Source of the DNA: Candidatus Poribacteria bacterium
Lineage (GTDB): Bacteria; Poribacteria; WGA-4E; PCPOR2b
DNA length: 64,000 nt
Direction of reading: 5' to 3'
NCBI GenBank assembly: GCA_965218095.1
Contig: OZ244587.1
Coordinates: forward strand, 5,504,001-5,568,000
The position numbers and the translations under genes were made by a program. This document shows positions 1-64,000 of the stretch, piece by piece. Numbering within the stretch: the first letter of the stretch is position 1; each line of letters starts with the position of its first letter. Under the pieces are notes generated by a model. It worked only from the letters and a program-made list of their open reading frames with translations, ran no database searches and was not told the origin of the DNA.

Positions 1-1
1 T

Positions 2-814
2 GATTATCAGTTTCTCCTTCCCCCATTTCCCGAACAACGTGCCATTGCCCACATCTTACAGGCAATTCAAGAAGCCAGATCCACCCGGCAACGCGAGATT
101 GCGTTAGAGCGTGAACGCAAAGCGGCGTTGATGGATTATCTCTTTTCACACGGCACGAAGGGCGGAACCCGCAAGGAGACGGAGATTGGGGAAATTCCTG
201 AGAGTTGGGAAGTAGTAAGGTTGGGGAAATACTGTTATAAACCGGATTATGGTTATACTGAGAGTGCAAGTGACTCTCCAGTTGGACCCAAATTTTTGCG
301 AATTACGGACATTCAGAACGAAGAGGTGAATTGGGAAAAAGTTCCTTATTGTATTTGTAGTGAGGAAGACAGGGAAAAGTATTTATTAAAAGCTGGTGAT
401 ATAGTAATTGCGCGAATTGGTGCAACTACTGGAAAAGCGTACATAGTTGATGATTGTATTGAAGCAGTTTTTGCATCGTACTTAATTCGAGTGAGAACAA
501 AGGATGATTTATTGCCTGATTTCTTAGCTCAATACTTTCGGACAAATGGTTATTGGAGGCAGATAAACCAAAGCAAGGGGGGTAGGCTCAAAGGAGGCGT
601 AAATATTCCCATACTTAGCTGTCTTGTGCTACCGTTACCTCGTTTTGCTGAACAACAGAAAATCGCCGAAATTCTACAAGCCTTTGACACCAAAATCGCC
701 GCCCTTGAACAAGAAGCCGAACGATTGGATGAACTTTTCCACGCCATGCTCGACGAACTGATGACAGGGCAAAGGCCTGCCGTGCCGCTAATTGATGCAG
801 AATTGCCAAATTAA
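2..814 (+). CDS. hsdS: Type I restriction-modification specificity subunit (5' end outside window)
   Basis: Frame is open from nt 2 (LPPFPEQRAIAHIL...); contains IGEIPESWEVVRLG and PLPRFAEQQKIAEIL conserved S-subunit repeats; upstream of hsdR. Confidence 0.93.
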   Translation, partial: DYQFLLPPFPEQRAIAHILQAIQEARSTRQREIALERERKAALMDYLFSHGTKGGTRKETEIGEIPESWEVVRLGKYCYKPDYGYTESASDSPVGPKFLRITDIQNEEVNWEKVPYCICSEEDREKYLLKAGDIVIARIGATTGKAYIVDDCIEAVFASYLIRVRTKDDLLPDFLAQYFRTNGYWRQINQSKGGRLKGGVNIPILSCLVLPLPRFAEQQKIAEILQAFDTKIAALEQEAERLDELFHAMLDELMTGQRPAVPLIDAELPN

Positions 815-1053
815 CAGAGGAGCACAAAAGTGGAGACGCAAGCGATTCAATACCCGCAGGACTTACGCACTTCAGGGGATTCGCTAGGTAAATCAAAAAT
901 TTACCCCGAAAATACCCGGTGGGTTGTCCGTCGGTTCCTGGCTCATTGAGCCAAGCACGGTGTGGCACAGTGTGGGTATTTGAATCAAGCCTAGAACTAT
1001 GGCGCGACGTTATGGGTATCTTCGGGATTAAGAAACATGCGCTCACCCCAAAT

Positions 1054-1078
1054 TGTAGTTGCCTGATTCATCGGGCAT
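1054..1078 (+). repeat. GTAG-type REP-like hairpin
   Basis: GTAG-TTGCCTGA-TTCA-TCGGGCA; core CCGATTCATCGG recurs near 61547 and 63787. Confidence 0.45.
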
Positions 1079-1080
1079 CG

Positions 1081-1247
1081 TAGAAGGGAAAGAGGCTAGA
1101 AGGGGTCACTTCAGAAGATAACCTTAGCACTGAAACCTGCCTAAGAAGTCTTTAGGTGCCAACGTGGGGTTCCGAGTAACTTTCCGAGGACCTCCCCGTG
1201 CAAACCCCGCATAACTCAGTCATAGCCTGAGTTATCACCCTTTTTTG
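1081..1247 (+). ncRNA. Candidate structured non-coding RNA or leader ending in a terminator-like hairpin
   Basis: Four consecutive stems (GGTCACTTC/GAAGATAACC, CCTAA/TTAGG, GTGGGGTT/AACCCCGC, ATAACTCAG/CTGAGTTAT) followed by CCCTTTTTTG; no family recognised. Confidence 0.35.
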
Positions 1248-1342
1248 TCTCTATCAAATTCTCGCATTTACTATGAAAACTATGAAACTTTCAAACATCT
1301 CTCAATAGGATTTACCACTGTCTGCCATTCTTTTTTACGAAG

Positions 1343-1409
1343 AGAAACCGAGTTTTTTTGCCGACTCGTCGAGCATCCTCGCTACGCGGGACTTGAAAAC
1401 TCGGTTTCT
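1343..1409. repeat. Short inverted-repeat element AGAAACCGAGTTTT...AAAACTCGGTTTCT
   Basis: 14-bp terminal inverted repeats; second copy at 37059-37154. Confidence 0.7.
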
Positions 1410-1463
1410 GTTGCACGATTTCTTAACATGGGCGACGCCATTTACAATCATTCAGAGAAGATT

Positions 1464-4400
1464 ATGTCTGAACGTTCCGCTGTACAGAATCCGATGCTCA
1501 AATACGCCGATGAAATTGGCTGGGAGTCTATTTCTCCATCAAAAGCCGTGCAAATGCGCCGCGGCGATACGGGGCTTTACTTCAACGACGTGCTGAAAAC
1601 GCAACTGATGAAGCGCAACAAGGGCATACTGGACCAATCTCGTTGCGAGGAAATTATGCGACAGTTGCGTTTGCTCAACCCGACGCTTGAGGGAAACCGG
1701 GATGCCCTCTCTTGGTTGCACGGAGAGCAGTCGGTTTTTGTTCCGGATGAGGATCGCTATCGGAATATTACACTGATTGATTACGATACCCCCGACAACA
1801 ACCTGTTTCATGTAACCGATGAATGGTGGCAGAAAGGGGTAGTACACCGCAACCGCGCCGATGTCGTATTTCTGATTAACGGGATTCCAGTAGCGGTGGT
1901 AGAGACCAAATCCGCTAACAAGCGGGATGGATTGGCGGAAGGTGTGGAACAGATTCGACGCTACCATGACGAAACGCCGGAGATGTTTACCACCGCCCAA
2001 CTATTCGGTGTCACGCAACTGTTGGACTTTTTCTATGGCGTGACGTGGAACGTCAGCCGCAAAAACCTGTTCAACTGGAAAAGCAACAAAGCCCCCCTGA
2101 TAAGGGGGGTTGGGGGGTTGCAACACAAAGACCTGTCTAATTCAGAGAACGACGAACCGACAAACTACGAGGGTAAGGTCAAGACCTTCTTTGACCGTGA
2201 GAGCTTCCTGAAAGTGTTGCAGCGGTCGATCATTTTCCAGAGCAAGGACGACACGCTGGCCAAAGTTGTCTTGCGCCAGCACCAGACCCGTGCGGTAGAT
2301 AAGGTAATTAAGCGGGTTCACGACCCGAACAAGCGGCGCGGGCTTATCTGGCACACGCAGGGCAGCGGTAAGACCCTGACCATGATAACGATTGCGTCCC
2401 AACTATTGCGCAGTGGTGGGGAGACGGAAAAGCCGACCGTGTTAATGGTGGTTGACCGCAATGAATTGGAGAGCCAGCTTTTTAGAAATATCACCGGCTA
2501 CGGTATCACCACGCCGGAACTTGCAACGAGCATAAAACACCTACGGAAGATTTTAGCGTCCGATTATCGCGGTTTGATTGTCTCAATGATTCATAAGTTT
2601 GACAAAATACCGGCGAATATCAACACCCGGGAGGGAGTGACTGTATTGGTTGACGAAGCGCACCGGACGACCGGCGGCGATTTGGGGAATTACCTGATGG
2701 CAGCCCTCCCCAATGCGACCTATATCGGCTTTACAGGCACCCCGATTGACAACCTCGCTCAGGGCAAAGGGACCTTTAAGGTGTTCGGTGCGGACGACGA
2801 ACAGGGTTATCTGGATAAATACGCAATAGCGGAATCCATTGAAGATGGCGCCACCGTTCCGTTGAATTATGCCCTTGCCCCCTCCGATTTGCAGGTTGAC
2901 CGCGAAACATTGGAGCGAGAATTTTTAAGCCTTATGGAAGCGGAGGGTGTGAGCGACTTTGAGGAACTGGACGCAATTCTGGATCATGCTGTCAACTTGA
3001 AAGCGATAATGAAAGCCCCCGATCGAATTGACAACGTTGCCGCGTCTGTTGCCAAACATTTTCAGGGAAACGTGGAACCGATGGGATTTAAGGCGTTTCT
3101 AGTTGCCGTAGACCGTGAGGCGTGTGCGTTGTACAAGGCGGCACTCGACAAACATTTACCATCGGCGTATTCGGAGGTGGTCTATTCCCCATACCATCAA
3201 GACTCTGAAGCCATGAAAGCGTATCACCGCACCGATGACGAAGAGAAGGATATTCGTAAGAAATTCTCCGACAAAAACGAGCAGCCGAAGATTCTGATTG
3301 TGACCCAAAAGCTGTTGACCGGCTTCGACGCACCGATTCTCTACTGCATCTACCTCGATAAACCGATGCGTGACCATGTGCTGTTACAGGCAATTGCGCG
3401 TGTCAACCGACCATACGAGGACAACGACGGGCTGGTAAAACCGTACGGGTTTGTCTTAGATTTTGTCGGTATCTTTGAGAATCTCGAAAAAGCCCTTGCC
3501 TTCGATTCGGACGTGGTGGAGAGCGTGATTCAGAATCTTGACGTACTCAAGGACGCTTTCGCCGAGCGGATTCGGGAGGACGCGGCGCAGTATTTACCCT
3601 TTGCCGGCGGTTGGGACGATAAGGCGAAAGAACGGGCGATTGAGCATTTTGAGGACAAGGACAGCCGAGAGGCTTTTTTCAAATTCTTCAGACAGGTGCA
3701 GGATATCTATAACATTCTTTCGCCGGATGCCTTCTTGCGCCCGTTTATGGAGGATTATCAGTCACTTGCATCGCTCTATGGGCTGATTCGGAACGCCTAT
3801 GCTGACCGTCCTTATGTTGATAAGGAGTTGACCGCCAAGACGCGGGAACTGTTACAGCAGCATACGGAGAGCGATCAGTTTGCGCTACCGGGTTCTATTC
3901 ATGAATTGGGCGCAAATACATTGAGGGAAATTGGGGACAGTGAGGTATCGGATACGGTGCAGGTGCTGAATTTGCGGAAGGTCCTGCATAAAACGGTGAT
4001 AGAAGAAAGCCGGTCAAAGCCGTTTCTGATTTCGATTGGAGAACGAGCAGAGGCACTTAAAGAAAAGTATGAAAATCGTCAACTGACAACGCAGCAGGTA
4101 CTGGCTGCGTATGAAGAATTAGTGAAGAAATGTGAGCGGGCGTCAAGCGAACGCACCCGAATGAACTTGGACGAGAACGCCTTTGCGGTTTATAAGGTTC
4201 TTGAGGGCTATGCGGAAGACATTACACCAGAGCAGGTGCGAGCCCTCAATAGAGTCTTTGACCAATTTTCCGATTATCAGTGGAACGCACACCAAAACAG
4301 TCAGTTGCGGGGGATGTTCTACATAACATTAAGACCTATTGTTGGAACAGAAGATCTGATCGAAGCAACAAACGCATTGTTAAAGTTAGAGCGAATATGA
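1464..4400 (+). CDS. hsdR: Type I restriction endonuclease subunit R
   Basis: [19 protein letters not shown] nuclease motif, HTQGSGKT Walker A, DEAH box, LQAIARVNR; ATG at 1464 is more plausible than the ORF-track start. Confidence 0.95.
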
Positions 4401-4765
4401 AGGCCGAAAGTGTCTGGAATGACTCAGAGGATTTGAAAGGTGCCGTGTGGCAGTGGGCGGACCACATTGGTGTGAAGGTGCGGGAGGTGCATCTACGCGA
4501 TATGCGGAGGAAATGGGCATCCATATCGACAAAGGGGCGATTGACCCTCAGCACGGACCTGCTCGACCTGCCGGAAGCGTTGGGGGAATTTGTCATCGTC
4601 CATGAATTAGTCCATCTCCTTGCCCCGAATCACGGGAGGGTGTTCAAAAGTTTCATGTCTGCCTACCTTCCCGATTGGGAAGAAAGACAGCATGACTTAC
4701 AGACCTTATCGCCTCTTGCGGTCAAGACTCCACAGGGTGGGGATGTAGATCGCTGGAAAGTGTAA
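4397..4765 (+). CDS. M48/YgjP-like zinc metallopeptidase associated with type I RM
   Basis: HELVH...NH motif and KWAS motif; ATGA overlap with the hsdR stop. Confidence 0.88.
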   Translation: MKAESVWNDSEDLKGAVWQWADHIGVKVREVHLRDMRRKWASISTKGRLTLSTDLLDLPEALGEFVIVHELVHLLAPNHGRVFKSFMSAYLPDWEERQHDLQTLSPLAVKTPQGGDVDRWKV

Positions 4766-4770
4766 TGTCC

Positions 4771-4799
4771 TTGAGTTTCAAGGCGTTTTGTGGTACAAT
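4771..4799 (+). promoter_or_regulatory. sigma70-type promoter
   Basis: TTGAGT-17bp-TACAAT with extended -10 TG, upstream of the TonB receptor. Confidence 0.5.
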
Positions 4800-4868
4800 T
4801 TTACTATACGATAGCCCCTTTTAGAAGGGGGGGGGCACCGCGAAGATGCCATGAAAGGAGATTCACAA

Positions 4869-7477
4869 TGAAACACAAACTTAGTCTTGAACCCCTTACC
4901 CTCCTGCTCGGCATCGCTGCACTGCTTTTGATGAGTGTCGTGCCAGCTACCGCGGCACAGGAATCAACCGAAGAAGAGATGGCGCCTGAAGAAAAAGAAG
5001 ATATGGCGTCCGAAGAAAACGTGATAATGCTCGAAGAACAGGTAGTCGTCGGTTCATGAGCGCGACCACGTTCTGTCATTGATTCAGCAGTGCCTATTGA
5101 TACGCTTGGCAGTGATGAATTCGTCAAACAAGGCGGCAACGATCTGCCAGACCTGCTGAGAAACGTCGTGCCTTCCTACAATGTCGGTCTCCAGCCAATC
5201 AGCGATGCGGCGACCGTCGTCCGACCTCCCAATCTGCGGGGGCTGGCGCCCGACCATGCGTTGGTGCTCGTCAACGGCAAGCGCCGCCACCGCGCCTCCG
5301 TGATTTACTGGCTGGGCAATGGTCTCGCTGATGCTGCCCAAGGGCCCGACATATCCGCCATCCCGGCAATTGCCCTGAAACGAGTGGAAGTCCTCCGCGA
5401 CGGCGCCTCGGCGCAGTACGGCTCCGATGCCATTGCCGGCGTGATGAACTTCCAACTCAAAGACAATTATGAAGGCGGTTCTATTCAAATCAAACCCGGT
5501 ATTTTCCAAGAAGGCGACGGTTTCACGTATGCTGTCGCTGGCAATATCGGTTTGGGCCGCAAAGATCACTGGGCAAATCTCAGTCTAGAGTATGGCAACA
5601 CGGATGAGACCGACCGCTCCGTGCAGCGAGATGATGCCGCTGCTCTGACAGCCGCGGACAATATTGACGTGGCAAATCCTGCCCAACCTTGGGGGTAACC
5701 CTTTATTAGAGACGACCTGAAACTCTTTGCCAACTACGCCACCGCCATCAACGACGACATCAAGTTATATGGCCACGCCAACTATGCCAGCAAACAGGTT
5801 GAGGGCGGGTTCTATTTCCGCAATCCCAATACGCGGCCTGCCGTATTTAGTAACGACGGCGGGGAAACATTACTAGTTGGTGCTTTGGACAGCCGTAAGG
5901 CTGAAGATATTCCTGAGGTTAAAATTACCGACAACGTGCCGGACTCCGCTGCCCTACAACAGGTTAAGAATGACCACAATTTATTCACATTCCAAGAAAA
6001 ATTTCCTAGCGGTTTCACACCCCGATTTGGGGCGGACACGAGAGATTTAGCCGTTCTAGCAGGTCTCAAAGGAACAGTCTCGGAAACGGAAATCACCTGG
6101 GATTTAAGTGCTTCTTATGGCCGCCATCACTCCGATTTCTTCATTTTCAATACTGTGAATGCTTCTCTCGGTCCCGACACGCCGACCGAATTCAATCCGG
6201 GCGACTATATCCAAGCGGATACCAATTTTAACTTTGATGTCACTTATCCGCTAATGGATGAGCTATTCCTCGCCGCGGGCCTTGAATATCGCACAGAAGC
6301 ATTTGAAATTGTGAAGGGACAGATAGAGTCTTATCAGGTAGGCCCTTTGGCGAACCAGGGATTTAGCTCAGGTTCCAATGGTTTCCCGGGTTTCGGTAAT
6401 ATTGCCGCAGGCAGATGGGATCGGTACAACGTGGCTGCCTATGTGGAAACTGAAGTCAACCCACTCGACAACTGGTTGCTTGCCATTGCTCTGCGTGGTG
6501 AAGACTTTGAGGATTTTGGATCCACGCTTAACTACAAGGTGGCGACGAACTTCGGCGTTACCGAATTCGCGGAGGAGATGGGGTTGCTAGAGGGTAACGT
6601 CCCTAACCTAAAAGTGCGCGGCAGTTACAGCACTGGTTTCAGGGCGCCGACCCCCGGTCAGCAAAACGCCTTTAACGTAACAACTGAGTTCGCGCAAGAT
6701 GACGAAGGCAATTTCATCCTGGCAAATAAAGGCACGATTCCTTCTACCCATCCAGCAGCGGACTTGGTGGGCGGCAAGGGACTTGAGCCTGAAAAGTCAA
6801 AAAACTTCACTGTTGGTACTATTGTTGATAGTGATATGTTCAGCGTAACGGTCGACTACTTTAACATTACAGTGGAAGATCGCCTGACGACCTCCAGTGA
6901 CAAGGAGCTTACGCCTGAACAGGTTGACCAGTTGGAGGCCACAGGCATAAACGCGAAAAACCTGCAAGAATTCCGATTCTTTACCAATGACTTTGAAACG
7001 AAAACCCAAGGTATTGACCTCGTTCTCACGATCCCGGTCCGCACAGGCGCACTGAGTCTCGCGTATAACTACACGGGCACCGAAGTTACCAAATACAACC
7101 CCGAACTTCTTAACGAACAACGCATCACGCTATTGGAGAAAGGGCTTCCCAGAAACCGCGGGAATATATCCCTGACACAAGCTCTGACCAATAATTGGAA
7201 TGCATTGGCGCGTGTCAATTATTACGGTTCTTGGGATGAATGGGCTGTCGGCCACCAAGTCTTCGGTAGCGCAGTTTTGCTCGACCTTGAGTCCAGTTTC
7301 TCACTTGATGTTGGATCAGCAATAACGATTGGCGTTAACAATATTCTCAACGTCGAGCCTGATAATATTACAGAAGGCGATGATCCCGCACCAATAGTTG
7401 GCAGACCATTCGGTGAGTACAGCCCGTATGGTTTTGGCGGCACGTTTTGGTATGCCAAATACAACTACAGTTTTTAG
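4869..7477 (+). pseudogene. TonB-dependent receptor interrupted by two in-frame stops
   Basis: Signal peptide, plug motifs (LRGLAPDHALVLVNGKRRH, VEVLRDGASAQYGSDAIAGV), C-terminal YNYSF; three ORF pieces share one frame, with TGA at 5057 and TAA at 5696. Confidence 0.9.
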
Positions 7478-7646
7478 GATAAAGAGTCAGCCTGATTCAG
7501 GTTCACGGTGCGACGCCCTCTCTGTCTCTCCCCCCAAAGTTGGGTGGAGACCAAACGTGCGATGAATTGCATGACTACGCAGCACAAGTCGTCAATATCC
7601 ATTTTTTTATCAAATGGTTCAAACAGGCTCTAAAGGAGGATCTAAA

Positions 7647-8529
7647 ATGAGATGTCCAATTGGTATTACAATTCTCAGTATCATGTTTCTCTTTGCAATG
7701 AGCAGTTCGATGGCGCAAGGCGCCGTTGCCGGTGCACAGATTGAGTTTATCGTTGACGAAGCCAACTTCGTCAACGGTGACTGGAAGAGCAGCGGCGTAG
7801 CCGGCAAGAAACTGAAAGGTGGGAAGAAGGGCGGGAAAGCCACGCCGGTTTTCGAGCCTGCCGCCGGTGAGGAGCCGGCGCGGTTCACCGGCACGGAGAA
7901 GGGCCAGTACTTCGGCGGCAACATCTTGATAAACCCAAGCGTCAATCTGGAGGACTGGACGCTTGATGTCCTCTTGAAGCGCAACGGCCCCGCGTTTGGC
8001 GATGAGCACCATGTTCTCGGCCTCCATAAGGCGGGGCATGGAGGTGGAACGTGGGCCGACGCAAACCAGTGGATTATGTTGGGCTTCACCGAGAAGGACA
8101 CGGGGAAGATGTTTATCGGACTCAAAGCGGCTGAGGAACCGTTGAAAGGCCCCGACGGGGAGACTAAGGCTTACGAAAACCTCGTCGATATTGGGGTAAA
8201 TCAGTGGCGCCACATCTTACTTCACCTACGACAATGGTAAAAACCAGCTTGAGTCCTGGATGGATGGCCTGCTGCAAAAGAAGGTGATGGCTAAGCATGA
8301 CTTTGATCCCGAGGTGGCGCTGAACTACCACATCGTCTTCGCAGGCGCAAAGGAATCGCAGCGAGGGATTGCAGAGGTTGAGCAGAAAGGCCAGACCTTC
8401 AACGGCTCCATCCGACTCGTCCGGGTGTATGACCGGGTGCTGACCGTTGCGGAGATTCAAGAAAACCTCAGTGTGGAGCCAGCGGACAAATTCACGACGA
8501 CTTGGGGCGGTGTCAAAACACGGTATTAG
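7647..8529 (+). pseudogene. Secreted LamG-like (concanavalin A-like) domain protein, frameshifted
   Basis: Signal peptide; QWRHI-(+1)-YFTYDNG...FNGSIRLVRVYDRVLT; C-terminal VEPADKFTTTWGGVK; one extra base near 8216. Confidence 0.75.
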
Positions 8530-8742
8530 GTGCGGCGTGGAGTTCGGTTTCTGGCAACATTTCCCCAAACCAAACGACATCACACCCAGGTCCCCCGACA
8601 CACTGAACGGCATTCAGATAACCCACAAGCCAAATTTTAGCATTACACTTGAGTGGACTTCAGCTTTGAGCCCCGATAGATCGGGATCTTCGCTTTGCTT
8701 GGGTTGAACTTCAGTGAACAAAAATGTTAGCTACTGAAATAC

Positions 8743-9930
8743 CTACTCATAAAACCACTGTATGGGTAGAACCCTAATTTTGCACGCCACATAGCCGACG
8801 GTGTCGTATTTGCAGCCGTAGCCGCAGGTTATGACAGCTTTGTCTTCAATGAAGGTGCAGGTTGGGTAGGCGCACCGAAGGGGGCCAGGCGCCCTGTGGT
8901 AACGCTTCCGATCCTCGGGTTGATGGTAAGTCGGGAATCGCGGCTCGTGATGATAGATTTTTATCTCCGAGGGGTCAATCCGGGCGACATCGTCCAGGGA
9001 TTCAAGGTTCTTGAAGTTCTCCCATGTTTTCCCTTCATCGCGGCTGATTGCACAGGAGAGACGGTGACGGGTCAGGTAAGCCTGTAGTTCCTCGGCCGAT
9101 GCTTGAGTCCAGATGATAAGCAGGTCTCCTGTGGTAGGGATACGTCTGAGCAGGCAGGGTGCAGAGTCTGCGGCAAGCTGCGTTGGATCCGGAGCCTGCC
9201 ACGTTTCACCTTGATCATCGGAGATGCTTTGGAACAACCGTCCCAGATTGGTTCGTCCCATACCCAGTAGACGACTGTCCTTCAACTCCACCAGGCTCCA
9301 CTCGTCCCACATATACATGCCTCTCAACCCCTTATCGAGGGGAACGAAAATAACATTCTTGCTCTCCTGCCATGTCTCTCCCTCATCGTCTGAATAGTAG
9401 GCAATACCAAATCCAAACTCCTCAATATGTTCGGAGATGGCTTCAGGACCAAACCGGCACATGTAGGCTGGCGCCATGATGCGACCACTCTTGAGTACCA
9501 GGGCACAGTCGTTTCTCACATGCATCCCCCATTTCTTTTGGCCTATCGCTACCCCTCCCATCCATGTTTTTCCTTCATCAGCGGAGCGATAGAAAGTCTC
9601 CCCACAGATGAGGCCCAAGGCGCCAGACCGCAGTCGAAGCAAGCTGATGGGTCTTCCCCCCTTGACATCTCCGCCCTCCGTTGTCCTAAGTGGGAAGGGC
9701 TCGCCAAAGGTTCTCCCTTGATCGGCGGAAGTGATTCCGTGATACCCCTGCCCCCTAGCCCCTTCTCTTCTGCTCTGCACAGCGGCGTAGACCATAAGGA
9801 GCCGCCCATCCGCTAACCCGATGGCGGAAGACTCGTACGGGGAGACGACCTTCAAAGCGCCACCGCCCACTATATCTTCGATAGGATAGACAGTACCACT
9901 GACATCAACAATTCCTTCAAAAATCTCCAT
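8743..9930 (-). CDS. Exo-alpha-sialidase / BNR (Asp-box) repeat protein
   Basis: Five Asp boxes: SADQGRTF, SADEGKTW, SDDEGETW, SDDQGETW, SRDEGKTW. Confidence 0.85.
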   Translation of the reverse strand: MEIFEGIVDVSGTVYPIEDIVGGGALKVVSPYESSAIGLADGRLLMVYAAVQSRREGARGQGYHGITSADQGRTFGEPFPLRTTEGGDVKGGRPISLLRLRSGALGLICGETFYRSADEGKTWMGGVAIGQKKWGMHVRNDCALVLKSGRIMAPAYMCRFGPEAISEHIEEFGFGIAYYSDDEGETWQESKNVIFVPLDKGLRGMYMWDEWSLVELKDSRLLGMGRTNLGRLFQSISDDQGETWQAPDPTQLAADSAPCLLRRIPTTGDLLIIWTQASAEELQAYLTRHRLSCAISRDEGKTWENFKNLESLDDVARIDPSEIKIYHHEPRFPTYHQPEDRKRYHRAPGPLRCAYPTCTFIEDKAVITCGYGCKYDTVGYVACKIRVLPIQWFYE

Positions 9931-9978
9931 TTTTGTTTACCTCCTTGTCGTTGAAAATGGTACACTAAAGAGAATACA

Positions 9979-10872
9979 TTGTACAAGGAAAATCAATTGG
10001 ATAGACTGGTAAATTTCATTTATAATGCTCACCTTACTGCTCTGCGACGATTGCTTATTTCCATCCTTTGCGTTGTCATGCTTGGCTCACCTCGCCTTTG
10101 GGCTGCCCCTTACTTCCGGGATAGTGGCCTGGTAGATGTACCGACAGGAGGGGTAATCGAACACGGAATCTTTAATGTTGGAACGTATTTCGCCTTCCGC
10201 AATGAAGATAAACTGCCACGCGACGAAGCTGCGCTCCAGCTCGATTTTGGGCTGTTCGATCGCGTTGAAATCGGTCTGACGAGCGTTCGGCATAATCAAA
10301 AGAGTTTTTTATCAGGGAATCTCAAGGTGCTTCTCTTTCGCGAAGCTGGGACCGTCCCCAATGTGGCTATTGGCATCGAAAATATTGGTGACAAGATTGA
10401 AACGGGACTGAATGACCTCAAGCGCTACAAGCGCAAATCTGTGTTTCTCGCGATTAGCAAGACGTTCAACTTGCCACGCATTCATCAGATTAATGGACAT
10501 ATCGGTATCGGGAAGAACCGTTTTGTCGAAGAGCTCGGCATGAGTGAGGTATTGAATGGGGTGTTCTTTGGGGTCAGTAAAAGCTTCCAACCTGCCTTTG
10601 CAAAAGGCGATCTGACTTTCAGCATTGAGGGCAATGGCAGGGGAATCAACACGGGGATGCGCCACACCGCAGCCAGTGGACTGCAAGTTTACATCGGCGC
10701 AGAAGCGCTGAACGCCCCGGCGACCGACGGAAAGGAGATCCGGTATCTAGCTGGTGTCGCCTGGACGAACCGGGCGGTGATGAAACGGGTTGAGGAAGCC
10801 AAGCGGTTAGCGAAACAGGCCGCTCGGCTTGCAAGTCAAGCGAAGAAAACTGTCAAAGAAAGGAAACAATGA
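9979..10872 (+). CDS. YjbH-like outer-membrane beta-barrel protein
   Basis: Signal-like segment, GLVDVPTG motif, amphipathic beta strands; start uncertain. Confidence 0.55.
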   Translation: MYKENQLDRLVNFIYNAHLTALRRLLISILCVVMLGSPRLWAAPYFRDSGLVDVPTGGVIEHGIFNVGTYFAFRNEDKLPRDEAALQLDFGLFDRVEIGLTSVRHNQKSFLSGNLKVLLFREAGTVPNVAIGIENIGDKIETGLNDLKRYKRKSVFLAISKTFNLPRIHQINGHIGIGKNRFVEELGMSEVLNGVFFGVSKSFQPAFAKGDLTFSIEGNGRGINTGMRHTAASGLQVYIGAEALNAPATDGKEIRYLAGVAWTNRAVMKRVEEAKRLAKQAARLASQAKKTVKERKQ

Positions 10873-10974
10873 GGCAAGCGCAATTCGCCACATTATCTCT
10901 TGATTCGTATATTGTTTGAAGATATAATTGACAACACCTCAACGGGTTAGGGGAAGGAAAAGCGAGTTATGTTA

Positions 10975-11053
10975 ACCCAAGTTGCTACCTATTGAAAATC
11001 CATGGGTTTTCCGTTAAAGTTGAGGTGCTCAACCATAACCTCAAAGGAGAAAC
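10975..11053 (+). mobile_element. Truncated left end of an IS982-family element
   Basis: ACCCAAGTTGCTA..TTGAAAATCCATGGGTTTTCCGTTAAA..GGAGAAAC matches the left end of the IS at 41728. Confidence 0.8.
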
Positions 11054-11208
11054 TGAAGTGCCAACGGAAATTCAGACCAAAAATAAGCAAAGTTAATCTA
11101 AGTGCTGTCGCTCAAACTCATTTTGGCTAGTTCATCACAGAAGACCACCTTTTGAAATTATGCGGGAAAATTTTCGCACAACCGAACGAATCGTTGATTC
11201 GCTGATTC

Positions 11209-12613
11209 ATGATTATGACAAAAATTCTCATTGTCGATGACGAAAAAAACGCGCTCAAGATGCTTGCCCAGGGGCTGAAACTCGAAGGCTATGACACGCT
11301 GACAGCTTCGAGTGGCGAGGAAGCATTGCAACTCTGTGCGTCGAAGACGGTCGATCTGGTGCTGTTGGATATTCTCATGCTCGGCATGGATGGGGTCGAA
11401 ACGCTAGCCAGGTTAAGGCAGATGCACCCGAATCTGAACGTCGTGATGATGTCAGCACAAAGGGAAATCGAAACGGCGGTCAAAACGATGGAGTTGGGCG
11501 CAAGACGCTACGTAACCAAACCGGCTGGCATTGACGAGATCTTGCACGCCATTGAGCCATTTCTGGAGCTGTCACGCCTGTCACGAGAAAATGAAGCACT
11601 GAAGGATCAGATCGATGCGAGGGAGGAAATGATTGGGGAGAGCACCACTATGCAACACCTCCGCTCGCAGATTCGTCAAGTTGCATCAAGGATCTGAGCG
11701 TGTTGATTACTGGAGAAAACGGCACCGGCAAAGAACTGGTCGCCAATGCGATTCATCAGCAGAGCCAACGGAGTCGGAAGCCGTTTATTAAGCTCAATTG
11801 TGCAGCATTACCAGACGAACTCATCGAAAGCGAACTATTCGGTCATGAACGCGGCGCGTTCACAGGCGCTGCAACACAGCGGCGGGGGAAATTTGAGATC
11901 GCAGATGGAAGCACCCTATTCCTCGACGAGATCGGCGATATGAGCTTAAAAGCACAGGCAAAAGTGCTGCGTGTTCTGGAATACGGTGAGTTAGAGCGAC
12001 TTGGCGGAAATCGAACGCTGCATGTGGATGTTCGGATGATTGCCGCAACGAATAAGAACCTTGAGAAAGAGCTTAAAATCGGAACCTTCCGACAGGATCT
12101 CTATTATCGTTTGAATGTGGTCCCGATTATGTGGTCCCGATTGCTGTCCTTCCGCTCCGTGAGCACGTCGAGGATCTACTGCTGTTGGTGAAACACTTCG
12201 TCGATCAGTTTCACAGGGATAGCGCCCGCTCTCCCAAGGTCATCGATCCATCGGCAATTCGCCTTCTGCAATCTTATAGTTGGCCTGGTAACGTGCGGGA
12301 GTTAAAGAACATTATCGAGCGCCTGCTCATCATGGTCGATCAAGATGTAATCCTGGCGGATGATGTGGCGAATATTCTACCGATTTTACACAGATCCGCC
12401 TACCCCAACGCCGCCGCTGCTTATCAAGGGAACAGGTATCAAATGGACAAATCTCTGCTGGAAATGGTTGATGAAGCTGAAGCGAGTCTTATCCTGGAAG
12501 CGCTTGAGGCAAATGGTTAGAACATCAAGCGAACCGCCGAAGCATTGAAAATTGAGCGGAGCAACTTTTATAAAAAACTCGCCAAGTACAAAATTAAGCG
12601 TCCAGATGATTGA
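11209..12613 (+). pseudogene. NtrC-family sigma54-dependent response regulator, disrupted
   Basis: Receiver domain, [34 protein letters not shown]; frameshift near 11690, 14-bp duplication near 12115, TAG at 12518. Confidence 0.9.
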
Positions 12614-12978
12614 GGAATTAAGCCGTGAGTTTGATCAAGTTGAACAAGAGATCTCGCAAACAGCATCTTGAGTTTCTTTTATTGCCGGCTTGCTAAAATG
12701 CTAAATTTAACGCTCCCTTGCAGTCCCAATCACGGGAGATTCCCTTCTCGTCATCACTGCTGCTTCACCAATCTGAGAGTGAAGATGTGGAAAGGAAGCT
12801 GTCACCTAACTCCCTGCAAACCCCTGGAGAAGAGGGCTATCACCTAGTTTTTGCACGACTCTCACAAAGTTTGTATTCCAGCAAACCATCCACGCATCCC
12901 CGCCAAATATCAACTCGGAGGCATCGCTGAGATTGGCCGTGTTTATCTCGAAGAAGAAGAAGAAGGGAGCAAATACTG

Positions 12979-13776
12979 GTGATAGCAATATCCATCATCA
13001 TCTTCACGCTAGGATTGGTGATTGGCAGCTTTCTGAACGTATGTATCTATCGGATACCCCGCGAAGGGCTTTCCATTCACTTTCCCCGGACTTCTTTCTG
13101 CCCCGAATGCCAAACTCCAATCCAGGCTTCCGATAACATCCCCATACTGAGTTATCTCATCGTGAGAGGACGCTGTCGACATTGTGGCGCCAAGATCTCG
13201 ATCGTTTACCCTTTGGTTGAACTAATGACCGGCGGCTTGTTTCTTCTCCTATTTTATCGCTTCGGATTGACGCTTGAGTTTTTGCACGGAGGCCTGTTTG
13301 TCGGCTTGCTCGTACCAATTACCTGGGTTGATGCGCGGTGGTATATCATTCCGAACGCCATTATCGTTGTTGGGTTAATCGCCGGTTCGGCGGTAACCAT
13401 CCTCATTTCGCTGACAAGCCGTAATCTGAGCTATCTGATTGAGCACCTGATTGGGGCAATCGCAGGGGGCGCATTGCTGTTATTGATTGCCGCCGTGGGC
13501 GCCGTCCTCTTTCGTAAGAAAGCAATGGGTGGTGGAGACATCAAATTAATGATCCTTATCGGGCTGTTTCTTGGTGTATGGCCACATCTGCTAGTCGTGA
13601 TTATGGTCTCCGCTTTTATCGGTTCAATCGTTGGCGTGTTACTCATTGCGCTTAGAAAAAAAAGTCGAGAAGGTCGCATCCCTTACGGACCTTTTCTCGT
13701 GATTGGTGCGCTGCTCGATCTGTTTTCGGGGAGTGAAATCTGGGGCTGGTACTTAAAACTCATCGGCTGGCAATAG
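12979..13776 (+). CDS. pilD: Prepilin peptidase
   Basis: GSFLNVCIYRIP, two CxxC motifs, MGGGDIKL, IPYGPFL. Confidence 0.92.
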   Translation: MIAISIIIFTLGLVIGSFLNVCIYRIPREGLSIHFPRTSFCPECQTPIQASDNIPILSYLIVRGRCRHCGAKISIVYPLVELMTGGLFLLLFYRFGLTLEFLHGGLFVGLLVPITWVDARWYIIPNAIIVVGLIAGSAVTILISLTSRNLSYLIEHLIGAIAGGALLLLIAAVGAVLFRKKAMGGGDIKLMILIGLFLGVWPHLLVVIMVSAFIGSIVGVLLIALRKKSREGRIPYGPFLVIGALLDLFSGSEIWGWYLKLIGWQ

Positions 13777-13821
13777 GCGAATCGTCTGTGTCAACTTTTT
13801 ACGAAACAAGGAGGAAGAAAA

Positions 13822-14229
13822 ATGCCATACAAAATCTATCCCACTGCCGCTCCTGACGCATCAATCGCTTTCCAAATCGAACTTGATCCACACGCAATTG
13901 CAGCGATGGAAGAGATCGAAAATAGCGGGGGGCAAGGCGCAGAACGCGAGGAGATCTTGCGAAAACACCTCGGCGAAGATTACGACAAAGGATACCGGGG
14001 AACGGCTTATGGCCTCCACGGAATTTCCGAAGGACTCACCCCAGCGAGGCTTGCTGAAATGCTCGCGGCGCATGGTGAGTCCTTTGATCCGTGCGCGGAT
14101 CGAGAGACGTTCGATCACAGCATGATGGTCAATGTCGAATCGGAGTTAGATTCGCAGTTGGAATTTATTCCCAACCGGGTTCTCAATGCCATCGTGGAAG
14201 CCTACAAGCAGGAACTTATCGGCGATTAA
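13822..14229 (+). CDS. Hypothetical protein
   Basis: AGGAGG RBS, 135-aa acidic ORF, no recognised motif. Confidence 0.6.
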   Translation: MPYKIYPTAAPDASIAFQIELDPHAIAAMEEIENSGGQGAEREEILRKHLGEDYDKGYRGTAYGLHGISEGLTPARLAEMLAAHGESFDPCADRETFDHSMMVNVESELDSQLEFIPNRVLNAIVEAYKQELIGD

Positions 14230-14283
14230 GATTTCTGGAAAATCAGTTGATTGGCTGCGGGGCTGATTGATACGAAATTTTCG

Positions 14284-14312
14284 TTGACACGCATACCAAA
14301 GCGCAGTAAAAT
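14284..14312 (+). promoter_or_regulatory. sigma70-type promoter
   Basis: TTGACA-17bp-TAAAAT. Confidence 0.65.
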
Positions 14313-14381
14313 AGGTTCCGGTTGTGCCAAGAAATCGGTAAGTGGCGCGAAGACTGCCTACAACAAAAGGAGATACTTACC

Positions 14382-15386
14382 ATGAAAATCACTCAGGTAG
14401 ACCTTTACGAGGTAGAAATCCCTCCAATCCCGCCCATCGCCAAGTACGTCCCCAAAATCTACGATATCACCCTCTGTCGACTCCAGACCGATGAAGGTCT
14501 GATGGGTTGGGGGGAATCGCAGGAGAAGAAAGCGATGTATGAGGACAAGGCGCAATCCTATGTGGGTCAAGATGCGCTGGCGTTAGACCCATTTGCTCAG
14601 CCCAATCCGTTCACCTGTGCCTTGCTGGACATCGCCGGACAGGCCTACGGCATTCCAGTCCACCGCTTCTTCGGCGAAAAGGTACGTGACGAGGTGCCGG
14701 TTTCCTACTGGTCTTGCCCTATGGATCCCCATGAAACGGCTGCGGAGGCAGAAGTGGGCGCGAGTTTGGGATTCACGAACCACAAACTCAAGGCACGTTC
14801 TTGGAACATCGTGGAAACGGTGCGCCTCATGAAGGAGGCGGCGGGGCCCGATTACACCGTCGGTGTGGATCCAAATACAGAATTCAAATATCCGTATATT
14901 GCCGCTCGTTTGGCCGAAGAGCTTGAACCTTTCGGAACGGTTGCCAATTTTGAAGACCCGGTCCTCAAAAATAACTTAGATTGGTATCGCTTGTTGCGTG
15001 AGAAAACCCACATCCCCCAAGCCCTGCACCTGGGAGCCCCGAAAGGGGTGCTGGCGGCGCTCAAAGCGGAGTGCATCGACTATGTAAACCTGGGGGGCTC
15101 CGCCCAGCAGATTCGGAAAGCCGCCGCATTAGCCGAAGCCGCGGATGTGCCTTGCTGGATACAGATGGGGGGGCTCTGCCTGGGCGTGCTTGCCGCCTAT
15201 TCCGTCCATCTGCAGTCCACCTTGCCTAGCGCCACCCTCCCCTGTGACGAACTCCCCTTCACCCGCGTCGCCGATGTGCTGGATGGGGGGCTGGGGATCA
15301 AAGCGGGGCACTTTCTGGTACCGGACGGACCAGGGTTGGGCGTCAAAGTGGACATGAAGGTTGTTGAAAAATACCGTGTAGCGTGA
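14382..15386 (+). CDS. Mandelate racemase/muconate lactonizing enzyme family protein
   Basis: MKITQVDLY start with AGGAG RBS, KLK motif, D-x-N, EDP, VPDGPGLGV. Confidence 0.88.
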   Translation: MKITQVDLYEVEIPPIPPIAKYVPKIYDITLCRLQTDEGLMGWGESQEKKAMYEDKAQSYVGQDALALDPFAQPNPFTCALLDIAGQAYGIPVHRFFGEKVRDEVPVSYWSCPMDPHETAAEAEVGASLGFTNHKLKARSWNIVETVRLMKEAAGPDYTVGVDPNTEFKYPYIAARLAEELEPFGTVANFEDPVLKNNLDWYRLLREKTHIPQALHLGAPKGVLAALKAECIDYVNLGGSAQQIRKAAALAEAADVPCWIQMGGLCLGVLAAYSVHLQSTLPSATLPCDELPFTRVADVLDGGLGIKAGHFLVPDGPGLGVKVDMKVVEKYRVA

Positions 15387-15575
15387 GTACAGAAATAAAC
15401 AGCATTTGATTCACGCTTTTCTCCAAAACTCTCGTCCTGTGCGTCGCTTGTTCATTGGTTCATGCGTTCATTAGCGCGCCGCTTAACCAATGAACTTCTG
15501 AACTGATGAACTTGCGGTTGCAACCCACCCAGTTTTAGCGTCAAAATTCAGCTATCCAAGAAAGGCTTTCCTAAA

Positions 15576-16334
15576 ATGCCACGAATTGAACTGGAAATCT
15601 CCAATCGAGTTGCCACGCTGACCTTGTGTCGCCCTGAAACCCTTAATGCCATCGATCGAGCTTTATTGCGTGAGTTCGAGGAGGCGCTGCGTCAGGTGAA
15701 GGAAGCCTCAGGAGTGGTGGTGCTCGTCACCCAGGGCAGTGGACGGGCATTTTCTGCGGGTAGTGACTTGAAGGAATTGGCGAAATGTTCGCCTCAGCAG
15801 GCAGCTAAGTTTGAGTATGCACACGGGCAGGTTTTTGCACAACTAGAGAAGCTTCCGCAGATTACCGTTGCGGCATGGCAGGGGTACGTTCTGGGGGGTG
15901 GGCTCTTCTTGGGTGTCTATCACGATTTCCGCGTGGCTGCACAGGGTGCCAATATCGGCCTGCCAGAGGTTGCTCACGGTTGGACGCCGCCGTGGGGCGT
16001 TTCTCGATTGGTGGAACTGATAGGATTTCAGGCGTCTAGAAAGCTTATGCTATGCGGGGGGCAGTTTGATGGCGCGTTAGCACAGCAGATTGGCTTGGTT
16101 GATGAGGTTTTGCCCGATGCGGAATTCGAGGGACGCCTGTGGGATTGGGCAGAGGAGCTCGCCTCTCGCCCAGCAACTGCACTCCGTGAAACCAAAGCGT
16201 TACTCCGTGAAATGCAGGCGCAAGACCACAATCATTGGGAGCGACGGACGGTGGCGGCGTTTGAAAGGTGTTATGCAACCGATGAAGCACAGCAGGCGGT
16301 GCAGCGGTTCGTTCAACGCGAGAGTAAGAGGTGA
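15576..16334 (+). CDS. Enoyl-CoA hydratase/isomerase family protein
   Basis: RPETLNAI, AFSAGSDL, GYVLGGG, GLPEV. Confidence 0.9.
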   Translation: MPRIELEISNRVATLTLCRPETLNAIDRALLREFEEALRQVKEASGVVVLVTQGSGRAFSAGSDLKELAKCSPQQAAKFEYAHGQVFAQLEKLPQITVAAWQGYVLGGGLFLGVYHDFRVAAQGANIGLPEVAHGWTPPWGVSRLVELIGFQASRKLMLCGGQFDGALAQQIGLVDEVLPDAEFEGRLWDWAEELASRPATALRETKALLREMQAQDHNHWERRTVAAFERCYATDEAQQAVQRFVQRESKR

Positions 16335-16426
16335 GTTATCTGATTATTCTTATCTTTCGCCTGTTTTTAATCGGCGAGAAATATCAAGGCAGAAAATAAA
16401 GATCTGGGGGATATAGTCAATAGATC

Positions 16427-17137
16427 ATGCTACCAAAAGCCATTCTATTCGATTTAGACGATACAATTCTGGAATTTTCTGTGGGAGCTGACCCTGTATG
16501 GAAAGCGATCTGTTCCAAATACGCCGAAAAGACAAATATGTTTGACCCGACGGATCTTTTTGAATCCATCAAAGGGGTTCGGGATTGGTTTTGGGCGGAC
16601 ACAGAACGCCACAAAGAAGGTCGAAGGAATTTGAATCAGACAAGAAGAATAATTGTTTCAAAAGCGTTGTCCAGCTTGGGATTAAACCGTCTAAACCTCG
16701 CAGGCGAAATCGCGGATTCGTATACAAAGATTCGGGAGGAAGGAATAACCCTCTTTCCCAAGGCAATTGAAACTTTGCAATATTTGCGTGATAACAGGGT
16801 TCGTTTGGCGTTGGTGACGAATGGTTCAGCGGAGAAGCAGCAGAAGAAGATTGAAAGATTCAACTTAGCTCAATTTTTCGATTGTGTCCTAATCGAAGGC
16901 GTCGTGGGAATTGGCAAACCGGACCCAAAAATCTATCTGCATGCGCTAAAAGAATTGAGTGTTGTGCCAACGGATGCGTGGATGGTCGGAGACAACTTGG
17001 GATGGGAGGTGACCGCGCCACAAAAATTGGGCATTTATGGAATTTGGCATGACCATAGGGGACAAGGGCTTCCACCATCTACGACGGTTAAGCCGGATCG
17101 AATCATCAATCGTATTTCCGAGTTGCGTACCGTGTAG
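16427..17137 (+). CDS. HAD-family hydrolase
   Basis: FDLDDT, LVTNG, GKPDP, MVGD motifs. Confidence 0.9.
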   Translation: MLPKAILFDLDDTILEFSVGADPVWKAICSKYAEKTNMFDPTDLFESIKGVRDWFWADTERHKEGRRNLNQTRRIIVSKALSSLGLNRLNLAGEIADSYTKIREEGITLFPKAIETLQYLRDNRVRLALVTNGSAEKQQKKIERFNLAQFFDCVLIEGVVGIGKPDPKIYLHALKELSVVPTDAWMVGDNLGWEVTAPQKLGIYGIWHDHRGQGLPPSTTVKPDRIINRISELRTV

Positions 17138-17177
17138 CAGAGCATAGAACTCGTATAGAATAAACGGAGGAACGGAC

Positions 17178-18725
17178 GTGGACATTGCTGGTAACCGCAC
17201 AATATCGGGCATCTTCAGCCAGTTTGCAGCATACCATCCTGACAAGACGTACCTGATTTTTGAAGATTTGGAAGGACGTTGTCAGCAGTGGAGCTTCGCA
17301 CAGTTCGAGGAGCGGGTGAATCAGACCGCTCGCTGGTTGCTGGAGATGGGTGTCAAGCGGGGGGAAGCCTTCGCCTTTCACGCCCCCAACTCGCCGGCCT
17401 TCGTGGCGCTCGCTATCGCCGCCAGCCGCGTCGGGACAGTTATTGTCCCCACCGATCATCGCGCCACTGTTGATGAGCTTGTCTACATCTTAGATCACTC
17501 TGAATCTCGACTTGTTGTCACCGAGTTTGAACAACTGGAGGTCGCGCAGGCAGCGGCATTGGCGACCTCTTGTGTACAGGAGATAGTACTGTCTCGGTGT
17601 AAGCATCCCAGCGGACATCCGGTCTTCGAGTGCGAAATCGCCCGACAAGATACCTCTCCCCCCGACGTTGAGATTAGCCCTGAAGATGTTGTACACATGT
17701 TGTACACCTCTGGCACAACTAGTCGCCCCAAAGGCGTGTTATTCACCAACAGAGCGTTGATCTACGGTGCTGAGGTCTTCGTGCGTGCCAGCGGGCTACG
17801 AAACGAAGACCGGCACCTCATCACACTGCCCGTGTTTCACGCGGCAGCGCAATGCCACGCCTTTTGGCCATCTCTGGTTTGTGGCGCCAGTATCGTCGTG
17901 TCTCCACGATTTAGCCCCACGCGCTTTTTTGGACTTGCTGTCCGACATCAATGCACGATGGCGGCGTTGTTCTCCGCTCCGTTGCGGATGTTGCTCGCCC
18001 AACCGCCTAACGAGACCCAGCGATTCCACCGCTTGAGAAATGCCACCTTCGCCATCGCCCTGACCGATGAACAATTCGCCGAGTGGGATGTGCGCTTCGG
18101 TGCGCCGCTCCAGCATCTTTGGGGGATGACCGAAACGGTGGGCTTGCCACTCATGAGCCCGCTCTACGGTCCTCGAAACCTGCCGTCAATGGGACAACCC
18201 GTCCTGGGCTACGAAGTGAAGATCTTTGACGACAACGGTAACGAAGTGCCTCCGGGAGAGGTCGGACAGATCGTGGTCGGGGCGGAACCCGGCCACACGG
18301 TCATGAAAGGGTACTTCAAAAATCTAAAGGCGACCGACGAGACCCTTCGGGATGGATGGCTATACACCGGCGACAACGCATATTACGATGAGCGGGGGTA
18401 TTTCTATTTCGTTGACCGGGGCAAGGATATAATCAAGCGAGGCGGCGAAAATGTTGCCCCCAGCGAAATTGAGGTAGCGATTAAACAGGTCAATGGCGTC
18501 TCTGATGTTGCGGTTGTCGGCATGCCTGACCCGATGTACGACGAGGTCCCCAAGGCATTCGTGATTCTCCGACCAGAATCCACGCTCAACGATGAACAGA
18601 TCCTTGAGCACTGCCGCAGGTTACTCACGCGGTTCAAAGTTCCCGTGTCAGTGACGTTCTGTGAGGAATTCCCCAGAACCTCCGTCGGAAAGATTCAGAA
18701 ACACCTGTTGCGTAATCAGGAATGA
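17178..18725 (+). CDS. AMP-binding acyl-CoA ligase (CaiC-like)
   Basis: YTSGTTSRPKG, WGMTE, YTGD, PRTSVGKIQK. Confidence 0.88.
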   Translation: MDIAGNRTISGIFSQFAAYHPDKTYLIFEDLEGRCQQWSFAQFEERVNQTARWLLEMGVKRGEAFAFHAPNSPAFVALAIAASRVGTVIVPTDHRATVDELVYILDHSESRLVVTEFEQLEVAQAAALATSCVQEIVLSRCKHPSGHPVFECEIARQDTSPPDVEISPEDVVHMLYTSGTTSRPKGVLFTNRALIYGAEVFVRASGLRNEDRHLITLPVFHAAAQCHAFWPSLVCGASIVVSPRFSPTRFFGLAVRHQCTMAALFSAPLRMLLAQPPNETQRFHRLRNATFAIALTDEQFAEWDVRFGAPLQHLWGMTETVGLPLMSPLYGPRNLPSMGQPVLGYEVKIFDDNGNEVPPGEVGQIVVGAEPGHTVMKGYFKNLKATDETLRDGWLYTGDNAYYDERGYFYFVDRGKDIIKRGGENVAPSEIEVAIKQVNGVSDVAVVGMPDPMYDEVPKAFVILRPESTLNDEQILEHCRRLLTRFKVPVSVTFCEEFPRTSVGKIQKHLLRNQE

Positions 18726-18901
18726 GAGCTATCTGACTGATTTTCTCCTCAATTCTGGTTGGGCCTACAAATGGATTACGACCTTGATTGTGCTGCGGAT
18801 ATTTTGGCAGACCGGTTGGATCAGGAGGTAAAATCGTATGCCGCAACGAGTTAGGTGCAAATCTTGTCATTCTTAATCCTACCTGAAAAAGCATACAGGG
18901 A

Positions 18902-19675
18902 GTGAATGTGGAAGAAATCCTAAGGACTAATAATGTGTTCCTGAACTTCGGCGGCGTCCAGGCACTTTCTGACGTTAGCCTTCACGTCAATCGGGGCGAA
19001 ATCTTCTCGATAATTGGCCCCAATGGTGCCGGAAAAACTTCTTTGCTCAACAGTATTAGCGGCTTTTACCGTCCCCAAAAAGGCACGATTTATTTTCAAT
19101 ATGTGAACATTACAAAACTCCCTTCCTACAAGAGGTCCGAACTTGGAATTGCCCGGACCTTCCAGAACATTGAACTCTTCAAACACATGACCGTCCTTGA
19201 TAACTTCATGCTTGGGGGCCATATTCATACGAAGTCTGGCATCCTCTCCGGAAGCATCTACTGAAAATTCTCTGAAAAGGAAGAGCTGAGGATGCGCGAA
19301 AAAATCGAAGAAATCATAGACTTTCTTGAAATTGAACACATTCGATACCAGCTCGTTGGTCAACTATCCTATGGTCTTCAAAAACGGGTTGAATTGGGTC
19401 GATCCCTGGCTTTGCAACCCAGGATCATCTTAATGGATGAGCCAATGGCGGGCATGGCCATCGAAGAAAAGGAAGACATCGTGCGATTCATCATTGACAT
19501 CAACGAAGAGCAGGATGTCACGGTTGTCTTAATTGAACACGATATGGGCATCGTGATGGACATTTCCGATCGCGTCGCTGTCCTCGATTTCGGGGAAAAA
19601 ATCGCTGAAGGGGCACCGAAGGAAGTAAGAAATGATGAAAATGTCATAAAAGCTTATATCGGTGAGGAGATTTGA
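18902..19675 (+). pseudogene. livG: Branched-chain-type ABC transporter ATP-binding protein (LivG-like) with internal stop
   Basis: GPNGAGKT, LSYGLQKRVE, DEP; in-frame TGA at 19262. Confidence 0.85.
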
Positions 19676-19737
19676 TTTGTCATTGAGGAAGTCATATCAT
19701 ATGGTTTGAACACAACAGAAATCGGAGGGAATATCGT

Positions 19738-20486
19738 ATGGCTGTCGAAAAAACGAAGGAAGATCAATCTCAAAAGGTCCCTGTCCAGCCGACTGCACAC
19801 GTTGTGGAAAAGAAAAAAGTTTCGCCACCATCGCTGAAGCATGGAGAGCACCTGACACGGGACGAATTTGAGCGGCGTTATGAGGCGATACCGCACCTGA
19901 AGAAAGCAGAACTGATTGAAGGAGTTGTTTACATGGGCTCACCTGTACGGACTGATATTCATGGCAAACCTCACGGTTATACCATGGCTTGGATCGGTGT
20001 CTATTGTGCCGCAACGCCCGGTGTTGATTTCTCGGATAACGCCACCGTCTACCTCGATCTCGACAACGAGGCGCAGCCCGATGCGTTGCTCCGGATCGAC
20101 GAAGGCGGTGCCTCCCTCCTCAGCGATAAGGGCTACATCGAAGGTACACTGGAATTGATTGTCGAAATTGCCGGGACCAGCGCTACGATTTGCACGAGAA
20201 ATTAGAAGCCTATCTTCGTAACGGGGGGGCGGAGTACATCGTGTGGCAGATGCAGGACAGACGACTCGACTGGTTCCGTCTTGTCAATGAGGAATACGTG
20301 CCGATGCTGCCCGATGTGGACGGACTGATAGAAAGCTAGGCATTTCCCGGCTTGCGCCTGGCAGTGAAGGCGCTAATGGAAGGAGATCTCGCAACAGTTT
20401 TGTCAGAATTACAAAAGGGATTGGAGACCGCCAAGCATGCCACATTCGTCGGGCAGTTGTTGGAAAAAAGGAATTCAAAAGCTTGA
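19738..20486 (+). pseudogene. Uma2-family endonuclease, disrupted
   Basis: KAELIEGVVYM, QPDALL, LIVEIA, YDLHEKLEAY in a shifted frame; TAG at 20337. Confidence 0.85.
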
Positions 20487-20495
20487 CTGTTCAGG

Positions 20496-20630
20496 ATGGA
20501 TACGATGGATACGATGGATACGATGGATACGATGGATACGATGGATACGATGGATACGATGGATACGATGGATACGATGGATACGATGGATACGATGGAT
20601 ACGATGGATACGATGGATACGATGGATACT
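20496..20630 (+). repeat. Tandem repeat (ATGGATACG) x15
   Basis: 135 bp of 9-mers, 14 perfect and the last ending ACT; encodes (MDT)15. Confidence 0.97.
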
Positions 20631-22112
20631 TGTACATTTCCAAAGCTGTTACGTGAAAAATACCTGAAATGGGGCGACGGCAAAGTTGCCCTCCGAGAAA
20701 AGGACTATGGTCTGTGGAATATCGTGACCTGGAAGGGGTATTATGAGCATGTCAAATACTTTGCGCTTGGGCTGAAATCCCTCGGCTTTGAAAGAGGTGA
20801 GCATATCTCAATCATCGGGAATAACGAACCGGAGTGGGTTTATGCCGAACTCGCTGTTCAATCGCTGGGAGGCGTTGTGATAGGGATCTACCAGGATTCA
20901 ACCCCAGCCGAAGTCAAGTATGTTGCGGAAAAATCGGATTCCGTGTATATCGTCGCCGAAGATCAGGAGCAGGTGGATAAGCTTCTTGAGATCAAAGATG
21001 AAATTCCACCCCTGAGAAAAGTGGTGTATTGGGATGCCAAAGGAATGAGAAATTACGAGGATGTGATACTGATCTGCTTTCAGGCGGTTCAAGATTTTGG
21101 TAGAGCTTACGAGAAATCCCACCCAGGGCTTTTTGAAGCGGAGATTGACAAAGGAACGCCCGGTGATACTGCCCTGATTCTCGCAACCTCCGGAACGACG
21201 AGCCTTCCGAAACTTGCTATGCTCAGTTACAGGAATATGCTGAAGATGGCTGAGAATCTGCTTGCTGAGATCGATCCGATGGATGCGACAGACGAGTTTG
21301 TCTCATGCCTTCCACTCGCCTGGATTGGTGAGCAGATGATAACCATTTCGGGCGCAATGCGCCTCGGATTTACGGTCAATTTTCCCGAAGAGCCTACGAC
21401 AGTTCAGGAGGATATCCGGGAAATTGCGCCACATGTCATGTTTTCTCCACCACGGATTTGGGAGGGAATCCTTTCCACAATTCAGGTCAAAATTGAGGAT
21501 GCCAGTTGGCTCAAGCGGCTCGTTTACAGAACGTTTATGCCGGTTGGCTATAAGACCGCGGATCTAAGGTTTGGAAATCAGCAACCAACCCTCAAATGGA
21601 AGATGCTCTATAAGCTGGGATATTTTGCGCTTTTCAGGGCGATCAAAGACAGAATTGGACTCTCACGAATTAGAAATGCGTACACGGGTGGGGCGGCGCT
21701 AGGCCCTGATGTTTTCAGGTTTTATCATGCGATTGGGGTGAATCTGAAGCAGATCTATGGTCAAACAGAGATTTCCGGTATCTCCGTCGTGCACCGAGGT
21801 GATGATATAAAATTTGAAACGGTTGGTCATCCGATACCTGAAACGGAGGTAAAGATCTCTGCGGAAGGGGAGATCCTCTCTAAGTCACCCTGTGTGTTTC
21901 AGGGGTATTACAAGGACAGTGAGGCAACATTAACGGCGCTGAAAGATGGGTGGTTGTGTTCGGGGGACGCCGGATACATTGATGATGCCGGTCATCTTGT
22001 AGTCATCGACCGTATGAAGGATGTCATGCAGATCTCGGATGGAAACCTCTTCTCACCGCAGTTTATCGAAAACAAGCTAAAATTTAGTCCGTATGTTAAG
22101 GAAGCCGTTGTT
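20496..22112 (+). pseudogene. Long-chain fatty acid-CoA ligase, truncated by a group II intron
   Basis: TSGTTSLPK, YGQTE, SGDAG, IENKLKFSPYVKEAVV then intron GTGCG; C-terminal domain absent. Confidence 0.88.
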
Positions 22113-22768
22113 GTGCGCTTTTAAGTAACTAAATGCAATGATGGTGAGATTCCATCTACAGTAGCTTACAACTGCAAGCCTAACCTTAACTGCGTTGCTT
22201 GAAAAGGCAGGGTGGGAAGCAAAGGGAAACGGCGCATTCCTGAGAGGGAAAGTAGACCCTCGAAAGTGGAACGTCAGGCTGAAGATGATAAGGTTAAAAC
22301 GAAAGTTGAACTGATGTTTTAAGCCCCGTTACTTCCAAACAGGTTAATCTACAAGTTAAAGCCTGTAACTAATAAAGTACAAGCATAGGGTTATGTCTCG
22401 CTTTTACATAACCAAAGGTGATATGCTAACAACTCATATCACTAGTAAGCCATTGCTTCGGGGTAAAATCAGAACCTAAGTCATCTATAAATTACATTTA
22501 GTAAGATTAAAAGAGTCCCTAAGTCATCATTAAGATGATATGGGAGAGGAAGGCAGCAAAAGCATTTATGCAAAGCCTGCCTAGTGTCAACGTACAGAAA
22601 TGTTTCATGAACAGATTAAGGGAAAATGAGAGCAAATCAAGTCCCTGTTACATACTTGGCAACTCGTCCCCATGTTCTGAATGAAACAAAGTAAAGTAAA
22701 GTGGACCCATTGTCGAGGCCAAAATACAGGAAAAATAAGTAAGATATTTGAGATAAACTGACACTGCT

Positions 22769-23518
22769 TTAGCTCAGATAGACCTCAGCCGGGGTAGCAT
22801 AATTTAGACTCTGGTGAGGTCGCTGTTGATTATAGAAACGGATATATTGAGTTAATCCATCAAACAGGGCTTGCCCTGTTTGGTAAAGTTTGTGATAAAC
22901 ATCTTCATACTTGACGCTTCGCCAAAACCGCTCAATGTAAATGTTGTCAATGGCTCTCCCCACGCTGTCCATACTCATAGCAATACCATCGGCTTCGACC
23001 GTATCGGTGAAAGCATTGGCTGTAAACTGGACACCTTGGTCAGTATTGAAGATGATGGGGGTTGCCCCAGATAATGCGTGATGCAAAGCGTCGAGACAGA
23101 ACTGCCCTGATAGACTATTGGATAACTCCCAAGTGATGACGTAACGACTATACCAGTCGAGTATCGCCACCAGATACATAAACCCTTTATCCATCGGGAT
23201 ATAGGTAATGTCAGCCGACCAGACCTCATTGGCAGCGGTCACCTCATAGTCCCGTAATAGGTATGGGTAAATCCGATGCTCGCTGTTGATGGCTGAGGGT
23301 TTGGGATAAATCGCTTCTATACCCATCAAACGCATCAGTCGCTGGATGCGTTTGCGGTTCACACGGTAGCCAAGCCGCTTAAGATGTTGTGTCATTCGAC
23401 GACTCCCATAGAAAGGGGTTTGCAGATAGTGCTCATCTATTTGTCTCATCAGATGCAGATTGTCTGCTGACTCTGTAGCCGGTTGACAGTAGAGGGTTGA
23501 CCGGGAAAAACCGAGCAA
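22769..23518 (-). CDS. IS3-family transposase OrfB (DDE integrase core)
   Basis: WSADITY, NTDQGVQF, DNIYIERFWRSVKYE. Confidence 0.9.
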   Translation of the reverse strand: MLGFSRSTLYCQPATESADNLHLMRQIDEHYLQTPFYGSRRMTQHLKRLGYRVNRKRIQRLMRLMGIEAIYPKPSAINSEHRIYPYLLRDYEVTAANEVWSADITYIPMDKGFMYLVAILDWYSRYVITWELSNSLSGQFCLDALHHALSGATPIIFNTDQGVQFTANAFTDTVEADGIAMSMDSVGRAIDNIYIERFWRSVKYEDVYHKLYQTGQALFDGLTQYIRFYNQQRPHQSLNYATPAEVYLS

Positions 23519-23579
23519 TTCACACTGACGACGGATACTCAGTTTCAGGTGGTCGGGTTCAACGAGTGCCCGTCTCTGT

Positions 23580-23870
23580 TCAGCGGCTTGAGGCAGCTTT
23601 TTTTTTCAACCAGTCGAGTTCCATATTCAACCGCCCCATTTGCTCATACAGGCTCGACTCCCTGTCATTTTGCTCACGCTGTCGCTGGGTCGGGTTGGTA
23701 GCGAAAATATCGCTACCTTGTTCAAGCAACTGTTTCTTCCATTGGCTGATTTGGCTTGGGTGCAACTGATGCTCGCTTGCCAATTGGTTGATAGTTTTAT
23801 CGGGCTTGATGGCTTCAACGGCTATTTGAAACTTGAATTTGGCAGTATGCCGAATCCGTTTGGTTGACAT
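23580..23870 (-). CDS. IS3-family transposase OrfA
   Basis: HTH domain ending LDWLKKK at the frameshift window. Confidence 0.88.
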   Translation of the reverse strand: MSTKRIRHTAKFKFQIAVEAIKPDKTINQLASEHQLHPSQISQWKKQLLEQGSDIFATNPTQRQREQNDRESSLYEQMGRLNMELDWLKKKAASSR

Positions 23871-24121
23871 ATTCAGACCTCCATTGGTGGACGGGAGTTA
23901 GACGTTATTTCTTACTTAACTCCTGGCCCGAATATTGGGGACCATTATAAAGTATGGCTGAGATTAACTACTAAGGATAAAAAAAATAATCTAGTCAGTC
24001 TAAAGGTTATTATCCTAAATAGTAGATAATCGGTAATTGACAGGGCAAGCCGTGTGCGGTGAAAGTCGCACGCACGGTTTAGATGGGGGGGAAATTCCGT
24101 AAGGAATCTACCTATCCATAC

Positions 24122-25152
24122 GGATTGGGAAGGGTATAAAAATCAAACTGATCTGGTCGGACTATCAGTACAAAATCCCTCAAGCGATCTCAACCTATGC
24201 CAAACTGGTTAAGCGGGATAAGGTTGTCGCCATCCTGGGCTGGGGGACGGGAGACTCCGAGGCGCTGAAGACAAAAATTGTCAAAGACAAGATCCCTTAC
24301 ATTTCAGCGTCATTCTCGCAACACCTTGTCTGGCCCCCAAAATGGAACTTCCTTCCCATCAGTACATACGCCGACTAGGTGAGAATGATGATGAAATATA
24401 TCAAAGACGAGTGGGACGATCCCAGGCCGCCGAGAATGGTGCTCATCTACAACAACACGGGATATGGTCGCACCCCCGTCGAGCCTGCCAAGGCGTATGC
24501 AAAGGAGATTGGGATCGAGCTTGTCAGTACGGAGATCGTAGGGCTGCAAGACCTTGAGGCAACTTCACAATTGCTGAGAATTAAGGAGAAGGGAGCGGAC
24601 TGGGTCTTCATTCAGGAAACGTATACAGCGACAAGTACGATTCTCAAAGATGCAAAGAAACTCGGCTTAAACGACGTAATTTTCACAGGAAACTTTTGGG
24701 GGACAGGAAAGAAACTCGTGGAACTCGCAGGGGGTGCCGCGGAAGGGTACCTAGGGATTATGCCGTTTGCGATTTGGAGTGACGACAATGAAGGCGTTCG
24801 ATTTGCCAAGATGCTTAACGCGAAATATCATCCCGACATAAAGTACTGAGAACCTCAATATATGACGGGCATCGTGAACGCCATGATTATGGTTCATGCC
24901 ACCGAATTTGCCTTGAAAAACGCGGGCGGGATTCCGAAAAAGGTTAAGGGAACAGAAGTATTTAAGGCACTTGAAAGCATGCAAAATTTTGATACCAAAG
25001 GCTTGACCACGCCTGTTAGTTACAACTCGAATGAGCGTCGGGGCGCAAAGGGCTGTAAGATTGTGACGATTAAGAACGGGGAACTTTCCGCAGTAACAGA
25101 CTTTCTTGATGCCCCTCCGGTCCCCGAAAAAGAGAAGCGTGGGGAAGAGTGA
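24122..25152 (+). pseudogene. ABC transporter substrate-binding protein (LivK-like), 5'-truncated with two stops
   Basis: GIKIKLIWSDYQYKIPQAI...GWGTGDSEAL; TAG at 24376 and TGA at 24847 in one frame; N-terminus absent. Confidence 0.82.
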
Positions 25153-25274
25153 CTAACACTTAGGAAGGTTTGTACCAACATTTTATCCTTCTGAAGTTAT
25201 CTCAATCTATGATAAGATTGTGGTTTAATCGGGCACCGAATCTTTTGAAGGTTGGAAAAGAGGAGTCGAAAATT

Positions 25275-27176
25275 ATGTCTGACACCTATGAGAAAATCTA
25301 CGCACAGTCGCTAAACGAGCCGGATACTTTCTGGGCGAAAGCGGCGGAAGATGTCCACTGGTACAAAAAATGGGACAAGGTCCTTGATGACTCACGGAAG
25401 CCTTTCTACCGCTGGTTTACAGGTGGCCTGACCAACAGTTGCTACAACGCCCTCGATCTGCATGTGGAAAACGGACGCGCTAACCAGCTAGCGCTCATCT
25501 ACGACAGTTCCGTCACGGGAACCATCAAGACTTTCACCTACCGTGAACTTCGGGACGAGGTCGCATGTTTCGCCGGTGTCCTCGTTGCTCAGGGCGTTCA
25601 GAAAGGCGATCGGGTGATTATTTACATGCCCATGGTGCCCGAAGCAGTTATCGCCATGCTCGCTTGCGCTCGGATCGGAACTATTCACTCAGTTGTCTTC
25701 GGAGGCTTCGCCGCCAACGAATTGGCGACCCGCATTGATGATGCGAAACCGAAGCTCATCGTCTCCGCTTCGTGCGGCATCGAAGTGAACCGGATCGTAT
25801 CGTATAAGCCCCTGCTCGATAGAGCCATTGAACTCGCAAAGGCAAAACCTTCGCGGTGTATTATCTTACAGCGTCCCCAAGAACAGGCATCCATGGTCGC
25901 CGGACGCGATTTGGATTGGTCGGAACTCATGGACAGTGCGGTGCCAGTCGATTGCGTCCCGATTGCTGCGACAGACCCGCTTTATATCCTCTACACTTCT
26001 GGCACAACGGGCGTACCGAAAGGCGTTGTACGCGATAACGGAGGCCATCTGGTCGCGCTTAAGTGGAGTATGAAACACATCTACGGCGTGGAGACCGGCG
26101 AAGTATACTGGGCGGCTTCTGACGTGGGTTGGGTTGTTGGCCACTCTTATATCGTCTATGCTCCCCTTTTCAAAGGCTGCACGACGGTTTTGTACGAGGG
26201 GAAACCGGTTGGCACCCCCGACCCTGGTGCATTCTGGCGAGTCATTTCTCAGCATGGGGTGAGTCTCTTATTCACAGCGCCAACTGCCTTCCGAGCCATT
26301 AAACGCGAGGACCCCAACGGCGATTATGTTCGCAAATATGATCTGAGCCGTTTCCGCATGCTCTTTCTTGCCGGTGAGCGATGCGACCCCGACACGCTGC
26401 TCTGGGCGCAGCAACAACTTAGCATCCCGGTGATTGACCACTGGTGGCAGACGGAAACTGGCTGGCCCATGGGGGCGAACTGCATTGGGCTTGAGACGTT
26501 TCCTGTGAAGCCGGGCTCCTGCACAAAGGCGGTTCCGGGCTATGATGTGCGTGTACTGGATGAAAACCGCGCAGAGGTGGAAGAGAATCAGATCGGCAAT
26601 ATCGTCGTCAAGTTGCCGTTGCCTCCCGGCTGCCTGCCGACGCTGTGGAACAACGACACGGGCTATCAGTCGTCTTATCTCAGCACCTATCCGGGCTATT
26701 ACCTGACAGCGGATGCCGGTTACAAAGATGAGGAAGGCTACCTATGGGTCATGAGCCGCACGGACGACATCATCAACGTGGCTGGACACCGCCTTTCGAC
26801 CGGCGCGATGGAGGAAGTCCTGGCGGCTCATCCCGACGTGGCTGAATGCGCCGTCGTCGGGGTCGCGGATGAGATCAAGGGGGAAGTTCCGATAGGCTTT
26901 ATTGTGCTGAAAGCCGGCGCTCAGCGCACCGACAATGTAATCATTCAGGAGCTTGTCCAGATGGTGCGCGAGAAGATTGGCCCCATCGCCTCCTTCCGGA
27001 TGGCGACCGTGGTGCAGTGGCTCCCCAAAACGCGGTCGGGCAAGATTCTGCGCGGGACCATGAAACAGATTGCCGATGGGGTCGAATACCGTATGCCGGC
27101 GACAATCGATGACCCGGCCATCTTGGACGAAATCACCGAAGCCCTGGCAGCTTTGGGATACCCGCGTCAAGAATAG
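25275..27176 (+). CDS. prpE: Propionyl-CoA synthetase / acetate-CoA ligase
   Basis: YTSGTTGVPKG, DHWWQTETG, PKTRSGKILR; AGGAG RBS. Confidence 0.85.
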   Translation: MSDTYEKIYAQSLNEPDTFWAKAAEDVHWYKKWDKVLDDSRKPFYRWFTGGLTNSCYNALDLHVENGRANQLALIYDSSVTGTIKTFTYRELRDEVACFAGVLVAQGVQKGDRVIIYMPMVPEAVIAMLACARIGTIHSVVFGGFAANELATRIDDAKPKLIVSASCGIEVNRIVSYKPLLDRAIELAKAKPSRCIILQRPQEQASMVAGRDLDWSELMDSAVPVDCVPIAATDPLYILYTSGTTGVPKGVVRDNGGHLVALKWSMKHIYGVETGEVYWAASDVGWVVGHSYIVYAPLFKGCTTVLYEGKPVGTPDPGAFWRVISQHGVSLLFTAPTAFRAIKREDPNGDYVRKYDLSRFRMLFLAGERCDPDTLLWAQQQLSIPVIDHWWQTETGWPMGANCIGLETFPVKPGSCTKAVPGYDVRVLDENRAEVEENQIGNIVVKLPLPPGCLPTLWNNDTGYQSSYLSTYPGYYLTADAGYKDEEGYLWVMSRTDDIINVAGHRLSTGAMEEVLAAHPDVAECAVVGVADEIKGEVPIGFIVLKAGAQRTDNVIIQELVQMVREKIGPIASFRMATVVQWLPKTRSGKILRGTMKQIADGVEYRMPATIDDPAILDEITEALAALGYPRQE

Positions 27177-27378
27177 TGGAAAGTGTAAAGTGGGAAGTTT
27201 TCTTGCCAGCGACTTCAGAGGGTGTTTGAACCAATCTTCGAAAGGTTACAATCCCGATTTGCCACGGTTTTGGGCATAAGATGGTCAAATTTTTCGACGA
27301 ACCCATCCCAAAATGAACCTTCCGAAGGGTTTCGCCGGACCTAACAAACGGGCTCTCAGGTGTTCAGGAAGTGATGAA

Positions 27379-28173
27379 ATGCTCTCACTAAACAACATCG
27401 AAGTCATTTACAACAAAGTCATCCTCGTCCTGAAAGGGGTGTCCCTTGAAGTCCCTGAGGGTGCTGTTATTTGCCTGCTCGGGGCGAACGGTGCGGGAAA
27501 GACGACAACTCTCAAAGCCATTTCGGGACTCCTAAAAGAAGAAGATGGTCAAGTCAGCGATGGATCGGTTGAATTCGACAGTATCAGGCTTGATGAAAAG
27601 GGCGCGGAGGACATCGTGCGGGCCGGCATTTCTCAGGTTATGGAGGGCAGACGAGTTTTTGTACACTTGACCGTCGAAGAAAACCTCAAAGCCGGTGCCT
27701 TCTCAAGAAAAGACAAGGGGTACATGAAACGGGATATAGAAGGGGTCTATTCTTACTTCCCACGCCTGAAAGCACTCAGGCACAGGATCTCAGGATACCT
27801 TTCAGGTGGGGAGCAACAGATGCTGGCAATTGGTAGGGCGCTTATGGCTCGCCCAAAATTGATGTTGCTTGATGAGCCATCACTCGGACTTGCGCCGTTA
27901 CTTATCGAGGAAATCTTTGATATTGTGAAAACGATAAATCATGAGGAGGGCGTGAGTGTTCTCCTTGTTGAGCAAAATGTGATGGCTGCACTGGAAATTG
28001 CCTCCCACGGTTACATTATGGAAAACGGCAGGATAGTCATGGATGGCTCTGCTGAGAAACTCAAGACAAATCCTGATGTCAAAGAGTTTTATCTCGGCCT
28101 GACAGAATTTGGTCAAAAAAAGGGCTTCAGAGGTATAAAGTATTACAAGCGGAGAAAGCGATGGCTGACATGA
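27379..28173 (+). CDS. livF: Branched-chain-type ABC transporter ATP-binding protein (LivF-like)
   Basis: GANGAGKT, LSGGEQQMLAIGRALM, KRRKRW tail. Confidence 0.9.
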   Translation: MLSLNNIEVIYNKVILVLKGVSLEVPEGAVICLLGANGAGKTTTLKAISGLLKEEDGQVSDGSVEFDSIRLDEKGAEDIVRAGISQVMEGRRVFVHLTVEENLKAGAFSRKDKGYMKRDIEGVYSYFPRLKALRHRISGYLSGGEQQMLAIGRALMARPKLMLLDEPSLGLAPLLIEEIFDIVKTINHEEGVSVLLVEQNVMAALEIASHGYIMENGRIVMDGSAEKLKTNPDVKEFYLGLTEFGQKKGFRGIKYYKRRKRWLT

Positions 28174-28239
28174 GGCAATCCTTGCGAAGGTTTGAAACCT
28201 TTGCAAGGTTGAGTACTGCCTCTCGATCAAGAGGGCAAA

Positions 28240-29454
28240 ATGGATAAAGACGAACTTCTAAGGAACAGAACAGAAAAACTCCGATAGACAGTCAAATACG
28301 CTTATAAAAACTCGCCTGCCTTTAGGGAACGGCTCGATAGCGTGGGGCTTGCACCTGAGAAGATCCGAGAGATTAAAGACCTCGATAGGGTTCCCGTCGT
28401 ACGAAAGGATGACCTTGTTGACTTGCAGGCAAAGGCCCCTCCCTTTGGCGGTTTGCACCCTGTGAACCTCCATCACCTGAAAAGGATTTTTCAATCACCG
28501 GGCCCAATTTATGACCCACAGGGGCACTCCGAGGATTACTGGAGATGGGAAGAGCCGCTGAGGATTTCGGGGTTTGGAAAAGGCGATATTGCCATCAATA
28601 CTTTTTCCTGCCATCTTTCACCAGCGGGTTTTATGTTCGATGATGGTCTCCGGGCCGTCGGGGCAACCGTGGTTCCCACGGGCGTTGGGAATACAGAGAT
28701 TCAGGTGAAAATCATCGCTGACCTCCAAGCGACCGGGTTTGTCGGAACGCCGAGTTTCCTATTAACACTTCTGAATAAGGCGAAGGAACTCGGCTCGGAT
28801 TTCACGATACAGAAAGCCTTTGTTGCCGCGGAGCCTTTTACGCCCACGCAGCGCGGGATTTTTCAGGCGCACGGTATCGATGTATATCAAGGGTATGGAA
28901 CGGCGGATGTCGGGTGCATCGCTTTTGAATGCGAAAAGAAAGAAGGCATGCACATATCGACGGACTTCATTCTTGAAATTGTTGACCCCAATACAGGGAA
29001 ACAGCTCCCACCGCAGGAAGTGGGTGAGGTGGTAGTCACATTATTTGATGAAACATATCCTTTAATCCGGTTTGGTACGGGGGATCTATCACAATTAATA
29101 TCAGTGGATTGTCCTTGTGGACTTGTCATGGAAAGAATTGCAGGTTTTATAGGCAGAATCGGTGAGGCAGTCAAGATCAGGGGGATGTTTGTGCATCTCA
29201 GGCAGGTAGCGGAGGTGATTTCCAGCTTTCCTAAACTTGGTGCCTTTGTCCTTGAAATCACGCAAGAACATGATCGGGATTTCATGAAATTGAAGGTTGA
29301 GACGAAATATCTTGAGTCTTCAGAGAGAGTTCTTGGAGAGCTTGAAGAAAGAATACAAGATGTTTTAAGGTTAAAAGCCGACAACATAGAGTTTGTTTTG
29401 AAGGAGACTTTAAAGTCAGCCCCAAAAATAATTGACAAAAGAGAATGGAAATAA
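28240..29454 (+). pseudogene. Phenylacetate-CoA ligase family protein with an early stop
   Basis: IFQSPGPIYDP, YGTADVG, RFGTGD; TAG at 28285 in frame with ATG 28240. Confidence 0.78.
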
Positions 29455-29469
29455 TATGGAGGAGAACTC

Positions 29470-30510
29470 ATGTCACACGAACACTTACTTCCTACTACCG
29501 TTATTGGTTCACACGCGCTGCCAGGCTGGTTTTGGACAGCGATGGATGCGCAGAAACGCGGTGAGTATGGGCCTACCGACGAGCGAGAGGTTTACGATGA
29601 TGCTGTCCGGCTGGCAATCTGGGATCAGAAGGAAGCCGGCATCGACACCATCACGGATGGCGAAATGCGCCGGTGGTATTTCGTGCAAAATTTCTACGGA
29701 CGGATGGAGGGATTAATTGAACGACCTGTCCTCCGCCAAACTGGATTGTATGCGTACGATAGCGTGCCACGGTATCATATCAGCGATCGTGTGCAGGTTC
29801 CGGCGGGGCTGGGCATCGTTGACGAATTTCGATTTCTGAAGGTGAACGCCGGGGAGGGACAACGAATTAAGGCGTGTTGTCCGGGGCCGCTGACCCTGAC
29901 GATGCACATCCAGATCGGCGAAGGCGATCCGTACAAAGATCGCGTCGAGCTTGGATGGGAGTTCGCTGAAGTGGTGAACCGGGAATTGAAAGCCCTTGAA
30001 GCGGAGGGATGTACGGAGGTTCAACTTGATGAGCCAAGTTTCGGCATCATCCCCGGCAAGCTCGAAGATTGGGTGGCGTTGCTCAATCGGGCGTTTGATG
30101 GGGTGTCGGCGCGAAAGAACCTGCACATCTGCTTCGGTAACCTAGGATCTCGTCCCCGTGGAAAGCGTCGATATGACTGGATGTTCCCGGCGCTGCTGGA
30201 CATGAATGCCGACTGCTTATCAATGGAGTTTGCCAACCGCGAAATGGTGGAACACGACATCTACGCCCGATTCGAGGGACAGTTTGACTTCATGGCGGGC
30301 GTAGTGGACATCAAGAGTTTTTGGAACGAACCACCCGAGGAGGTCGCCAACCATATCCGTCAGGTCTTGCAACACTGTCCCGCCGAACGGTTGAGTGTCT
30401 CGCCCGATTGCGGGTTCTTCCAACTTCCGCGCTGGCTGTGTCGGCTGAAGCTTCAAAATCTCGTTGCTGGTGCCCACATTGTCCGCGCTGAATTGGAAGG
30501 TAGGTCGTGA
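29470..30510 (+). CDS. Cobalamin-independent methionine synthase II family protein
   Basis: PTTVIGS, TDGEMRR, QLDEP, HICFGN, SPDCGF. Confidence 0.88.
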   Translation: MSHEHLLPTTVIGSHALPGWFWTAMDAQKRGEYGPTDEREVYDDAVRLAIWDQKEAGIDTITDGEMRRWYFVQNFYGRMEGLIERPVLRQTGLYAYDSVPRYHISDRVQVPAGLGIVDEFRFLKVNAGEGQRIKACCPGPLTLTMHIQIGEGDPYKDRVELGWEFAEVVNRELKALEAEGCTEVQLDEPSFGIIPGKLEDWVALLNRAFDGVSARKNLHICFGNLGSRPRGKRRYDWMFPALLDMNADCLSMEFANREMVEHDIYARFEGQFDFMAGVVDIKSFWNEPPEEVANHIRQVLQHCPAERLSVSPDCGFFQLPRWLCRLKLQNLVAGAHIVRAELEGRS

Positions 30511-30979
30511 AAACGCAGTACACCGAACAGAACCTAGTGATCGCGTGCATGTCCCGAAAGGATTGGACACCTCTGTATCTCCTCTGTTGCCCCCCAGAAT
30601 TGGTGAGTTGAAGAGAAGGACTTCGATGCCTACATCAAACCCTATATAGACTTATGAAAAGAACCACGTAGAGCCTATCCGAAGTGTCAGCATAGCCATC
30701 TAGGATCAGAAGGTGATATTTCACAATTTTCTGGCTGCTTAACGTCAGCGATTTGCGGGATTAGCTATCTGTCACATCAGGAATTTCATCGAACTTAGGC
30801 CTGATGACGAAGGTTCTTCCCGAGATTTTTCACCTTCCTGCACTTTGACGTTACGGGTGAGTCGTGCTTTGAGTTGTTCAATACGCTTCTGATAATCCGT
30901 TCTCATAATCCGTTCTCAAGATCAAAGCTTCGGCTAATTTCATTGACTTTTACCTCGATTGTATGTGTAGCTATACCTT

Positions 30980-31768
30980 CTATTTAAGATATTTGCCGGG
31001 AATGCGAGAGCCGAGATACACCCCATTCGCATCCCGATTGGCAATGACCTTGGGAATATCGCCATCCCAATAGGCGGGAGCCGTGGTGGTGGGTCGCCTG
31101 TGCCAGGCGAGGATTAGGGTTCTTCGCTGATCTGTCAGGTTTCTGTGCGCCGAGTGCAAGACGCGGGCATCCGCCAGGACGAGCGAGCCTGCTGAGGCGC
31201 ATACATTGACCTGATCCGGATGATCGCTGAACATAATCGGATGGTCTTCTTCTATAAATCGAGCGCCTTGCTCGTGGGCGGGAACGAGTTGATCGTGCAA
31301 CGGAATTCGCTTGTGATGGGTTCCGGGGATAACTTTGAGACAGCCGTTTTCAATCGTTGTATCACTCAAATAGTAATTCAGAAACATGATCTGCGGCCAT
31401 GGCGAACAAGTGATTGGATCGTTCCATTGCATCCAATCTTGGTGCCAATAGAGCGCCGGCTCTCCTGGATCTTTGGTAAGGATGATAATTCCCCCGGTAC
31501 TCTCGAAATCTCCAAAACCGAGTTGTTCTAGCGCTTGGCGCGACGGTCTCCAGTCCAACAACTTCTGAATGATCCCGTTGTCTGCCCCACGCACATTGAC
31601 GTGTTGACCCTGATACCTCACATCAGGCGGCGGCTCATGCGCATCGATTAAACGCTCCGATTCTTCTCGGAGTTCCTGCAGAAAATCTTCGGTCAAGATG
31701 TCGTCTATCACGCAGTAACCATCGCGCATCATCTGTTCTCGCTTTTCTACGGCTGCCTCTGGCGTCAC
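30980..31768 (-). CDS. Phytanoyl-CoA dioxygenase (PhyH) family protein
   Basis: WHQD, NGCLKVIPGTH, LHSA...R. Confidence 0.88.
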   Translation of the reverse strand: MTPEAAVEKREQMMRDGYCVIDDILTEDFLQELREESERLIDAHEPPPDVRYQGQHVNVRGADNGIIQKLLDWRPSRQALEQLGFGDFESTGGIIILTKDPGEPALYWHQDWMQWNDPITCSPWPQIMFLNYYLSDTTIENGCLKVIPGTHHKRIPLHDQLVPAHEQGARFIEEDHPIMFSDHPDQVNVCASAGSLVLADARVLHSAHRNLTDQRRTLILAWHRRPTTTAPAYWDGDIPKVIANRDANGVYLGSRIPGKYLK

Positions 31769-31902
31769 GTTACTCTCCTTTACATTATAATCTTTTGGTG
31801 CCTACATGAATGCTCAATGCGTATTGTAACGGTGTTGAGTTGCCTCCCGCGCAGAACGAAAAAGCGAAGCTGGCCGCGTGAGGTCAGAGCGAGCGCACGT
31901 CC

Positions 31903-31990
31903 ACCTAACGCTAGGGTTGAACTGCAACGCCAAGAAATGCGCCCGTTAAGTCCCCAAGCTTCTCGCTGTTAACTTCACCCCATTTTAGCA
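31903..31990 (-). other. attC-like integron recombination site
   Basis: Minus strand: stop codon, GGGTGAAGTT.../...GCAGTTCAACCC-TAGC-GTTAGGT; follows an AT-rich ORF tail. Confidence 0.55.
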
Positions 31991-32179
31991 TTTTTCTTTT
32001 TCAAATTGTATTAATTTGTCTTGGTACAGATCTTTAAAGAATGTTCCAAAACCAAGTTTTGCTTTATCCTTCTCAAAGATATCAAGAGGGTTTCCGTAAA
32101 GAATACTTCTTACTTTCTCTTCGGCAAGCTTTTCGATAATTTCTTCTTTGTATCTTGATAATGTTAAATTAGACATCAA
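31985..32179 (-). pseudogene. AT-rich gene 3' fragment (cassette remnant)
   Basis: Low GC, no RBS or start, ends at the attC-like site. Confidence 0.4.
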
Positions 32180-32251
32180 GATATTTTAACAGAATTTCCT
32201 CCAATAGAACATCATCTTTTGAAAGGCTTCATTCACAGTTGCATAGCGTGA

Positions 32252-33250
32252 CTACTCTTCAAACGCCGAATCAAACGCACGCGCAGACGGCTCGAAGTCG
32301 TAACCCTTGACCTTGGCGCACGCTTCGCGCGCCCCGTGCTCGCGGTCCATGCCGCTGTCTTCCCATTCAATTGATAGCGGCCCATCATATCCGATATTAT
32401 TGAGCTTCCGGATAATCTCCTCAAAATCGATGTTGCCGCGACCAATTGACCGGAAATCCCAATATCGCCGTGCGTCGCCGAAGTTCAGGTGCCCGCCAAA
32501 AACGCCGGAGAGCCGCGGCGTCGGCGACCACCACACGTCCTTCATGTGGGCGTGGTAGATGCGATCGCTGAACCGCTCAATGAATGCGACGTAATCGACG
32601 CCTTGATACCCAAGATGGCTTGGATCATAATTAAAGCCAAACGTTTCACGCCCGTTGACTGCCTCAATAGCGCGTTCCGAACTCACGATGTCGAAGGCGA
32701 TTTCGGTGGGATGAACTTCAAGTCCGAACTTGATACCAACTTCGTCGAACACATCGAAGACTGGATTCCAACGGTTGGCGAAGTCTTCAAAACCTGCGTC
32801 GATTTGCGCAGGGTCGTTGGGCGGGAATGAGTAGAGCAGATGCCAGATGCTGCTGCCGGAAAACCCGTTGACCACGCTCACGCCGAGCTTTGCGCCGGCG
32901 CGGGCGGTCTTTTTCATCTCCTCAGCGGCACGCTGACGAACTCCCTCCGTCTCGCCGTCACCCCAGACATGGAGTGGCAGGATGGCTTCGTGGCGACTGT
33001 CGATATTGTCGCAGACTGCCTGTCCGATGAGATGGTTACTAATCGCCCAGACTTTCAAACCGTACTTGGCTAAGAGATCGTGTCGCCCCTGGCAATAGCC
33101 TTCGTCTTCGAGGGCCTTATCGACTTCAAAGTGATCGCCCCAGCATGCCAATTCCAGACCATCGTATCCCCATTCGCTGGCTTTCTGAGCCAGATCTTCG
33201 ATGGGTAAATCCGCCCACTGTCCAGTAAATAGTGTCACAGGTCTTGCCAT
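32252..33250 (-). CDS. Sugar phosphate isomerase/epimerase (xylose isomerase-like TIM barrel)
   Basis: LEVHPTE, DPSH, HMKD, SIEWED. Confidence 0.9.
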
Positions 33251-33307
33251 TTGTTACCTCCTTTAGATGGTGGTGAGTGGTGGAATGGATTAGATTTGAT
33301 AACTGTT

Positions 33308-33323
33308 AAATGTCAACAGAACC
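33308..33323. mobile_element. Solo IS5-family terminal repeat
   Basis: AAATGTCAACAGAACC-TA is identical to the IS5 ends at 53677 and 58182. Confidence 0.6.
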
Positions 33324-33328
33324 TAATA

Positions 33329-34501
33329 CTACGCCGGCGGTGTGTAGCTCGCGTCCACCCATGCCCGCTGATTCCCACTTTCCACGGACTTGTGGATGAA
33401 GTGTACGCCCCGCGCGCCATCCTGTGCCGTCGGGAAATCCATATCAAATTCACCGGGCGCTTCACCGGCGATCTTTGCCGCCATTGTACGAGTAGCGTTG
33501 ACATAGATGTTTGCAAACGCTTCGATGAACGCTTCCGGATGTCCAAACGGAAGTCGTGAGTTGTGTGCTACGATTGGGTCAACGTAACCATTTCCACGCT
33601 TATAAACATGCTCAGGCCCATCTAGGAAGCGGACGTGGAGGTAATTCGGATTTTCCTGACGCCACTCAAGGGAGGCATCCGTCCCGTAGATACGGATACG
33701 GAAGTTATTCTCCTCACCAACAGCGATCTGGGAAGCGAAAAGAAGACCCCGTGCACCGCCTTTATAATGCACCAGAAGATTCCCATCGTCTTCGAGCTTG
33801 CGCCCCTCGACGAAGGTGGTTAAGTCTGCGCAGATCGTCTCCAATTCCAGGCCGGTAATGTAGTGCGTGAGGTTCTCTGCGTGCGATCCAATGTCGCCAA
33901 TGCAGGATGAAACCCCCGCTTGATTCGGATCCGTCCGCCAGACTGCTTGCTTTGCACCTTCCCCCTCCAGGAATGTTGTCAACCACCCTTGCGAGTATTC
34001 GACGACGATCTTCCGAACCATTCCGAGCTTTCCCTGCGATACTAACTCACGGGCTTGCTTAACCATCGGATAACCGGTGTAGTTATGCGTCAACGCAAAG
34101 ATAATATCGTGTTGCTTCACCAAGCGGCAGATCGCCTCCGCATCTTCCAGCGTTGTCGTCATCGGCTTATCACAGATAATGTGGAAGCCTGCTTCGATGA
34201 ACATCCTGGCGATGTCAAAATGAACATGGTTTGGCGTCACAATGGACACGAAGTCAACCCGTTCCTCCTCTGGCGCTGCACTCTCTTTTTCTGCCATCTC
34301 CTGATATGAGCCGTACACGCGGTTCGGATCAAGCTGCAACTCCACGCCCTGGCGCCGCGATTTTTCAGGCGACGCAGAGAACGCGCCGGCGACCAGTTCG
34401 ATTTCCCCATCGAGCGCCGCTGCCTTCCGGTGGACGGCGCCAATGAATGCGTCTGGCCCGCCACCGACCATTCCATAACGTATTTTCCTTCTGAGTGGCA
34501 T
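33329..34501 (-). CDS. Gfo/Idh/MocA oxidoreductase
   Basis: GMVGGG, TPNHVH, CDKP, DIGSH. Confidence 0.92.
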   Translation of the reverse strand: MPLRRKIRYGMVGGGPDAFIGAVHRKAAALDGEIELVAGAFSASPEKSRRQGVELQLDPNRVYGSYQEMAEKESAAPEEERVDFVSIVTPNHVHFDIARMFIEAGFHIICDKPMTTTLEDAEAICRLVKQHDIIFALTHNYTGYPMVKQARELVSQGKLGMVRKIVVEYSQGWLTTFLEGEGAKQAVWRTDPNQAGVSSCIGDIGSHAENLTHYITGLELETICADLTTFVEGRKLEDDGNLLVHYKGGARGLLFASQIAVGEENNFRIRIYGTDASLEWRQENPNYLHVRFLDGPEHVYKRGNGYVDPIVAHNSRLPFGHPEAFIEAFANIYVNATRTMAAKIAGEAPGEFDMDFPTAQDGARGVHFIHKSVESGNQRAWVDASYTPPA

Positions 34502-34809
34502 ATTGACCTCTCCTTACGATTTCAAAATTAACGCACAAAAATAGGCAGAGATTCCGTTTATCTCCTAAATTCTGGTTGGTATGATTCCACTATTTGCGAA
34601 CACTGATTATAGCATGATTGGGGATTCTTGTCAATCGGTAGGTGTACCAAAATTTATCAATCCCTTGCACCGCAAGCGCAAAAGATGGTAAACTTGCCAT
34701 GACCCTGTTTATCATAGGGCTTACGTGGTTGATTTGATCAATGCAAGCTTCACAGGACGGTACTTTTAAATTTGAAGTGCGTAACTTCTACATCATCAGG
34801 AGGGTGTGT

Positions 34810-35805
34810 ATGGCATTACGAGTTGCAGTGATTGGAATGCGCGGGATTGGCAATACGCATGCCAATGTTTATCACGAGAACGACCTCGCGGAGTTGGTTG
34901 CTGTGTGTGATCTCGTCAAAGAGCGGGCGGACGAATCGGCCCAGCGGCTGGGTGTAAAGGTGTATTACAGCGTCGCAGATCTTTTGGAAAACGAGGAACT
35001 CGACGCCGTCAGCGTCGCAACAGGGGGATTTGAAAACGGCGGCGATCATTTCGAGCCGACGATGCAGGCGCTTGAGGTGGGACTTCATGTGTTGTGTGAA
35101 AAGCCGTTGTCGAACGATGTGGCTCGCGCTCGGGAGATGGTCAACAAAGCGAAGGAAAAAGGGGTTTGCCTCGGAACGAATCTCAACCACCGCTTCACAC
35201 CGTTGGCGATTCAAGCAAAGGAATGGGTGACGAGCGGAAGGCTTGGCGAACTCCTCTTTATCAACATGGCGCTGTGGATTGAGAATCCGAATGAGACATC
35301 ACCGTTTTTCCATCTCAGAGCCCTGCATCCCCATTCGCTCGACGTGATAATGTACTTCTGTGGTCAAGTGGAGAAAGTGCATGCGTTTGCGATGCGTGCG
35401 CCGGGCAGGCGTAATTGGAGCAATGCTTCGATTAACCTCCAATTCAAGAATGGCGCGATTGGGCATCTCAGTGGGAGTTACGATGCAGGGCGCCTCAATG
35501 AACGGTGCGAGGTGGCCGGGACCAATGGACAGTTTGTTATCGACGGGGTGTTCGAGAAGCTGACGTTTTATCCACGACGCGGCGGTGATATCGAAGAGTA
35601 TTTCAACCCACCGACGAGGGAAGAAGGGCACATGGACTCTTTCGCGGATACGTTCAAAACACGGATCGGCGCATGGACACGACAACTTGTCGATGGCGTT
35701 TCACCCGATGAGATTGATGCCTCCGGTGCTGCGGGGCTTGCGACGCAGGAAATCATCGAAGCGGCGATTGAGTCGTTCCAGACCGATACGGTTGTGACGC
35801 TGTAA
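34810..35805 (+). CDS. Gfo/Idh/MocA oxidoreductase
   Basis: VAVIGMRGIG, CEKP, NHRF. Confidence 0.9.
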   Translation: MALRVAVIGMRGIGNTHANVYHENDLAELVAVCDLVKERADESAQRLGVKVYYSVADLLENEELDAVSVATGGFENGGDHFEPTMQALEVGLHVLCEKPLSNDVARAREMVNKAKEKGVCLGTNLNHRFTPLAIQAKEWVTSGRLGELLFINMALWIENPNETSPFFHLRALHPHSLDVIMYFCGQVEKVHAFAMRAPGRRNWSNASINLQFKNGAIGHLSGSYDAGRLNERCEVAGTNGQFVIDGVFEKLTFYPRRGGDIEEYFNPPTREEGHMDSFADTFKTRIGAWTRQLVDGVSPDEIDASGAAGLATQEIIEAAIESFQTDTVVTL

Positions 35806-36037
35806 CTATTCCTGATGTCTTTCAAGATAGGGAATCGCGAATTCTCCCTTATGGGATGCTGATGGGGAAGGCAACCTCAAAGATCTGCATCGGGTGGAAC
35901 GAGCAAAACCGGTGCCCATAAAGAGCACGAAAAAACGCGGCGTCATTCCCTTATATTGATTGAATTTGATGGCTATGATCGGATTGAATATATATAATCA
36001 GCCAATCCACAAACCAAAATCTGAAATTCACAATCAA

Positions 36038-37036
36038 ATGACGCTCACGAAAATGCCTATCATCACTGTTAAGCATCTCAGCAAGAATTTCAAAGTCTAT
36101 AAACGCCGCACGGGGTTTTGGGGAAGTCTCAGCAACACAGTCTCGCGCAAGTATGATATTATCAAAGCCGTTGATAATGTGAATTTCACCCTTGAGCGTG
36201 GGGAATTGGTGGGATACATCGGTGCCAACGGGGCGGGGAAATCGACAACCATCAAAATGCTGACGGGCATCCTTGTGCCAACTTCGGGACATATTGACGT
36301 GATGGGATTGACGCCATATCACCGCCGGAAGGAAAACGCACGCCGGATTGGTGTCGTGTTCGGACAACGCACCCAACTCTGGTGGGATCTGCCTGTTATT
36401 GACTCCTTTGAGCTGCTCAAGCATATCTACGAAATTCCTCAGAAAGTGTATAAACAGAATCTCGAATTTTTCAGCGAACTGTTGCAATTACAGCCGTTTC
36501 TCTCCACGCCGGTGCGGAAACTGAGTCTTGGACAGCGGATGCGGTGCGATCTGACCGCGGCACTGCTGCATAACCCGGAAATCCTGTATTTAGATGAGCC
36601 GACCATCGGCTTGGATGTGGTCGCCAAAGAGCAGGTTCGCCAGTTTCTCAGGCAGATTAACGCCAAACACCAAGTGACGGTTATCCTGACGACGCATGAC
36701 CTCAACGATATCGAGAAAGTCTGTCAACGATTGATTATCATTGACAGCGGCAAAATCATCTATGACGGCGGCGTTGATGCGTTGAAAAAACGCTACGGCA
36801 AAACCCGGATGCTCATTGTTGACCTTGCACAGACGTATCCCGATATTCAACTTGCGGGCGTGAATCTGACCCGGCGCGAAGGAAATCGTATCTGGCTTGG
36901 GTTTGACCGAGATACGGTTTCCGCTTCCGAAGTCATCGCACAGTTGGCTGCGCGCTACGAGATTCAAGATTTGACAATCTCAGAACCGGAAATTGAGGAG
37001 ATTGTTCGACGGATATATGGGGCGGGCATGCGTTAA
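36038..37036 (+). CDS. ABC-2 type transporter ATP-binding protein
   Basis: GANGAGKS, VVFGQRTQLWWDLP, LSLGQRM, LDEPT. Confidence 0.92.
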   Translation: MTLTKMPIITVKHLSKNFKVYKRRTGFWGSLSNTVSRKYDIIKAVDNVNFTLERGELVGYIGANGAGKSTTIKMLTGILVPTSGHIDVMGLTPYHRRKENARRIGVVFGQRTQLWWDLPVIDSFELLKHIYEIPQKVYKQNLEFFSELLQLQPFLSTPVRKLSLGQRMRCDLTAALLHNPEILYLDEPTIGLDVVAKEQVRQFLRQINAKHQVTVILTTHDLNDIEKVCQRLIIIDSGKIIYDGGVDALKKRYGKTRMLIVDLAQTYPDIQLAGVNLTRREGNRIWLGFDRDTVSASEVIAQLAARYEIQDLTISEPEIEEIVRRIYGAGMR

Positions 37037-37058
37037 CCCAAGTATTAATCTATTGGAG

Positions 37059-37154
37059 AGAAACCGAGTTTTTCATTGGCGAATCGCCCACGAGCATTCA
37101 ATTCAGCCGATTTGGGCAACAATTGTGGGGGTAGGTTTCAAAAACTCGGTTTCT
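37059..37154. repeat. AGAAACCGAGTTTTT inverted-repeat element (copy 2)
   Basis: 15-bp terminal inverted repeats as at 1343. Confidence 0.7.
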
Positions 37155-37183
37155 GACGGATGGCTTATCTGGGTGGAAACTTA

Positions 37184-37306
37184 GGGCGTGTTGACGAACT
37201 CAGGGAAACGCACTCGTCACACGCTTCCGCTCGAGCGGAAAAGGCATTTCCCGATCCTTTGGATTGGCAAATCCAAAGGGAGCAAGAGGAATTCGTCAAC
37301 AGCCCC
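37184..37306. mobile_element. MITE-like element
   Basis: Ends GGGCGTGTTGACGAACT / AATTCGTCAACAGCCCC flanked by TA; related copy at 47375-47502. Confidence 0.6.
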
Positions 37307-37551
37307 TAGGTGAGTTAAGTCATTTTCAGTATTTTGGAAGGTTGGAAGAATGGAAGGATGGGGTTTGCCCTTGTGCGTCCTTCGGATGGTCAGATGACTG
37401 AGCACATCTCGCCCTTCGCCTTGTCACTCCAAAAAATGCCCAAATCAGGGGTTGACGCACCTTGATTTCTGCACCACCCTCTGAACTCCTGAACTCAAGG
37501 GTTGACGCTTAGAATTATGCACCACCCTCATTTAATACCCACTTACCATTT

Positions 37552-38352
37552 ATGATGAAGAAATACCTCGCTTTTACGGCAAAAGCCTTTCAGCGGATGC
37601 TGACATATCGGTTCGAATTATGGATGGAACTGTTTATCAACGTGCTGTTCATGCTGGTCTATGTCTATCTGTGGAAGGCATTATACACGGAGCGAACATC
37701 GGTAGAAGGATACGACCTGAACGGGATTCTGACGTATATCGTCATCTCACAGACCTTGCTGTCCTTCACTTTTACACTCCGGGTGACGCGTATTATCGAA
37801 GATAAGGTACGCACCGGCAAGGTGGTCACGGATTTAATGAAACCGGTCGATTTTCAGTTGATGACGCTTGCTACGGCCGCGGGAACTTCGAGCCATATGG
37901 CACTATTCAATATGTTCCCCAAACTCTTACTGTTTTACGGCCTTCTGAGGCTATCGCTACCGCCATCGCTTTCGACTGTAGGGCTCTTTATCATCAGCGT
38001 GGTCTTAGGGTATCTCATTCTATTTAGTATCGAATTTATAATCGGCATGTTGGCCTTCTGGCTTGTCGAAGTCCGCGGCATTTACTACTTTGTTGTATGG
38101 GGGGTATCTATGTTGTTTTCAGGCTACTTTCTGCCGTTGGAGTTCTATCCCGACTTCTTAGCCAAAATCGCGGCGCTCTTGCCGTTTCGTGCTATTATCT
38201 ATTTTCCAACGGCCCTTTATACCGGCCAATTGACAGGCACCTCCCTGGTCACGGCACTGTTGATACAATTGACATGGGTGGTTGTGTTATTGGGGCTTGG
38301 GCGACTTGGATACCGCGCGGACTTCCGGAAACTGGTTGTTCAGGGCGGATAA
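37552..38352 (+). CDS. ABC-2 family transporter permease
   Basis: Six TM segments, DLMKPV, FSGYFLPLEFYP, C-terminal VQGG. Confidence 0.88.
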   Translation: MMKKYLAFTAKAFQRMLTYRFELWMELFINVLFMLVYVYLWKALYTERTSVEGYDLNGILTYIVISQTLLSFTFTLRVTRIIEDKVRTGKVVTDLMKPVDFQLMTLATAAGTSSHMALFNMFPKLLLFYGLLRLSLPPSLSTVGLFIISVVLGYLILFSIEFIIGMLAFWLVEVRGIYYFVVWGVSMLFSGYFLPLEFYPDFLAKIAALLPFRAIIYFPTALYTGQLTGTSLVTALLIQLTWVVVLLGLGRLGYRADFRKLVVQGG

Positions 38353-38549
38353 AATGAGTACAACTGAAAAATGGTCTGAATCACGAATTAAACAGATGGC
38401 ACGGATAACGCGGATTAAGAACCGATTCAACCTTTCGATAATAAATCCGCGAACAGTCGGCAATTCGGACAATTTCTGAATCCCCGAAGGGCAAGATACA
38501 AGGACAAACGTCAATCTTCCATTCGTCGCGATACGTTCTGTCAAGTCCT

Positions 38550-39369
38550 GGTTCTGTTGACATTTCAAGGGAGCCATATAAGAGTAGAGACAAAGCTGAG
38601 AAATCCAAAATAACGGATAGCTAACTTCTCGAACCGAGAGAAGATGCGGCGATACCATTTTATCTTGTTAATGAAACATTCAACCAGATGTCTCTCTTTG
38701 TACAGATGTTTGTCGTAATCTCTTTGGTCAACACGATGACTTTTGGGCGGTATCACCGCAATCGCTCCATTCGCCTCAATAACGGCGATAAAATTGTCGG
38801 AGTCATATCCCTTGTCTCCAATCACATACTCGCTTTTATATCCAAGTATCAACCCTTCTGCTTCCGCTATGTCGTTTCTTTGACCGGGTGTCAGATGTAT
38901 TCTTAGGGGATTACCCAGGCCGTCAACGGTGATGTGAATTTTTGTACTGAATCCCCCGCGAGAGCAGCCTAACGCTTGGTTTTCAGTGCCACCCTTTTTT
39001 TTAAGGCACCCGCCGCAGACGGGTGCGCGCGGCAGATTGTACTGTCCACAATAAGCGACTCGATATCGGGGTCGGCGGCGAAGTGGGGATGCATCTGTGT
39101 GAAGACCCCTTTGTCGCACCACCGAGCAAACCGCTTATAGAGGGTGTTCGATTTACCATAGGTGTCTGGCAGAAGTCTCCATTGAGCCCCGCTACGGGGC
39201 GCCCAGAGAACAGCTTCGATAAAGCGGCGTGTTGTCGCTTCGTTGCCAACATAGATGGTGGGACAAGTTAGAAGAAACGAGTATATCTTTTTCCATTGGT
39301 CATCGGGTAAGGTTATTGGCATCATTCTTCTATTATGCCACAACCTTATACTCAAATATCAACAGAACC
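38550..39369 (-). mobile_element. IS5-family insertion sequence (copy 1)
   Basis: 820 bp, IR GGTTCTGTTGA, two-ORF transposase (SGAQWRLLP; GDKGYDS; YKERHLVECFINKIKWYRR). Confidence 0.92.
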
Positions 39370-39375
39370 TAATAT

Positions 39376-39650
39376 AGGTTTACATGAAATCACCTGAACT
39401 TCTAGTCATTTAGAGAGACTTTTTGACGACTTTTCTGATAAACCGCCTCAGGGGTTTGATATCCCAAACTGAGATGAGGCCGCTCGTTGCTATAGATAGA
39501 AACGCTTTGTTTGACGCCAACTGTGGCTTGTTGTATCAAGCCAAAGGTCTGATTTAACAGAAAGTCGATTTTCAAAATGCCATTGACCTGTTCAGCGACG
39601 GCGTTTTGGTAGACGTCGCCGTTTTGTGTCATGCTCATTCGCACGCCATG
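39376..39650 (-). mobile_element. IS3-family transposase 3' remnant (different element)
   Basis: SMTQNGDVYQNAVAEQVNGILK...YSNERPHLSLGYQTP. Confidence 0.75.
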
Positions 39651-39674
39651 TGAATCAAGGAAATCGGTGTAGGT

Positions 39675-40492
39675 ATGACAACAGTATTGGACACCTCACT
39701 TATGCGACGTTACTGCAAACTCTACTTTCTTCTCGCCGGCGCGTATGTGCGCACCGGCTCTCGTTCGGTCTCATGTGCCTCGGAATCGTTGCCAGCGAAG
39801 CCTGTCTGCTCGGCCTGTTAGGTGCTTTGTTCGCCAAGTTTCGCGCTGTGAATGGGTGGACGTGGGCAGAAGTTGTATTCCTGTACGGCCTAGGGAACAT
39901 GGCGTACTCACTCATGATGATATTGGGCAGCCAGCTCGACGATTTTGACAGGTACATTATTCGTGGCGAGTTGGACACAGTGCTGATTAAACCTGTGCCG
40001 CCGCTATTCTACATTCTTGCGAGTCAAGTGGAGTTCATCCACGTCTCGCGGGCGTTAGCAAGTATCGCTATCTTCGTTGTCGCGTTCCACTTGACCGATA
40101 TCCCTTGGACGATGAGCGTTACGCTGTTCACCCTCACAACAATTCTGAGTGGTACGGTGATTATGTTTACACTCATGCTCATCACTGCCACTGTCGCGCT
40201 ATGGGCGACAAAATCGGGAAAATTGACCAATCTGCTCATTACCGCGACCAAAGAGGCAGCCACTTTTCCCATCTCCATCTACCCGCTCGCCGTGCGCCTA
40301 CTTTTGACGTTTATTCTCCCCGTCGCTTTCGTGACGTATTATCCCGCCCAGCGGCTCCTTCAGAAAGGTGAGTTTCTCGGTATGCCTGAATATTTTCAAT
40401 TCGGCGCGCCCTTCGTTGCCATTCTGTTGTTGTTTTTTAGCTATGTATTTTGGTGGCTCGGGCTGCGGCGCTATCACAGTACAGGCTCCTGA
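39675..40492 (+). pseudogene. ABC-2 family permease (second subunit), frameshifted near the 5' end
   Basis: ATG 39675 frame (MRRYCKLYFLL) shifts near 39750 into the frame with GELDTVLIKPV, FPISIYP, YHSTGS. Confidence 0.75.
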
Positions 40493-40791
40493 GGCGTTGC
40501 ACATCGAAGGATCCCAATCGAGGATCGGGACAAGCCTTCGATTCTCAGGGATTTTTACCATTACCACGTCTGTTCACTCTCACCTCCGTTCTCTCTTTTC
40601 TCGCCCGGATCTTTGATCGGGGTCTATGCCGGGCTGCTGATTAGCGATGTGCTGGGGTGATGCCATTTCTATATACTGGAGGGGAAAGCCTGTTATATCC
40701 TCCATGTCCCTGAACTGGATCGCTAGATGATCTGGAGACAAGTCTATTGGCAAGTTGATTTTGGGCTTGAATTGCGTGTACAAATATCTTA

Positions 40792-41728
40792 ACCCAAGTT
40801 GCCACCTATTATCGAATAGGCGATTGAACTCAGAGTTGATTGATACTGCTGGCTAATACAAACAAGACCACTTTCAATTCAAATCCCTGTCGTGTCACCG
40901 CATGGATACAACGGGGGAGCAATCTCTCAATTAAACTCCCAACCGTCTCAACAGACTTACGATAGTAATTAGCCAAATAGGTCTCCCATGGCGGGTAGGC
41001 ACGCTTGGAATTCTGCTTGCGTATCGGCTTTAATTCCACTTCGACTGTTGCAACTATATCTTCTATCTCATAGTTATTGTACGCTTTGTCACCGTAGACT
41101 CGACTCCCCGGTGGCAAGTCGAAATCAAACCACTGTAACCCTTCAACGTCGCCTGTGCCCGCTGAGGTCACAAAGAATTCAACCGGTTGTTGGCTCGCGG
41201 TCACTAGCAGATGAACCTTCAAGCCATAGAAATACCGACGTTTGGACGCTTGATAGCCCCGAAATGCCTCATCGGTGTAGAGTTTCGACCGACAAATACG
41301 AATATTGTCACAGACCGCAATCGGCATAGTATCCATCACATAGATTTTCTGTTGATTGAGTTGTACATAGCTTTGTGCCAAGATTTTGAACAATGTGATG
41401 AACATCGGTTTAATTCGATGAAGTCGTCGATTGAATCGACTCTTTGAGAGCATCTTTGGGATATAGCCATGAGTGTGGAGAAAGTCTCGAGTTGTTTGAA
41501 AGTTTGCCCCAAAAAACAGGGCAGCGACGCCGCCGGTGGTCATCACCTCGGCATCAGACATCTGAGTTTGTGGGTGCGGTCTCGGGTTAAAGGCTTCTAA
41601 GAGCTTGTCACAGAGATAGAAAATGGTTGCAATTTGTATGTCCATGGGTTTCTCCTTTGAGGTGTTATGGTTGACTACCTCAATTTTAACGGAAAACCCA
41701 TGGATTTTCAATTACTAGCAACTTGGGT
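40792..41728 (-). mobile_element. IS982-family insertion sequence
   Basis: IR ACCCAAGTTGC at both ends; single DDE transposase. Confidence 0.88.
40830..41645 (-). CDS. IS982-family transposase
   Basis: MSDAEV, SRFNRR, DTMP, YFYGLKVH, GDKAY, RKSVET. Confidence 0.9.
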   Translation of the reverse strand: MDIQIATIFYLCDKLLEAFNPRPHPQTQMSDAEVMTTGGVAALFFGANFQTTRDFLHTHGYIPKMLSKSRFNRRLHRIKPMFITLFKILAQSYVQLNQQKIYVMDTMPIAVCDNIRICRSKLYTDEAFRGYQASKRRYFYGLKVHLLVTASQQPVEFFVTSAGTGDVEGLQWFDFDLPPGSRVYGDKAYNNYEIEDIVATVEVELKPIRKQNSKRAYPPWETYLANYYRKSVETVGSLIERLLPRCIHAVTRQGFELKVVLFVLASSINQL

Positions 41729-41729
41729 T

Positions 41730-41812
41730 ATATTATCAAAATCATTATCGCAGTCAGCTTCTATCTTTAACCGAATCTTGCGGATTTCTTCGACTATAGG
41801 GTCTTTCCACAT
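41730..41812 (-). pseudogene. Small hypothetical gene (MWKDPIVEEIRKIR...) split by IS982
   Basis: ORF start reads into the IS end and plausibly resumes below 40790. Confidence 0.5.
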
Positions 41813-42085
41813 AACAGTTGGTTTCATAGTGAGAGATTTTCGGTTCGCGTTTGGCACCACATCCCCACCAAACTTTAAAGTTGTCAGCGTAAGATTCTGT
41901 TCAAGGATATGTGCAACACATAACTGACATTCTTAGACGAAAAACTCCGTCAAGTCACAAATATTATAGCATGATCGTCTGGACTTAGAAATTCTTTTTT
42001 CGCTTGACGGAAATCGAGGGATGTGATAAATTCCGACTAATCTGCTTTCCAATATATCATCCTTCCACGACGTTCAAAACATCAC

Positions 42086-42559
42086 ATGCGCATGACATTC
42101 CTACCGGCTTTGATACAATGGCTTCACGTCGGATTAGTCGTGCTGCTGATTGGCGGCTTCTTCTTTCTCCGGGTGATTCTTCTGCCTTCGACCAAAGTGC
42201 TTCCCGAAAATCAGCAGTCCAAACTCCTAGAAGCGGCATTTCGCCGATTCAGGGTTACCATCTGGGTCGCGCTGGTGACAATTCTGTTGTCCGGCGTTTA
42301 CAATTTTATCGCCTTCATGAAATCGACGAGAGCCGCCGCTTGGGAATCCATCGAACCTGCCCAGGATCCTTCCTTATATATCCTTGTATTAGGAGTCAAG
42401 CTCTTTATCGTCTTTCTCATATTTACCTTCGGCATTCTGATGACGTTCCCTTATCCTGTTTTCGCGCCTATCCAAAAACGTCCTGCGTCATGGCTGAACT
42501 TGACGCTGGTGTTGGGGCTGATCGTGATCTTCTTGTCGGCGTTTCTGCGGCGGTTGTAG
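42086..42559 (+). CDS. Four-TM membrane protein (CopD-like)
   Basis: WLHV..IGG, LSGVYN, GVKL motifs. Confidence 0.65.
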   Translation: MRMTFLPALIQWLHVGLVVLLIGGFFFLRVILLPSTKVLPENQQSKLLEAAFRRFRVTIWVALVTILLSGVYNFIAFMKSTRAAAWESIEPAQDPSLYILVLGVKLFIVFLIFTFGILMTFPYPVFAPIQKRPASWLNLTLVLGLIVIFLSAFLRRL

Positions 42560-42886
42560 TTGCCTGGATTCCAATGACTAAACTCAATCCTTTTCGCCCG
42601 GCGATGTTTTAAACCGCAAATTATCCACCCGACCGGTGAAATCCCAACTACTCCCCCGAAGGATAGTTCTCGTAATCACTGTCGGCTCCAAGTCTGGATT
42701 GTAGGGATGCGTTTCGACGCCAAACCAACCGTCGCGGACATTTTCCTTATGACCGCACAAATGTATGATTTCTTTCAGATTTGGCGAAGTGTAGATAACC
42801 CACCCGTTTTGTCGTATTTCCAGGGGGAGCGCCTCGCCGCCAGCCGGGATGGCAATCCTGACATAGTAGTTCGCAACCCTCGCCGC

Positions 42887-44317
42887 CTAAGACGGCTGGA
42901 ATAACCGCGTTCGGGTTTCAGTCCAATCCTCCGGGAGCGGATGAAAGGCGCCTTCGCCACAGTACCCCGGTCCGATCTTGGTGGCGTGACCCTGGCCAGT
43001 GACCTGAAATCGTGTGCCATTGAGTTCTGGAAGAACGTACCGGCTAAACCAGAAAGCGAGTTGTTGGCGCATCTCCTTCACCAGCGCTTGTTTTGATTTC
43101 TCATCCACAAGGTTCTTCCGTTCGTCCGGATCGACAACTAGATCATAGAGTTCGTGGGGACCGTAAGGATAGCGATGCACATATTTCCATTCCTGTGTCC
43201 GTATCATGCGGACCGGTCCATATTCGTCGAAGATAACGACCCCATCCTGTGCATCATTTGTCTCACCGAGAAGCACCGGCAGAAAGCTTCGTCCGGGGCG
43301 CAGCGGATCTTCTGGGGTTTCCAAGCCGAGATAGTCAAGTAGGGTGAGCATGAAATCATACTGGCTCACCAACGCTTCGGTGACACGCCCTCGTGCGAAG
43401 TCTCCGGTGTGGCTCATGATAAAGGGGACTTTGACGGAGTTTTCGTACATATTTCAGAGGGAAGGTGCCATTCCCCTTGTGCCAGAAGCCGTGATGTCCA
43501 CAGGAATAACCGTTGTCGTTGCTGAAGATGATTAGCGTATTGTCCCGTAAGCCAAGCCGATTAAGCCGTTCCAAGATACGACCAAGGTTCAGATCCATCA
43601 CCGTTATCGCAGCGAAATAGCCCTTCAACGATTCCCGGTTCCCCATGTGGTTGCGAGAATCGGGTCTCGCCCAGGCGTGCAATGCTTCCTGGGGGCACGT
43701 TTTGAATGGGCAATCAGCGTAGGATCCACAATGTCCTGCGGGTGTCCGGTGAAAGGTGTGTGCGGTGCGTTGTAGTGGACGCTGAGATAGAACGACTGAT
43801 CTTTGTTCGCCTCAATAAATTGCAAGGCATCGTCCGTAATGACATCGGTGAGATAGCTAGGCTGCACGCCCACCACTCCATCACGAATCATCTCCGCGTC
43901 GTTATATTGACTTCCCCCGGTTGGCATCGAAAACCAGTGACTGAAGCCGTGCTGCTGCGTCATGCTGTCGCCGAGATGCCACTTCCCACTGAGTCCGACA
44001 GTATAGCCGTTGGCCTTCAGCACATCTGTGTAACAGGTGAGCCCCTCAAGGTATCTTGCGGGATTTGGCGGCATGTTTCCATCTCGAATCCAGTTATGCA
44101 CGCCGTGCGCCGACGGAATCCTCCCGGTCATCACGCTGGCGCGCGCCGGCGAACAGACGGGAGAGGTACAAAAAAAGTTCTCGAAACGCACGCCGGTCGC
44201 CGCTAATCGGTCAATATTCGGGGTGCGAACCTCATCATTCCCGCAGCAGCCTGCCGCCCAGGGCCCCTGATCATCCGTGAGAATAAAGATTACATTGGAT
44301 CTATTGGAATTAGACAT
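42887..44317 (-). pseudogene. Sulfatase, two frameshifts
   Basis: ILTDDQG, CSPAR, GKWHLG, DNG..GHHG, YENSVKVP split over three frames. Confidence 0.88.
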
Positions 44318-44476
44318 TAATTGCGTTCCTTTTTCGTCAACCTTCAGGGGTTCAGTTTCTAATTCCCATTGCAATGGTGTGAAGGTACATCTGCTTCAGA
44401 TGAATCAAATCTGACGACAAACCTTCCGAAGGTTACTGATGTTAATCGAATTCACCAATTTACCATTCACCCTTAC

Positions 44477-45976
44477 CTACATGGGCCCAATCCGTCGGGG
44501 CCCGCGGTCCATTGCCAACATTGATGCGTCATAGCTACGCTTCATCATCTCCAGCTTGAGACGCTGGAGGTCCGGTTCATCCCACAGGTTCTCAAACTCA
44601 CCCGGGTCAGTCGCCAAGTCGTAGAGCTCTCCATGTTCGTGTCCATGATATACCACCAGCTTATACCGCTCATCCCGGTACATCGTGGCAAAGGTACCAT
44701 CCGGCAGGTCAACGGCATCGTAGTACTCACAGCGGACGTAATCCCGATGATAATCAGCGGCAACCTCTCCCCTGAGGCTGAGCAGCAGCGATCGCCCCTG
44801 CATCTGCTCCGGTACGTTCAAATGAGCCAACTCCAGCAGGGTTGGCGCTTTGTCAAGCAGTTCTACCAGCGCATCGCTTTTCAACCCCTCCTCAAACTGT
44901 CCAGGCCAGGAGAAGATGAGCGGGACTCGGACCAGCCCCTCGTAGAACCGACACCCCTTCTGGATCAGCCCGTGATCGCCGAGCATTTCCCCGTGATCAC
45001 TGGTGAAGATCACCACCGTTTGTTCACGCTGCCCGGTTTCCTCCAGCACACCTAAGATACGTCCCACCTGATCATCGATCAACTTGATCATAGCGTAATA
45101 AGCGGCTTGCAGAGTTTTAGCGTTCTGTGCGCCTTGTGATGCTTGGTCAGGTTGGCCCCCTTGCTGCGGACTTTGGGGTAAGATCGGGCTGCGGATGTCC
45201 AGTTCGTCCGGAGACCGTCCCTTTGACTGGAAATCAACCGCTTCCAGCTTCTGTTGCTGTTCTAAGTCGCTTTCTCGGAAAAGCGGTCCCGGCATCTTCG
45301 ATGGCTCAAACATATCCCGGTAGGTCTTCGGCGGATTGAAGGGGGGATGGGGGTCGTAGATATTCACGCTTGCCAACCAGGGGGCATCCCGTTTTTGCTG
45401 AATAAATTCAATTGTCTTTTCCGCGCACCAGGTAGTTTGGTGGAGTTCAGCAGGAACCCCGTCAATACTTCTGGTCAACTCTCCCAGAATATACCCCTTT
45501 GACCGCGCCCAGTCTGCGTAGTCGTGTCCCTTCTCCCAGTCATCACGGGGTGCGTGGCTGTACTGCCAGTAGCGGTATCCGTCGTTCACGCGGGGTTCGA
45601 GGCGGCGGTACGCACTGGCAAGGTGTAGCTTGCCAATTAGACCGCAGTCATACCCGGCCTCGGATAGAATGCGGGTCACCAAGGGCGGGCTGTCCGGGAA
45701 GCATTCATTCCCGTTGCCGTTTACATGAACAACGCTCGGGTACATCCCAGTCAGAAAACTCGCTCGACTCGGCGTGCAGATTGGGCTCTGGCAGTAGGCG
45801 TGAGTGAAGGCTACCCCCTCCCGGACCAACCGATCGATATTCGGGGTTGAAACATGTGGGTTGCCCAGGGCACCAATCGTGTCGTAACGCTGCTGGTCTG
45901 TGCAGATCCAGAGGATGTTCGGACGCGGGCGCCCATTGTTTTTGTTGTTGTTCATAGTCATGTTGAATCTCCTCAT
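44477..45976 (-). CDS. Sulfatase
   Basis: PNILWICTDQQR, CTPSRASFLTG, GKLH, SDHGEMLGDHG. Confidence 0.93.
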   Translation of the reverse strand: MRRFNMTMNNNKNNGRPRPNILWICTDQQRYDTIGALGNPHVSTPNIDRLVREGVAFTHAYCQSPICTPSRASFLTGMYPSVVHVNGNGNECFPDSPPLVTRILSEAGYDCGLIGKLHLASAYRRLEPRVNDGYRYWQYSHAPRDDWEKGHDYADWARSKGYILGELTRSIDGVPAELHQTTWCAEKTIEFIQQKRDAPWLASVNIYDPHPPFNPPKTYRDMFEPSKMPGPLFRESDLEQQQKLEAVDFQSKGRSPDELDIRSPILPQSPQQGGQPDQASQGAQNAKTLQAAYYAMIKLIDDQVGRILGVLEETGQREQTVVIFTSDHGEMLGDHGLIQKGCRFYEGLVRVPLIFSWPGQFEEGLKSDALVELLDKAPTLLELAHLNVPEQMQGRSLLLSLRGEVAADYHRDYVRCEYYDAVDLPDGTFATMYRDERYKLVVYHGHEHGELYDLATDPGEFENLWDEPDLQRLKLEMMKRSYDASMLAMDRGPRRIGPM

Positions 45977-46157
45977 AGGCTTAGCAGATATGCTCCATAA
46001 ACAGTCAGCAGAGAGATTTTCTCCCGAAAATGGTTATTCCTCTGTGTACACCATACCTTCTATGTCATGTGTCTCTGATCCCTGGTCCCCACCTATGGCA
46101 TGTGTGCTTCCTCCTGAGGACCTTTCATTCCGACATACGATCCGAACTTGTAATTCT

Positions 46158-47030
46158 TCATGACTGCCAGTGTGCCGGCACAATGGCATCCGTAAATCCC
46201 AATTGCTCGGAGATCCAGCCTTCCTGATAAAGCCCATTCTTGTAGGAGGAATGTTCGCTCTGCTTCACCTCGCTTTCGCCACCTAACGCCTCGGTCAATG
46301 GTGCGAGTGCCTGTAGGTCTCCCCAAAGCAGTGTCCGCGCACGAACAGCGGGGGCAAAGAAGAGCGGGTCAAAATAGGACAGCGTCCGCTTAACTCGTGC
46401 CTGCTTCTTTGGAAAGAGACGGAGATAATCTTCAACCTCCCCAGGTACTCGCTCGCGAGCGGTGTAAAATTGCCCTGGCGCAGCCACTACATGCGTTACG
46501 TCAGGTCGGAGCGCCGCCGTCATCAGCGGCAGGTCATCTTGCTGGACCGCCGCCAACCGGGAACGGTCTGCCTCCCGCCGCGTCAGCAGGTAGTCCACCG
46601 CCCTCAACCAATCCGCGACAATGCTGCGAAAGATGTAGGTCTCAGGGGCGTCGACTCCCTCAGTCATCAAACCTGGAAACATTGCTGCGAACGGCTTGTC
46701 GGCGTTGCGCTGTCCCCGCCCGGCAGTCGAAAAGATGAGGAACCGCCCGCGCTTCTCGCTGGCATCCCCTTGCGGCAATGGATTCACGACGCTGTGATAG
46801 CCAGGCCCAAGTAGCAAGCTCGGAAACGGTCCGTCCCCGTGTGGAATGCTCAGATAACCGAACAATCGATAAGGTCCGATGCTAGTGAAGCGCACCGTGT
46901 AGCAGTCGCAGAACTCTGTAGATCGGATCGGTAAATGTTCCTCTTCGGCAGCGATGGGTACGGCTGCCAATTCACGGCAGACCTGCTGCCAGTAGTTGTC
47001 GAAATCTTCTGGTCGAGATATGTTAGACAT
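46158..47030 (-). CDS. Acetylxylan esterase (CE7)-like protein lacking the nucleophile motif
   Basis: RPEDFDNYW, LSYFD; GxSxG replaced by VQQDD. Confidence 0.72.
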   Translation of the reverse strand: MSNISRPEDFDNYWQQVCRELAAVPIAAEEEHLPIRSTEFCDCYTVRFTSIGPYRLFGYLSIPHGDGPFPSLLLGPGYHSVVNPLPQGDASEKRGRFLIFSTAGRGQRNADKPFAAMFPGLMTEGVDAPETYIFRSIVADWLRAVDYLLTRREADRSRLAAVQQDDLPLMTAALRPDVTHVVAAPGQFYTARERVPGEVEDYLRLFPKKQARVKRTLSYFDPLFFAPAVRARTLLWGDLQALAPLTEALGGESEVKQSEHSSYKNGLYQEGWISEQLGFTDAIVPAHWQS

Positions 47031-47374
47031 ACAGGATTCCTTTAGGATGGTTCATTTTGACATCTGAGTTTGGTTTACGCGCTAACTTCGAACTTATAGC
47101 GAGTAAAACGCGCGCTTCTCCCGTCAGCCTCAACGAAGTAACGAATCTCTCGCACCTCAACGAGGAGATTCTTCGCTGCGCTCTATTAGGTTTCCAAGAA
47201 ACTACCCGCAATGAGTTCTTCTCCGAAAAGTAGGCAAGATGCAAAGATGGCGTGAGGTACTATAGTGCGTCACGCCAGAAGTATTTGGACAGTTAAATGG
47301 TCAATATAGACCCCGATCGACGATCCGGGTTTGAGCTTTGGTAACTGCCCGAGCATTTATGCTTCAAAGCACTA

Positions 47375-47502
47375 AGGTCTGTTGACAAACTCGGGGAAAT
47401 GTAGGAACAGAATGGTTCGGCGGGAGCCTCAACCGTGTTCCTCCAAATGGTGAAGGGAGGGCAAGGCTCCCGCAGCGCCTCACTTAGTTCGTCAACACGC
47501 TC
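47375..47502. mobile_element. MITE-like element
   Basis: Ends AGGTCTGTTGACAAACT / AGTTCGTCAACACGCTC, related to 37184-37306. Confidence 0.55.
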
Positions 47503-47624
47503 GCTCTAGCCATGTGAGATCCCGCGTAACGGGGCGAATCTTTATCTTGCCTCCTGTATCTTACTATCGGTTGCACCACGTTCCCGACTCATTTTCAAGT
47601 CGAAATGTCGGCTTATTTTGGAAT

Positions 47625-48566
47625 TCAGCCCTCTTTTAGATGCGTTTTGAAGAAATCATCCAGGACTGTGCTATGGTGAACAATGCCGGCGTCGTGTCCA
47701 TGTCCATCATAGGGATAGAGATGTTTGTCTTCGGATGCAATGCTACGCCAGACAGCGTAGCCAGTCTCCGGCGGGCAGACGTTGTCCTGCAAACCGATGT
47801 AAACCATAATAGGGCAGGTGATACGCGGCGCAAAGTTAATGCCGTCGAAGTAAGCCAGCGTCTCGCGCACTGCAGCTTTCCGCTTTGGATAGAGCCGCAA
47901 GTAATCACGGATTTCCTGATACGGATAAGTGTGGGCCAACTCAATCGCATCCATAAACCCACAGAGGAACGGCGCACCTGCGACAGCGGCTCGCACCTCG
48001 GGTCGCAGCGCCGTTGTGGCAATCGTTAACCCCCCGCCCTGACTGCTGCCGGCTACGCCGATGCGCTCACTGTCTACCTCGTCGCGTGAAAGTAAAAAAT
48101 CAATTACCCGTATCGCATCAATATAGAAGCCGCGATAAGAGTATGTGTTACGGTCTACAATGTTATAAGTCAGCAGCCCGGGGTAACCCGGATTGAACTG
48201 TTGGTTGCTGCGAATCTTCCCACGTGGTGCAGCACCGAAAGCCGCGTAGCCTTGGCGTGCGCTCTCACGCGGGATGGATGGGTCGCTGAGGTAGCCTGGC
48301 ATGTGTACAATTGCAGGCAGTTTCCCCGATTGGTCACATGGTAAGCAATACCAGCCAGCGATGCGCACGCCGTCGATGCTGTCATAATGCACATCATAAA
48401 CTTCGACCTCTGGCGTGCAACGTATCGGCACTAACTCCATCGTCGCGTTCAGCGGAATCTGCGCTGACTCCACCAACAGGTCATCCCAGAACGCGTCGAA
48501 GTCAGGAGGCTGCGTGACTATCGTCTGGTATTGGTCAGGCGGGATTCTACTCATTTTTTTCATCAC
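47625..48566 (-). CDS. Acetylxylan esterase / cephalosporin-C deacetylase (CE7)
   Basis: PPDFDAFW, GSSQGG, D..CPP, HGH catalytic triad. Confidence 0.9.
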   Translation of the reverse strand: MMKKMSRIPPDQYQTIVTQPPDFDAFWDDLLVESAQIPLNATMELVPIRCTPEVEVYDVHYDSIDGVRIAGWYCLPCDQSGKLPAIVHMPGYLSDPSIPRESARQGYAAFGAAPRGKIRSNQQFNPGYPGLLTYNIVDRNTYSYRGFYIDAIRVIDFLLSRDEVDSERIGVAGSSQGGGLTIATTALRPEVRAAVAGAPFLCGFMDAIELAHTYPYQEIRDYLRLYPKRKAAVRETLAYFDGINFAPRITCPIMVYIGLQDNVCPPETGYAVWRSIASEDKHLYPYDGHGHDAGIVHHSTVLDDFFKTHLKEG

Positions 48567-48618
48567 ATCTCCTTGTACTAAGAGTGCGGGGAATTTCTAC
48601 CGGTCAAGGAAATTAGAA

Positions 48619-48647
48619 TTGACAGAAGTCATCAACAATGCTATCTT
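48619..48647 (+). promoter_or_regulatory. sigma70-type promoter
   Basis: TTGACA-17bp-TATCTT with extended TG. Confidence 0.5.
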
Positions 48648-48676
48648 ATTTAGCAGAGGAAAGGGAGGTAGTTACG

Positions 48677-49045
48677 ATGCGACTGTGGTACAGACGCACA
48701 ATTTGGCTTTGGGTTTTACTTGTCATTGGTTGTGGCGCAACGCACCAATCTGAACCAGCAAACAAACCTCCGGTCGCGGGACACGGCAACCCGTATTTTG
48801 ATCAGGGTAACACCTACCTCAAAAAAAAGGAGTATCACAAGGCAATCGAACAGTATCAGCAGGCATTGCGTTTGGATCCGGATGTTGCAATTATTCACGC
48901 TGCACTCGGTTGGGCATATTATAACGTGGGGATGCTTGATGCCGCCATTGCCGAAGGTGAAGAAGTCATGCGCTTAGAGCCAAATCACCCCGATATACCA
49001 AAGTTGATGGAATTGCTTTACCAACAACGGAATCGACAGCGGTAA
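48677..49045 (+). CDS. TPR-repeat lipoprotein
   Basis: LVIGC lipobox; TPR consensus YFDQGNTY..AIEQYQQALRLDP. Confidence 0.82.
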   Translation: MRLWYRRTIWLWVLLVIGCGATHQSEPANKPPVAGHGNPYFDQGNTYLKKKEYHKAIEQYQQALRLDPDVAIIHAALGWAYYNVGMLDAAIAEGEEVMRLEPNHPDIPKLMELLYQQRNRQR

Positions 49046-49107
49046 GAACGTGACACGTGATGAGTGAAACGCGGAGGGGTTGATTCGCTAATTCATCGAT
49101 CGGTTCA

Positions 49108-49998
49108 TCAAGTTGTCAAAGTTCTGACAAAGTTATCCATGAACCGATCCGCATCGACAGAAACGCAGACGGAAGCGTTTGGCTCACCGTTTGTTGGGAT
49201 CGTTGCCCCACGCAGATAATCGGCGCGTGTTTCGATCTCAATCCGCATCTCACGCCTTTCGCAGAAGGTCGGATCAATCAGCATCCCAACCGCCAACGGG
49301 TCATGGAGTGTTGGGCGTGGCTCAGGGTTATCTTCTCCCCACAGATGGATCAGCTCAAAACAGATCTGGTTAATCGGACGGTCTACGGCCCCAATGGCTT
49401 TCACCTGATCATAGCGCATGACACACTTCGCCGTGACATCAAGCCCGACCATTGTGATTGGTACCCCTGTGCTGAAGACAACCCGCGTGGCTTCGGGGTC
49501 GCAGAGCGCATTCCACTCTGGGCTGACCCGATCTGTCACACCGCCCATCATACAGATCTTTGCTTTCTGTGCCAGGCGCGGCTCCGTGATGAACGCCGCG
49601 GCAATGTTCGTCAAAGGCCCGATAGGGACGAGTGTGATGTCGCCATTGCCGGACATCACCGTGTCAATGATAAAGTCAACAGCATGACCGGACTGCGGTT
49701 TGATTGATGGCTGCTGTTTCTTCAAGAGCTCCATCTGGCGTGGACGATGATTTGCTGCGACCCCTTCCCAATCTGGAATGGATTGGAGAATGGTCTTGCC
49801 GATTCCTGCATAAACGGGAATATCCGTTCGATCTAACGCCTCCAGCACACAACACGCAAGTTCTGCGCGCTCCTCCACATTCTTGAAGACCGTTGTCACA
49901 CCGAGCAAATCAATTTTACCACTTAGAATCGCAAAGGTCAAGGCAAGTGTGTCGTCAATATCGTCACCAATATCCGTATCAAGTATAATTTTCTGCAT
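49108..49998 (-). CDS. Nucleoside hydrolase (IUNH family)
   Basis: DTDIGDDIDD, GPLTN, EWN..DPEA, HDP. Confidence 0.92.
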   Translation of the reverse strand: MQKIILDTDIGDDIDDTLALTFAILSGKIDLLGVTTVFKNVEERAELACCVLEALDRTDIPVYAGIGKTILQSIPDWEGVAANHRPRQMELLKKQQPSIKPQSGHAVDFIIDTVMSGNGDITLVPIGPLTNIAAAFITEPRLAQKAKICMMGGVTDRVSPEWNALCDPEATRVVFSTGVPITMVGLDVTAKCVMRYDQVKAIGAVDRPINQICFELIHLWGEDNPEPRPTLHDPLAVGMLIDPTFCERREMRIEIETRADYLRGATIPTNGEPNASVCVSVDADRFMDNFVRTLTT

Positions 49999-50122
49999 AT
50001 TTCCCCCGCATAAATATGAACTAACCCCGATAGCAGATCAAGATTTCATTGATTGTGAGAAGTTTACCAGAAGTTCATTAAATAATCCAGAAATAACGGC
50101 TTTGAAAGAAAGGAAACTGATA

Positions 50123-50929
50123 ATGAAAATTGGCGCTTCGACGATATTCCATCGTAACCGTCCGCTAAACTGGACGCTCTTCCATGAATTCCAGCAAGCA
50201 GGGATTGAATCGCTGGAATTGACAGATTATCACCCTGAGTTTTCGTACACAGAGCTTGAGGCATTTACAGCATTGCGCTTGGGGATGACAAACTTGTCGC
50301 TACATCTCAACTCACTTCACATTCACCTTGAGATCTTCGACAGCGACTACGATCTCGCAACGCTCGACGCCATTCAACGAGAAAAGACGCTTGTCGCCTA
50401 CTGTCAGGCGGTTAATGCCATGGAGGTCCTGGGCGGTGGTATCCTTGTGACGCATCACATCCAGATTCCTGAACCTGACGACGCGCTGCATGCGGAAAAG
50501 CGCACCGCATTTCTCGACAATTTGCACACCATTGCGCAATATGCTGCCCCCATGGGAGTTTCCTTCGCTCTGGAAAATACGCCGCGCGGCTATACCCGTG
50601 AACCCACGCGCCTTGTCCAATTGATGATGGATTTGGGTGCGCCAAACGTCGGCGTCTGTATTGATACGGGACATCACAACATCGTCGGCGACCCGGTGGA
50701 AGCCCTGCGGATTATTGGAAAACATCTGTTTACCTTACACCTGCATGACAATCACGGTGAGCAAGATGAACATCTCTGCCCCGGACTCGGTGCCATCGAT
50801 TGGAACGGCGTCGTGGGTGTATTAGGTGAGATTGAGTATTCTGGGGTATTCATGTATGAACTCAGCCGATCAGAAGATTTAGCGAGAATTCGCCCAAACG
50901 CTGACCAACTCCTAGAACGTGAAGTGTGA
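50123..50929 (+). CDS. Sugar phosphate isomerase/epimerase family protein
   Basis: ALEN, DTGH, HLHDN, G.IDW. Confidence 0.88.
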   Translation: MKIGASTIFHRNRPLNWTLFHEFQQAGIESLELTDYHPEFSYTELEAFTALRLGMTNLSLHLNSLHIHLEIFDSDYDLATLDAIQREKTLVAYCQAVNAMEVLGGGILVTHHIQIPEPDDALHAEKRTAFLDNLHTIAQYAAPMGVSFALENTPRGYTREPTRLVQLMMDLGAPNVGVCIDTGHHNIVGDPVEALRIIGKHLFTLHLHDNHGEQDEHLCPGLGAIDWNGVVGVLGEIEYSGVFMYELSRSEDLARIRPNADQLLEREV

Positions 50930-50955
50930 TACGTCGGTCTGTTTCCGATTTACGC

Positions 50956-50984
50956 TTGACTTATGGACGAACAGTTGATACAAT
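50956..50984 (+). promoter_or_regulatory. sigma70-type promoter
   Basis: TTGACT-17bp-TACAAT. Confidence 0.55.
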
Positions 50985-51086
50985 GCGTCTCGTCGAAAGG
51001 AAGCTCATATAAATATCAATCCTGAAATCATAGAAATCAAAAATATCGTTCAACAGAACAGAGACATCCTCTAGCAGCACGGTGAA

Positions 51087-51383
51087 ATGTTGATGGAGGT
51101 TATCAAAGAACAGAATTACTTGCGCGGCGCGCTAGATCAGGTAAACGAGCGGTTTAGTTCACTCGATGCACGTATAGATTCACTGGAAAGTCGTATAGTT
51201 TCCGTGGAAAATCGAATGATTTCGCTCGAAGAGCGCATGATTTCGCTTGAGGCTTGTGTCAGTGAGGTTCAGTCACGTTTGAGCAGAAAAATTCGAGATA
51301 ACCTCAGGTGGCTGATCGGGCTGATGATTCCAGTTTGGTTTGGTATACTTGTTGCCATCATCGTTGAGTTGGTTAAGGGCTAA
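51087..51383 (+). CDS. Coiled-coil protein with C-terminal TM anchor (possibly a 5'-decayed pseudogene)
   Basis: Heptad SLExR repeats plus hydrophobic tail; upstream in-frame ATA after an RBS and TAG at 51072. Confidence 0.55.
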   Translation: MLMEVIKEQNYLRGALDQVNERFSSLDARIDSLESRIVSVENRMISLEERMISLEACVSEVQSRLSRKIRDNLRWLIGLMIPVWFGILVAIIVELVKG

Positions 51384-51394
51384 CGGAGGTAACA

Positions 51395-52801
51395 ATGGAA
51401 GATATACTTCACAGTTCAATCGCTCAACTCGCGGAGCTCATCCGGAGGGGGGAAATCTCCCCCGTTGAACTCATAGAAATCACATTTCAGGCGATTGATC
51501 AAAGTGAACCGCAGCTAAACGCTTTCATCACGCTGTTTCGTGAGGAAAGCCTTGAGAGCGCGAGACAAGCAGAAACAGAGATTCAGCGAGGTGAAGATCG
51601 CGGACCCTTACACGGGATACCAATTGCTCTCAAAGACATCATCTGTGTGGCTGGAACGCGCAGTACATGTGGCTCGAAGTTCTTTTCTGATGAAGCACCG
51701 CAGTTCGATGCCACGCTTGTCTCCAAGTTGAAGCGGGCGGGCGCAATTATTATCGGCAAGACGAATTTGCATGAATTTGCCTTCGGTGTGACGACGGAGA
51801 ACCCCCACTTTGGCGCAACCGCTAATCCGTGGGATACCTCCCGCGTTCCGGGAGGGTCGAGTGGCGGTTCAGCGGCAGCCATCGTCGCGGGATTCTGCGC
51901 GGGCGCGTTGGGCAGCGATACGGGTGGATCGATTCGCATTCCGGCGGCGGTGTGTGGGCATGTGGGGTTGAAGCCGACCTACGGGCGCATCAGTGTCCAC
52001 GGGGTGATTGAACTTGCGCAGTCCCTGGATTGTGTCGGTCCGATGTGCCGTCATGTTCACGATGTCGCGGTCATGATGAATGTCCTTGCCGGCTACAATG
52101 CCTGCGATGTGCATAGCGAAGATCAACCTGTGCCGGACTATACCGAAGGATTGGATCGGCCTATCGGCAGCCGAAAAGCCGGCATCCCCAAACAGCATTT
52201 CTTTGATAACCTCGACCCCGAAATCGAGCGTGCGGTGGGTGAAGCGATTAAGGTCCTGGAGGGGTTAGGAGTGGAGATTAGCGAAATCGACCTTCCGTCT
52301 GTAGAGGCAGGGCATGAGGCAACGCTGACGATTGTGATGGCGGAAGCAAGCCACTTCCATCAGCAATGGCTTGAAGACCATCGAGCGGATTACGGAGTTG
52401 ATGTGCGAGAGGTGCTCGAAGCCGGTCTGTCGTTGCTGGCGTTGGATTACGTGAAGGCAGTTCGAGCGCGAGAAATCGCAAGACGCGAATTTTCGCAGAC
52501 GTATGAGCGGGTTGATTTCATTGTATCGCCGACTACCGCTATCCCTGCTCCCCTTCGCAGCACGCATGATTTGTCTGGTAGCAGCGAGTCCAACCGCATC
52601 CGTCCACGTTTGACCCAGAATACCCGTCTCTTTAACCTGCTCGGTTCACCGTCCATCTCCGTGCCGTGTGGTTTTACGGAAGAGAGATTGCCCATCGGGC
52701 TTCAAATTGCCGGGAAATGGTGGTCTGAAAAAATGCTGCTTCAAGTTGCTCATGCTTACGAAAGGGCAACTACCTGGCACACCATGCGTCCTGCACTTTA
52801 G
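51395..52801 (+). CDS. Amidase (GatA-like signature family)
   Basis: GGSSGGS, GSDTGGSIRIPA, GLKPTYG. Confidence 0.93.
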   Translation: MEDILHSSIAQLAELIRRGEISPVELIEITFQAIDQSEPQLNAFITLFREESLESARQAETEIQRGEDRGPLHGIPIALKDIICVAGTRSTCGSKFFSDEAPQFDATLVSKLKRAGAIIIGKTNLHEFAFGVTTENPHFGATANPWDTSRVPGGSSGGSAAAIVAGFCAGALGSDTGGSIRIPAAVCGHVGLKPTYGRISVHGVIELAQSLDCVGPMCRHVHDVAVMMNVLAGYNACDVHSEDQPVPDYTEGLDRPIGSRKAGIPKQHFFDNLDPEIERAVGEAIKVLEGLGVEISEIDLPSVEAGHEATLTIVMAEASHFHQQWLEDHRADYGVDVREVLEAGLSLLALDYVKAVRAREIARREFSQTYERVDFIVSPTTAIPAPLRSTHDLSGSSESNRIRPRLTQNTRLFNLLGSPSISVPCGFTEERLPIGLQIAGKWWSEKMLLQVAHAYERATTWHTMRPAL

Positions 52802-52857
52802 CATAGATAGATCACCAAGTTTTCGCTGTTATTTTAACTATTGTTATGGTGTAATTA

Positions 52858-53677
52858 GGTTCTGTTGACATTTGAGTATAAGGTTGTGGCATAATAGAAG
52901 AATGATGCCAATAACCTTACCTGATGAACAATGGAATAAGATATACCGGTTTCTTCTAAGCTGTCCCACCATCTATGTTGGCGACGAAGCTGCTACACGC
53001 CGCTTCGTCGAAGCCGTCCTGTGGGTGACTCGTAGCGGGGCTCAATGGAGACTTCTACCAGACACCTATGGCAAATGGAACACCCGCTACAAGCGTTTTG
53101 CTCGATGGTGCGACAAAGGTATCTTCACACAGATGCACCCCCACTTCGCCTCTGACCCCGATATCGAGTCGCTTATTGTGGACAGTACCATCTGCCGCGC
53201 TCACCCGTGTGCGGCGGGCGCCTTAAAAAAAACGGTGGGACTGAAAACCAAGCATTAGGTCGGTTTCGGGGCGGTTTCAGTACAAAAATTCACATCACAG
53301 TTGACGGACTAGGCAATCCGCTAAGAATTCATCTGACACCCGGTCAGAGACATGACATAACTGAGGCGGAAGGGTTGATAATCGGATATAACAGTGAATA
53401 TGTGATTGGAGACAAGGGGTACGATTCGGACGCTTTTATCGCGGTTATCAAGGCGAATGGAGCGATTGCGGTGATACCGCCAAAAAGTCATCGTGTTGAC
53501 CAAAGAACGTATGACAAACACTTATACAAAGAGAGACATCGGGTTGAATGTTTCATCAACAAGATAAAATGGTATCGTCGTATCTTCTCTCGGTTTGAGA
53601 AGTTAGCTGTCCGTTATTTTGGATTTCTCAGCTTTGTCGCCACTCTTATATGGCTCCGTTGAAATGTCAACAGAACC
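52858..53677 (+). mobile_element. IS5-family insertion sequence (copy 2)
   Basis: 820 bp, IR GGTTCTGTTGACATTT, TA flanks, orfA/orfB with an A-run frameshift. Confidence 0.93.
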
Positions 53678-53728
53678 TAACTAAAATTACAAATCTATTC
53701 CATAAACCCATTTTCAAAGGAGAGCCCA

Positions 53729-54406
53729 ATGTGCGGACGATTTACGCTGAAAACAGAACCTGAGACTTTGACGGAAACCTTTCCCGGCTTCACCATGCCG
53801 GATGAACTTTCTCCTAGTTACAATATCGCGCCATCTCAGGAAGTCGCTGTTGTCCCAAACAACGGTGAGAACAAAGTGGAATTCTTTCAGTGGGGGCTAA
53901 TTCCGTCTTGGGCAAAAGACCCCAAAATCGGCAATCGCATGATTAATGCACGTGCCGAGACTCTTGCCGAAAAACCCTCCTTTCGGATGCCCTACAAGCG
54001 GCGCCGCTGTCTCGTTCTTGCAGATGGATTTTATGAATGGCGACAAGAACCGAGGAGTAAATCCAAAACCCCGATATACATTCGACTTGAATCTGACAAA
54101 CCCTTTGCCTTCGCGGGACTATGGGAAGTATGGCATCCGTCGGCGGACAACGATCCCCTCTTTTCCTGCACGATCATCACAACCACTCCTAACTCGCTAC
54201 TGGAAACCATTCACAGGTGCATGCCGGTCATCCTTGACCCTGATGCTTACGATCAGTGGTTAGAACCGCACGAGCAATCCCCTGATCAGTTGAACGGACT
54301 TCTCAAGCCGTATCTCGCTGAGGAGATGACAGCCTATCTAGTCTCGCGTTTGGTCAATTCTCCGAAGAATGACTTACCGGACTGCATCTTGCTGGTGGAG
54401 GCATAG
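53729..54406 (+). CDS. SOS response-associated peptidase (SRAP/YedK family)
   Basis: N-terminal MCGRF, INARAET, GFYEW, IH.xMPVIL. Confidence 0.93.
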   Translation: MCGRFTLKTEPETLTETFPGFTMPDELSPSYNIAPSQEVAVVPNNGENKVEFFQWGLIPSWAKDPKIGNRMINARAETLAEKPSFRMPYKRRRCLVLADGFYEWRQEPRSKSKTPIYIRLESDKPFAFAGLWEVWHPSADNDPLFSCTIITTTPNSLLETIHRCMPVILDPDAYDQWLEPHEQSPDQLNGLLKPYLAEEMTAYLVSRLVNSPKNDLPDCILLVEA

Positions 54407-54453
54407 GAAAGCAGAAAAAGTGAGGGGTGCCAGACCTCAATTGGTGACTCAAA

Positions 54454-54780
54454 ATGCTAACGAAAGAATTCATTGAAACAAGGAAATTAGAACGAAATGA
54501 TAAATTTTTCGCCGAAGTCCTTGGGCCAACGAGTGATGAACAGAAGTTGCTCTTCGTCCTCGAAAAGCTTGGGAAATTGCCGCGCGATTTTGATGGAAGC
54601 GTATTCTTACGGCTACTGCAACACCCAAACGCCAAAATTCGTTTGCTTGCCGTAAAGAATCTTGGAAAGTTAAAGGCTGTATCGTGGCTTGGCGCTGTTA
54701 AGGAATTTAAGGCAACGTGTAAAAAGCCCTGGACAGAATCCTCCCAGTCCCACTCACCGATGATGTTCAACGTTCTGTAA
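54454..54780 (+). pseudogene. Truncated HEAT-repeat protein N-terminus
   Basis: LLQHPNAKIRLLAVKNLGKL HEAT-like repeat; reads into unrelated sequence after about 54690. Confidence 0.5.
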
Positions 54781-54859
54781 CTCCCGACATTGTTCTTCAG
54801 AAACAGCGTGGTCAATACAGTTCCGAATTTTTAGTTGAGTTTGAAGAGGATTTTCGATT

Positions 54860-56050
54860 ATGCAGATTAAAACGCTTGAGATGTTGACGCTGCACATCCC
54901 CTTTTATGCGGATCATGTCACCCGACACATGCAGCATGCCTTGACGCACACCGAGCTTATGCAGGTGTACCGTGTCGAGTTGGATAACGGCGTCATTGGC
55001 TACGGCGAAAACATGGGAGACGAATCCGGCGCCTTCGATCGGGTCCTCGGACAAAACCCGTTCGCGATCATGCAGGATGACGGCATCGGTTTCGGCATTC
55101 AGATGTCCCTGTTCGACGCTGTTGGAAAAACGGTCGGTGTGCCAGTCTACCAGTTGCTAGGCACAAAAGTCCGTGATCGCTGCCCGATCGCATGGTGGGA
55201 TATTGACATGCCGCCGGAGGATTGGGTGAAGGAAGTAGAGGAATCGGTGAAGCACGGTTATATGTCGATCAAGCTCAAGGCACGTCCCTGGCGGGACATC
55301 TTCGCGCAAGTCGAAGCCGTTGGGAAGGTTGTCCCAGAAGGCTATAAACTCGACATCGATTTCAACGGTTTTCTCCGCACGGCGGACAGCGCGATGCCCA
55401 TCTTGCAAGAGTTAGATAAACATCCCAACGTCGCCATGTACGAAAGTCCGTACTATCTCGGCACAGATATTGAAGGCGCGGGGCGTTTGCAGGATGTGGT
55501 AGAAAAACGGATTGTTGAACACTTCAATGAGCCGTGTTTGCATGCCCGCTGCTGTGGTGGATTCGTTGTTGGCGGTGGTGCAACAGGGACACGGCGAGTC
55601 GGAGCGTTATGCGCATCATTTGACAAGCCATTCTGGTTACAGATGGTCGGAACGGGCATCACGGCGGCTTATGCCATGCACATCGGTGCGGTGCTGACGC
55701 CTGCGCAATTGCCGGCGATTACCTGTCATGAGTTGTGGGAACACGATTTGTTGATGCAGCGGTTAGAAGTGGTGGATGGAACAATTGCCCCGCCGGAAGC
55801 GCCGGGGCTGGGCGTCGAAGTTGATGAGTATGCGCTGGAACGCTATCGCGTTGAGCCGGGGACGCCTTCGCCCACACAGCTTTATAAGCAGAGGAAACGA
55901 ATCTGTCGTGTGCATATCCCCGAAGGCAAAGGCGGTGAGGACGTTCACGATTTCACGGGTGAGGATGTCTATTATCCCGCTTTCAGTGAGGGGAAGTATC
56001 CGGGATTCGTCCGGGGCGTCTGGATGGAAGTGATTGAATCGATGGGTTAG
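54860..56050 (+). CDS. Mandelate racemase/muconate lactonizing enzyme family protein
   Basis: KLKARPW, DFN, ESP, PEAPGLGV; C-terminus possibly clipped. Confidence 0.85.
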   Translation: MQIKTLEMLTLHIPFYADHVTRHMQHALTHTELMQVYRVELDNGVIGYGENMGDESGAFDRVLGQNPFAIMQDDGIGFGIQMSLFDAVGKTVGVPVYQLLGTKVRDRCPIAWWDIDMPPEDWVKEVEESVKHGYMSIKLKARPWRDIFAQVEAVGKVVPEGYKLDIDFNGFLRTADSAMPILQELDKHPNVAMYESPYYLGTDIEGAGRLQDVVEKRIVEHFNEPCLHARCCGGFVVGGGATGTRRVGALCASFDKPFWLQMVGTGITAAYAMHIGAVLTPAQLPAITCHELWEHDLLMQRLEVVDGTIAPPEAPGLGVEVDEYALERYRVEPGTPSPTQLYKQRKRICRVHIPEGKGGEDVHDFTGEDVYYPAFSEGKYPGFVRGVWMEVIESMG

Positions 56051-56106
56051 ATCTGGAAGTTCAGATGAAAGAAAACACAACCATTGTATAATAACCCAAG
56101 TTGCTA

Positions 56107-58182
56107 GGTTCTGTTGACATTTCAAGGGAGCCATATAAGAGTGGCGACAAAGCTGAGAAATCCAAAATAACGGACAGCTAACTTCTCGAACCGAGAGAAG
56201 ATGCGGCGATACCATTTTATCTTGTTAATGAAACATTCAACCCGATGTCTCTCTTTGTATAAGTGTTTGTCGTACGTTCTTTGGTCAACACGATGACTTT
56301 TTGGCGGTATCACTGCAATCGCTCCATTCGCCTTGATAACCGCGATAAAATTGTCGGAGTCATATCCCTTGTCTCCAATCACATACTCGCTTTTATATCC
56401 AAGTATCAACGCTTCTGCTTCCGCTATGTCGTTTCTTTGACCGGGCGTCAGATGAATTCTTAGTGGATTACCCAGGCCGTCAACGGTGATGTGATTTTTT
56501 GTACTGAATCCCCCGCGAGAGCAGCCTAACGCTTGGTTTTCAGTGCCACCCTTTTTTTTAAGGCACCCGTCGCACACGGGTGCGCTCGAATGATTGTACT
56601 GTCCACAATAAGCGACTCGATATCGGGGTCGGCGGCGAAGTGGTGGTGCATCTGTGTGAAGACCCCTTTGTCGCACCACCGAGCAAACCGCTTATAGAGG
56701 GTGTTCGATTTACCATAGGTGTCTGGCAGAAGTCTCCATTGAGCACCGCTACGGGTCGCCCAGAGAACAGCTTCGATAAAGCGGCGTGTTGTCGCTTCGT
56801 TGCCAACATAGATGTTGGGACAAGTTAGAAGAAACGAGTATATCTTTTTCCATTGGTCATCGGGTAAGGTTTATAATGGTCCCCAATATTCGGGCCAGGA
56901 GTTAAGTAAGAAATAACGTCTAACTCCCGTCCACCAATGGAGGTCTGAATATGTCAACCAAACGGATTCGGCATACTGCCAAATTCAAGTTTCAAATAGC
57001 CGTTGAAGCCATCAAGCCCGATAAAACTATCAACCAATTGGCAAGCGAGCATCAGTTGCACCCAAGCCAAATCAGCCAATGGAAGAAACAGTTGCTTGAA
57101 CAAGGTAGCGATATTTTCGCTACCAACCCGACCCAGCGACAGCGTGAGCAAAATGACAGGGAGTCGAGCCTGTATGAGCAAATGGGGCGGTTGAATATGG
57201 AACTCGACTGGTTGAAAAAAAAAGCTGCCTCAAGCCGCTGAACAGAGACGGGCACTCGTTGAACCCGACCACCTGAAACTGAGTATCCGTCGTCAGTGTG
57301 AATTACTCGGTTTTTCCCGGTCAACCCTCTACTGTCAACCGGCTACAGAGTCAGCAGACAATCTGCATCTGATGAGATAAATAGATGAGCAGTATCTGCA
57401 AACCCCTTTCTATGGGAGTCGTCGAATGACACAACATCTTAAGCGGCTTGGCTACCGTGTGAACCGCAAACGCATCCAGCGACTGATGCGTTTGATGGGT
57501 ATAGAAGCGATTTATCCCAAACCCTCAGCCATCAACAGCGAGCATCGGATTTACCCATACCTATTACGGGACTATGAGGTGACCGCTGCCAATGAGGTCT
57601 GGTCGGCTGACATTACCTATATCCCGATGGATAAAGGGTTTATGTATCTGGTGGCGATACTCGACTGGTATAGTCGTTACGTCATCACTTGGGAGTTATC
57701 CAATAGTCTATCAGGGCAGTTCTGTCTCGACGCTTTGCATCACGCATTATCTGGGGCAACCCCCATCATCTTCAATACTGACCAAGGTGTCCAGTTTACA
57801 GCCAATGCTTTCACCGATACGGTCGAAGCCGCTGATATTGCTATGAGTATGGACAGCGTGGGGAGAGCCATTGACAACATTTACATTGAGCGGTTTTGGC
57901 GAAGCGTCAAGTATGAAGATGTTTATCACAAACTTTACCAAACAGGGCAAGCCCTGTTTGATGGATTAACTCAATATATCCGTTTCTATAATCAACAGCG
58001 ACCTCACCAGAGTCTAAATTATGCTACCCCGGCTGAGGTCTATCTGAGCTAAAGCAGTGTCAGTTTATCTCAAATATCTTACTTATTTTTCCTGTATTTT
58101 GGCCTCGACAATGGGTCCACTTTAGTTATTGGCATCATTCTTCTATTATGCCACAACCTTATACTCAAATGTCAACAGAACC
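56107..58182 (-). mobile_element. IS5-family insertion sequence (copy 3), interrupted by IS3
   Basis: 2076 = 820 + 1253 + 3 bp; both IRs present; TA flanks. Confidence 0.92.
56872..58124 (+). mobile_element. IS3-family insertion sequence (copy 2), orfB with nonsense mutation
   Basis: 1253 bp, TSD GTT; near-identical to 22697-23949; CAA>TAA at 57378. Confidence 0.93.
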
Positions 58183-58184
58183 TA

Positions 58185-58412
58185 GTGCTAGAAGCAATGT
58201 ATCAAGATTTACTTAATATGAGAACAGGAATAGCAAGAGATAATTTATCTCAAGAAAAAATCAGAAATATAAAAATTCATGTCCCGCCGCTTGATATTCA
58301 ACAGCGGTTAGTGGCAGAAGTCGAGCAATTAGAATCAGAAATCACCCAAGCCCAAGCCGTGATTGACAAAGCCACCGAGCGCAAAAATGTCATTCTCACA
58401 AACTATCTATAA
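58185..58412 (+). pseudogene. RM specificity (S) domain C-terminal fragment
   Basis: NLSQEKIRNIKIHVPPLDIQQRLV; 5' part removed at the IS5 end. Confidence 0.75.
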
Positions 58413-58430
58413 AAAAACAGAAAAAAGCAC

Positions 58431-58504
58431 ATCAGTTGTGGCGGATTCGGTTAGTTGTACACTTTTTGGCAAACTTGCGCTGCAACTGATCTCAGTAATT
58501 AAAC
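58431..58504 (+). other. Degenerate attC-like site
   Basis: ATCAGTTGTGGCG / CGCTGCAACTGAT arms ending ATTAAAC (GTTRRRY-like). Confidence 0.4.
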
Positions 58505-58531
58505 GAAGTCAGAGAAAGGAGCAAGAGGAAA

Positions 58532-59785
58532 TTGGGACCAATCACGCTCTTCGATAAATCGTTCCTACAGTCGCTTAACGTTGATGAATCGGTGTGGTTT
58601 GACAACTTCTTCTATTCTATTATCTGCCCGATCTTCTATGTGGAGACACTGGCGGATCTAAAAAAGCCAAAACTTCACAGACCCCCTGAACAAGAAGTTG
58701 GAATAATCGCAGACAAGTTTCCGGAAATGCACTGTGCACCAACACTGCATCATCAAGAGATGGTGATAGGTGATTTGCTAGGAAACCATGTTCCACTCAC
58801 TGTCCGGATTCCAAGAGACCCTAGTCGGCTCGTGAAATCCGATAGACATAAAGGTGTTATTTTCGAGGAATCGCCTGAAGAAGAAGCGTTTCTTCGTTGA
58901 CAGTCAAGAGAGTTTCATGACCTTGAACGCAAATTCGCAAGCACTTGGCGTACGAATCTTGAATCCCTTGATTTAAAAAGGATTCCTGATGAATTCCGGA
59001 ATCTTGGGATATCAGGCCGTAATTGCAAGTCATTACAAGAAGCCAAGTCAATCGCTGACGCTCTTGTAAACGGGACCGACAAAACACTTGAGGCGTTGAG
59101 ATTTGTGTTCTTTATTCTTGATGTTCCAGAAAGAGATCGCAACTTAATAATGGAACGTTGGTTAAAATCCGAGTTGCCATTTCTGTCAAGCTTTGCTCCG
59201 TACGCTGCGCATGTTCTAACGATAGAGATCTTCTTCCGAATCTCGCTTGAAGCCAGCCAAATTTCGTCGGATCGACCCTCGAATCGTTTAGATATCGCTT
59301 ATCTGTACTATCTTCCTTTCTGCCAAGTGTTCGTTTCATGGGACAAACTTCATCGTCGATGCGCTCCTCTCTTCTTGAGAGAAAACCAGACCTTCATTTG
59401 GGGGCCAGAACTAGAAAGTGCACTATCTGCCCTGGATCAACACTACAGTGCCTTGCCGGAAAGCGAAAAAGAAAAAGGCGTGATGCACTTTGCGCCATAT
59501 CCTCCAACCGAAATTGAGTCAATCATATCGCAAGAATGGGATAAATATCTGCATGGCTGGCGAGAATGCGCACAGGAGCCACCGATTAAACCAGATCTGA
59601 ATCCCGGGATCGTTAAGGAATTGACAAACCTTACTGAAGCCCCACCTCTACAGCCGGAGGCGGTCGATTTCAACCCAGAAGATGCCAACGTAATGGCTGT
59701 AAAGCGAAGGGTGCGTAAGACAAAGGGAAAATGGTGGCAGTTACCCCGCGACTTAGAGGATAAGAACGATGAGAAAAGCCGATAA
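58532..59785 (+). pseudogene. Hypothetical cassette gene with an internal stop
   Basis: MGPITLFDKSFLQSL...; TGA at 58898; the same frame continues to 59785. Confidence 0.7.
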
Positions 59786-59787
59786 GC

Positions 59788-59841
59788 GGCTAACAAGTGG
59801 GTCAAGCGGACCCGCGAGGCCGCTTACCCAAGTCGTTAGGG
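59788..59841 (+). other. attC integron recombination site
   Basis: GGCTAAC-aag-TGGGTCAAGCGG...CCGCTTACCCA-agtc-GTTAGGG with an extrahelical base, 2 nt after a stop codon. Confidence 0.8.
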
Positions 59842-59859
59842 AAAACGGGGAGGACAAAA

Positions 59860-60122
59860 TAGCAATATCACCAAAGTGCATCGTATTCGCATTGATTTTC
59901 ACCGTCTCGGTTTTCCTCGTTTACGTTTTGGCGACTGATACCATCAGAATGAAGATGGATCTGCCACAGCGAATCAATGCTTCTTTTCGACTATTTAAAA
60001 CTCAAAATATGTGGACGCATCTTCTGCTAGACACGCGCAATGGACGTGTTTGGCAAGTTAGCTTTAGTGTCAATGCAGAAGGTCTTAACGGGAATGTTAA
60101 TATCATTGTTACTTTTACTTAA
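59860..60122 (+). pseudogene. Hypothetical exported protein fragment
   Basis: Hydrophobic leader then FRLFKTQNMWTHLLLDTRNGRVWQV; no clean start. Confidence 0.4.
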
Positions 60123-60149
60123 CCTGATAGTAAAAATAAGGAGGGAGAT

Positions 60150-60857
60150 ATGCTACGCTTTATCTGGGTCGCGTGCCTGATGGCTTTTATCGGCTTTGGC
60201 TGTGGTGGTGATGATGCCACTGATGGTGGTGGCACTCCCACGGTACGTCTTGTCAAAGATACCAGTGATAGTGATCACCTTCATACCAGTGGTAGTTATC
60301 ACCTTCAGTGGGATGAACCGCTTTTAGCGGATCGGATAGTTTTAGTCCATGTGATATATAACCCTATAAAGTACACTAATAGAAAGATTACCTTTCTATT
60401 TGGTGAGAGTCATCAATCTGAGAAATTTACCCTTCCTAACTATCATCGAGAGCTTACCGCCCGCCTTCGCGGGGAGCTTACCGCCCGCCTTAAGTGGATT
60501 CTTAAGGGCTCTCAGAAGGACGGTTTTTACTTTGAGCGGACAGGATTGGGTCAAGAGGAAATGTGGGTGGACTTTCGTTTTCCGTATCTCGGAGAGAGGG
60601 TTATTGAAGACTACTTGTACATCTGCCGCACGGGAAATATTCAATCGGAGCAAATCCAAGTTTCTCAATTTTCTCCTTCGGTTCTGATAAAGCTCCCCCC
60701 CGCAGATGATCGGTTTAATAATCTCGAGCTGCCCAAGAGCGCATATAATGCGAATGGTGAGGGTGACGAGAAAATTCTTGTCGAATATCCATTTCAACCG
60801 TACAAGGTAGGCGATCCGTCAGAGCTTACCTTCGAGTGGAGAAAGGAAGGTTCTTAA
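60150..60857 (+). CDS. Hypothetical lipoprotein
   Basis: AGGAGG RBS, FIGFGC lipobox; internal ELTARL duplication. Confidence 0.65.
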   Translation: MLRFIWVACLMAFIGFGCGGDDATDGGGTPTVRLVKDTSDSDHLHTSGSYHLQWDEPLLADRIVLVHVIYNPIKYTNRKITFLFGESHQSEKFTLPNYHRELTARLRGELTARLKWILKGSQKDGFYFERTGLGQEEMWVDFRFPYLGERVIEDYLYICRTGNIQSEQIQVSQFSPSVLIKLPPADDRFNNLELPKSAYNANGEGDEKILVEYPFQPYKVGDPSELTFEWRKEGS

Positions 60858-60986
60858 TCATGAAACTTTCTGATTAGCTTCCGAGTCTTATTACCGCCAA
60901 GCTTATTATTGCCTCTGCCTTCTTTGGTTATGCTACGTTAAAGGAGGATGTCAAGCTGTTATCCAAAGACATAGAGAATATTCGCA

Positions 60987-61220
60987 GTGAACTGTCAGCG
61001 CAACGTCAAGAATTTCGTGCGGACTTACAAGGCGTCCGCGCACAAAGGCAAGTTCTTGGTCATTGACATCGAAACGGGTGAATACGAAATGAACGCTGAC
61101 GATTTGGTAGCCACGAAACGTCTACTTGCCAAGCATCCCAATGCTGTCGTTTACGGTTTACAAATCGGGTTTCCAACTGCTTATCGAATCGGCGGACACT
61201 TTTCGGTGAAAACACAATGA
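60987..61220 (+). CDS. Small hypothetical protein, probably degraded at the 5' end
   Basis: KGKFLVIDIETGEYE...AYRIGG; overlaps a truncated MITG start. Confidence 0.5.
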   Translation: MNCQRNVKNFVRTYKASAHKGKFLVIDIETGEYEMNADDLVATKRLLAKHPNAVVYGLQIGFPTAYRIGGHFSVKTQ

Positions 61221-61239
61221 TAACTGGAACGGAGAGTTT

Positions 61240-61488
61240 TTGATGGACTACAAAATACCACTTGTTCTGACACCACCACCTGAAGGGGGATATACAGTGA
61301 CTTCCCCTCTGTTGCCTGAGTTGGTAACCGAAGGTGATTCGTTAGACGAAGCATTAGAAAACGTCAAAGACGCTCTTGCTGCGGTCATTGAGCTATATCA
61401 GGATCTGGGACGTTCATTGCCTGAGAACACCCAGATTCCTGACGCGAATAGTCCCGTGTGGCTAGAAACGGTGGTCTCCGCCTCATGA
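61240..61488 (+). CDS. hicB: HicB-family antitoxin
   Basis: EGGYTVTSPLLPELVTEGDSLDEALENVKDA. Confidence 0.85.
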   Translation: MMDYKIPLVLTPPPEGGYTVTSPLLPELVTEGDSLDEALENVKDALAAVIELYQDLGRSLPENTQIPDANSPVWLETVVSAS

Positions 61489-61524
61489 AATATCGAGAAG
61501 TTGCTCGAAAATTAACAGCCCTTG
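61485..61524 (+). pseudogene. HicA toxin 5' stub
   Basis: ATGA-coupled MKYREVARKLTAL then an abrupt junction to an attC half-site. Confidence 0.6.
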
Positions 61525-61583
61525 TCGGTAAACCCCCGCCGTGCTCGTCCGATTCATCGGACAACTGAGGTTGGTCGTTAGGC
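61525..61583 (+). other. attC right half-site with an inserted palindrome
   Basis: TCGGTAAACCCCCGCCG..CAACTGAG..GTTAGGC aligns with the right arm of attC 63290-63417. Confidence 0.6.
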
Positions 61584-61625
61584 GCCAAAAGAGACCATCA
61601 TTGAAAAAGAGGAAATATTTGAAGA

Positions 61626-63077
61626 ATGCCGGTTAACGCTATCCAAGAGATTAAGAGAACCGAAGATACCAGAGATGATATGCTTTTGGGGCAGATAGAG
61701 GAACTCGATAAATCCCTAACCGAATATTTTCCCGATACGCTTGTCGTTGATAATGCTTTGACCAGAAAACTGGTCAGTTTCCAAGCCAATAAAGCCCGTA
61801 CACACTATAGATGGTACAAATACAAAGAGGCATTTTCTGCTGATTTAGTGGAATATCTTTTCCGCAAGTATAATGTAATAAAAGGTAAAATACTGGAGCC
61901 TTTTGCGGGTGCGGGGACCGCTTTATTTGCCTGTTCCTCTTTGGGTTATCACTCTGAAGGTATTGAAGTATTACCGATTGGGCAAAAAATCATAAGAGCA
62001 AATGTGCTCGCTAGAGGTGCGAATAAACAGAGCATTGTTTCTGGATTAGAAAGCTGGTTACTTCAAAAGCCTTGGAAGGCCGAAGGTGAAATTAAGGATT
62101 TTGAAGTGCTTCGTATAACCGATGGCGCGTATCCTCAAAAAACACACCACAAAATCGGAAGGTATCTAAATGAGTTGGAGGGTGAACCTCCAGAAACAAA
62201 AGAGATATTACTGTTTGCCCTGTTATGCATTCTGGAGCCGATAAGCTATACAAGGAAAGATGGGCAGTACCTCCGATGGGATTACAGATCTGGACGCAGA
62301 AATGGTAAAAACACCTTTGACAAAGGAAAGATTTTGCCATTCGATGAAGCCATTGTAGAAAAGCTAAACGAAATAAAAGATGATATTAACCTTGGGGATG
62401 GCAAGGACGATCTATTCTCATTTATGCAGGAGGATATACAGGCAGGCGATGTGAATTTATTAAAAGGGTCATGTTTAGAGGTTCTTCCGAAATTGGAAAG
62501 CAGGGCTTATTCTGGGATAATTACATCACCACCCTACTGCAATCGTTATGATTATACACGCACTTATGCCTTAGAACATGCACTGCTTGGGGTTGATGAA
62601 ATTGGGTTAGCGGGCTTGCGGCAAGCGATGTTAAGCTGCACGGTAGAAAACAAAGCGAAAGCACTGATTGACCTAAATCCCGAATGGCAAACGGCTATAG
62701 GCATTTGTGATGGCTTACCTTTATTGCAGGGGGTATTGAACTATTTGGATTACAAAAGAGATAAAAAAGAACTCAATAACAGTGGAATTACTCGTATGGT
62801 GAGAGGTTATTTTTATGAGATGGCTTGCGTTATCCAAGAATGTTACAGGGTATTGGATAAAGGCGGCATGATGTTCATGGTTAATGACAATGTTAGGTAT
62901 GCTGGGACTGCAATATCTGTAGATACAATCCTCTCAAAAATAGCTGAAGACATTGGATTTCAAATAGAAAATATCCTTGTTCTGCCTCAAGGTAAGGGGA
63001 ATAGCTCCCAACAAATGGGTAAGCACGGACGCGAAGCACTAAGAAAATGTGTCTATGTATGGAAAAAGGATCAATAA
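61626..63077 (+). CDS. Site-specific DNA methyltransferase (m4C type, BsoBI/AvaI-like)
   Basis: EPFAGAGT motif I, ITSPPY motif IV; precedes an REase stub. Confidence 0.85.
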   Translation: MPVNAIQEIKRTEDTRDDMLLGQIEELDKSLTEYFPDTLVVDNALTRKLVSFQANKARTHYRWYKYKEAFSADLVEYLFRKYNVIKGKILEPFAGAGTALFACSSLGYHSEGIEVLPIGQKIIRANVLARGANKQSIVSGLESWLLQKPWKAEGEIKDFEVLRITDGAYPQKTHHKIGRYLNELEGEPPETKEILLFALLCILEPISYTRKDGQYLRWDYRSGRRNGKNTFDKGKILPFDEAIVEKLNEIKDDINLGDGKDDLFSFMQEDIQAGDVNLLKGSCLEVLPKLESRAYSGIITSPPYCNRYDYTRTYALEHALLGVDEIGLAGLRQAMLSCTVENKAKALIDLNPEWQTAIGICDGLPLLQGVLNYLDYKRDKKELNNSGITRMVRGYFYEMACVIQECYRVLDKGGMMFMVNDNVRYAGTAISVDTILSKIAEDIGFQIENILVLPQGKGNSSQQMGKHGREALRKCVYVWKKDQ

Positions 63078-63168
63078 ATGCCGTTTAATAACCACCTGAA
63101 ATCGTACGAAAATTTAATTACTCCCTATGAGGAGACGCGGGCAGGATTTATTTCCTTTATGCTTTAAT
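63078..63168 (+). pseudogene. AvaI/BsoBI-family restriction endonuclease 5' stub
   Basis: MPFNNHLKSYENLITPYEETRAGFISF then stop; family recalled from the N-terminal motif. Confidence 0.6.
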
Positions 63169-63289
63169 AGAACAAACACCGATGAAGGCACTCACATACT
63201 GAATCAAAACCTCTGCTATTCTAAACGGCGAAAAATGGGTCAATGAGTGGCTGGCAACATGCAATTGATTCAAAGTATCCAGTGAACGC

Positions 63290-63417
63290 ACCTAACCAGC
63301 TGTTGCAGTTGACGGCGGGGCACTGTGGTTTTATGACTGTTTTTGGTTTGTGGCGGGGTTTGGTTGTCGGATGTGTTTCGGCAACCCCCCGCCACAACTG
63401 AACTTGGGGCGTTGGGC
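63290..63417 (+). other. attC integron recombination site
   Basis: ACCTAAC..GTTGCAGTTGACGGCGGGG...CCCCGCCACAACTGAAC..GTTGGGC with an extrahelical base. Confidence 0.75.
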
Positions 63418-63502
63418 ATACACGGTCAATCAGATGTCTTTAATTCAGGAAACGGGGTTTTCCTTGCCACAACACTTAGCTGAGGGCTGGTTTATAATTG
63501 TT

Positions 63503-64000
63503 TTGAAAAGATTTATCACTTTTCACTTATGGGTTGCAATCCTGATCTCGATTCTCAGCGCCGATCTCGCGGAGCCACAGAAGAATTCTCTGAGTGTCGT
63601 CGGCGCGTTGAGCGGCGAGACCGACAAGGGATTCGCTCGCGCCTTTGAGCCAATGACACTTCAGTTTCCACACGATCACGGCCCACATCCAGGCTATAAA
63701 ACCGAGTGGTGGTATTATACCGGCAACCTGCGGACTGATAGTGGTCAAGATTTCGATACGCCCCGCTACGCGAGGGCAGAGCCTGCCCCGATTCATCGAA
63801 TCTCTTCTGCTACTCAATCCAAGGATTTTGGCTATCAACTTACCTTTTTCCGCTTCGCCCTAACACCTCAAATGCCAGAGCGGATTTCAAATCTTGCCAC
63901 GAACCAGATTTACATGGCCCACTTTGCCCTGACAGATGCAGCACACAGTCAGTATTTCTGCTTTGAACGCTTTAGCCGGGGAGCTGGCGAACTGGCAGGA
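63503..64000 (+). CDS. AttH/lipocalin-like (carotenoid 1,2-hydratase-like) secreted protein, runs off window
   Basis: FPHDHGPHPGYKTEWWYYTGNL...GYQLTFFR...YMAHFAL; not in the ORF track. Confidence 0.82.
   Translation, partial: MKRFITFHLWVAILISILSADLAEPQKNSLSVVGALSGETDKGFARAFEPMTLQFPHDHGPHPGYKTEWWYYTGNLRTDSGQDFDTPRYARAEPAPIHRISSATQSKDFGYQLTFFRFALTPQMPERISNLATNQIYMAHFALTDAAHSQYFCFERFSRGAGELAG

Follow-up and report, generated by a model that had tools for sequence, protein, structure and literature searches.

Group II introns recognise their targets by base pairing, which makes them programmable ("targetrons"). In the group IIB rules laid out in the part of PMC8643678 consulted here, a covarying Watson-Crick pair joins exon position -14 to the base two positions 5' of EBS2; in IIA introns, according to the same part, a hairpin loop serves as EBS2 and the base adjoining EBS1 pairs with the 3' exon (PMC8643678). 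In the yeast intron ai5gamma, the subdomains concerned are D1d2a, which holds beta', D1d2b, and D1d3, which holds EBS1 (PMC3919574, in excerpt). Mobility that relies on the protein of another intron is known from the ORF-less TeI3 introns of Thermosynechococcus elongatus: in the sections of that report used here, TeI4 proteins mobilise them in trans (Mohr, Ghanem and Lambowitz 2010, PMC2882425). A literature search on group II introns in Poribacteria returned nothing relevant. The element described here, at 22113..24121 on the + strand of the 64,000-nucleotide stretch of poribacterial DNA that we call the window, is a genuine group II intron interrupted by an IS3-family insertion sequence (IS). 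Judged from sequence, it is very probably a non-autonomous bacterial group IIB intron of the chloroplast-like reverse transcriptase (RT) lineage, mobilised in trans, hit by the IS and now most likely an immobile fossil.

The Rfam model Intron_gpII (RF00029) matches 24045-24121 at 64 bits, above its gathering score of 40 (E = 2.9e-10 for a search of the whole window), and the alignment spans the full 77-position model, including the domain V and domain VI consensus. Domain V (24047..24080, + strand) is 34 nt long, with the AGC triad at 24047-24049 and a GAAA tetraloop at 24060-24063. Domain VI follows at 24083..24121 (+ strand) with A24114 as the bulged branch-point. The intron starts with GTGCG(C) at 22113, in agreement with the GUGYG consensus, and ends in ...ATAC at 24121, directly after which lies the 3' splice site. 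The first-pass annotation of this DNA had located this start, domains V and VI and the AC end correctly, and the Intron_gpII search that it had proposed is the one reported above. A second search it had proposed, with the group-II-D1D4 models, gave a mixed answer: Group-II-D1D4-7 does match, at 22157-22247, but its 31.2 bits lie slightly below the gathering score of 34, a score passed by three relatives (36.5-38.4 bits).

Without the IS and one AAG, the intron is 753 nt long; the whole element thus consists of 753 nt of intron, 1253 bp of IS and a 3-bp duplication. The IS-free sequence forms 218 of the 222 pairs of the family consensus, and among the six ORF-less copies from which RNAalifold derived a consensus fold, compensatory changes are seen at 91 pairs. 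In that fold, domain I extends over 22113..22514 on the + strand, its 3' limit being approximate. As expected of a group II fold, the alpha loop GCTTAC (22164-22169) is complementary to alpha' GTAAGC (22445-22450) and the beta loop GTAGA (22252-22256) to the beta' loop TCTAC (22348-22352), all on the + strand, as judged by consensus fold and alignment; covariation of alpha/alpha' can be read from the alignment in copies i4426 and i268. Two conserved hairpins at 22515..22581 (+ strand) are provisionally assigned to domains II and III from the consensus fold without a curated IIB model, and the limits of domains II-IV are provisional throughout. The ribozyme core still looks intact in sequence.

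The IS lies in the domain IV region, at 22697..23949 (1253 bp, - strand), and matches NCBIfam transpos_IS3 at 3.1e-81. Its orfA (23870..23580, - strand) overlaps orfB, which runs down to 22769 on the same strand, at an A9 run (T9 on the + strand) at about 23598-23608, and Pfam detects the domains rve, HTH_21 and HTH_Tnp_1. A DDE transposase encoded by orfA/orfB, the A9 run and a 3-bp target duplication place it in the IS3 family, frameshifting being predicted only. Its ends were set by comparison of copies; an inverted-repeat scan missed the imperfect terminal repeats. About 10 near-identical copies exist in the genome, with ends common to 10, and 7 of the 10 are flanked by a 3-bp target duplication, which here is AAG (22694..22696 and 23950..23952). 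The shared ends and these duplications bear out the earlier claim of an IS that entered the intron and duplicated AAG.

Apart from the ORFs of the IS, the IS-free intron has no ORF of at least 90 aa, and the window copy of the intron gave no RT, GIIM or TIGR04416 match, which confirms the earlier description of about 753 nt without an RT ORF. Across its own 6.35 Mb genome, 23 domain V hits were obtained, and for 13 elements both ends are present. Among the further copies that the first-pass annotation had proposed to look for are five that are ORF-less and uninterrupted, 715-803 nt long; they sit at different sites with matching EBS/IBS, as expected of non-autonomous introns, and the classification as an ORF-less, non-autonomous group II intron is upheld. 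One sibling (765 nt, no ORF) is 88% identical overall and about 90% identical over the first 582 nt; an intact sibling lies at 2598356-2599120 of the same genome. In a sliding-window comparison made to see whether the intron might be a chimera produced by recombination of two copies, identity to the closest sibling falls nowhere but at the variable tip of the region of domain IV. Several copies of the family have been struck by IS elements. ORF-less copies of 745-753 nt are also found in two related genomes. An ORF-less copy that immediately follows the ATG of an open gene of 330 codons, in a related genome where no maturase could be detected, makes one ask how introns of this sort are spliced.

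The search for an RT-bearing parent was successful in part: a related RT-bearing copy is present at 598220-600671, but its RT gene is broken. The copy is 84% identical to the window intron over the first 438 nt, and a local alignment of the domain IV regions, made to look for ORF remnants, shows no more than weak similarity, confined to the vicinity of the ORF start. RVT_N, RVT_1, GIIM and HNH domains are recognised in this copy and its relatives, the En (HNH) domain being a feature of the IIB-lineage protein. This sole IEP locus of the genome is disrupted by an in-frame TGA and by a shift of reading frame. RT matches in the genome are confined to 598976-600042 and a Drt4 defence gene, and no intact intron RT was found in the assembly, which is 93.9% complete by marker genes, so that an RT on an unassembled replicon is possible. 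An intact 582-aa relative aligns over its full length with the T.el4h maturase (6.8e-88), the best match of the family protein among solved structures, compared with 5e-45 for LtrA.

The 5' exon is an acyl-CoA ligase (AMP-binding) gene (20496..22112, + strand; Pfam AMP-binding, 1.3e-64) that ends in ...KEAVVV. Its orthologues, 632 aa long and 76-80% identical, continue with EAVVFGKERQF..., and the host ligase lacks about 139 C-terminal codons. Past the 3' splice site, the reading frame gives GLGRV-stop. We searched the genome by tblastn for the missing part with the C-termini of orthologues and paralogues; it was not found, the only match being a paralogue at about 5.95 Mb. The ligase does not continue in the 3' flank (24124..24849, + strand), which is a pseudogene of a periplasmic binding protein (Peripla_BP_6), truncated at its 5' end and interrupted by an in-frame TAG (24376-24378); its Pfam matches fall in two ORFs and set in only at position 39 of the profile. 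Since the ligase is without its last ~139 codons and these occur nowhere else in the genome, we regard the locus as a fossil. Contigs from four metatranscriptome runs were compared with 21300-24700. One of them (21924-22154) spans the unspliced 5' junction, and an RNA-library contig joins 22692 to 23950 and is IS-free. The exon-exon joint 22112/24122 was not among these contigs, which cannot show absence, strand or level.

How the intron recognised this site can be read from its exon-binding sites. As the first-pass annotation had proposed, EBS1 (AACAAC, 22428-22433) lies in a stem loop, here hairpin H2 at the D1d3 position (22417..22443, + strand; stem GGTGATATG/CATATCACT, loop CTAACAACT), and pairs with the exon end GTTGTT (IBS1, 22107-22112, positions -6..-1) through 6/6 Watson-Crick pairs anchored at exon position -1. 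Among own-genome copies, the EBS1/IBS1 score is at least 5.5 in 10 of 13, versus 4 of 154 non-self pairings. EBS2 (CTTCC, 22332-22336) is found in an internal loop of subdomain ID and makes 5/5 Watson-Crick pairs with IBS2 (GGAAG, 22100-22104, positions -13..-9). Two positions upstream, EBS2a (T22330; the whole site is 22330..22336, + strand) forms a T-A pair with IBS2a (A22099, position -14). Both interactions covary with the exon: five EBS2 pairs form in 15 of 22 family copies versus 20 of 462 non-self pairings (examples are GGATA/TATCC in i4703 and, among relatives, TTGGG/CCCAA), and EBS2a/-14 is Watson-Crick in 19 of 22 copies versus 158 of 462 non-self pairings, with all four pair types seen. 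This combination of an internal-loop EBS2 in ID, facing -13..-9, with EBS2a/-14 is that of IIB introns, and by these predicted pairings the subgroup is IIB, not IIA. A candidate EBS3, A22466 (+ strand), belongs to a column that pairs with the +1 base of the 3' exon in 11 of 13 copies (10 Watson-Crick), this being the best-covarying column from a search over all alignment columns. The exceptions are i4516 and the present copy, where A22466 faces G24122. The corresponding codon of the intact ligase also begins with G, so either the mismatch was tolerated at insertion or the EBS3 assignment is wrong.

Next to H2, at the D1d2b position, stands a second hairpin, H1 (22389..22413, + strand; stem GGTTATGT/ACATAACC, loop CTCGCTTTT, containing GCTTTT at 22400-22405). 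When anchored to the exon end of its own copy, H1 pairs with a score of 0.5. The hairpin in use here is the downstream one, H2, and H1 is, by its predicted format, an unused, alternative exon-binding-type loop. The two hairpins share that format, a stem of 8-11 bp topped by a loop that in most copies is 9 nt long. Among 19 copies with both hairpins, the exon end pairs with H1 in 7, with H2 in 9, and with both in none. For the automatically parsed set, H1 and H2 each reached the score threshold, picked after the data were seen, in 5 of 12 copies, compared with 4/286 and 2/286 non-self pairings and with 219/12000 and 423/12000 shuffled loops, respectively. The loops of H1 and H2 are the same in i3602 as in i4516, but the two copies sit at different sites: that of i3602 matches H2 (7 pairs), that of i4516 matches H1 (7 pairs). 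Use of H1 and use of H2 are both found in RT-bearing copies of other genomes. An unscored comparison by eye of the unused hairpin with the 3' exon and with positions further upstream in the 5' exon gave no consistent pairing.

Further copies were sought in two ways. A scan of genome contigs for the conserved ID motif gave 20 loci, 6 with a 5' end at the expected distance, and 4 of these 6, from Poribacteria records, have this architecture; all four are of types already seen. Upstream of RT genes in relatives, 15 regions were taken, none of which passed a strict filter; in five of them BLAST placed intron 5' parts, two being usable and adding two copies. Extra copies in G058 form a single-hairpin subfamily with one repeated target and are uninformative on the two hairpins. 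Together, the alternate and mutually exclusive pairings of H1 and H2 suggest two interchangeable EBS1 loops. Within this family, sampled in one genome and several related sponge-associated genomes, we give an even chance to the proposal that either of the tandem ID hairpin loops can act as EBS1. The same ribozyme could then recognise two unrelated exon ends of 6-7 nt, and the unused loop may be the record of a former target or may be free to try new ones. A full-text search of the literature found no double EBS1 described for group II introns, and to our knowledge such introns have not been reported to carry a second guide sequence of their own.

H1 has been read differently. The first-pass annotation took the layout as IIA-like, with GCTTTT of the H1 loop acting as EBS2 on GGAAGC. 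The loop position and the complementarity are real (4 Watson-Crick and 2 G-U pairs), and a hairpin-loop EBS2 is how IIA introns work according to the part of PMC8643678 consulted. The assigned role is contradicted by covariation across the family, which points to 22332-22336 as the partner of -13..-9. The H1 loops of other copies do not track the -13..-8 stretch (a manual, unscored reading) and in 7 copies pair with -7..-1 instead, the base 5' of EBS1 is T facing an exon G, the candidate EBS3 column tracks the 3' exon, and the family protein is of IIB type; a IIA-like intron is very improbable. Harder to dismiss is the proposal that only one hairpin ever works as EBS1, the matches of the other being due to chance or to gene conversion between copies after insertion. 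We consider this rather unlikely. In its favour, the alternation is a pattern read from sequence and scored at a threshold chosen after the fact, copies within a genome are related and able to exchange sequence, and the D1d2b hairpin of canonical IIB ai5gamma, at the position of H1, has no known exon-binding role in the part of PMC3919574 consulted. It fits poorly with equal numbers of H1 and H2 matches at threshold against few from non-self or shuffled loops, with the lack of any copy that pairs both, with the divergent sites of i3602 and i4516, and with the occurrence of both uses in RT-bearing copies elsewhere.

Two further alternatives concern the fate of the intron rather than its pairing, and are harder still to sustain. 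The IS occupies the very region that holds the ORF in the RT-bearing copy, and the intron might once have had its own RT gene, removed by the IS insertion or an associated deletion. The AAG duplication is intact, neither the five uninterrupted siblings nor the IS-free RNA-library contig, all of them colinear with the intron across the point of insertion, has an ORF there, and ORF-less forms of the same length exist in other genera of the family. Because the 765-nt sibling is itself ORF-less and colinear across the IS site and the contig joins 22692 to 23950, no ORF was removed by the IS, as the first-pass annotation had also held; loss of an RT gene by this route is scarcely credible. Nor do we give much weight to an intron still at work in a live gene, restoring a functional ligase mRNA by splicing. 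The apparently intact core, the sense orientation and the inference that an IS in domain IV need not wreck the fold speak for it, but the frame after splicing would end at GLGRV-stop where orthologues continue for ~139 aa that are absent from the genome, which makes it highly unlikely.

We therefore return to the trans-mobilised, now stranded IIB intron, for which the following history may be proposed. The intron would have reverse-spliced into the sense strand of the acyl-CoA ligase gene, between a Val and a Gly codon, guided by the pairings of EBS1 (22428-33) with IBS1, EBS2 (22332-36) with IBS2 and EBS2a with -14; that these sites fit the flanking exon agrees with the earlier suggestion of retrohoming with an RT supplied in trans. 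cDNA synthesis would have relied on the reverse transcriptase/maturase of another copy. Later, an IS3-family element would have entered the domain IV region, where autonomous copies keep their RT gene, after which a deletion would have removed sequence downstream of the intron and the only intron RT gene of the genome would have decayed. We infer this order of events, the supply of RT in trans and the present inactivity from the features described above. With the only intron RT gene broken and the host gene truncated, present-day mobility or function is unlikely.

On its own, the element is an ordinary, well-preserved ORF-less group IIB intron that later took up an IS and was left behind in a decaying gene. 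With it, a new bacterial lineage joins the few genomes with multiplied non-autonomous group II introns, here with a driver RT gene that has since died. Two alternative EBS1 loops, if they are confirmed, would amount to a specificity switch that does not give up the old target, would suggest dual-target designs, and would offer a natural route to the retargeting and spread of non-autonomous copies.

The nearest parallel is TeI3. As far as the consulted part of PMC2882425 describes them, TeI3 introns, like this family, are group IIB, occur in many copies per genome that are mostly ORF-less derivatives, have EBS that diverged to fit different sites, and obtain RT from ORF-containing relatives; the TeI system even includes an IS-interrupted copy, TeI4g::ISEL2f (PMC2882425). 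Unlike TeI3, the family here looks stranded with its sole RT gene broken, several copies are IS-hit, and the host appears sponge-associated with many pseudogenes; alternate pairing of the exon end with two hairpin loops is not described for TeI introns in that part of the paper. The bacterial IIB1/IIB2 introns of the EcI5 type share with the family the EBS2a-IBS2a pair and have a single-base EBS3 in ID, for which the family offers a candidate (Monachello et al. 2021, PMC8643678, in excerpt). The same excerpt reports EBS2a to lack statistical support in ORF-less organellar introns, whereas in the ORF-less bacterial family here it holds (19/22). Lactococcus Ll.LtrB, a IIA intron, resembles the element in having two neighbouring ID hairpin loops, a 5' GUGCG and canonical domains V and VI. 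It differs in that its IIA hairpin-loop EBS2 and EBS1-adjacent 3'-exon pairing fit no covariation in the family, and its protein LtrA is a much weaker match than the T.el4h maturase. Yeast ai5gamma (IIB1), in the part of PMC3919574 consulted, has the same order of EBS2 loop, beta' hairpin, further hairpin and EBS1 hairpin beside alpha'. Unlike that of ai5gamma, the hairpin at the D1d2b position of this family has a 9-nt loop of EBS1 format, and in 7 of 19 copies it is with this loop that the exon end can pair.

The window intron begins with GTGCGC at 22113 and ends with ...CCTATCCATAC at 24121 (+ strand). Its terminal part (24045-24121) matches the Rfam model Intron_gpII, covering domains V and VI, over the full model length at 64 bits (gathering score 40; E 2.9e-10), and is the sole above-threshold Rfam match in the whole window. 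Visible in the alignment are the AGC triad, a GAAA tetraloop and, seven bases from the intron end, a bulged A; the group II intron with domains V and VI proposed in the first-pass annotation is borne out. In a permissive Rfam scan, group-II-D1D4-7 was located at 22157-22247 with 31.2 bits, slightly below its cut-off of 34, which three related introns of other genomes exceed (36.5-38.4 bits). The RNAalifold consensus of six ORF-less sequences follows the usual group II plan: hairpins IA and IB, an IC arm capped by a GAAA loop, and domains V and VI. Complementarity links the IB loop GCTTAC with GTAAGC (22445-22450) as alpha-alpha', two copies showing matched changes, and the IC2 loop GTAGA with the ID loop TCTAC as beta-beta'. 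The window copy is able to form 218 of the 222 consensus pairs, a count that indicates consistency and not independent proof because the consensus structure was built from the same six sequences; 91 pairs show both-sided changes among them.

Two overlapping minus-strand ORFs inside the intron encode HTH_Tnp_1, HTH_21 and rve domains and match NCBIfam transpos_IS3 (3.1e-81). A BLAST search with 22690-23960 in the organism's own genome, a single contig of 6,350,489 bases, showed exactly 22697-23949 to be common to about ten copies. The start TAAAGTGGACCC and the end GGGACCATTATA were present in 10/10 copies examined, and a 3-bp direct repeat flanks seven of the ten, AAG in the window intron. Removing the insertion sequence (IS) and one AAG leaves 753 nt; the IS, its duplication and the remaining length had all been read correctly from the sequence. 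A second window copy of the same IS3-family element lies at 56870-58127 in the opposite orientation (99.5% identical, 3-bp duplication AAC). Did this IS remove a reverse transcriptase (RT) ORF? A 765-nt sibling (own genome 2598356-2599120, 88% identical overall to the window intron) is colinear across the insertion point, and an RNA-library contig, in which 22692 is joined to 23950, represents an IS-free, near-identical intron that differs, on the right-hand side, by a single changed base and an additional one. The ORF-less state is therefore older than the IS insertion, and no RT ORF was taken out by it, as had been argued from the AAG repeat. The RNA runs containing the window stretch are labelled sponge metagenome.

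The IS-free intron, used as query, retrieved thirteen elements with both ends recognisable from the own genome, where 23 domain V matches exceed the Rfam threshold. Uninterrupted copies lacking any ORF of at least 90 aa measure 765, 775, 747, 715 and 803 nt, in line with the ORF-less, non-autonomous intron first described. Several other copies carry IS4/IS5-type transposase ORFs, one retains an HNH remnant alone, and one (598220-600671) bears an RT gene with RVT_N, RVT_1, GIIM and HNH domains. Further copies and an RT-bearing element, both envisaged at the outset, are thus present, the RT gene being broken by an in-frame TGA and by a frame shift in the profile match near 599495. Whole-genome searches with RVT_1, TIGR04416 and GIIM yielded no second intron-type RT. 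The one other RT, and the sole intact one found in this genome, is a Drt4 defence enzyme of 507 aa (1094736-1096259, corresponding to 1237-2760 of locus L074; NCBIfam Drt4 1.9e-151, PADLOC Drt4 2.9e-161); a TPR-repeat ORF adjoins its gene. The same IS3 element (1926068-1927320) also interrupts, at a different internal position, another family copy (1927321-1927835) whose target is of the type occupied by the 765-nt sibling. Here a target duplication is lacking and the DNA beyond the IS is not that of an intron, which suggests that IS-associated deletion or IS-IS recombination shaped this site.

With the first 584 nt of the intron as query (E 1e-8 or better), matches were obtained in 23 of 151 genomes of the same order, own genome counted, and in 18 of 28 genomes of the same family, own genome left out. 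A group II RT match above the curated cut-off occurs in 9/29 family genomes, a count including the own genome, which has none.

The loop of the 22417-22443 hairpin contains AACAAC, which forms 6/6 Watson-Crick pairs with the exon's final six bases, GTTGTT; the EBS1 originally assigned is upheld. The EBS2 proposed with it, GCTTTT in the loop of the 22389-22413 hairpin, is ruled against by covariation across the family, which instead places EBS2 in the single-stranded stretch TTA-CTTCC-AAA (22329-22339), tracking exon positions -13 to -9. CTTCC faces GGAAG in this copy, CCTTA faces TAAGG in family copies i2599 and i600, CCTTT faces AAAGG in i469 and i1600, and GGATA faces TATCC in i4703, while relatives combine TTGGG with CCCAA or, in a second type, CAAGG with CCTTG. 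At fixed register the five pairs form in 15 of 22 copies versus 20 of 462 non-self combinations, three further copies having been lost to the motif filter that locates the EBS2 stretch. Exon position -14 finds its partner in the base two upstream of this stretch in 19/22 copies versus 158/462 non-self combinations, and each of the four Watson-Crick combinations occurs in this EBS2a/-14 pair. A search over alignment columns singled out ID position 22466, which pairs with the first 3'-exon base in 11/13 copies and is EBS3-like. In PMC8643678, an internal-loop EBS2 and an EBS2a/-14 pair of this kind are described for IIB introns; in IIA introns, EBS2 is placed in a hairpin loop, and it is the base adjoining EBS1 that pairs with the 3' exon. 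An intact 582-aa relative of the family protein, to which the broken own-genome RT copy is 57% identical over 335 residues, matches the IIB maturase of T.el4h over its full length (6.8e-88) versus the RT fingers only of the IIA protein LtrA (5e-45). On the EBS2 and -14 covariation, the EBS3-like column and the T.el4h-type protein, the window element is filed as IIB, a placement which these sequence features favour over the IIA-like layout of the first-pass annotation.

Most family copies possess two adjacent hairpins directly before alpha', H1 and H2 (22389-22413 and 22417-22443 in the window), with stems of 7-12 bp and loops mostly of 9 nt (range 7-11) in automatically parsed copies; their stem sequences diverge widely among copies yet are still paired. 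Each loop was scored by its longest run of pairs from the last exon base, a G-U counting half, with a threshold of 5.5 or more set after the data had been seen. Among 19 two-hairpin copies at distinct sites (11 in the own genome and 8 from five related genomes), the exon end pairs with the H2 loop in nine, the window copy included, with the H1 loop in seven, with neither in three and with both in none. For the 12 copies with automatically located hairpins, the threshold was reached by H1 in 5/12 and by H2 in 5/12, compared with 4/286 and 2/286 for the same loops against other copies' exons, and 219/12,000 and 423/12,000 for shuffled loops against the copy's own exon. Family copies i3602 and i4516, which make the clearest case, are 90% identical over their first 1032 nt, differ at about four of 230 bases in the ID segment and have identical H1 and H2 loops; a seven-position pairing links the exon end to H2 in i3602 and to H1 in i4516. 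Copies with open RT genes of 582-598 aa in related genomes likewise show both uses. The simplest reading of these pairings is that either hairpin loop can act as EBS1 in this family. The window copy employs H2; on this two-loop reading H1, the supposed EBS2, would be spare. Full-text literature searches, which were not exhaustive, returned no account of such alternate use, which is not known to have been described. Alternate two-loop use would raise the family to a possible new variant worth experimental test.

IBS2 often resembles a Shine-Dalgarno sequence (AAGGA, AGGAG, GGAGG) in the 5' exons of numerous family copies, and many insertion points lie at or a few bases from an ATG, as in AAGGAGAAGATT/ATG, or split the start codon, as in GGAGGAGACTTGA/TG (slash, insertion point). 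Sites of this type include own genome 1598536, 5863431 and 468785-469559 and relatives' loci L048, L050, L077 and L111; translation-initiation regions may be preferred by this lineage. At many such own-genome sites the ORF downstream is short or in decay. At L048, an ORF-less member of about 745 nt sits exactly after the ATG of an open frame of at least 330 codons, preceded by AAGGAG. In its genome, G056 (one contig, 98% complete), a search for group II RTs at E 1e-20 or better gave no match; splicing in such a gene would have to be independent of a maturase or aided by a host factor. A single-hairpin subfamily (own genome 4426125-4426839; loci L070, L084, L096, L101 and L103) always follows ...AAGTGCG, exon end and intron start reading GTGCG/GTGCG, a target type found in at least four genomes.

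The ORF upstream of the window intron encodes an AMP-binding acyl-CoA ligase. Its orthologues (632 aa, 76-80% identity) read ...EAVVFGKERQF... where the window reads ...EAVVV before the intron; past the intron the frame reads GLGRV-stop, and the orthologues' last ~139 residues match nothing in the own genome except a distant paralogue. The gene 3' of the intron (24124-24849) is a periplasmic binding-protein pseudogene, 5'-truncated (first ~38 profile positions absent) and with an in-frame TAG at 24376-24378. The deletion ends no more than a few bases from the 3' splice site, which recombination between two direct intron copies would explain, although this is a guess; in a sliding-window comparison looking for such a chimera, identity to the closest sibling falls only at the variable tip of the domain IV region. 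The candidate EBS3 base A is mismatched to the first downstream base, G; this alone does not prove a foreign 3' flank, since the intact ligase also has G there (Gly codon). The ligase ORF opens with a perfect tandem repeat of the 9-bp unit GATGGATAC (20495-20629, 15.0 copies, 100% matches), reading as repeated MDT; as orthologues begin MDTYTFPKLL, tandem amplification of the first three codons appears to have taken place. Junction-spanning ORFs are short at most own-genome intron sites, which, together with the binding-protein pseudogene, suggests widespread gene decay.

From the exon pairings and the known pathway, we infer that a spliced ORF-less IIB intron RNA, bound by the RT/maturase of an ORF-bearing relative, would have inserted into the ligase gene's sense strand by reverse splicing, at a site offering 6 + 5 + 1 base pairs, and would next have been copied into DNA. 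The IS3 element entered the domain IV region afterwards, an order shown by the intact target duplication and the IS-free forms. Loss of the DNA downstream and decay of the genome's own RT gene, both seen as present states, could have followed in either order. Lacking both a maturase and a 3' exon to restore, the window copy is most readily viewed as a fossil with a ribozyme core that appears so far undegraded. It is a further ORF-less IIB intron of a known kind, the possible novelty lying in the family's alternate use of two loops. In T. elongatus, ORF-less IIB introns are reported to be mobilised in trans (PMC2882425), and they provide the model for the entry proposed here. Yeast ai5gamma, as described in PMC3919574, has the order D1d2a (beta'), D1d2b, D1d3; by this same order of elements, H1 occupies the place of D1d2b and H2 that of the EBS1 hairpin.
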